In this document: positions 1-31,315 of the stretch, piece by piece | Position numbering within the stretch: the first letter of the stretch is position 1 | Layout of the letters: each line of letters begins with the position of its first letter | From: Promethearchaeota archaeon | Lineage (GTDB): Archaea; Asgardarchaeota; Lokiarchaeia; Sigyniarchaeales; SOKP01 | Assembly: GCA_048941265.1 (NCBI GenBank) | Contig: JBHLNT010000034.1 | Span: 1 to 31,315, forward strand | Reading direction: 5' to 3' | Length of the DNA: 31,315 nt | The notes under the pieces: model-generated | What the model was told of the DNA's origin: nothing | The model's database searches: none | What the model saw: the letters and a program-made list of their open reading frames with translations, nothing else | Made by a program: the position numbers and the translations under genes

Positions 1-1257
1 GATAATATTAGTTTTAATATAAAAAAAGGGGAAATTTTCGCTTTACTAGGACCTAATGGAGCGGGAAAAACTACCACAATATCAATTCTAGCCACTCTAT
101 TATTTCCTACTGAAGGAACGGCTGTTGTAAATAATTTTGACGTCCAAAAGAATCCACACTATGTTCGAAGAAGCATTGGAATCGTTTTCCAAGAACCGTC
201 GTTAGACAGTGAAATGAAAGGTTTGGAAAATTTAGAGCTACACGCTATTTTATACGGAATGCCAAAAGGCAAGAGACGGAAAAAAATTAAAGAGGTACTT
301 AAGCTAGTTGATTTAGAAGATAAAGCAAGTGCTTTTGTAAAAAATTATTCAGGAGGAATGAAAAGACGATTAGAAATCGCACGAGGATTATTACATGAAC
401 CTCACATTTTGTTTTTAGACGAACCAACTTTGGGATTAGATCCTCAGACACGGCGAAAAATTTGGGAAAAAATTATGGAATTAAATCACGATTTAAATAT
501 TACAATTTTAATTACAACCCATTATATGGAAGAAGCAGATGAGCTTGCCGATAGAATCTGTATTATGGATCATGGTAAAATAATTGCCTTGGATTCTTCT
601 GAGAATCTTAAAAAACAAATCTCAGGAGATATAATTGATATACAATTCGAAAAATTTGAAGATAAAACTAGAATTCCGATGCTAATTACTCAGCTTAGGG
701 AATTGCCGGGAATTAAAAATCTAACTTTTGGTAGTTTGAAAGGTTTGGAAGATGAAATCCCTATGAATCTTAATCTCCCTAAAAATATTCCAAATGTTAA
801 TCCTGAAATGATTAAAGCACGAGTAAGAGAGATAATATCAGATCCTAATAAACTTATATCAGCATGGAAAAAATATCCGATGGCATCCCAAATGTTTTTG
901 AATGCTCCATTAGAAATGAAAAAAAAGGTTGCGAATCTTTTTACGGATGACCAATTAAATCAAATTCCAGAAGGGATTAAAGATGAAATTGCTAAAATCA
1001 GAGACGGAGAAATAACGGAGCTAGAAAATGAAACCGAGCCAATAATTTCTATTTCTTGCGAGAATGGAGGAAAGTCTCTTCCTCAAATTATTCAAAAAAT
1101 CAATAATAATAATTTAACTATAAAAACGGTTAATATGCACCAGCCTAAATTAGAGGATGTTTTTTTGCATTTTGTGGGTAAAGCGATAAGAGAGGAATCG
1201 TCGAATCGTTCTAAAAATATAAAACAATTTATTCAAATGAGGCAATTAAGGAAGTGA
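1..1257 (+). CDS. ABC transporter ATP-binding protein (DrrA/ABC-2 exporter type), 5'-truncated by the window edge
   Basis: The frame is open from base 1 (DNISFNIKKGEIFALLGPNGAGKTTT, Walker A), so the true start lies upstream of the 214 ATG. Signature YSGGMKRR, Walker B ILFLDEPT, H-loop TTHYMEEA and C-terminal PKLEDVFLHFVG are present. Confidence 0.95.
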   Translation, partial: DNISFNIKKGEIFALLGPNGAGKTTTISILATLLFPTEGTAVVNNFDVQKNPHYVRRSIGIVFQEPSLDSEMKGLENLELHAILYGMPKGKRRKKIKEVLKLVDLEDKASAFVKNYSGGMKRRLEIARGLLHEPHILFLDEPTLGLDPQTRRKIWEKIMELNHDLNITILITTHYMEEADELADRICIMDHGKIIALDSSENLKKQISGDIIDIQFEKFEDKTRIPMLITQLRELPGIKNLTFGSLKGLEDEIPMNLNLPKNIPNVNPEMIKARVREIISDPNKLISAWKKYPMASQMFLNAPLEMKKKVANLFTDDQLNQIPEGIKDEIAKIRDGEITELENETEPIISISCENGGKSLPQIIQKINNNNLTIKTVNMHQPKLEDVFLHFVGKAIREESSNRSKNIKQFIQMRQLRK

Positions 1258-1263
1258 GATAAA

Positions 1264-2061
1264 ATGTCAGAATTTTCAATGCTAAGAAAATTTAATTATC
1301 AAGCTGTGTGGATTTTGGCCAAAAGGGAAGTGATGGAATATATAAGAAGCAAACCTAGAGTTATTTCATCATTAGCCCAGGGATTTCTTTTTTTGTTGAT
1401 ATTTAGTGCTGGATTTGCTATTATTCGAATAAATATTCAAGGAGTAGCTATCGATTCCAGAGCATTCATAGCTTCAGGTATAGCCGCAATAATGATTCTC
1501 TTTACAGGGATCTTTGGTGGAATGGGAGTAATGAGGGATAAGATGTTTGGTTTCATGAAAGAATTAATTGTGGCTCCTGTGAGCAGAAGAACATTGATGA
1601 TGGGTAAAACTTTAGGAGTTGCCTTGCAAACTTTAATTCAGGTTGAAATAATTGTAGGTTTAAGCGCAGCCTTAGGATTTTTTGGCTATGATATTAGTTT
1701 AATTTGGCGCATGTTGTTAATTATTCCTGTAGCATTCTTAGCTAGCATAGGTATTGTAGGGATAGGATTAACTATTAGTACAAGGATTAGGGACTTCCAA
1801 TCGTTCGGATTAATACAAACTTTTGTCGTCATGCCCATGTTCTGGTTTTCTGGGGCACTATTTGCATTCAATAATGTTCCATTTTTTATGCAAGTTATAA
1901 TGATATGTAATCCTTTCACTTATAGCGTTGATCTATTTAGAGCAGTATTATTAAATGTTTCATTTTTTCCCATATGGTTAGATTTATTAGTTATGATTCT
2001 GTTTGGAACTACATTTATCCTAATAGGCGCACGATCATTTAGTAAAATGGAGATTAGCTAA
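1264..2061 (+). CDS. ABC-2 type transporter permease
   Basis: About 6 hydrophobic segments, with motifs RDKMFGFMKELIVAPVSR, FSGALF and NPFTYSVDLFR. Lies 6 bp after the ATPase gene. Confidence 0.93.
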   Translation: MSEFSMLRKFNYQAVWILAKREVMEYIRSKPRVISSLAQGFLFLLIFSAGFAIIRINIQGVAIDSRAFIASGIAAIMILFTGIFGGMGVMRDKMFGFMKELIVAPVSRRTLMMGKTLGVALQTLIQVEIIVGLSAALGFFGYDISLIWRMLLIIPVAFLASIGIVGIGLTISTRIRDFQSFGLIQTFVVMPMFWFSGALFAFNNVPFFMQVIMICNPFTYSVDLFRAVLLNVSFFPIWLDLLVMILFGTTFILIGARSFSKMEIS

Positions 2062-2171
2062 TATAGAACTCTTCTAACTCACTTATTATTTTTCTTGATT
2101 ATTTATTTGAAAAAAAATATATGTTTCAGCAAATTATTTCATTAATTCAATAATATTCTCTTGCTTTCAAA

Positions 2172-2345
2172 TTATAACGGACTTAATGTTGCGCTACCAT
2201 GTTTTTGAACTTCCTCAGCAAGAGGCATAATTTCTTCAGTCTAAACGGGAACTATGTCAAAAATGGTCATAAGTTCTAATTTAAGCATTGCTTTGATGGT
2301 TTCTGTTAGATTACTACAATCTCCCGAAAAGAAAATAAATAATTT
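2172..2345 (-). pseudogene. Possible gene remnant with an internal TAG
   Basis: The minus strand reads ...FSGDCSNLTETIKAMLKLELMTIFDIVPV*TEEIMPLAEEVQKHGSATLSPL*, with TAG at 2243-2241. The region is more GC-rich than its flanks, and no clear start was found. Confidence 0.25.
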
Positions 2346-2441
2346 CCTATAAAAAATTTTTCGATCATTATTTGAATTAAAAAATATTATTTTTAACAGT
2401 AATTTTATTTTAAAATTAATAATTTATTAGGTGGAAATTAT

Positions 2442-3035
2442 TTGAGTTTAAGATTAGAGAATATAAAGGAAGAAGATCGCGGAATTCTAGCCCCATGCGG
2501 AATTCTTTGTCTAGGATGCGATACCCATCTCGGGGAGGGAATTGAAGCGGCAAAAAAACTTGTAGATGTGTGGGAAGGGTGGAATATGCTAGATGTTGGT
2601 CCTGTTCTTGGTTTGAATGAAAAAGGAATTAAGACTACGTTAAAAACATTGAAGAAATACGTTAAAATGGGTAAGAGAGGGCTCTGCCCAGGATGCTTCA
2701 ACAATCAAGGTCCCCCATCAGCTATTTGCGGCATAGCAAATTGTGTTAAATCTAAAGGGTATTGGACATGTGCTGAGTGTGATGAATACAATCCAGAATC
2801 AGAAACTCCTTGCCCGAATATAAACAAAGATGCCATGCCTATCGTAGATAAAGGACAAATGAGTAAAATAATTTGCATTCGCTATAGTAAAGATACTATT
2901 AATAATTTAAAAAAATGCCGCGAGATTGGCTATGATGCGTTTATCAAAGAAGCAAAAGAAAAAGTGGAGAAAGGATGGAGAACATGGCAAATAATTAGCG
3001 ATAAAATGATATTTTCAGATGCGATGAAAAAATAG
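2442..3035 (+). CDS. Cys-rich DUF3795-like protein
   Basis: Cys clusters APCGILCLGC, CPGC, CGIANC and TCAEC are typical of DUF3795. TTG start preceded by AGGTGG. Confidence 0.75.
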   Translation: MSLRLENIKEEDRGILAPCGILCLGCDTHLGEGIEAAKKLVDVWEGWNMLDVGPVLGLNEKGIKTTLKTLKKYVKMGKRGLCPGCFNNQGPPSAICGIANCVKSKGYWTCAECDEYNPESETPCPNINKDAMPIVDKGQMSKIICIRYSKDTINNLKKCREIGYDAFIKEAKEKVEKGWRTWQIISDKMIFSDAMKK

Positions 3036-3128
3036 ATTCGTATAATAATTTTTAAAAATGTTTTTTTTATTGATTTTATTTTATTTATTGCATTTTGGTT
3101 TTCGATATTAATAGAAAAAAGGGATATT

Positions 3129-3899
3129 ATGCCATTTTTAAAATATAAAGAAAAGAACATTTTTTATCAAATTAAGGAAGCTGAAGCAGGAAAAGCAATT
3201 GTATTTATACACGGGTCGGGAGGAAATTCATATGTGTGGAATAATCAGTTAGCGAAACTTAACACGAATTATAATCTAATAGCAATTGATTTACCTTCTC
3301 ATGATCAATCAGATAATTTTTCAGAACTTTCCCTTGAACTTTACGTTGATGTTGTTAATAGCCTGGTTAATGCTCTAAAATTAAAGGATATTGTTCTAGT
3401 AGGGCATTCTTTAGGTGGAGCTGTCATTCAATCATATTATTTTAATTATCCCAATGAAGTTTCTGCGTTAATTTTAGTAGGTACAGGTGCTAGATTAAGA
3501 GTAAGTCCAATCATTCTTACTTCCTTGCAGAAGGATTTTCAAGAATTTTTAAAAGGGTTACCCATTGGAGCTTTTTATCGTAGAACATCAAAAGAATTAA
3601 TTAATGAATATTTAGCTGAAACATCCAAAACAGAACCTCAGGTAATTTATAGCGATTTTAAAATCTGTGACGCATTTGATAGAATGGACAAGATGAGCTT
3701 AATTAATGTTCCATGTCTAATAATCTGCGGAAGTGATGACCGCTTAACTCCTCCGAAATATTCAACCTATTTCCATGAAAACTTAAAAACATCTGAATTG
3801 ATCATAATAAAAAAAGCAAGTCATATGGTTATGCTTGAAAAACCTGAGGAAATGAATCAAGCTATAGAATTATTTATAAAAAAATATTTATCCATTTAA
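3129..3899 (+). CDS. Alpha/beta-fold hydrolase
   Basis: FIHGSGG oxyanion motif, GHSLGG nucleophile elbow, acid in GSDD, His in ASHMV. Confidence 0.92.
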   Translation: MPFLKYKEKNIFYQIKEAEAGKAIVFIHGSGGNSYVWNNQLAKLNTNYNLIAIDLPSHDQSDNFSELSLELYVDVVNSLVNALKLKDIVLVGHSLGGAVIQSYYFNYPNEVSALILVGTGARLRVSPIILTSLQKDFQEFLKGLPIGAFYRRTSKELINEYLAETSKTEPQVIYSDFKICDAFDRMDKMSLINVPCLIICGSDDRLTPPKYSTYFHENLKTSELIIIKKASHMVMLEKPEEMNQAIELFIKKYLSI

Positions 3900-3912
3900 A
3901 AACGGGGCACTG

Positions 3913-4527
3913 TTATTTTCGCAACATAGCGAAAATCGAAAGGTTTGTATTAGGAGTTATATCTTCTTCAATAACATCAAAACCTAAATGTTGATAAATA
4001 GAAACATTTTTCTCATCATGAGTTTCTAAATAGCAGGGAATATTTTGCTCCTCGCATTGGGCCAATTTTGGTTTTAATAATTTGCTCGCATACCCTTTAC
4101 CTTGATGTATAGGATTCACACCAATAGAGCTTAAATACCAGTGAGAAAAATCTGCTGTATGTCGTTTATGGAGTAAAACTTTATGACTTTCACACAGTTC
4201 TAGTCTTTTAAAATATTCATCTCCCATCTTTTTATAAAAAGAATTAAATCCCGCTTTCCTTATTTTTCTTGCCTTCATTTCTGCTTCCCAGTAAGGAAGC
4301 CAAATCGCAATTCCCTCCAGGTTATGAGATGTAGTATATACTTCACCGAATAAAGTTCCATATCTTAATATAAACTCAAAAGCATAAAGGTTTTTTTCTT
4401 TTCTTTCTTGGCTGTCGGGAAGAGTATATACTGAAAATGGTTCTTGCTGAAATGTTTTACCCATAACTTTTGCAGCTGTTTTAATTTTCTCTTCGGGTAA
4501 ACGAATCGGGCTATTCAAATCTAACAT
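3913..4527 (-). CDS. GNAT N-acetyltransferase
   Basis: WYLSSIGVNPIHQGKGYAS (motif A), CYLET and NVSIYQHLGF. Confidence 0.9.
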   Translation of the reverse strand: MLDLNSPIRLPEEKIKTAAKVMGKTFQQEPFSVYTLPDSQERKEKNLYAFEFILRYGTLFGEVYTTSHNLEGIAIWLPYWEAEMKARKIRKAGFNSFYKKMGDEYFKRLELCESHKVLLHKRHTADFSHWYLSSIGVNPIHQGKGYASKLLKPKLAQCEEQNIPCYLETHDEKNVSIYQHLGFDVIEEDITPNTNLSIFAMLRK

Positions 4528-4717
4528 TTAAATAATTTACTTCACAAGTATTAAATTTTTATTTAAATATATAAAATATAAAAATATTTATTCACGTCAC
4601 TAAGAACATTTACTCTTGGTATTAAATTTGATATTTTTTAAAAAATAGAAAATCATTTTAGATTAAGTTTTATAATTATAAAGCGTTAATTTGATTAATT
4701 CTAACATAAATTAGCGA

Positions 4718-5518
4718 ATGAATATTTTGCGAATGTATACTTATGGTCCATTTCAGTCAAGGCGATTAGGGCTTTCTCTAGGTGTAAATATTTTACCAAA
4801 ATATAAATTGTGTACCTTCAATTGCGTGTATTGTGAAATAGGTTCAACTGACCAATTGGTTTCTCCTAACTTTAGAATAAAGGCCCCTCCTTCTCCACAA
4901 TTTAGGAAAGAATTAAAAGACATCCTAAAATTTTTTCATCATCTAGATTCAATTACATTCGGATATAATGGAGAACCGACTTTGAATGAAGATTTATTAG
5001 ATTTTCATAGAATTACTACAGATGTAAGAGAAGAGATTGAATGGACAAAGAAAATGCCTCTACTTACATTATTTACTAATTCAAGCACGTTATATATGCA
5101 AGAAATAAGAAGTAGAGTAAAACAGTTTGATTTAGTTTTAGCTAAATTAGATGTCTCGACAGACGAAGATCTACAACGAACTAATTTTCCTCATCCAGAA
5201 GCTCCAGCTATCGAAACCATAATTGATTCTCTTGTAAAATTAAAACAAGAAATGCCAAAAAATCATAAATTGGCAATCCAGAGTTTAATTTATAATTCAT
5301 ATAGAGAAGATTTCATTCCCAATAATAATCCTGCGAATATATCTAAGTTATCTTTAGCAATCAAGAAGATTAAACCGGATTTAGTTCAGATATATTCCGT
5401 GGCAAGAATTCCCGCGAGTTATTTTGTCTTTTCGATTGACGAGGCAAGGAAGAAGCAAATTGTAGAACAGATTCAAAAAGTTGTAAACGATGAAAAGGTA
5501 GAGATAGCTTATTATTGA
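4718..5518 (+). CDS. Radical SAM protein (COG0731-like)
   Basis: GPFQSRRLGLSLGVN, CxxxCxxC motif CTFNCVYC, NGEPTL and FTNSS. Confidence 0.9.
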   Translation: MNILRMYTYGPFQSRRLGLSLGVNILPKYKLCTFNCVYCEIGSTDQLVSPNFRIKAPPSPQFRKELKDILKFFHHLDSITFGYNGEPTLNEDLLDFHRITTDVREEIEWTKKMPLLTLFTNSSTLYMQEIRSRVKQFDLVLAKLDVSTDEDLQRTNFPHPEAPAIETIIDSLVKLKQEMPKNHKLAIQSLIYNSYREDFIPNNNPANISKLSLAIKKIKPDLVQIYSVARIPASYFVFSIDEARKKQIVEQIQKVVNDEKVEIAYY

Positions 5519-5594
5519 TGAACTCAATCCATTTTTCTTAACAAATTATTAAGCAAAATTCAAAAATTACATAAATTTATTTTTGTTAGTATAA

Positions 5595-7016
5595 TTGCTG
5601 ATGGAGAAAAAAGATTTAATACTGAAATTAAATGAAATTAAAGGAAAAATAGGTTTTAAAATAAATCCCTCAATAATTAAAGATCTAGCAGCTATTTACG
5701 GATTATGGATTAGAGAGAAAGATAATAAAGCGATAATAGGAAGAGATACAAGACCAAGCGGGGAACTTATTGAAAACGCGATTATAGAAGGTTTGCATTC
5801 TGTTGGTTGTAAGGTAAATAATTTAGGGATTTGCCCAACCCCAGTTATTTTCTATTTAAAAAACAAATATAATATAAAAGGAGGGATTTTAATTTCAGCT
5901 TCTAATAGACCTATTAATTGGAATAAAATTAAATTATATATTGATGATGATTTTTCATTTATTTTTGAATTGAAAGGAGAATACAGAAATCAAAATAGAG
6001 AGTATTCAAAGCATTATAATTACATTCAAAAAAATCAGATTTTGCAAAACATTAATCCCATTTCTACATACGTTAATGATTTATTAGAAAATTTTAATAT
6101 AGTAGAAATTAGAAGACAGAATAAACTTAGGGTAATTGTAGATCCAGGTGCGGGAGCAAGTAAACTCTTTACTCCAAATATATTGGAGAGATTGGGGTGT
6201 GAGGTTTTAGTGATTAATAAGGAATTAGATAAGAACAATGAATTTCCTCGAGAATTGAACCCCATAAAAGAAAATTTGAAAGACTTGATGCTAGCACTAT
6301 GGAAAGGTAACTTGGATATAGGTTTTGCTCATGATTGTGATGCTAATAAAGTTACCATAATAAGTGATGATTTTGAATGTTATTCTGAAGACATTATTTC
6401 TGCACTCATCATTGAAAATTACATAAAACATAAAGAGAATAGTGATAAAAGTGTTATTTTCCTGTTAAATTTAGCCTCATCTCTGCGATTTGAAAATCTT
6501 GCTGAACGTTATAATATACAAGTTTTAAAATCATATGTCGAAAACAAATATTTAAAGAAAAAGATTAATAAATTACTTACTGAAGAAAAGTATTTTATTT
6601 TTGGAACAGATAGATTGTGTGGAGGACCTGTTTTTACTAATTTTAGTAAAGTAAGTGATGGATTTTTTATTAGCGCAAAATTAATAGAGATTTTAGTCGA
6701 TTCTGGTACAAAGTTATCTAACTTAATATCCAAACTTCCTAAATATTATTCATACCATGAAAAGATTCCTATATTAAAACAAAAACTCGATATTATTATT
6801 AAAAAGTTATATGATGAATTATCTAAAGAAGGGGAAACTGTAAATAAAGTGGGTAATAATTTAAGGTTTGGTCATGAAAAGGATTGGTTTGTATTAGTTT
6901 TTCCCTCACAAGATTCTGCAATAAAGGTGTATAGTGAAGCGAGAAGAGATTCATTAGCAAGACTTTATTGCGAAACTACTACAGAATTACTAAAATTAGT
7001 TGTGTCTAATGTGTAA
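5595..7016 (+). CDS. Alpha-D-phosphohexomutase (PMM/PGM/GlmM) family protein with degenerate catalytic motifs
   Basis: Scaffold motifs IGRDTRPSG, GICPTP, VDPGAGA and IKVYSEA are present. The active loops read SASNRP, HDCDANK and GTDRLCGG. Confidence 0.85.
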   Translation: MLMEKKDLILKLNEIKGKIGFKINPSIIKDLAAIYGLWIREKDNKAIIGRDTRPSGELIENAIIEGLHSVGCKVNNLGICPTPVIFYLKNKYNIKGGILISASNRPINWNKIKLYIDDDFSFIFELKGEYRNQNREYSKHYNYIQKNQILQNINPISTYVNDLLENFNIVEIRRQNKLRVIVDPGAGASKLFTPNILERLGCEVLVINKELDKNNEFPRELNPIKENLKDLMLALWKGNLDIGFAHDCDANKVTIISDDFECYSEDIISALIIENYIKHKENSDKSVIFLLNLASSLRFENLAERYNIQVLKSYVENKYLKKKINKLLTEEKYFIFGTDRLCGGPVFTNFSKVSDGFFISAKLIEILVDSGTKLSNLISKLPKYYSYHEKIPILKQKLDIIIKKLYDELSKEGETVNKVGNNLRFGHEKDWFVLVFPSQDSAIKVYSEARRDSLARLYCETTTELLKLVVSNV

Positions 7017-7048
7017 AAATTATTAATTTTTGTGGTATGATTTATTTT

Positions 7049-7071
7049 TTCCCATCATTTTCCCACCATAT
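7049..7071 (+). repeat. Imperfect 23-bp direct repeat, copy 1
   Basis: TTCCCATCATTTTCCCACCATAT, 21/23 identical to 8470-8492. Confidence 0.6.
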
Positions 7072-7713
7072 CACTCCAATCGCGGAAAATTTATTAAAAG
7101 ATCTAGTAAAAAACAAGGATATATGGTCCTATAATATTTATAACTACGATTAATTTCAATGATATTAGATTTATCGATGAGTTTTAAAATTACATTGTAT
7201 GGTCTACATTTATTCTTCATATCAATTTTACGGATAATTTTTGTATTTTGATTTGAATCTAATTAAAAAAATTCGATAAGAATTCATAGCAATATAAGCT
7301 TAGTGATTCAGAATAGTCTAAATTATTCTAATAAAATTAAAATCCTTAACAATCAATCAAAAATCGAGACAAAATTAGAGAAAATAGGCAAGTTTAAAAC
7401 TGAGCAACAAGTTAAAAACTTTTTAGAAATATAAGACTATTTTCCTTAAATTATAATAAGTGATCACGCATTTAAAGAAAAAAGGAGTAATTCTTCTTAA
7501 CATGGGTCTAGTGCTAATCTCAACATGCACTCATAATATTTATTTGAATATTTAAATTATCATCGATAAAAATTAAAACTCACTGAAACTTTCCGAAATT
7601 TATTCCATTTTGATAAAAGTCCACTTCATTATAGAGCAAGCTTTAAATATAAAGAAATGTAACTTACTTTAAATGCAATTTTTTATAAATTTTAAATAAT
7701 AAAGGTTAGAAAT

Positions 7714-7962
7714 ATGGCAGCAAAGAATTTAGCATTATTTATTATAGGAATTATATTAGTTTTAGTAGGTTTAGGATTGATATTCTGGGGAATTTATTTG
7801 ATATGGGCAGGTTCAGTAATTAGTTCTTATGAATCAGAAGCCGCAGCATATGGTTATTCAGGTAATGTTGGAGCATATTATACTACTATGGGAGTTGTAG
7901 GTCTTATTATAGGAATTATACTGTTAATTGTTGGTATAATTTTAATTAAAAAAGGTAAGTAG
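7714..7962 (+). CDS. Small two-TM membrane protein
   Basis: 82 aa with two Gly/Ile-rich hydrophobic helices and a basic KKGK tail, followed by a T-tract. Confidence 0.8.
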   Translation: MAAKNLALFIIGIILVLVGLGLIFWGIYLIWAGSVISSYESEAAAYGYSGNVGAYYTTMGVVGLIIGIILLIVGIILIKKGK

Positions 7963-7982
7963 TACATTAATCTTTAAAATTC

Positions 7983-7994
7983 TTTTTTTTTTTA
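7983..7994 (+). terminator. Oligo-T archaeal-type terminator candidate
   Basis: Run of 12 T about 20 nt after the stop of 7714..7962. Confidence 0.4.
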
Positions 7995-8469
7995 TTACTA
8001 TAAAACTAAATCAATATCTTCTGTACATAATTTTTCTATATTTTTTCATTAGTGCGTTAAAGGCGATCCCTCTCTTTTTTCTTACCAAATTTATTGATCA
8101 AATGTAAATTCCATCAAAATTATGATTTTTTAAGAATAATGTAAAATTTCCTCCTAAAAATTACTCTTCTCTAAAATCTATTTTAGTAGAATTGATTTTA
8201 TTTAACATTGAAGAATTTGAGACCTTAGAGGAATTTAAGAAATTGTTAAAGACCTTAAGTTTATGTGAATTAATCAAAGTCAATCACATTCAGAATTGGG
8301 AAATTAAACGAGAACGTTTAATGTTTTAATTATATTTTTTGAGCTTTCTACTCTTAGTATTAAACAATTTTATTCATGTTAGTTGAATGTCACGCAAAAA
8401 TTTCCATATGAGATTTTATCTAAATAAATTGGTAAAAAAAGTCTAATTTGAAAAAGAAATTTAAATACA

Positions 8470-8492
8470 TTCCCATCAATTTCCCACCACAT
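8470..8492 (+). repeat. Imperfect 23-bp direct repeat, copy 2
   Basis: TTCCCATCAATTTCCCACCACAT, matches 7049-7071 with 2 mismatches. Confidence 0.6.
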
Positions 8493-8549
8493 TGATGTAA
8501 GTCCAGAAATTTCACGATAAATTTATAAATTATGCTATTGAATGAAGTA

Positions 8550-8819
8550 TTAACCAATAAAGTTGTTGATAATACCATGACTATTAACTTTACTCTTGGA
8601 TATTGGATTATAAAAAGAACAGTATTAATCCGTACTTCGTCTGCTTATAATCTTATAGTCATGACTAATATTTCATTCCCTTTAGGAATGGCTATTATCT
8701 AACATAATTTTGGCACCCCGACTACTTTATTACTTTAATACTTTCAACATTTCCTCACCATACTTAAATGGACATTCTTTTAATCATAGAAATCCATATG
8801 CCAAAATTGTTTTTTTGCG
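8550..8819 (-). pseudogene. Possible decayed C-terminal fragment of a Dam-like (D12 class) DNA adenine methyltransferase
   Basis: One minus frame with many stops reads ...EEMLKVLK**SSRGAKIMLDNSHS*RE*NISHDYKIISRRS...SKSKVNSHGIINNF. This resembles the Dam C-terminal pattern (RGxKxMLSNS...YKI...RRS...KV). Resemblance judged by eye only. Confidence 0.3.
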
Positions 8820-8854
8820 ATAACATAAAAAAAATTTAAAAAAGGTGTGAAAAA

Positions 8855-10093
8855 ATGTCAGAATTAGAAAAAACCAGAGAGTTTGGAAAGATTTTACCAA
8901 AACAAGACATTGATTTCAAAGGAATCAGCTTTAAGGCTAATATACGCAAGTCATATTTAGTGTCTTTTTTTAGAGGTTGCCATTTTATTTCAGGAGTTTT
9001 ATTGCCGTTTTTTCTGGAATGGGGTGAATTAACATTTTTTCAAGTAATGCTATTACAGAGCTATTTTACAATTATGATTGTTGTACTTGAAATTCCTTGT
9101 GGAGCAATATCAGATTATATCAGTAGAAAATTTTCACTATTTTTAGGAGCATTAGCAATGGCGCTAGCAGCAATAATTTATTCAAGTATGCCAAATATCT
9201 TACTGTTTATTATTGGAGAAACCTTATTTGCATTAGGATTTGCGCTAATATCTGGGTCTGATGAGGCCTTTGTTTTCGATACTCTAAGAAAAATGGAAAG
9301 AGAAAATGAAATGCCAAAAATAATAGCCAGAAATAGAAGTTTTTTCTTAGCAGGAATTGGAATATCGGCTCCTATTGGTTCCATGATAACATTGTTTTAT
9401 CCGCTTCAATATTCTATGACATTCATGTTTTTTCCTTTTATTATAGCAGCTTTAATTACGTTATCACTTAAAGAACCCAACCATGACTTAGAAAGAGCGT
9501 CATCAAATTACCTATCCGTCGTTCAATCAGGATTCAGTGAGCTCAAGAAAAAGAAAACTTTGAGAATTCTGGCATTTGACTTTGTAATTGTTGATGTGTT
9601 AGTATTTCTCTTAGTGTGGACTTATCAGCTTTATCTAGATGTATTATTAGTGCCTTTGGTGTTTTTCGGTTTTATAGCAGCCACCATGACTTTTACACAA
9701 ATAATATTTTTTAACCTCATACCAAAATTACAGAAACGCTTGAAAAATAAAAAATTGTTTCTTACAATTTATACACTAATACCAGGCATAGCATATATTC
9801 TTATAGCATTCATTTCAATTACTCCAATTGGTATTATTTTGATATTAATTATCATTGGAATTGGATTCTCAAGAAATATCATATTTATCAGTGGAATTAA
9901 CAAGAATATAGAAAAAGAAAACAGAGCTACTGTTTTAAGCACAATTAGTATGATACGGAGCTTAATAATTACAATACTCTATCCAATTATAGGATTACTA
10001 GCAATGTGGAATTTGAATTATACATTTATAATCTTAGGGATATCAATAATATTAATTGCCTTACTCTCAAGGGTGAAAAATGAGTATTTATAA
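8855..10093 (+). CDS. MFS transporter
   Basis: About 12 TM segments, motif A-like EIPCGAISDYISRK, SGSDEAFVFD and NRATVLS. AGGTG lies upstream of the start. Confidence 0.93.
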   Translation: MSELEKTREFGKILPKQDIDFKGISFKANIRKSYLVSFFRGCHFISGVLLPFFLEWGELTFFQVMLLQSYFTIMIVVLEIPCGAISDYISRKFSLFLGALAMALAAIIYSSMPNILLFIIGETLFALGFALISGSDEAFVFDTLRKMERENEMPKIIARNRSFFLAGIGISAPIGSMITLFYPLQYSMTFMFFPFIIAALITLSLKEPNHDLERASSNYLSVVQSGFSELKKKKTLRILAFDFVIVDVLVFLLVWTYQLYLDVLLVPLVFFGFIAATMTFTQIIFFNLIPKLQKRLKNKKLFLTIYTLIPGIAYILIAFISITPIGIILILIIIGIGFSRNIIFISGINKNIEKENRATVLSTISMIRSLIITILYPIIGLLAMWNLNYTFIILGISIILIALLSRVKNEYL

Positions 10094-10263
10094 TCAATTT
10101 TTTTTTACATATTATAATAAATTTAAGATGTTAATTATGAATGATACTGACCAAAATTCTGGGTTTGCTAAACTTAATGACTCTTTTTTAGAGGTAAATA
10201 TAAATTATAAAAACGTGGTGTTTTGCCTATAAGCCCTAATCAAAGCCTAAAGTGTGATATTAC

Positions 10264-10713
10264 TTGATCAAAATTAGAAAATTTAAAGATGAGGATGCAA
10301 TAGAAGCGTCATATTTAATCAGAAAAGCATTATCTGAAGTTAATAGTAAATATTACCCTAAATCAGTAATAGATTATATGTGTAATGAGTTTTCTCCTGA
10401 ATTTTTGATTGGACTTTCAAAAGAACGCGAATTCTTTGTTGCTTTTGAAAATTCTAAAATTATTGGAACTATAACTATTTTAAATGATTATATTGGTACC
10501 GTATTTGTAAATCCAGAGTATCATAGCATGGGAATTGGAAACAAATTGATGGAGATCATTGAGAATTTAGCAAAAGAAAGGAAAATTGAAAAACTAAGAT
10601 TAAATTCAAGTATTAATGCTGTAAATTTTTATGAAAAATTAGGTTATAAGAAAGGGGAACAATCTCAAAGTGAGGAATATGGGATTACGTATGAAATGAG
10701 CAAAATCCTATAA
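10264..10713 (+). CDS. GNAT N-acetyltransferase
   Basis: VFVNPEYHSMGIGNKLM and NAVNFYEKLGY motifs. TTG start. Confidence 0.9.
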   Translation: MIKIRKFKDEDAIEASYLIRKALSEVNSKYYPKSVIDYMCNEFSPEFLIGLSKEREFFVAFENSKIIGTITILNDYIGTVFVNPEYHSMGIGNKLMEIIENLAKERKIEKLRLNSSINAVNFYEKLGYKKGEQSQSEEYGITYEMSKIL

Positions 10714-10838
10714 TAATTATAAAAGAAAAATCAGGTTATAATTTTGTTTATAACGTAAATTTTATTTTTAATGGATTTTTTTTATATTTATTCAATACTT
10801 ATGTATTTAACTTAAAAATTAAAAGGAAATTGATGATA

Positions 10839-11015
10839 ATGGTAAAGTGTGAATGTCCCTCGTGTTATTTTGAAATGGAGTTAGATGAAGGGACAATTGA
10901 AGGAGAAGTTATCCCTTGCCCTGATTGTGGAGTAGATTTGGAAATTATAAAAATTAACGGAGAATTAGCCAAAGCAGAAATAGCTGAGATGGCTGAAGAA
11001 GATTGGGGCGAGTAA
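10839..11015 (+). CDS. lysW: Alpha-aminoadipate/glutamate carrier protein LysW
   Basis: Zn ribbon CPSC...CPDC, acidic composition and the hallmark C-terminal EDWGE. ATG 10839 is preferred over TTG 10830. Confidence 0.93.
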   Translation: MVKCECPSCYFEMELDEGTIEGEVIPCPDCGVDLEIIKINGELAKAEIAEMAEEDWGE

Positions 11016-11108
11016 AGCTCAGATTCGATTATCTACATTTTCATGTTAATTATTTACTCGCTTTTTGAATCTATCTTTCAAATTTTTTAGATATACCTTA
11101 AATATTTA

Positions 11109-12932
11109 TCATTTTAAATTGTTGATTATGAGTTCAGCATATTTTTTCCCAACTACCTGAGCCAGCTCTTCAAAAGTGGCTTTCTTTACTCCTTCAAGAC
11201 TCTCAAAATGAGTTAATAATTTATTTCTCGTTGCCGGTCCTATACCTTTTATATCGTCTAATAAAGAGCCCGTCATTTTTTTCTTTCTCTGCTTTTTATG
11301 TAGCCTAACTGCAAATCTATGTGCTTCATCTCTGACTCTTTGAAATAATTTCAATAAAGGTGAGGTCTTTGGTAAAATAAGTGGTTCTTTTTTTCCAGGA
11401 AGATAAATTTCTTCGAATCGCTTAGCCAATCCTATAATTGGTATTCCATCAATTCCTAATTCCTTTAAAACAGAAATACCCGCATTTAATTGCCCTTTTC
11501 CACCATCCACTAAAATTAAATCGGGTAATTGAAACCCTTTTTCTATTAAAAAGCTATAGCGCCTCTTAATAACTTCTTTCATCATGGCAACATCATCCGG
11601 AGTAGATTTTGAGCGAATTTTATAATGTCGATAAAACTTATTATATGGTTTTCCTTCGAGAAAATAGACCATGGATCCTGTTGCATTTGTACCTTCTATG
11701 TTGGAAATATCAAATCCTTCAATTATTCTTGGCTCATCAGGTAAGTTTAGAAGTTCTTTTGCTTTTTGCAGTGCTTTTTTTATTTGATCATCCTCTTTTT
11801 GCTTGATATCTTCCATTTGTATTTGTTGTTCTAACATGACTTTAGCATTCTTTAATGCAATTCTCATTAATCCAAATTCACCAGCTTTGGGAGTTCTGAT
11901 TTGGATTGTTTTTTTAATATCTTTTAGTATTTCTTTTAAAAGGTTAATTCGTTCATCCTTTTTGGGTATAACAATAATATCAGGAAGAGTATACTTGAGA
12001 TCTTGATAATATTGCTCTAAAACAGAAATTAATATTTCTTCTCTTAAATTTAGTTTTTCTCTTAAGTCAAAATTAAAAGAACTCTTATTTGAGATTTTTC
12101 CTTCTCGAATATGAATAACAACTAAAGTAGCATAATTATTATTGCTAGTATATCCAATTATATCTTTATTTACTTCTTTGTCTAAAAGTACATGTTGACT
12201 CGCTGTGGAATGGTCGATTGCTTCCAATTTATCTCTCCAAAATGCTGCTATTTCATAATTTTGTTTTTTAGCTGCTCTTTCCATCTTTTGTTTGATTTGG
12301 TTTTTAAGTTCTTCAGTTTCACCTTTTAAAAACAATTCAATTTTTTTAATATTTTCAAGGTATTCTGCTCTTTCAATAGCACCGACACATGGTCCTGGAC
12401 ATAGTTTCAATTGGTAATATAAACAGGATCTTGTCCTTTTTTGCACTTTTTTATTACATGAGCAATATGGAAAAATTTTTCTTAGATCTCGTAGAATTCT
12501 TCTGATCTCTTTCTTATCAGTATATGGTCCTAAGAATAGATTTTCCTGAGAATACCATTGAGGATTTCTTAAAATTTTAATTCGGGGATACTCTTCGGAA
12601 TAAAATATTCCAACCCATGGATATGACTTAGAATCTCGCATAATTACATTAAAACGTGGCAGATGTTTCTTAATTTGAATATTTTCTAAAATAGACGCCT
12701 CTTTTTCATTCTCAGTAACGATATAATCTATTGATTTAATTCTTTTAACTAAATCCTTAATTTTTTCCTCATAATATGGATCGATGTACGTGGATTTTAC
12801 AAAGTATTGCGATACTCTTTTTTTGAGATTACGTGCTTTACCAATGTAAATGATTTTATTACTTTTATCTTTAAATATATAAACTCCAGGTTCATTTGGT
12901 AAAATTTTTCGTTGTAACTCTAAATCTGACAT
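11109..12932 (-). CDS. uvrC: Excinuclease ABC subunit C
   Basis: GIY-YIG (PGVYIF..IIYIGKA), Cys cluster, UVR coil, RNase H-like FDISN / LVDGGKGQ / RDEAHRFA and C-terminal HhH GIGP. Confidence 0.97.
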   Translation of the reverse strand: MSDLELQRKILPNEPGVYIFKDKSNKIIYIGKARNLKKRVSQYFVKSTYIDPYYEEKIKDLVKRIKSIDYIVTENEKEASILENIQIKKHLPRFNVIMRDSKSYPWVGIFYSEEYPRIKILRNPQWYSQENLFLGPYTDKKEIRRILRDLRKIFPYCSCNKKVQKRTRSCLYYQLKLCPGPCVGAIERAEYLENIKKIELFLKGETEELKNQIKQKMERAAKKQNYEIAAFWRDKLEAIDHSTASQHVLLDKEVNKDIIGYTSNNNYATLVVIHIREGKISNKSSFNFDLREKLNLREEILISVLEQYYQDLKYTLPDIIVIPKKDERINLLKEILKDIKKTIQIRTPKAGEFGLMRIALKNAKVMLEQQIQMEDIKQKEDDQIKKALQKAKELLNLPDEPRIIEGFDISNIEGTNATGSMVYFLEGKPYNKFYRHYKIRSKSTPDDVAMMKEVIKRRYSFLIEKGFQLPDLILVDGGKGQLNAGISVLKELGIDGIPIIGLAKRFEEIYLPGKKEPLILPKTSPLLKLFQRVRDEAHRFAVRLHKKQRKKKMTGSLLDDIKGIGPATRNKLLTHFESLEGVKKATFEELAQVVGKKYAELIINNLK

Positions 12933-13161
12933 CTTTAAGATTTACTTTTTTCTATTGAATAGTATACTTGCGAGATTTACTGATCTGATTATTTCATACG
13001 ACATTTTTTTAATGAGCATATCTCTATTATTCTTTTATCTTAAAAAGGATTAATATTTATTTGTTATACCGTATAAATTTATTAACAAGATGTAATAATA
13101 CCTAATTTTAAAAGTATGTAGTGAAATGAATTAATCTAATGACTAGTTTTTAGTTATAACA

Positions 13162-13356
13162 ATGGTAAAAATAAGATTATGCCCAAAATGTAAGAAACCA
13201 ACATTGAGAAATGCCATCAACGTAAGTGGATGGTTAGCTCCTGGTATGTTTGAATGCAGTGATGAGAAATGCGGGTATGTTGGATATATTTATATTGAAG
13301 TGGATCCAGAAGATTATAAGCTTGATGGTGATCATAAATTAGATGAAGATACATAA
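13162..13356 (+). CDS. Small zinc-ribbon hypothetical protein
   Basis: CPKC...CSDEKCGY and an acidic tail. Confidence 0.7.
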   Translation: MVKIRLCPKCKKPTLRNAINVSGWLAPGMFECSDEKCGYVGYIYIEVDPEDYKLDGDHKLDEDT

Positions 13357-13421
13357 AAATAAAATCCCTTACTTTTATAATATTAATAAAATGAATTCTA
13401 ATCCCTTACAGTTGATTAGAT

Positions 13422-14357
13422 ATGGATCAATTATTAAAAGATGCGAAAAGAATAAAATCCTTAGAGATTCAGGGTGCAACTAATGTTGCTCTGAGTGCGA
13501 TTGATTTTTTAAGCAGCTATGCAAAAAGATTGAAATATCGTGAAATAGACACTTGTTTGGATGACTTATATAAGGCAAGAGAGATTTTAATTAATACCAG
13601 GTCAACAGAACCGGCAATGAGGAATGGGTTAAATTATATTATGAATAAATTAGAAAATGAAAAAAATAAATGTAGTTTAGAAGAAGTTCCTGAAAAAATT
13701 GAAATTTATAAAAATGAATACTATCAAATGCTTTTAAATTCCAAGAAAAAGATTGCTGAAATCGGTGCTCGTCGAATTCCGGAGGCGGACAAAACTTTTG
13801 TAGTCATGACACATTGCCATTCTTCATTAGTCACTGCAATTCTTTTGGAAGCTAAAAAGCAAGGTAAGAAATTTAAAGTGATAAACACTGAGACTCAACC
13901 GCGGTTGCAGGGGAGAAAAACGGTATTAGAATTGTTAGGAGCCTCTATAGAAGTAGTTCATGTAATTGACAGTGCAATGAGATGGGCTATTAAGCATTTT
14001 CAAGTAGACTTGATATTAATAGGGGCTGACTCAATCACTTCAGAAGGAACCGTTTTGAATAAAATTGGATCGAGATTACTTGCTCTGGTCGCTCATGAGG
14101 AGAATATTCCGTTTTATGTAGCATCACCTTTATTGAAGTATAATCCTGAAACGAATTTAGGAACTTTAGAAAAAATTGAAATGCGTGATGCTAAAGAAAT
14201 ATGGGAAAATCCTCCAGAAGGGGTCGAAATACTAAATCCCGCTTTTGAAACTATCAGGAGAAGATATATAGACGGATTAATAACCGAAGCAGGGATTTTT
14301 GCCTCGAGTCATGTTCCAAATTATTTCGCAAAATTATATCCAGAAATGGTTGAATAA
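13422..14357 (+). CDS. Ribose-1,5-bisphosphate isomerase (eIF2B-like family)
   Basis: EIQGA, RSTEPAM, THCHS (catalytic Cys), ETQP, GADSI (catalytic Asp), NKIG and NPAFE. Close to form III RuBisCO. Confidence 0.88.
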   Translation: MDQLLKDAKRIKSLEIQGATNVALSAIDFLSSYAKRLKYREIDTCLDDLYKAREILINTRSTEPAMRNGLNYIMNKLENEKNKCSLEEVPEKIEIYKNEYYQMLLNSKKKIAEIGARRIPEADKTFVVMTHCHSSLVTAILLEAKKQGKKFKVINTETQPRLQGRKTVLELLGASIEVVHVIDSAMRWAIKHFQVDLILIGADSITSEGTVLNKIGSRLLALVAHEENIPFYVASPLLKYNPETNLGTLEKIEMRDAKEIWENPPEGVEILNPAFETIRRRYIDGLITEAGIFASSHVPNYFAKLYPEMVE

Positions 14358-14444
14358 GGCCATCTTCTTTTCACATTTCAATTACTCCTATTAATTCAGA
14401 TTTAGAACAAAAAGATTTTTACTTATTATCCCTTAGGATAAAAT

Positions 14445-15662
14445 ATGGATCATTTCGAATCAGCAATGGATTTAAGTTTTAAAACACCGTTATATGCAAA
14501 TCTTTATAAATCACATGGTATCAATAGAAACGATATAAAGAACAGGGAAGATTTACCGAAATTACCTACTGTGTCAAAGACCCACCTAAATGAAGATTTT
14601 ACTAAAGCGATAGCAAAACCCAATGATGTTATAAAGTACCATACGACATCAGGAACTTCAGGAAAGCCTACTGTTGTTGCGTTTACAAAAAACGACTGGG
14701 ATATCTACATATGGCAAAATATTAAATGCCTAAAATTAATTGGAGCAACTAAGCATGATACTTTTTACAATTCCACACCATATGGAATGTTCTTCGCGGG
14801 ATTGGTTTTGCACGATTCATGCATCAATTTAGGGGGAAAAGTTATACCTGCCGGAGCATTACCAACAGCAGAGGCGCATTTCAGCTTGATCCAAATATTT
14901 AATCCATCAGTTTTCATCGGTGTTCCTCAATTTTTATTAAAGCTTGGTAGAACAATCACAGATAGGGGAAATGATCCTCGGGAGTTATCTCTTAAAAAAG
15001 CCTATTGTTTGGGAGAGCCTTTACCTGATAAAAAGCGCCAATTAATTGAAGATTTATGGGATATAGATCTTTATTGCGGATACGGTTTATCAGAAGTAGG
15101 AGCAGGAGCAGAATGTAGTGAAAAACGGGGATTTCATTGGCCGACGAATGATATCTTAATCGAAGTATTAGATGAGAAAAATGGAAAAGGAGAATTGACA
15201 TATACCACTCTTACGAAAACAGGGACATTAGCTATTCGTTTTAGATCAGGGGATTTGGGTTATATTTTAGACGAACCATGTCCTTGCGGCGAAAAAACAC
15301 CCCTAATCTCTCATATTGAAGAAAGAATTGATGATTTAGTTAAAGTAAAAGGAACTTTAATTAGCCCGTTTGCTGTTGATTCTGCATTATATTCATTCAA
15401 AAACATCAGCAACTACTTGTTCGTAATCGATGATGAAAATGGGATAGATACAGTCAGAATTTATGTAGAGGGGGAAAATATAGACCCTTTAAGCATTAAG
15501 GATTCCATATATTCAATGACATACATTACCCCTAATTCTGTAAGGTATATCGAAAAGGATTCCATCCCTATAATAAGTCGCAAAGGAAAACGATTTGTAG
15601 ATTTAAGAAAGGAAAATCCTTACAATAATACAATTCGAAATTTTGAGAGAAGAATTGTTTAA
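14445..15662 (+). CDS. Phenylacetate-CoA ligase (PaaK)-family adenylate-forming enzyme
   Basis: P-loop TTSGTSGKP, YGLSE, RFRSGD, CPCG and RIDDLVKVKG. Confidence 0.88.
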   Translation: MDHFESAMDLSFKTPLYANLYKSHGINRNDIKNREDLPKLPTVSKTHLNEDFTKAIAKPNDVIKYHTTSGTSGKPTVVAFTKNDWDIYIWQNIKCLKLIGATKHDTFYNSTPYGMFFAGLVLHDSCINLGGKVIPAGALPTAEAHFSLIQIFNPSVFIGVPQFLLKLGRTITDRGNDPRELSLKKAYCLGEPLPDKKRQLIEDLWDIDLYCGYGLSEVGAGAECSEKRGFHWPTNDILIEVLDEKNGKGELTYTTLTKTGTLAIRFRSGDLGYILDEPCPCGEKTPLISHIEERIDDLVKVKGTLISPFAVDSALYSFKNISNYLFVIDDENGIDTVRIYVEGENIDPLSIKDSIYSMTYITPNSVRYIEKDSIPIISRKGKRFVDLRKENPYNNTIRNFERRIV

Positions 15663-16936
15663 CCCCATTTTTCAATTGCTTTTCTTAATTCGATGTTGGA
15701 ACTTGCCTTATCTATTAAAGTTGAACCTTCTAAAATAGCATCAACAGCTTGTCTGATGGCTTTAGCTCCTGCTAATGTACCATTAGGATGCCCATGACAA
15801 CCCCCTCCAAATTGATAAACCATTTCTATTCCTAAAAATTTGATTAAATCAGGTATATGAAGTGGACTCAATCCACCTGAGGCAACAGGTAATATAGGTT
15901 TAATTTTACCCCAATCTTGATCAAGTAAAGTTTTGTTATTTCCTTGAATTTTATTTTTGGTAATAACTTTATTTGTTTCAAGCACTTCTTGTTTTCCACC
16001 TTCCATTTTACCTATAATAGTTCCAGTATGAAGTTGATCCATACCTAATAATCTCATAATCTTCGCTAAAGCGAGCATGGTCATTCCATGCTTCTTTTTT
16101 CGAGTTATTGCGGCGTGCATGGCTCGATGAGCGTGAATAACGACATTTTTATCGTCAAGATAGTCCCTAATTTCTTGTAAAGCAGAAAATCCAACAGTTA
16201 AAATATCTAGCATAATATACTCACCTCCATGCTCAATTACAAAATCAGCTCTTTTTTTCATAGTACTAACAGGAGCAGTTATATTTGGCATATATATTTT
16301 TTTTTCCCCGGTTTCTTTTTCTACTTTATCTCTAACTTTTAGTGTTTCTTCAATTCTCTTTTCAAATTTATTAAATACCATGCTAGTAAGGTTTTCATCA
16401 TCTTTAACCATATCTAACCCTCCTCTCCACGCCTCTCCACACACATTAGCGTGTTCAATCTCGTTCAATCCGACTTTAGGCTTGACTATTGTTCCTAAGA
16501 GAGGTCGTTTTTTAATCTTAGTAAGCTTTCTAATTCCTTCAATTCCAAATTTAGGACCGAGATAAGCGTTAATAATATCACGAGGAAAAGTAATATCAAT
16601 TAATCTTAAATTTTTAAGAGCTTTCATCCCATAAATGTTTCCTGCAATAGCACTTAAAATTTGAGACATATTTTCTGCTTCAAAAAGTTCTTGAGTATAA
16701 GCAATTTTTACAATATGATTATCCTCATCTATATAATAGACAGAAGGTCTTAACCTTTCTGCAATTTCTTTTGACATAGTTATTATATCCGTCCAAGTCC
16801 CTATAGAGCTTTCTTTAGCAATTTCTTCACAAGCTTGTTCAAGACTAGGACAAGTTTCAGGAGATCTCTCAACATAATACATTGCAATGAGGTCTTTATC
16901 ATCCGGCTTATAATTTTTATCTACATAATGTAACAT
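15659..16936 (-). CDS. rbcL: Form III RuBisCO large subunit
   Basis: ESSIGTW, GTIVKPKVG, carbamylation motif KDDE, HAHRAMH, loop 6 GKMEG, SGG and QFGGG. The full catalytic set marks a true RuBisCO rather than an RLP. Confidence 0.96.
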   Translation of the reverse strand: MLHYVDKNYKPDDKDLIAMYYVERSPETCPSLEQACEEIAKESSIGTWTDIITMSKEIAERLRPSVYYIDEDNHIVKIAYTQELFEAENMSQILSAIAGNIYGMKALKNLRLIDITFPRDIINAYLGPKFGIEGIRKLTKIKKRPLLGTIVKPKVGLNEIEHANVCGEAWRGGLDMVKDDENLTSMVFNKFEKRIEETLKVRDKVEKETGEKKIYMPNITAPVSTMKKRADFVIEHGGEYIMLDILTVGFSALQEIRDYLDDKNVVIHAHRAMHAAITRKKKHGMTMLALAKIMRLLGMDQLHTGTIIGKMEGGKQEVLETNKVITKNKIQGNNKTLLDQDWGKIKPILPVASGGLSPLHIPDLIKFLGIEMVYQFGGGCHGHPNGTLAGAKAIRQAVDAILEGSTLIDKASSNIELRKAIEKWG

Positions 16937-17054
16937 ATATCATCGCACGTTTTAATAATAAAAAGCAAGGAAAATTTGCTATAATAATTCTAAATAGTTA
17001 TGAAACCATAAAAATTTTATAGCATATTAAATTATCAAAAATTGTGGTTATATA

Positions 17055-17366
17055 ATGAGTGAACTAAACACAAAACAAATCAATTTAGACATTAAAGATT
17101 TAAGTTTCAAGAGCGAACAATTAGTTATTGATTTATTGAGATATTTGACCGAGGCGTTGCCTCAGATAGATATAAACCGTGAGGGATTTGAAGTTAATAT
17201 AACCGTACCAAAAAAGCTATCTAAAAGAGCAATTAAGCTCCGAATAAAGAAATTTTTACATAAAAAAGGAATTAATAGCGATTATAGACCCATTGCACTA
17301 AATGATGTGGATAAGGATGGGTATATGATTAAGGCCAAAAAGATGATAGAGTTAAGTTATTATTGA
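17055..17366 (+). CDS. rpl22e: Ribosomal protein eL22 (L22e) homolog
   Basis: LSKRAIKLRIKKFLHKKGINSDYRPIA...IELSYY aligns by eye with eukaryotic eL22 [27 protein letters not shown]...YELRYF. 103 aa with a basic C-terminal half. Confidence 0.82.
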   Translation: MSELNTKQINLDIKDLSFKSEQLVIDLLRYLTEALPQIDINREGFEVNITVPKKLSKRAIKLRIKKFLHKKGINSDYRPIALNDVDKDGYMIKAKKMIELSYY

Positions 17367-17425
17367 TTTTATAAAGATTATACTCCTTAATAATAATTAA
17401 ATAACTTAAAAATTATATTTTAAAC

Positions 17426-18397
17426 GTGGCGTTTAAAGAAAACCTCGATTTACAAATCAAGTCTACTGATGACTTGATGAGATGTATTACTCTTTCCAGC
17501 TTATTAGAATTATCTGGTTGGCCTAAACCTGGAAATGTACATAGAACTAAAGATTTTAAGGACACGAGATTTGAACATTTTTTAGCAGGAATCGCAGCGA
17601 TTCAACCCAATTTTAGAGATTTGTGCCAAAGAGTCTATGTAAATTCAAATATAAAACTTAAAAGCCATAATTTCGTAAAATTGGGACTTTTCTTCAAAGA
17701 GGCTGCAAAAGAAATGATAAGATGGCAAAAAGGGGGTAACGTATTGTTAGGACATATCTTACTTCTCGGTCCACTTACTGCTGCCGCAACAATTTGTTTA
17801 AAAACAGAAAAAATGAGCATTGAGGAATTTAAAATAAATATTAATAAAATAATTGAGGATTCTACTGTAGAAGACACTATCGATTTGTATGAAGCTATTA
17901 GAATAAGTAATCCTGGTGGTCTTGGAAAAATAAAAAAATATGATGTTTATGATAAGGATTCTTTAACAAATATCAAAAAAGATAAGATAAATCTCAAAAA
18001 AATATTTGAGCTTTCTAAAGATTATGATTCAATTAGCCTCGAATACTCCCAAGGATTTAGAATAGTTTTGGATGTAGGTTTGCCCTACTACTTCGAGAGA
18101 TTTAATTCAACAAAAGATATTAATACGACGACGGTGGATACATTTCTAAAAATTCTTTCTAATTATCCTGATACCCTAATAATAAGAAAGTCCAGTTTAC
18201 ACGAGGCCTTATCAATTTCACGAGAAGCTTCAGAAATTTTAAAATATGGTGGTATTTCATCTGAAATTGGCTTCAACCTTAACGAACAATTAGATCTTAA
18301 ATTACACGAAAAAATGGGCATAATGAATCCAGGAACTACAGCAGATATCTTAGCAGGAATAATTTTTTGTGCTCTACTTTTTGGGTTGCGTTTTTAA
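17426..18397 (+). CDS. citG: Triphosphoribosyl-dephospho-CoA synthase (archaeal CitG family)
   Basis: LELSGWPKPGNVHR, GNVLLG, PDTLIIRK and NPGTTAD motifs. Confidence 0.88.
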   Translation: MAFKENLDLQIKSTDDLMRCITLSSLLELSGWPKPGNVHRTKDFKDTRFEHFLAGIAAIQPNFRDLCQRVYVNSNIKLKSHNFVKLGLFFKEAAKEMIRWQKGGNVLLGHILLLGPLTAAATICLKTEKMSIEEFKININKIIEDSTVEDTIDLYEAIRISNPGGLGKIKKYDVYDKDSLTNIKKDKINLKKIFELSKDYDSISLEYSQGFRIVLDVGLPYYFERFNSTKDINTTTVDTFLKILSNYPDTLIIRKSSLHEALSISREASEILKYGGISSEIGFNLNEQLDLKLHEKMGIMNPGTTADILAGIIFCALLFGLRF

Positions 18398-18483
18398 TTT
18401 ATTATAAAAAATTTTTTGTATAAAGATTATTTCTAGTATATATAAAAGAGACAATTTTAAGCACAACTGATGTGAGTTTATTA

Positions 18484-18837
18484 ATGGTAGAATTTTGTGA
18501 TGAATGTGGTGGAATGATGCTTCCCTCTAAAAAAGATGGAGAAAAAGTCTTTAAATGTAAATGTGGAGCGATAAAACCATTTGTTGAAGAGCAAAAGGAC
18601 TCATACAAACTGAAGACAAAAATCGATCATTCTATTAGAGAAGAGGTTACGAACCTTTCAGATGTAATGAATTGGAAAGAAAAAAATTTGAAAAGCACAA
18701 TTAAAAATTTTAAATGCCCTAATTGTGGGTATGATAAGGCACACCTGGAAACAAGACAAACAAGAAGGGCTGATGAAGGTATGACACATTTTATCATATG
18801 TTTGAAGTGTGGTCGTCATATAAAGATTGGAAGTTAA
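18484..18837 (+). CDS. tfs: Transcription factor S (TFS / RpoM-like)
   Basis: N-terminal FCDECG..CKCG and C-terminal CPNC...QTRRADEG...CLKC with the acidic DE hairpin intact. ATG 18484 is preferred over GTG 18472. Confidence 0.92.
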   Translation: MVEFCDECGGMMLPSKKDGEKVFKCKCGAIKPFVEEQKDSYKLKTKIDHSIREEVTNLSDVMNWKEKNLKSTIKNFKCPNCGYDKAHLETRQTRRADEGMTHFIICLKCGRHIKIGS

Positions 18838-18846
18838 TCAACCCTA

Positions 18847-19143
18847 TCAATTGGTTAACTTTTTAATAATAGCCTCAACAGAGATCTTCTTAATAAAATC
18901 CAGCTTAATTATTTTATTATTACTTCTTAAACCTGATACAATTTGGACTTGAGTTGCAGGAATGTCCAATATTTTTCTTAATTTGTTAATTAATTCTTTG
19001 TTTGCCTGGTTTTTAATTGGTTTTGAGAGAAGATATATTGTGAGAGTGTTTCCATTCTCTACAATATTGAACTTTTTGGAATTAGGTTTAACATTTAAGT
19101 GAAGGAAATAGCTTTTGTCAGTTTGTTTTTCAATATATCCCAT
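18847..19143 (-). CDS. DUF167 / UPF0235 (YggU-like) protein
   Basis: LNVKPNSK, P..NQANKELI..L and VQIVSGLRSNNK pattern. Confidence 0.88.
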   Translation of the reverse strand: MGYIEKQTDKSYFLHLNVKPNSKKFNIVENGNTLTIYLLSKPIKNQANKELINKLRKILDIPATQVQIVSGLRSNNKIIKLDFIKKISVEAIIKKLTN

Positions 19144-19184
19144 TTTTTTTAATAAAGTAGTTATTTACTTAATTTTATAAAATT

Positions 19185-20564
19185 TTAGATATATTTAGAA
19201 ATACCCTTCTTTAATCTGTCAAAAGAAGGTTTAGATAAACGGAGTCCGCCTGCAAGTTTATGACCTCCCCCCATACCCCCTAAATCTTCCTTAATCCTTT
19301 GTATTATAATATTTACTCCATTACCTTCATGTTCAGCTAAGTATTTCCGTGTACATCTAATACTTAACTTTATAGTATGGTTCTTGTGTTCTTCATCTCC
19401 TAAGAACAAGATTTTATATGGATCAAGAAGTTCATTTACCATACTAAAACTTGCAGTGTCCGACCAATTAGATGCTGGTATGCTTTTACCCGCTTCAATA
19501 AAAATTGCCGAATCCGTCTCAAAACGAGGTAATGTGACTAAAGTTCTTAAATTTTTAGCTAAATTAAAAATATATTCATAATATATTCCCTTTGCATAGA
19601 AAGTTGTTGATTTCCGTTGGATAATTGAAACAGCAGCATTAATATTTTTGAAGCAGAGTATATTTAATAAAATAGCGTGCTCAAAGGCAAATTTGAGTAT
19701 CCCTTGTTTTTGGGGTAAAATAGCATAATGTCCATAACTATTGAAATTTCCCTCATCTTGGATTTTTTGAACTTCCATGGGAGTTAAATCAACAACCTTT
19801 TTATTGGGATTTATTTGCAAGGATTTTAAAAACGGTTTGAGGATATCATCTTCTTCACCCCCTAATCCTTTTATAAAAGGAAGAATTGAATATTTCAAAC
19901 CATTTTTAATAGATTCATGCATACTTCCAAATAATATTAATCCTTCTTTATCTTCGATAAGTTCCTCGCTCACTAATTCTTCATAAACCTCTCGATTAAA
20001 AGATTGGAGTCTATCTGTTGATCTTAATGTATCACCTGCAATTCCTATGATTGTCAACCATCCAAGTTTTTTAACGGGAATAGGTTTAATTTTTTTTGCA
20101 AACATATAAGCTAAAGTTGAGCCTGCTATATGATCCAATCCGTCGTATCCTGCAGTCGTAGGATTTACAAAAAATAAATTATCTGGAATATTTATATCGT
20201 TAATATTGACATCTACTTCATGATGATCTAAAATATAGAAATGTTCCTTTCTCTGGTTTATAATTGGAATTAATTCTGTAAGATTGGAACCAACGTCCGT
20301 AAATATCAAAGCAATTTTATCCGATTGAATTTTAGATAAAATTCCCTGCAGATAATTTGCCCAGGAAACCGATCGATTATAAATAAAATAATCAAATGAA
20401 AGATTCATCCTATATAGTAAATTTTGGATAATGTGTAAGGCACTTATCCCATCTGCATCATTGTGTGAAATTGCTATCACTTTATTATATTTCTTATCAA
20501 TAAAGTTATCAATTGCATTGTGAAGGGCTTCCAAAAATTTACTTCGATTAGGATTTTCAGTCAT
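19185..20564 (-). CDS. RecJ/Cdc45-like DHH family phosphoesterase
   Basis: HNDADG, FTDVG, LDHH, IGIAGD and DHHA1 motif GGGHKLAGG. Confidence 0.9.
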   Translation of the reverse strand: MTENPNRSKFLEALHNAIDNFIDKKYNKVIAISHNDADGISALHIIQNLLYRMNLSFDYFIYNRSVSWANYLQGILSKIQSDKIALIFTDVGSNLTELIPIINQRKEHFYILDHHEVDVNINDINIPDNLFFVNPTTAGYDGLDHIAGSTLAYMFAKKIKPIPVKKLGWLTIIGIAGDTLRSTDRLQSFNREVYEELVSEELIEDKEGLILFGSMHESIKNGLKYSILPFIKGLGGEEDDILKPFLKSLQINPNKKVVDLTPMEVQKIQDEGNFNSYGHYAILPQKQGILKFAFEHAILLNILCFKNINAAVSIIQRKSTTFYAKGIYYEYIFNLAKNLRTLVTLPRFETDSAIFIEAGKSIPASNWSDTASFSMVNELLDPYKILFLGDEEHKNHTIKLSIRCTRKYLAEHEGNGVNIIIQRIKEDLGGMGGGHKLAGGLRLSKPSFDRLKKGISKYI

Positions 20565-20827
20565 TCATCTCAATTAGCATTTTAAATAAAAAAAGAATAT
20601 TCTTAATATATATAATTGTTTAGGAGAAATAAATTTATATTCTTAATTTTTAAAAATTTTTTTTATTATAAATTTGTCAAAATTCCTTGAGCCAGACCTA
20701 ATAAATTTTAAATTTTTTTACTTGAAAAATAAAGGAAGAAAATAAACTAATAAAAATTAAAATCTTAAGAAACATTATTTAAGGTTACTTAATTTTGTGT
20801 TCTAACTGAGAATAATTAAGGATTTAT

Positions 20828-22594
20828 ATGAAAATACCCTTGAAAAAGAGAAGAACAACAGTAAGGAAGCTCTTATTTATTTTTATAGTATTAAATATTT
20901 TTATTCCATTATTATTGAATGGATTGAATAACACTACATCTCCTAACTTTACTAATTCTTCTTCTAATGATAATCAAGGCATTCTCAAAACGCAAATTTT
21001 TTCAAAAGATGATTATGAAGCCATCCTAGAAGAGGAAAAACAAGCTCTGGGGGATATAAACGTTACAGATTTAATCTATAATGAGTTAGGGATAAATTAT
21101 TCAAATAGCATGAAGAGTAATTATGAAGATTACAAAGATGACTTATTTTCTGGAGCTTTAAATATGAGTTATAAAGGAACACAATTTGAAAAAACAAATA
21201 AATTAGCACAAGTTGATAACATCAATGAACAAATTACAGACTATAAAAAAATTACAGTCTTATTAAACGAATCAATAAGTGTTGCATATAATTCTTCAAT
21301 ACAAAGCCTTGAAGGATATCTATTGTATGCACCACGATTAAATCCGTTTCTAGATGCTCAAATTTGGGTTGAAAATAATACAGGACTTCCTCTTCAGCAA
21401 GTTAATAAAGGAAATTATTCGATTATTAAAATCGTTAACATTGTTGACATTAACTTTCTAAAATTCAATTATAAAGATTATTTCGGATATAATAGTCTCA
21501 ATTTTACCATGCATATTCTTTGGGAGTATAATTTCACAATTGAAAATTGGAAATTAACACAGGAAAGTGGACAGGAATTACTTTTAAATGAAGATGAAAA
21601 TAACATCATCAAACCTAATTTTGATTATCAGTTTAAAATCATAGGGAATAAATTTAATAAATATGGTAATGCAACTATTTTAGCTGATAATTTAGAAGTC
21701 AATCTAACAATTAATCTCCCAGATAAAGGATTATTAAAAAATATTAAATTTAGAATTAACTCTGATGCTCAAAAAGATTTTTTAACTCCAGACAATTCTA
21801 TATTTGTTAGGGGACAATTAATAAAAGCAAATGGAAGCCTAATTGAGATCGAATTTTATGCCAGTTACAGAATATTATTTGAAGATCCTGTAAAAGAGAC
21901 ATGGGCTATAGATAGACTTGTAGAAGATACAAATATAAGGGAAAGGATCTATTTTCCATACATTTCCTCTGGTCCATCACATATTTATATTAAAGATGCT
22001 AAAGTTACAGAAAAAACAGTCTCATTTGCACAAGTCATTAGTGCGAGTTCTCTATTTGGAAGATCTGTATTTTATGAAGAAGTTAATGCTACAGAATTTA
22101 AAGAAGATGTAAAATATAGTTTGATATTCAATGAGAATACTACTAAAAAGGCGGGAATCAAAATCACCCTTCCTTATTTGGTCAAGGGTGAGATTTGCCC
22201 TTTTACAATAAAATATGAAACAAATTTGGATTTAAGAATAAAAGTGACAGATAACATCCGGATGCCTGTGGCAGGATTAGATGTTAAAATTTATTATTAC
22301 GGAGAATTATATGGAACTTATATATCAAATGAAAAGAACCAGCCTATTGGAAAAACAATTACGGATGAAAATGGTGAAATTTTTATCAAAAATGTTCCTA
22401 ACGGGAATTATACAATTAAGATATATCAAGGTGAAAATTTAATAAAGGAGGCCGAGGTGAGCGCTTATGTCGAAATTAATTATGTTACTACTCCAATTTT
22501 TCATATTCCTTTTGTAGTTATGATTTTTAGTTCGATTTCTGGATTATTTTTTGGTATAGGATATTATATCTTTCGTAAACAAAAATTAAATTAA
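20828..22594 (+). CDS. Membrane-anchored extracellular protein with a C-terminal transthyretin/carboxypeptidase-regulatory-like beta domain
   Basis: N-terminal basic plus hydrophobic signal, many N-x-S/T sequons, KVTD..MPVAGLDVKI...TDENGEIFIKNVPNGNYTIKI, and a C-terminal TM followed by RKQK. Confidence 0.8.
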   Translation: MKIPLKKRRTTVRKLLFIFIVLNIFIPLLLNGLNNTTSPNFTNSSSNDNQGILKTQIFSKDDYEAILEEEKQALGDINVTDLIYNELGINYSNSMKSNYEDYKDDLFSGALNMSYKGTQFEKTNKLAQVDNINEQITDYKKITVLLNESISVAYNSSIQSLEGYLLYAPRLNPFLDAQIWVENNTGLPLQQVNKGNYSIIKIVNIVDINFLKFNYKDYFGYNSLNFTMHILWEYNFTIENWKLTQESGQELLLNEDENNIIKPNFDYQFKIIGNKFNKYGNATILADNLEVNLTINLPDKGLLKNIKFRINSDAQKDFLTPDNSIFVRGQLIKANGSLIEIEFYASYRILFEDPVKETWAIDRLVEDTNIRERIYFPYISSGPSHIYIKDAKVTEKTVSFAQVISASSLFGRSVFYEEVNATEFKEDVKYSLIFNENTTKKAGIKITLPYLVKGEICPFTIKYETNLDLRIKVTDNIRMPVAGLDVKIYYYGELYGTYISNEKNQPIGKTITDENGEIFIKNVPNGNYTIKIYQGENLIKEAEVSAYVEINYVTTPIFHIPFVVMIFSSISGLFFGIGYYIFRKQKLN

Positions 22595-22603
22595 TAAATA
22601 GAA

Positions 22604-22939
22604 TTGATAGTTATATTCGTCGATAATATTGAAGATTTCATCTCATTCTTAAACAAACGAGTTATGAATGAGGTATTTTATGAAATAAAAAGTAACAAAT
22701 CCAATAATGATCTTTCCAGTGAAGTTAAGATTGAGTTAATTCTACACTTCCTGTCGAAAGTAGAAGAATTTATGGTACTATTCGAAACAAAGGTCGATAT
22801 TTCTAGATCAAAGTATCCAAATTCAAATGAGGGTCAAGAGTTAATTGTTGATTTACAAAAAATTTTCAACCAAGTAGACTCATCAATAAATTTAGTAAAA
22901 GGAAAAATAAGGGAGATTTACCTATCATTCTCAACTTAA
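22604..22939 (+). CDS. Hypothetical protein
   Basis: 111-aa ORF with a TTG start 9 bp after the previous stop. No recognised motif. Confidence 0.65.
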   Translation: MIVIFVDNIEDFISFLNKRVMNEVFYEIKSNKSNNDLSSEVKIELILHFLSKVEEFMVLFETKVDISRSKYPNSNEGQELIVDLQKIFNQVDSSINLVKGKIREIYLSFST

Positions 22940-23012
22940 ATTATAAAAGTGGCTTCGCTCTATTTTATACTATAAATATATTAATTAAATTATAATTAAT
23001 ACAAAAGTCACA

Positions 23013-24566
23013 TTAATTATGATTAGTGTTTATACCATAGCCAATTAATCTGTATCTTCTATTAATGATTCTGGATATAGCAAAAATAAAGTCTTCTGCA
23101 GGGCAGATTGGGGGATTTAATTTAATAACAACACTATCTTTTAATAATTTAGTAACAATTCCTCCAGTTTTTTCAGTTCCTACGACAAGTAATAATTTTT
23201 CATTATGTTTAAGAGCATGGACTTTAATCATATTTTCAGAACCTATCACCCTATCGAGTAGATAAACTTTTAATTCTATTTCGGAAAGGATTTCTGGCAA
23301 ATTTCCTGGTTTTCCAACTAAATGCCCAATTAGCGAATCTCCCTTGGTAAGAGCAGGGTCTAATTTTGTCCCAAGTCCGATAAGTCCACCAGGTTTAGCA
23401 TCTTCTAGAAGATTATTACCTTGACTAATACTTACAACAGTCGTTTTTATAGGAATATATTCATCCTTTATATGGAGTCCCGGTCGAATTTCAATTTGAT
23501 CACCAACTTTAATTTTTCCTTTTAAAACGGAGCCACCAATTACACCACCTTTAAGATCTTCTATCTCTTTTCCTGGTCTGTTAATATCAAAAGAACGTGC
23601 GATTAAAAATTGGAATTCTTCTTCTTCACTCAATTCTGGAGATGGTATTATCTTTTCAAAAGCCTCAACCACAGCATCTATATTTGAACCAAACACAGCG
23701 GATGTGGGGATAATAGGGGCATTTTCAGCTACGGTTCCTTTTATAAATTTTTTAATTTGATTATAATTCTCTAAAACTTGTTCTTTTGAAACAGCATCAA
23801 TTTTATTTTGTATGATAATAATGTTATTTATTCCAGCAATATTTAACGCTGCTAAATGCTCTCTAGTTTGAGGTTGTGGACAATCTTCATCAGCAGCAAT
23901 CAATAGACAAGCCCCATCCATAAGTGAAGCACCACTTAACATGGTTGCCATTAATATTTCATGCCCAGGAGCATCAACAAAAGAGATGTTTCGTCTAAAT
24001 TCCAATTGTCCCTTACAATTAGGACAAGAAAATCTTGTTTCTCCCTTTTTTCTTTCTTTTTCGGCCATGTATGCAGTTAAATAATAATCACATACCGAAC
24101 AATAAAAGATAGTAGCATTTGAATAACCTAATTTTATAGAGATACCCCGTTCTTGTTCTTCAGAGTGCCTGTCTGTCCAATCTCCAGTCAATGATTGAAC
24201 TAGCGTGGTTTTACCATGATCTACATGTCCTACTAAACCAATATTGCATTCCGCTTGTTTTTTTATAAGATCCTTAGTGCTTTTTTCTTTTTCCTTAGCT
24301 TTTTGCATGGGAGGGGCTTTAGCTTTTGGAGAGATTTCTGTTTCGGGAGGATTTATTTCCTCTTGATCTCCACTATCTTTGATTATTTCTTTCGCATTTT
24401 CTATATATTTAATGGCTGTGGCTTTGCCTACCCCCTTAATCTTTAATTTAACTAAATCTTCTGGTGTTACTGAAGCTAGTTTTTGAATTGAATCAATACC
24501 AGCTGCTTTCATTTTTTCAGCTGTAGTTTTGCCAATTCCGCTTACTTCTTCTAATTTATAATCCAT
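23013..24566 (-). CDS. eif2g: Translation initiation factor aIF2 gamma subunit with N-terminal helix-hairpin-helix extension
   Basis: GHVDHGKT, RGISIKLGY, Zn knuckle CSVC/CPNC, DAPGHE, NKID, RSFDINRPG and RLIGYG. The first ~62 aa are a tandem HhH (GIGKTTA, GVGKATA). Confidence 0.96.
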   Translation of the reverse strand: MDYKLEEVSGIGKTTAEKMKAAGIDSIQKLASVTPEDLVKLKIKGVGKATAIKYIENAKEIIKDSGDQEEINPPETEISPKAKAPPMQKAKEKEKSTKDLIKKQAECNIGLVGHVDHGKTTLVQSLTGDWTDRHSEEQERGISIKLGYSNATIFYCSVCDYYLTAYMAEKERKKGETRFSCPNCKGQLEFRRNISFVDAPGHEILMATMLSGASLMDGACLLIAADEDCPQPQTREHLAALNIAGINNIIIIQNKIDAVSKEQVLENYNQIKKFIKGTVAENAPIIPTSAVFGSNIDAVVEAFEKIIPSPELSEEEEFQFLIARSFDINRPGKEIEDLKGGVIGGSVLKGKIKVGDQIEIRPGLHIKDEYIPIKTTVVSISQGNNLLEDAKPGGLIGLGTKLDPALTKGDSLIGHLVGKPGNLPEILSEIELKVYLLDRVIGSENMIKVHALKHNEKLLLVVGTEKTGGIVTKLLKDSVVIKLNPPICPAEDFIFAISRIINRRYRLIGYGINTNHN

Positions 24567-24724
24567 ATCCGAAAATCTGAGATAGAAATTTTACATTATG
24601 ATTAGTTTTCTATGTTCCCTAATATTATTTAGGAACATTTTAAAATTTAATTTAATCAATAATTATAAGATTTAAATTAATTAATAATTATAAGATTTTC
24701 TCAATTAGTAATGTAGAAAAACCA

Positions 24725-24961
24725 CTATAATGTTTCGAGGATTTTAATCTCACTTCCAGTAATCGATTTTTTCTTTCCAAGTTCTTTATATGATACTCTT
24801 AACAAACTATCTACATAAAATGTAGATATTTTATTGCAGGATTCATCCTTATGCAAAATATAAACAGGAGCAGGATACAGAGATTGATCAATATCTATCA
24901 TCTCTATATTGAATACAATTCTTTTATTACAGTATGGACATTGGTTATAGCGCTTAGTCAT
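24725..24961 (-). CDS. Small putative Zn-binding hypothetical protein
   Basis: CPYC...H....C in a 78-aa ORF, co-oriented with eif2g. Confidence 0.65.
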   Translation of the reverse strand: MTKRYNQCPYCNKRIVFNIEMIDIDQSLYPAPVYILHKDESCNKISTFYVDSLLRVSYKELGKKKSITGSEIKILETL

Positions 24962-25068
24962 TAAAAAAAAAATTGGTTTTTTTACTTAATAACAAATAAA
25001 TTATTATTTTTATATTCTTATTTCTATAAATAATAAAGGTAAATTTACTTTTTCAATATTGATACTAA

Positions 25069-27225
25069 ATGTTCAAACTTTCTTCTAAAAAGTCCTGTTA
25101 TTTACTTTTTGTGTTATTTATTATACTTCCGTCCGTAATTCTCAATTGTTCCCTTTTTGAGGGAACTATTTCAAATTCTTATATCCATATAAATGTTTTA
25201 GCAGATAATCCCCCTGATGTAAATATGAGGAAGTTGCCAGATATTCCTTATGATGAATTAAATGAAATGTGGTACGATCCAAAAATTGAGATGCTTATTA
25301 TAACTCCCGATGGAAATCAAGCATTTGTAAATGCATGTAAACCATTGATGGAGTGGAATAATGAAAGAGGAGTAAAAACAATTATTTTGAGCAATTTTAC
25401 TCAATATCCGGGAAGAGATAACCCAGAACGAATTAGGAATATGATAAAATCTTATTATAAAAATGAAAATATTAGATGGGTGCTTTTAGCAGGAGATGCT
25501 CAGAGCGATCTTATTCCTATCAGATATGTATATAACCCAGATGTTCAAAGATGGGGACAGGGTCAAACTGAGGATGTAGGAAGTCAGACGCTTAAACCGA
25601 CGGACTTTTATTATGCTGATCTTACTGGAAATTGGAATGAAGATGGAGATAGTTATTGGGGAGAAGCTCCTAAAGACAATGCTAATGAAGTTGACGAAAT
25701 AGATTGGATACCAGAGGTATACGTAGGTCGCTTACCAGCCAGTACGGCTGAAGAACTTGAAATTATGGTTAATAAAACGTTAAATTATGAGAGAAATCCT
25801 GAACTAGGAGATTGGATGAATCATATGTTATTAGCTGGAGGGGTTTCTGATACAAAAGAAGAAGAGCCTCCAGATGGGGAAGATGAATCACGTTTAACTA
25901 ATTATATCATCCAAAATTATGTGAAATCAGAAATGAATTATACTCATTTATGCAGATCGGAAACATTTATTCCTCCTGAACCTGTTTATGATCTTAATTC
26001 TACAAGTTTTATAAACAGATTTAATGAAGGGTATTCTACAGTAATTTTTGCAGGGCATGGCGCTCTCAACATTTTTGCTGACGTGTACGATACTTATTAC
26101 TCATCTGGGAATGCGAATAGCTGCACAAATTTTAATAAAACATCACTAGTATATTCTAGCGCCTGTACAACCTCGGCATATGACGTTACAGACAATAGTA
26201 TAGGAGAAATTTTGATTAAAAAAAATAACTCAGGAGCTATTGGATATATAGGGGCATTGAGAATTTCATGGTATTTTACTGATGATAAAAATCTCGAAGA
26301 GTTGAATCGGGGAAATGCTAAACTATTTTGGAAAGAATTTTTCCAAAATAAAAAATTTCAGCAGGGTATGGCGTTATACGACTCTAAAGTGGCATATATT
26401 GAAAGTGATTATTTCACAGAAGGATCTGGTTCTTTAGATAATGATTTTGAACGTAAACAATTACTAACTTATTGTTTATTAGGTGATCCCGAAGTTGACA
26501 TTTATACTAATAAACCCGTAAATGCATCCAATCCATTTATTCAAGATATTTATGAGGGTCAACTTATAACTACAACAATAAAAGATATTAAAGGTAAGAC
26601 AGTTCCATATGCAAGGGTTCATTTAAAAACTTCTGATGGAAAATATCGCACTATTTATGGTGATATCCATGGCACTGTAAGTTTTCGGCTTCCAGCTCAA
26701 GCGAATGAAAGATATAATGTAACCATCACAGGACACAATCTAATCCCCTCTTATTTCAATTTCACCACTTTATCAGACAATAACAAACCGGATTTTATTG
26801 ATGAAAAGTGTACTCCTGAAAATCCTACTGTTTCAGATAATATCTGTTTCGATATTGAAGTCCGCGACTCTCAGTCCGGAATTGAAAACGTTTATTTGTT
26901 GAAATCTAAAGATAAAGATTTCGAACAATATACCTATTATAAGATGGTTCACCGTTTCGAAGATGATAAAGATGATTTTAAATATACTATAAATAAATTA
27001 GATCCGGGAAAATATTACTTTTTAGTTGTTGCGAGAGATTGGGCTAATAATAAAAAAATATTGGAGGATAAAAGCTTTGAAATTTTAATACCCGTCCCAA
27101 TTATGTATTATGTGCTTATAATCTCGCTAATTATGATAATCGCTTTAGTAGGTATATCCGTTATTATTGCTTATAACGGAAAAAAAAGATATTTACATAT
27201 GCTCAACAGGCTAGAATTAACTTAA
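25069..27225 (+). CDS. Gingipain-like peptidase C25, membrane anchored
   Basis: WVLLAGD, TDFYYADL, EVYVGRLP, catalytic His FAGHG, Cys SACTT, GAIGYIG and LLGDP. Also an N-terminal signal, an Ig/Fn3-like C-terminal domain and a C-terminal TM. Confidence 0.92.
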   Translation: MFKLSSKKSCYLLFVLFIILPSVILNCSLFEGTISNSYIHINVLADNPPDVNMRKLPDIPYDELNEMWYDPKIEMLIITPDGNQAFVNACKPLMEWNNERGVKTIILSNFTQYPGRDNPERIRNMIKSYYKNENIRWVLLAGDAQSDLIPIRYVYNPDVQRWGQGQTEDVGSQTLKPTDFYYADLTGNWNEDGDSYWGEAPKDNANEVDEIDWIPEVYVGRLPASTAEELEIMVNKTLNYERNPELGDWMNHMLLAGGVSDTKEEEPPDGEDESRLTNYIIQNYVKSEMNYTHLCRSETFIPPEPVYDLNSTSFINRFNEGYSTVIFAGHGALNIFADVYDTYYSSGNANSCTNFNKTSLVYSSACTTSAYDVTDNSIGEILIKKNNSGAIGYIGALRISWYFTDDKNLEELNRGNAKLFWKEFFQNKKFQQGMALYDSKVAYIESDYFTEGSGSLDNDFERKQLLTYCLLGDPEVDIYTNKPVNASNPFIQDIYEGQLITTTIKDIKGKTVPYARVHLKTSDGKYRTIYGDIHGTVSFRLPAQANERYNVTITGHNLIPSYFNFTTLSDNNKPDFIDEKCTPENPTVSDNICFDIEVRDSQSGIENVYLLKSKDKDFEQYTYYKMVHRFEDDKDDFKYTINKLDPGKYYFLVVARDWANNKKILEDKSFEILIPVPIMYYVLIISLIMIIALVGISVIIAYNGKKRYLHMLNRLELT

Positions 27226-27233
27226 TATTAATA

Positions 27234-27794
27234 TTAGACTTTATTTTCTAATTTTGATTCTTGCTTTTTTAAATAAATAAGATATTGAATAGATCTGTAT
27301 GTAGAAAGACCTCCTTGGCAAATTAATGCTAAACATATAAAAAGTACAGCAATTAAATCATTAAATATAAATAAAAAGATAAGAATGAGAATCCCGGAGA
27401 GAGTAAACGTAAAAATAGATGAAATTTCCCCTAAAATAATTTTCCAAGTCTTTGATTGTTTTATATGGATTTTCAATTCTTCTTGATATTTATCCTCGCC
27501 TACTTGTTTTACATACCAACTACCCTCTATATTGTTAGCAAATAAAAAGAGACTCCAAAAAAAAATAAAAAAAGCAAAATAAAGGTCTATACAACCAAGA
27601 ATTATCAGTGGAATTTGTATAAGGACAATTCCCCTCCAACCAAGCTTCCTGGCAAATTTATTAGTTTCCAATTTTAATTCTTTAGTAACATACCTCGTTG
27701 AGAGAATATCAAGAGTTCTGCCAAGTAAAACGATAAGAGCATTCATAAGATATTGGTACCATTCAGTGGAGCGATATATTAGTTGGAATATCAT
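27234..27794 (-). CDS. Hypothetical multi-pass membrane protein
   Basis: About 5 hydrophobic segments and a DILST...ETN motif. Confidence 0.75.
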   Translation of the reverse strand: MIFQLIYRSTEWYQYLMNALIVLLGRTLDILSTRYVTKELKLETNKFARKLGWRGIVLIQIPLIILGCIDLYFAFFIFFWSLFLFANNIEGSWYVKQVGEDKYQEELKIHIKQSKTWKIILGEISSIFTFTLSGILILIFLFIFNDLIAVLFICLALICQGGLSTYRSIQYLIYLKKQESKLENKV

Positions 27795-27887
27795 TTTAAA
27801 TCATATTTTAATAGTAATTTATAAGTTTAATGTTTTTTTTAAAAAAATTTAATTACTATTCTTCACTAATTCTATTTATTCTTAATA

Positions 27888-28065
27888 ATTTTCAGTTGTT
27901 AAGCAAATCGCTTAGCGTCCGGAAGTTAAACTTTTTTACGTTGTCAATAGTACTGTAGTTGCAATCTATGGGAACTGACAAACTGTTGCTTCGGCTACGG
28001 TCATGGTAATAGAGGATAATACCCGGTCCCATCCGAACCCGGAAAACGCATAAACAACTGAAAAT
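27888..28065 (+). other. Precursor processing stem around the permuted 5S gene: 13-bp perfect inverted repeat plus BHB-like motif
   Basis: ATTTTCAGTTGTT (27888-27900) is the exact reverse complement of AACAACTGAAAAT (28053-28065). Inside it: GCGT/ACGC, an AAA bulge, a CCGG/CCGG 4-bp helix and an AA(G) bulge. Confidence 0.85.
27925..28044 (+). rRNA. rrf: 5S rRNA gene, circularly permuted (3' half 27925-27989, UUCG linker 27990-27993, 5' half 27994-28044)
   Basis: The 5' half holds CCCATCCGAACCCGGAA (loop C with the conserved CCGAAC). The 3' half holds GTTAAAC, loop E AGTA/GAA and the helices TTGTCA/TGACAA and CTGTAG/CTATGG. All five 5S helices form once 28044 is joined to 27925. Length 120 nt. 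Confidence 0.92.
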
Positions 28066-28085
28066 GTTCGGTATTTTTATGGTAC

Positions 28086-28095
28086 TTTTTTTTTT
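28086..28095 (+). terminator. Oligo-T terminator candidate of the 5S precursor
   Basis: T10 run 20 nt after the 3' arm of the processing stem. Confidence 0.55.
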
Positions 28096-28218
28096 ATTTC
28101 TTTTTTAAAATATAATTATGTCTAGTGAACTGATTATTTTAATTTAATCAAGAATTAATTTTTTATTCTATAAAGTATATCATTAAATATCCTAATATCG
28201 CCCCCCACGGATGATTAC

Positions 28219-28827
28219 ATGCCTAACAAAATTGTAATTTTTTTAAAAAGAATTATAAAATTATGGTTTATCATTCTGATTCTAGCTATACTTATAATAT
28301 ATCTTTATTATCCAACCCCTGCAATATGGATAACTGTGATTAGCATAATTATAATAGCTTTGTCATTTATCCCGGGTCTTTATTTAAAGCTTAGATTAAT
28401 TAAGTTCATGAAGGAATATTATAGAATTGATGATAAAACAATTGCGAAATATTTTGGGAAACCTTTGAGAAAAATTCAAAATAAAATGTTTGTTTTGTCT
28501 CAAAAGCAGGAGGGAAACAGTTGGTTGTACAGACTTTTAAGAAGGATATATGAACCATCTTTAAAGCTAGGAAAGAAGAAATGGCTAATCATTTTCTACA
28601 ATAAACAATATATCTTTTACCACATGGAAACTATTGAAAAAATAAAATCGCTCTATGAAAAGGGTTATAGCGATAAAGAAATGCTTGAAGATCTTAAAGA
28701 ATTTGAAATTAAAAGTAGGGATGAAATTAAAGCAATTATTGAAACATTAATAAAATATAAAACACTTAGCGAGAGGGAAATTTCTGTCAAAGAACGCCGA
28801 GAAAAAAAGCGGTTTGAAAATTTATAA
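28219..28827 (+). CDS. Hypothetical membrane protein
   Basis: Two N-terminal TM helices followed by a basic soluble domain. Confidence 0.75.
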   Translation: MPNKIVIFLKRIIKLWFIILILAILIIYLYYPTPAIWITVISIIIIALSFIPGLYLKLRLIKFMKEYYRIDDKTIAKYFGKPLRKIQNKMFVLSQKQEGNSWLYRLLRRIYEPSLKLGKKKWLIIFYNKQYIFYHMETIEKIKSLYEKGYSDKEMLEDLKEFEIKSRDEIKAIIETLIKYKTLSEREISVKERREKKRFENL

Positions 28828-28863
28828 CTGAGAGATCTAAAATAATAAAAAAAATATATGGAG

Positions 28864-29154
28864 TTAAATATCTCCAAATTCTATATCAAAATTATAATAT
28901 TTTCTCACTGGTTTTTTTACATTCCAGATACATTTTAATCCCTTTTCAAATTGAACGAGATCTCCCTTACCGAACTCAATTTTCTCTCCGGTTTTAGGAT
29001 CGGAGACTTCCACTTCTCCTTCTAGGATATAACAAGTTTCTGTATCTCCATATGACCAATCAAATTCACTTACTTCCTTGGTCCAGGTACCCCAAGATTC
29101 TACCTTTAACTTTTTCAATTCATCTTCAGATGGAATTTTTTTTTTCATTTTCAT
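28864..29154 (-). CDS. Cupin (DUF861 / cupin_3) protein
   Basis: WGTWTKEVSEFDWSY, ETCYILEGEV, GDLVQF..G..C.W.V...VRKYY. Confidence 0.9.
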   Translation of the reverse strand: MKMKKKIPSEDELKKLKVESWGTWTKEVSEFDWSYGDTETCYILEGEVEVSDPKTGEKIEFGKGDLVQFEKGLKCIWNVKKPVRKYYNFDIEFGDI

Positions 29155-29482
29155 ATTAATTCACTTCTGTTATCGACTTTTTATCTAAAATTTGATTTTG
29201 AGATATTTTATTATAAGAAAGAGCAAAATTTATAATTTTAAGTAAAATCTCTATTTTAAAATGAAAAATAAGAAAACCTAAATTTTTTTTGATTTATGTT
29301 TTTTACTTTTCGTTTAATATAATTTTTAATAATGATAATTTTATTAGAGAATTAAAAAATTAAAAAAAACACAAATATAAAAAATTTTATTTAGAATTAA
29401 GGTAAATAAAAATTATCTTTAATTAAGTATTATATAAATTTTATTTCATAAAAAAGTTAAATCAAATCAATAGGGTTCATCG

Positions 29483-30004
29483 ATGACAAAAAAGTTTATA
29501 CTGAAAATCCTTACTGCAGGAGAAGGTGGCGTCGGTAAAACAACACTTCTTCATCGATACGTTGAGGGCAAGTTCAGCGCAGACACAAAAATGACAATAG
29601 GTGTGGAATTCTTTTTAAAAGAGATAGATCTTGACGGAAAACAATGTACACTTCAACTTTGGGATTTTGGTGGACAAGAAAGATTTAGATTCTTATTAGA
29701 GAGTTATGTTCTAGGAGCAAAAGGAGCCCTATTAATGTTTGATTTAACCCGGCCAATGACATTGGAAAATTTGCAGCAATGGGTATCTATCTGTCGTAAA
29801 GGAGACTCAAAGCTTCCTATTTTATTCTTAGGGACAAAATTAGATTTAGTAAATGACATAATGGTTGATGATGATTATGCCTTATCTTTCAAACAACAGT
29901 TTGAATTATTTGATTATATGAAAATATCCTCTAAATCTGGGGAAAATGTTGCAGAAGCGTTTGAATTATTAACAAAAAAGATTTTAGAGCGACAAACCTA
30001 TTGA
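29483..30004 (+). CDS. Rab/Ras-like small GTPase
   Basis: G1 GEGGVGKT, G2 TIGVEF, G3 WDFGGQERF, G4 GTKLD and G5 SSK. No C-terminal Cys prenylation motif. Confidence 0.95.
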   Translation: MTKKFILKILTAGEGGVGKTTLLHRYVEGKFSADTKMTIGVEFFLKEIDLDGKQCTLQLWDFGGQERFRFLLESYVLGAKGALLMFDLTRPMTLENLQQWVSICRKGDSKLPILFLGTKLDLVNDIMVDDDYALSFKQQFELFDYMKISSKSGENVAEAFELLTKKILERQTY

Positions 30005-30450
30005 GCTCGCAAAAAAAAAAAGAGGATAATGTTGTAGTATTCGATTCTAATTTTATTTTACTTCCCTTCCAATTCAAGATTGATTATTTAAGTGATATCT
30101 ATTTACATTTAGAAGGAAGAACGCGATTTTATATTTTTAAACAAAGTTTAGACGAAATTGAAGCAAAAATTAGAAGAGAACCTAAAACTAGAAAGCTAAA
30201 GAGACAATATAAGGGAGCTATGGCATATTTAGATAAAAATGAGAGGATTTATCCTATTTATTTTATTGATGAAATTAAGGATGAAAAAGAAACTACAGAT
30301 GATTTTCTATTAAAATGGTGTATAAGGTTTAAGAACGATTATAAAAAAGTCTTTTTAGCAACAAATGATGCTCAATTTCGCAAAAAAGCAAAAAATTCCC
30401 ATCTAAATCTCATATTTCTTCGACAAAAAAAATATTTAGTAATAGAATGA
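30001..30450 (+). CDS. PIN-domain nuclease, archaeal Fcf1/Utp24-like
   Basis: VVFDSNFILLPFQFKID, DEIE, TDD, ATND and IFLRQKKYL, with the acidic tetrad apparently intact. The start overlaps the GTPase stop (TTGA). Confidence 0.85.
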   Translation: MSSQKKKEDNVVVFDSNFILLPFQFKIDYLSDIYLHLEGRTRFYIFKQSLDEIEAKIRREPKTRKLKRQYKGAMAYLDKNERIYPIYFIDEIKDEKETTDDFLLKWCIRFKNDYKKVFLATNDAQFRKKAKNSHLNLIFLRQKKYLVIE

Positions 30451-30794
30451 AGCTAAATCTGTTAGTTTTGGAGATAATTTTGATTAGTAGTGAAGAGCCT
30501 AAGCGAATTTTATATCTTTAAATGATACTCATTTTATGTTAAATGTTAAGATCTGGATTTATAAAAGAAATCATAAACCATAAATAAAAAATTTAAGATT
30601 AATTTTTTAAGATGTATAAAATTTATTTAATAAATTTATCTATTCTCAAAATATATTAAGACTATTAAATTGTTCAAATTAAAGACATAGAAATTGATCT
30701 ATATCAAAATGGGATATTAGCTAAAAATTTTAAAATATTTAACATTAAACAATCAGTTAATTAAATTATCAATATAATAGAGAAGAATATTCTG

Positions 30795-31313
30795 ATGAGT
30801 AAACCTATTGTCTTAAAAGTATTAACAGCCGGGGAAGGCGGGGTTGGAAAAACAACTCTACTTCATAGATATGTCGAGGGAAAATTCTCTTCTGAGACTA
30901 AGATGACAATAGGTGTAGAGTTTTTTTTGAAAGAACTTAATATTGATGGGCAAAAAGTTATGTTGCAGCTTTGGGATTTTGGAGGGCAAGAGAGGTTCAG
31001 ATTTTTGCTAGAAAGTTATGTTATTGGAGCCCGTGGAGCATTACTTATGTTTGATTTGACTAGAACAATGACTTTAGAAAATATTGACCAATGGGTCCAA
31101 ATAGTACGTAAAGAGGATCCTGAATTACCTATCTTGTTTTTGGGATCTAAATCAGACTTGGAAAATGATATTTGCGTAGCAGAAGATTATATTGAGGAGT
31201 TCAAACAACAATTTCAGATGTATGATTTTTTACGTATTTCTTCCAAAACAGGTGAAAATGTGGAACTTAGTTTTGAAAGCTTGACCAGAGAAATTTTAAA
31301 GAAAATTTTATAG
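30795..31313 (+). CDS. Rab/Ras-like small GTPase, paralog 2
   Basis: Same G1-G3 motifs, G4 GSKSD. About 70% identical to 29483..30004 by manual alignment. Stop TAG at 31311-31313. Confidence 0.95.
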   Translation: MSKPIVLKVLTAGEGGVGKTTLLHRYVEGKFSSETKMTIGVEFFLKELNIDGQKVMLQLWDFGGQERFRFLLESYVIGARGALLMFDLTRTMTLENIDQWVQIVRKEDPELPILFLGSKSDLENDICVAEDYIEEFKQQFQMYDFLRISSKTGENVELSFESLTREILKKIL

Positions 31314-31315
31314 TT

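Follow-up and report, generated by a model that had tools for sequence, protein, structure and literature searches.

A circularly permuted 5S rRNA gene in Asgard archaea, predicted to be restored as a closed circle by the tRNA splicing machinery

Where does this Loki-type Asgard archaeon encode its 5S rRNA? Within the 31,315-nt stretch of DNA that we analyzed (the window), neither ARAGORN nor Rfam at its gathering score returned any hit, and at the locus considered here the Rfam 5S family (RF00001, model positions 26-52) matched 28020-45 only, covering loop C and helix III with 22.1 bits against a gathering score of 38. The initial annotation had proposed that a 5S rRNA is excised at this locus as an intron-like circle by the tRNA splicing machinery through a bulge-helix-bulge (BHB)-like motif, and had named conservation of the motif in homologues and the type of splicing endonuclease (EndA) in the genome as checks.

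The locus holds the two halves of a 5S rRNA in swapped order (Table 1), a genomic order in which the gathering score of RF00001 is not reached. When compared with a profile of 19 non-permuted Asgard 5S genes, the linear DNA scored 19.2 bits and the circle formed from 27925-28044 scored 34.7 bits, the highest among 625 choices of junction (median 22.6 bits). Profile positions 5-84 align across the junction of this 120-nt circle, and the conserved blocks are complete once the order is restored. The rotated sequence folds as a three-armed 5S, with the UUCG loop at 27990-93 bridging the old 3' and 5' ends, and covariation was seen for helices I, II, IV and V in one alignment of homologues (A1) and for helices I, III and IV in another (A2). 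Both 5S halves were likewise matched in swapped order in homologues.

Table 1. Features of the permuted 5S locus, in window positions
Feature	Position	Strand	Basis or remark
Outer processing stem, 5' arm	27888..27900	+	13 perfect pairs with 28053-28065
Leader side hairpin	27901..27913	+	pair probabilities 0.89-0.98
Flank-side helix of splice motif, 5' strand (GCGT)	27915..27918	+	pairs with 28046-49 (ACGC)
Central 4-bp helix, leader strand (CCGG)	27919..27922	+	pairs with 28039-42
5'-side bulge/loop AAG	27923..27925	+	predicted cut 27924/27925; putative cleavage
Circularly permuted 5S rRNA, predicted circular product	27925..28044	+	120 nt
Canonical 3' half of 5S, encoded first (3' strands of helices III/II, helices V and IV, 3' strand of helix I)	27925..27989	+	circle-to-profile alignment, rotated-sequence fold, consensus structure
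UUCG tetraloop capping helix I (27982-89/27994-28001)	27990..27993	+	sequence
Canonical 5' half of 5S, encoded second (helix I 5' strand, helix II 5' strand, helix III, loop C, AA bulge)	27994..28044	+	nhmmer model 5-50 at 27997-28044; Rfam
Central helix, 5S strand (CCGG)	28039..28042	+	in the mature fold pairs with 28023-26 (helix III)
3-nt bulge AAA	28043..28045	+	predicted cut 28044/28045
Flank-side helix, 3' strand	28046..28049	+	pairs with 27915-18
Outer processing stem, 3' arm	28053..28065	+	13 perfect pairs with 27888-27900
Run of 10 T 3' of the stem; possible archaeal-type terminator	28086..28095	+	sequence

The covariance model R1, whose training set included this sequence, gave a single match in the host genome (118 bits), and no second 5S was found there by Rfam, the nhmmer profile or R1. 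The permuted gene is the only detectable source of 5S in this genome, which is 91% complete and has a G+C content of 30.5%. The element stands alone between two open reading frames of no known family (27234-27794 on the minus strand and 28219-28827 on the plus strand). No convincing TATA box was found at the locus; a scan with sigma-70 promoter and terminator models, which are unsuited to archaea, gave hits at chance level, and the T run downstream may serve as a terminator.

The window also encodes an L22e-like protein, a TFIIS-like protein and an eIF2-gamma-like GTPase with an additional N-terminal helix-hairpin-helix domain (23013-24566, minus strand). An IF-2B-family gene, an AMP-binding enzyme and the RuBisCO large chain are grouped at 13422-16936, in what we presume may be an archaeal nucleoside-salvage cluster, and two Ras-family small GTPases lie in near-tandem on either side of a PIN-domain gene (29483-31313). 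Across the whole host genome ARAGORN made 27 tRNA calls only, several of them with doubtful anticodons or introns; non-canonical introns may interrupt many of the tRNA genes, or these genes may be unassembled.

The helices, bulges and hairpin of the proposed splice motif were each found where the initial annotation had placed them, and the excised segment is indeed 120 nt long. Both bulges lie 3' of the central helix, in the geometry of a relaxed (HBh'/BHL) motif. The annotation had allowed for such relaxation, and the inner GTT/AAC pairing forms with a probability of only ~0.02, so that the second "bulge" is better read as an open loop of the HBh' type. With this inner helix unformed the locus departs from the strict hBHBh' form of an EndA substrate, a form that is present in full in some relatives (e.g., L079). 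Small hairpins resembling the leader side hairpin occur at the same place in many homologues of family f1. In a single-sequence fold at 37 C the leader CCGG pairs with 28023-26 (p = 0.6) in preference to 28039-42 (p = 0.22), and the BHB fold is 1.4 kcal/mol less stable than the minimum free energy structure. The 5.01 Mb genome contains 55 perfect inverted repeats of 13 bp whose arms are separated by 120-200 nt, as in the outer stem, about one per 90 kb.

The initial annotation had also argued that the cuts restore the 5S in an exact register that is hard to attribute to chance. This argument does not hold at the locus alone: CCGGAA is a direct repeat as well, and because CCGG is palindromic the flank is both complement and repeat of the 5S strand, so that seven junctions (27919/28038 to 27925/28044) give an identical circle with the same top score. 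It does hold across homologues.

In an RNAalifold analysis of 22 homologues the GCG/CGC and CCGG/CCGG helices were recovered unprompted. The proposed structure was paired in 95.5% of 154 cells and showed 25 double changes as compared to 5.8 in shuffled alignments (a test that is inflated by kinship), with a covariation score of 0.46 against 0.19 when shuffled; registers slid along the alignment were at most 48% paired. The flank-side helix shows changes on both sides at all 3 aligned pairs, and one pair of the central helix is CG in 11 sequences and UA in 11, the flank strand covarying with the 5S strand.

We then asked how often the motif would restore an intact 5S, fixing the canonical circle length and leaving the position of the helix and the size of the bulge (0-6) free. 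Out of 115 loci 13 duplicates were dropped, 7 nested loci were handled apart, and 6 loci lacked an anchor, all of which were recovered later; the resulting set of 95 includes 8 loci re-anchored, and one (L007) added, after the first failures were seen. The best flank fold had a 3-nt bulge in 94 of the 95 loci, and all four pairs of the central helix were formed in 84. EndA cuts after the second base of the bulge, and a cut at exactly this offset restores the 5S in 93 of 95 loci, as compared to 56, 69 and 36 loci for cuts after 0, 1 and 3 bases; in 10 loci it is the sole restoring cut. The two misses yield a T at a variable position of loop C. L009 and the variants L140 and L145 fail the strict tests.

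Among 47 distinct motifs the outer four pairs are 96% paired with their own partner and 52% paired with flanks taken from other loci (63% at most over 2000 swaps), and the leader strand is the complement of the 5S strand rather than a repeat of it in 36 of the 47, copying it in 11; since the loci are kin to each other, these and the preceding locus counts overstate independence. A blind search by structure only, in which the product was not given, placed the restoring motif at the top in 63 of 96 loci, its scoring thrown off by AT-rich distal stems and by 8 misplaced anchors. For families outside the model the top rank was reached in 5 of 8 loci. Among those eight, L226 has a short outer helix, L228 has no adjacent outer helix, and L230, a permuted 5S of family f26 with an insertion near helix III, has an unparsed splice register.

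Comparison of homologues further revealed that the break point of the permuted gene has several positions. At the host locus it falls after the AA bulge of helix III; in others it falls between the two As of this bulge (e.g., L062, L079 and L084, with CGTG/CACG helices), at two places in loop C (L010 and L137-L162; L146) or in loop B (L179). The splice motif shifts with the break point each time, and a cut after the second bulge base returns the intact sequence. Genes broken in loop C hold, intact in their DNA, the very junction that is predicted for the host locus. A longer junction motif was matched in 0 of 224 loci, because the loop-C genes differ just upstream, and a metagenome scan for the junction together with the closed linker retrieved 26 stretches, all of them genomic loop-C-broken genes and none a circle.

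Insertions that look like short introns accompany the permutation in some of these genes. Out of 18 loop-C insertions of 30-31 nt, 17 would be removed exactly by a cut after the second bulge base, and structure ranks the restoring motif first in 12. BHB-type introns of this length sit at a single loop-C position, with a TCCG/CGGG helix, in 17 loci (L005, L007, L015, L017, L021, L097, L106, L107, L115, L122, L127-L129, L132 and L134-L136), 16 of which would be excised exactly under the EndA rule, L134 having been missed by the search pattern; L121 carries a 31-nt intron at another loop-C position, and the body of this intron duplicates a segment of the 5S. Intron-like insertions with BHB-type ends were also observed in loop D (L186, L190 and the unparsed L238), in the 3' strand of helix I (L012-L014 and L021), and in one non-permuted gene of family f9 (L067).

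Seven nested loci (L065, L066, L068, L073, L087, L090 and L099) have a hairpin of 30-32 nt at the permutation junction itself. Here the second motif is not complete until the first ligation has taken place, and cutting again would yield a circle of 121-123 nt; in the six loci that were scored, the restoring second register ranks 1, 1, 2, 5, 5 and 6. Since the second motif needs the first ligation, the nested loci argue for true ligation. Junction hairpins of a similar kind were seen in L232, L233, L236 and L237. In all these genes the strong helix of the motif lies on the discarded, flank side, like the intron-side helix of the 5S introns of relatives, and the flanks can therefore be regarded as the two parts of a split intron that encloses an exon circle.

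The host genome encodes proteins that such a pathway would need. It has two EndA paralogues, pointing to a two-subunit enzyme: an alpha subunit of 201 aa, in which the Tyr, His and Lys residues are kept, and a beta subunit of 198 aa, in which Tyr and His are lost. The alpha subunit aligns best to 3p1z_B and 3ajv_B and is gapless over the N-terminal insert region of 3p1z_B, 3ajv_B and 2cv8_A. We take this insert to be the L1 loop. The naming also leans on PMC5829648, whose accessible text describes an (alpha beta)2 EndA with an L1 loop in Asgard archaea and ties this loop to relaxed motifs. RtcB is encoded as well, and so are the 5S-binding proteins uL5 and uL18, the latter detected with PF17144 (PF14204 gave no match in the host genome or in any control).

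To what extent is this gene organization shared among Asgard archaea? A DNA search detected the core in 19 of 40 relatives, all within the 24 genomes of family f1. Across the phylum 49 of 151 genomes passed the Rfam cut-off; 48 of these belong to six families (f2, f9, f12, f14, f18 and f28), and the remaining one was borderline and proved to be permuted (L071). Of 40 loci fetched next, 38, from 16 families, had their halves swapped; the remaining two genes were canonical, one serving as a control and one carrying an insertion. A covariance model built from 41 permuted genes scored at least 50 bits in 89 of the 151 genomes, spanning 20 families (training sequences match by construction; families f6, f16, f26 and f29 were outside the training set). 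Below that score it gave 44 matches, each of them in one of the six canonical families; the other 18 genomes were without a match. In the single-contig genomes G041, G051, G061, G064, G075 and G108 no Rfam 5S was found above the cut-off, and the permuted model scored at least 96 bits.

A separate canonical 5S alongside the permuted gene was found in 0 of the 89 genomes. Within the same order, canonical genes are present in 12 of 14 genomes of the sister family f2. In family f1 a full-length Rfam 5S appeared in 2 of 101 genomes (L165 in G193 and L177 in G213), with sequences unlike Asgard 5S that gave 18.3 bits or no score with the Asgard profile; these are possibly contaminant contigs. Four loci of family f2 (L167, L169, L170 and L171) have tandem canonical 5S copies 360-1260 bases apart, and in L229 (family f16) the trailer is followed directly by a repeat of the 5' portion of the permuted 5S, either a tandem copy or an assembly effect.

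The loop that closes helix I is of largely conserved length and variable sequence. It has 4 nt in 46 of 59 distinct linkers and reads UUCG in 23, while loop sequence and closing pair together make up 22 types. The C(UUCG)G form, an extra-stable tetraloop, is rare, with 2 of the 59. Without introns, the circles are 115-131 nt long, and 47 of 74 are 120-121 nt.

We propose that the locus is a stand-alone 5S gene in circularly permuted order, and that the leader and trailer of its precursor would pair into a long stem ending in a relaxed BHB (HBh') motif. There the leader CCGG would displace the helix III partner and pair with 28039-42; the two-subunit tRNA splicing endonuclease would cut at 27924/25 and 28044/45, after the second base of each bulge; and RtcB would join 28044 to 27925. 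In the resulting 120-nt circle helix III and its AA bulge would be restored and helix I capped by the UUCG loop, and this closed ring would be the 5S RNA used in the ribosome. The comparison of homologues supports the splicing-dependent 5S circle of the initial annotation, through the conserved bulge, the predicted cut, the covariation, the motif that moves with the break point and the enzymes. As judged from these comparisons, transcription, EndA cleavage at the two sites and RtcB ligation are jointly very likely. Given ligation, the ring is likely to be kept closed, as favored by the 4-nt closing loop, by circle lengths that are mostly 120-121 nt and by an E. coli 5S with ends joined through a 4-nt connector, which works inside a 23S-5S hybrid (from the available part of PMC7283268). 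Taken as a whole, up to the closed ring in the ribosome, we consider this explanation probable.

A permuted tRNA circle is re-opened to remove its spacer, and the same EndA/RtcB splicing could here too produce a circle that is an intermediate, with a nuclease opening the helix I loop to leave a linear 5S with near-canonical ends. We regard this as rather unlikely. It would agree with the expression of permuted tRNA genes via a circular intermediate that is then re-cut (cited in the section available of PMC4267664), with archaeal 16S and 23S circles, which are widely believed to be re-linearized (PMC12918454, in its accessible portion), and with the kept loop length, which a nuclease might need. 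However, the 5S linker consists of the tetraloop alone, leaving no spacer to cut out, the circle already has the length of a 5S, and loop sequence and closing pair vary; moreover, closed ends are tolerated in the engineered E. coli ribosomes mentioned above, and, according to the same portion of PMC12918454, circular 23S is kept in some archaeal ribosomes.

Two further explanations dispense with the circle. EndA might trim the precursor and leave the ends unjoined, so that the mature 5S would be a linear permuted RNA nicked at the helix III bulge, as in brown-algal mitochondria. A linear permuted 5S does exist in stramenopile mitochondria (PMC4267664, same section), and the ligation step is one that we infer; but joining the ends would neither add nor remove a base in 93 of 95 loci, and this holds at five break positions; such a fit requires selection on the joined sequence, and nested as well as internal 5S introns would need ligation, the former to create their second motif. 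RtcB is present, too, and we find unjoined ends very unlikely. Still more improbable, in our judgment, is that CCGGAA is a direct repeat left behind by the permuting rearrangement, with the stem processed by other nucleases, or that the locus is a pseudogene or an assembly artefact and the real 5S lies elsewhere. The direct repeat at the host locus and a genome that is 91% complete, with most rRNA sequence missing, would fit this idea, but the leader copies the 5S strand in just 11 of the 47 distinct motifs and own partners pair far better than swapped ones, so that a repeat relic is rejected; the layout recurs in the 89 genomes, closed ones included, with compensatory changes in 5S helices and no separate canonical gene among them.

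Splicing into a closed ring is the reading we carry to the phylum, where on balance we lean towards a 5S that, in most Asgard families, needs the tRNA splicing machinery and works as a ring without free ends. The gene would then be a natural permuted intron-exon unit whose break point moved several times while collecting short introns, some of them removable only after the first ligation. If this is true, tRNA splicing would be essential for building a core rRNA helix, and ring-shaped 5S would reside in the ribosomes of the archaea closest to eukaryotes; if the layout is ancestral in the phylum, the canonical 5S of six families would have been re-derived. Genome quality scoring counts 5S genes, and the finding bears on it. 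A permuted layout would explain the seemingly missing 5S genes of such Asgard genomes, the permuted model finding the gene in 89 of the 151 sampled. The available text of PMC8813620 indeed describes 5S as not predictable in closed Asgard genomes.

What appears to be new here is a permuted layout, predicted to be splice-circularized, for a 5S rRNA; a kindred layout is known for SRP RNA. No description of a permuted archaeal 5S gene was found in the literature searched, which consisted mainly of openly accessible main texts. In its accessible text, a survey of 5S insertions (PMC7812874) contains no occurrence of "permut" and treats insertions mainly as expansion segments, and PMC12918454 states, in the portion available, that the BHB circle route is taken by 16S and 23S "but not 5S rRNAs".

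The closest precedent is the SRP RNA of Thermoproteus tenax (Plagens et al. 2015, PMC4731332, as far as its text was accessible), which also has swapped halves, a BHB formed by leader and trailer and a heterotetrameric EndA. As predicted for the 5S, ligation restores a functional site in a circular product, and the gene was once "missing". The Asgard case differs in concerning a ribosomal RNA, in spanning 20 sampled families rather than two species, and in having at least five break positions and added introns. The circles of archaeal pre-16S and pre-23S rRNA and the permuted 23S of Pyrococcus (available parts of PMC12918454, PMC7758197 and PMC8339473) likewise involve a BHB stem, EndA and ligation, but the pre-16S/23S genes have the usual order, with a junction beyond the conserved core, whereas splicing of the Asgard 5S would build a core helix.

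The mitochondrial 5S of brown algae and other stramenopiles (Valach et al. 2014, PMC4267664, in the section available) resembles the Asgard gene in having helix I closed as a hairpin and the ends moved. There, the ends are located at the three-way junction, and the RNA remains linear and permuted, with no BHB or ligation; in the Asgard genes they lie in helix III, loop C or loop B, with a splice motif. The permuted tRNA genes of Cyanidioschyzon merolae (via the same section) also pass through a circle as the tRNA splicing machinery restores their order, and differ from the Asgard 5S, in which the linker is a bare tetraloop. Finally, circular 5S species have been described in the archaea Halobacterium and Sulfolobus; in the accessible text of PMC12558985 they derive from normal genes, their ends vary, and they are interpreted as decay products, whereas the Asgard gene would need one exact junction to make a 5S at all.
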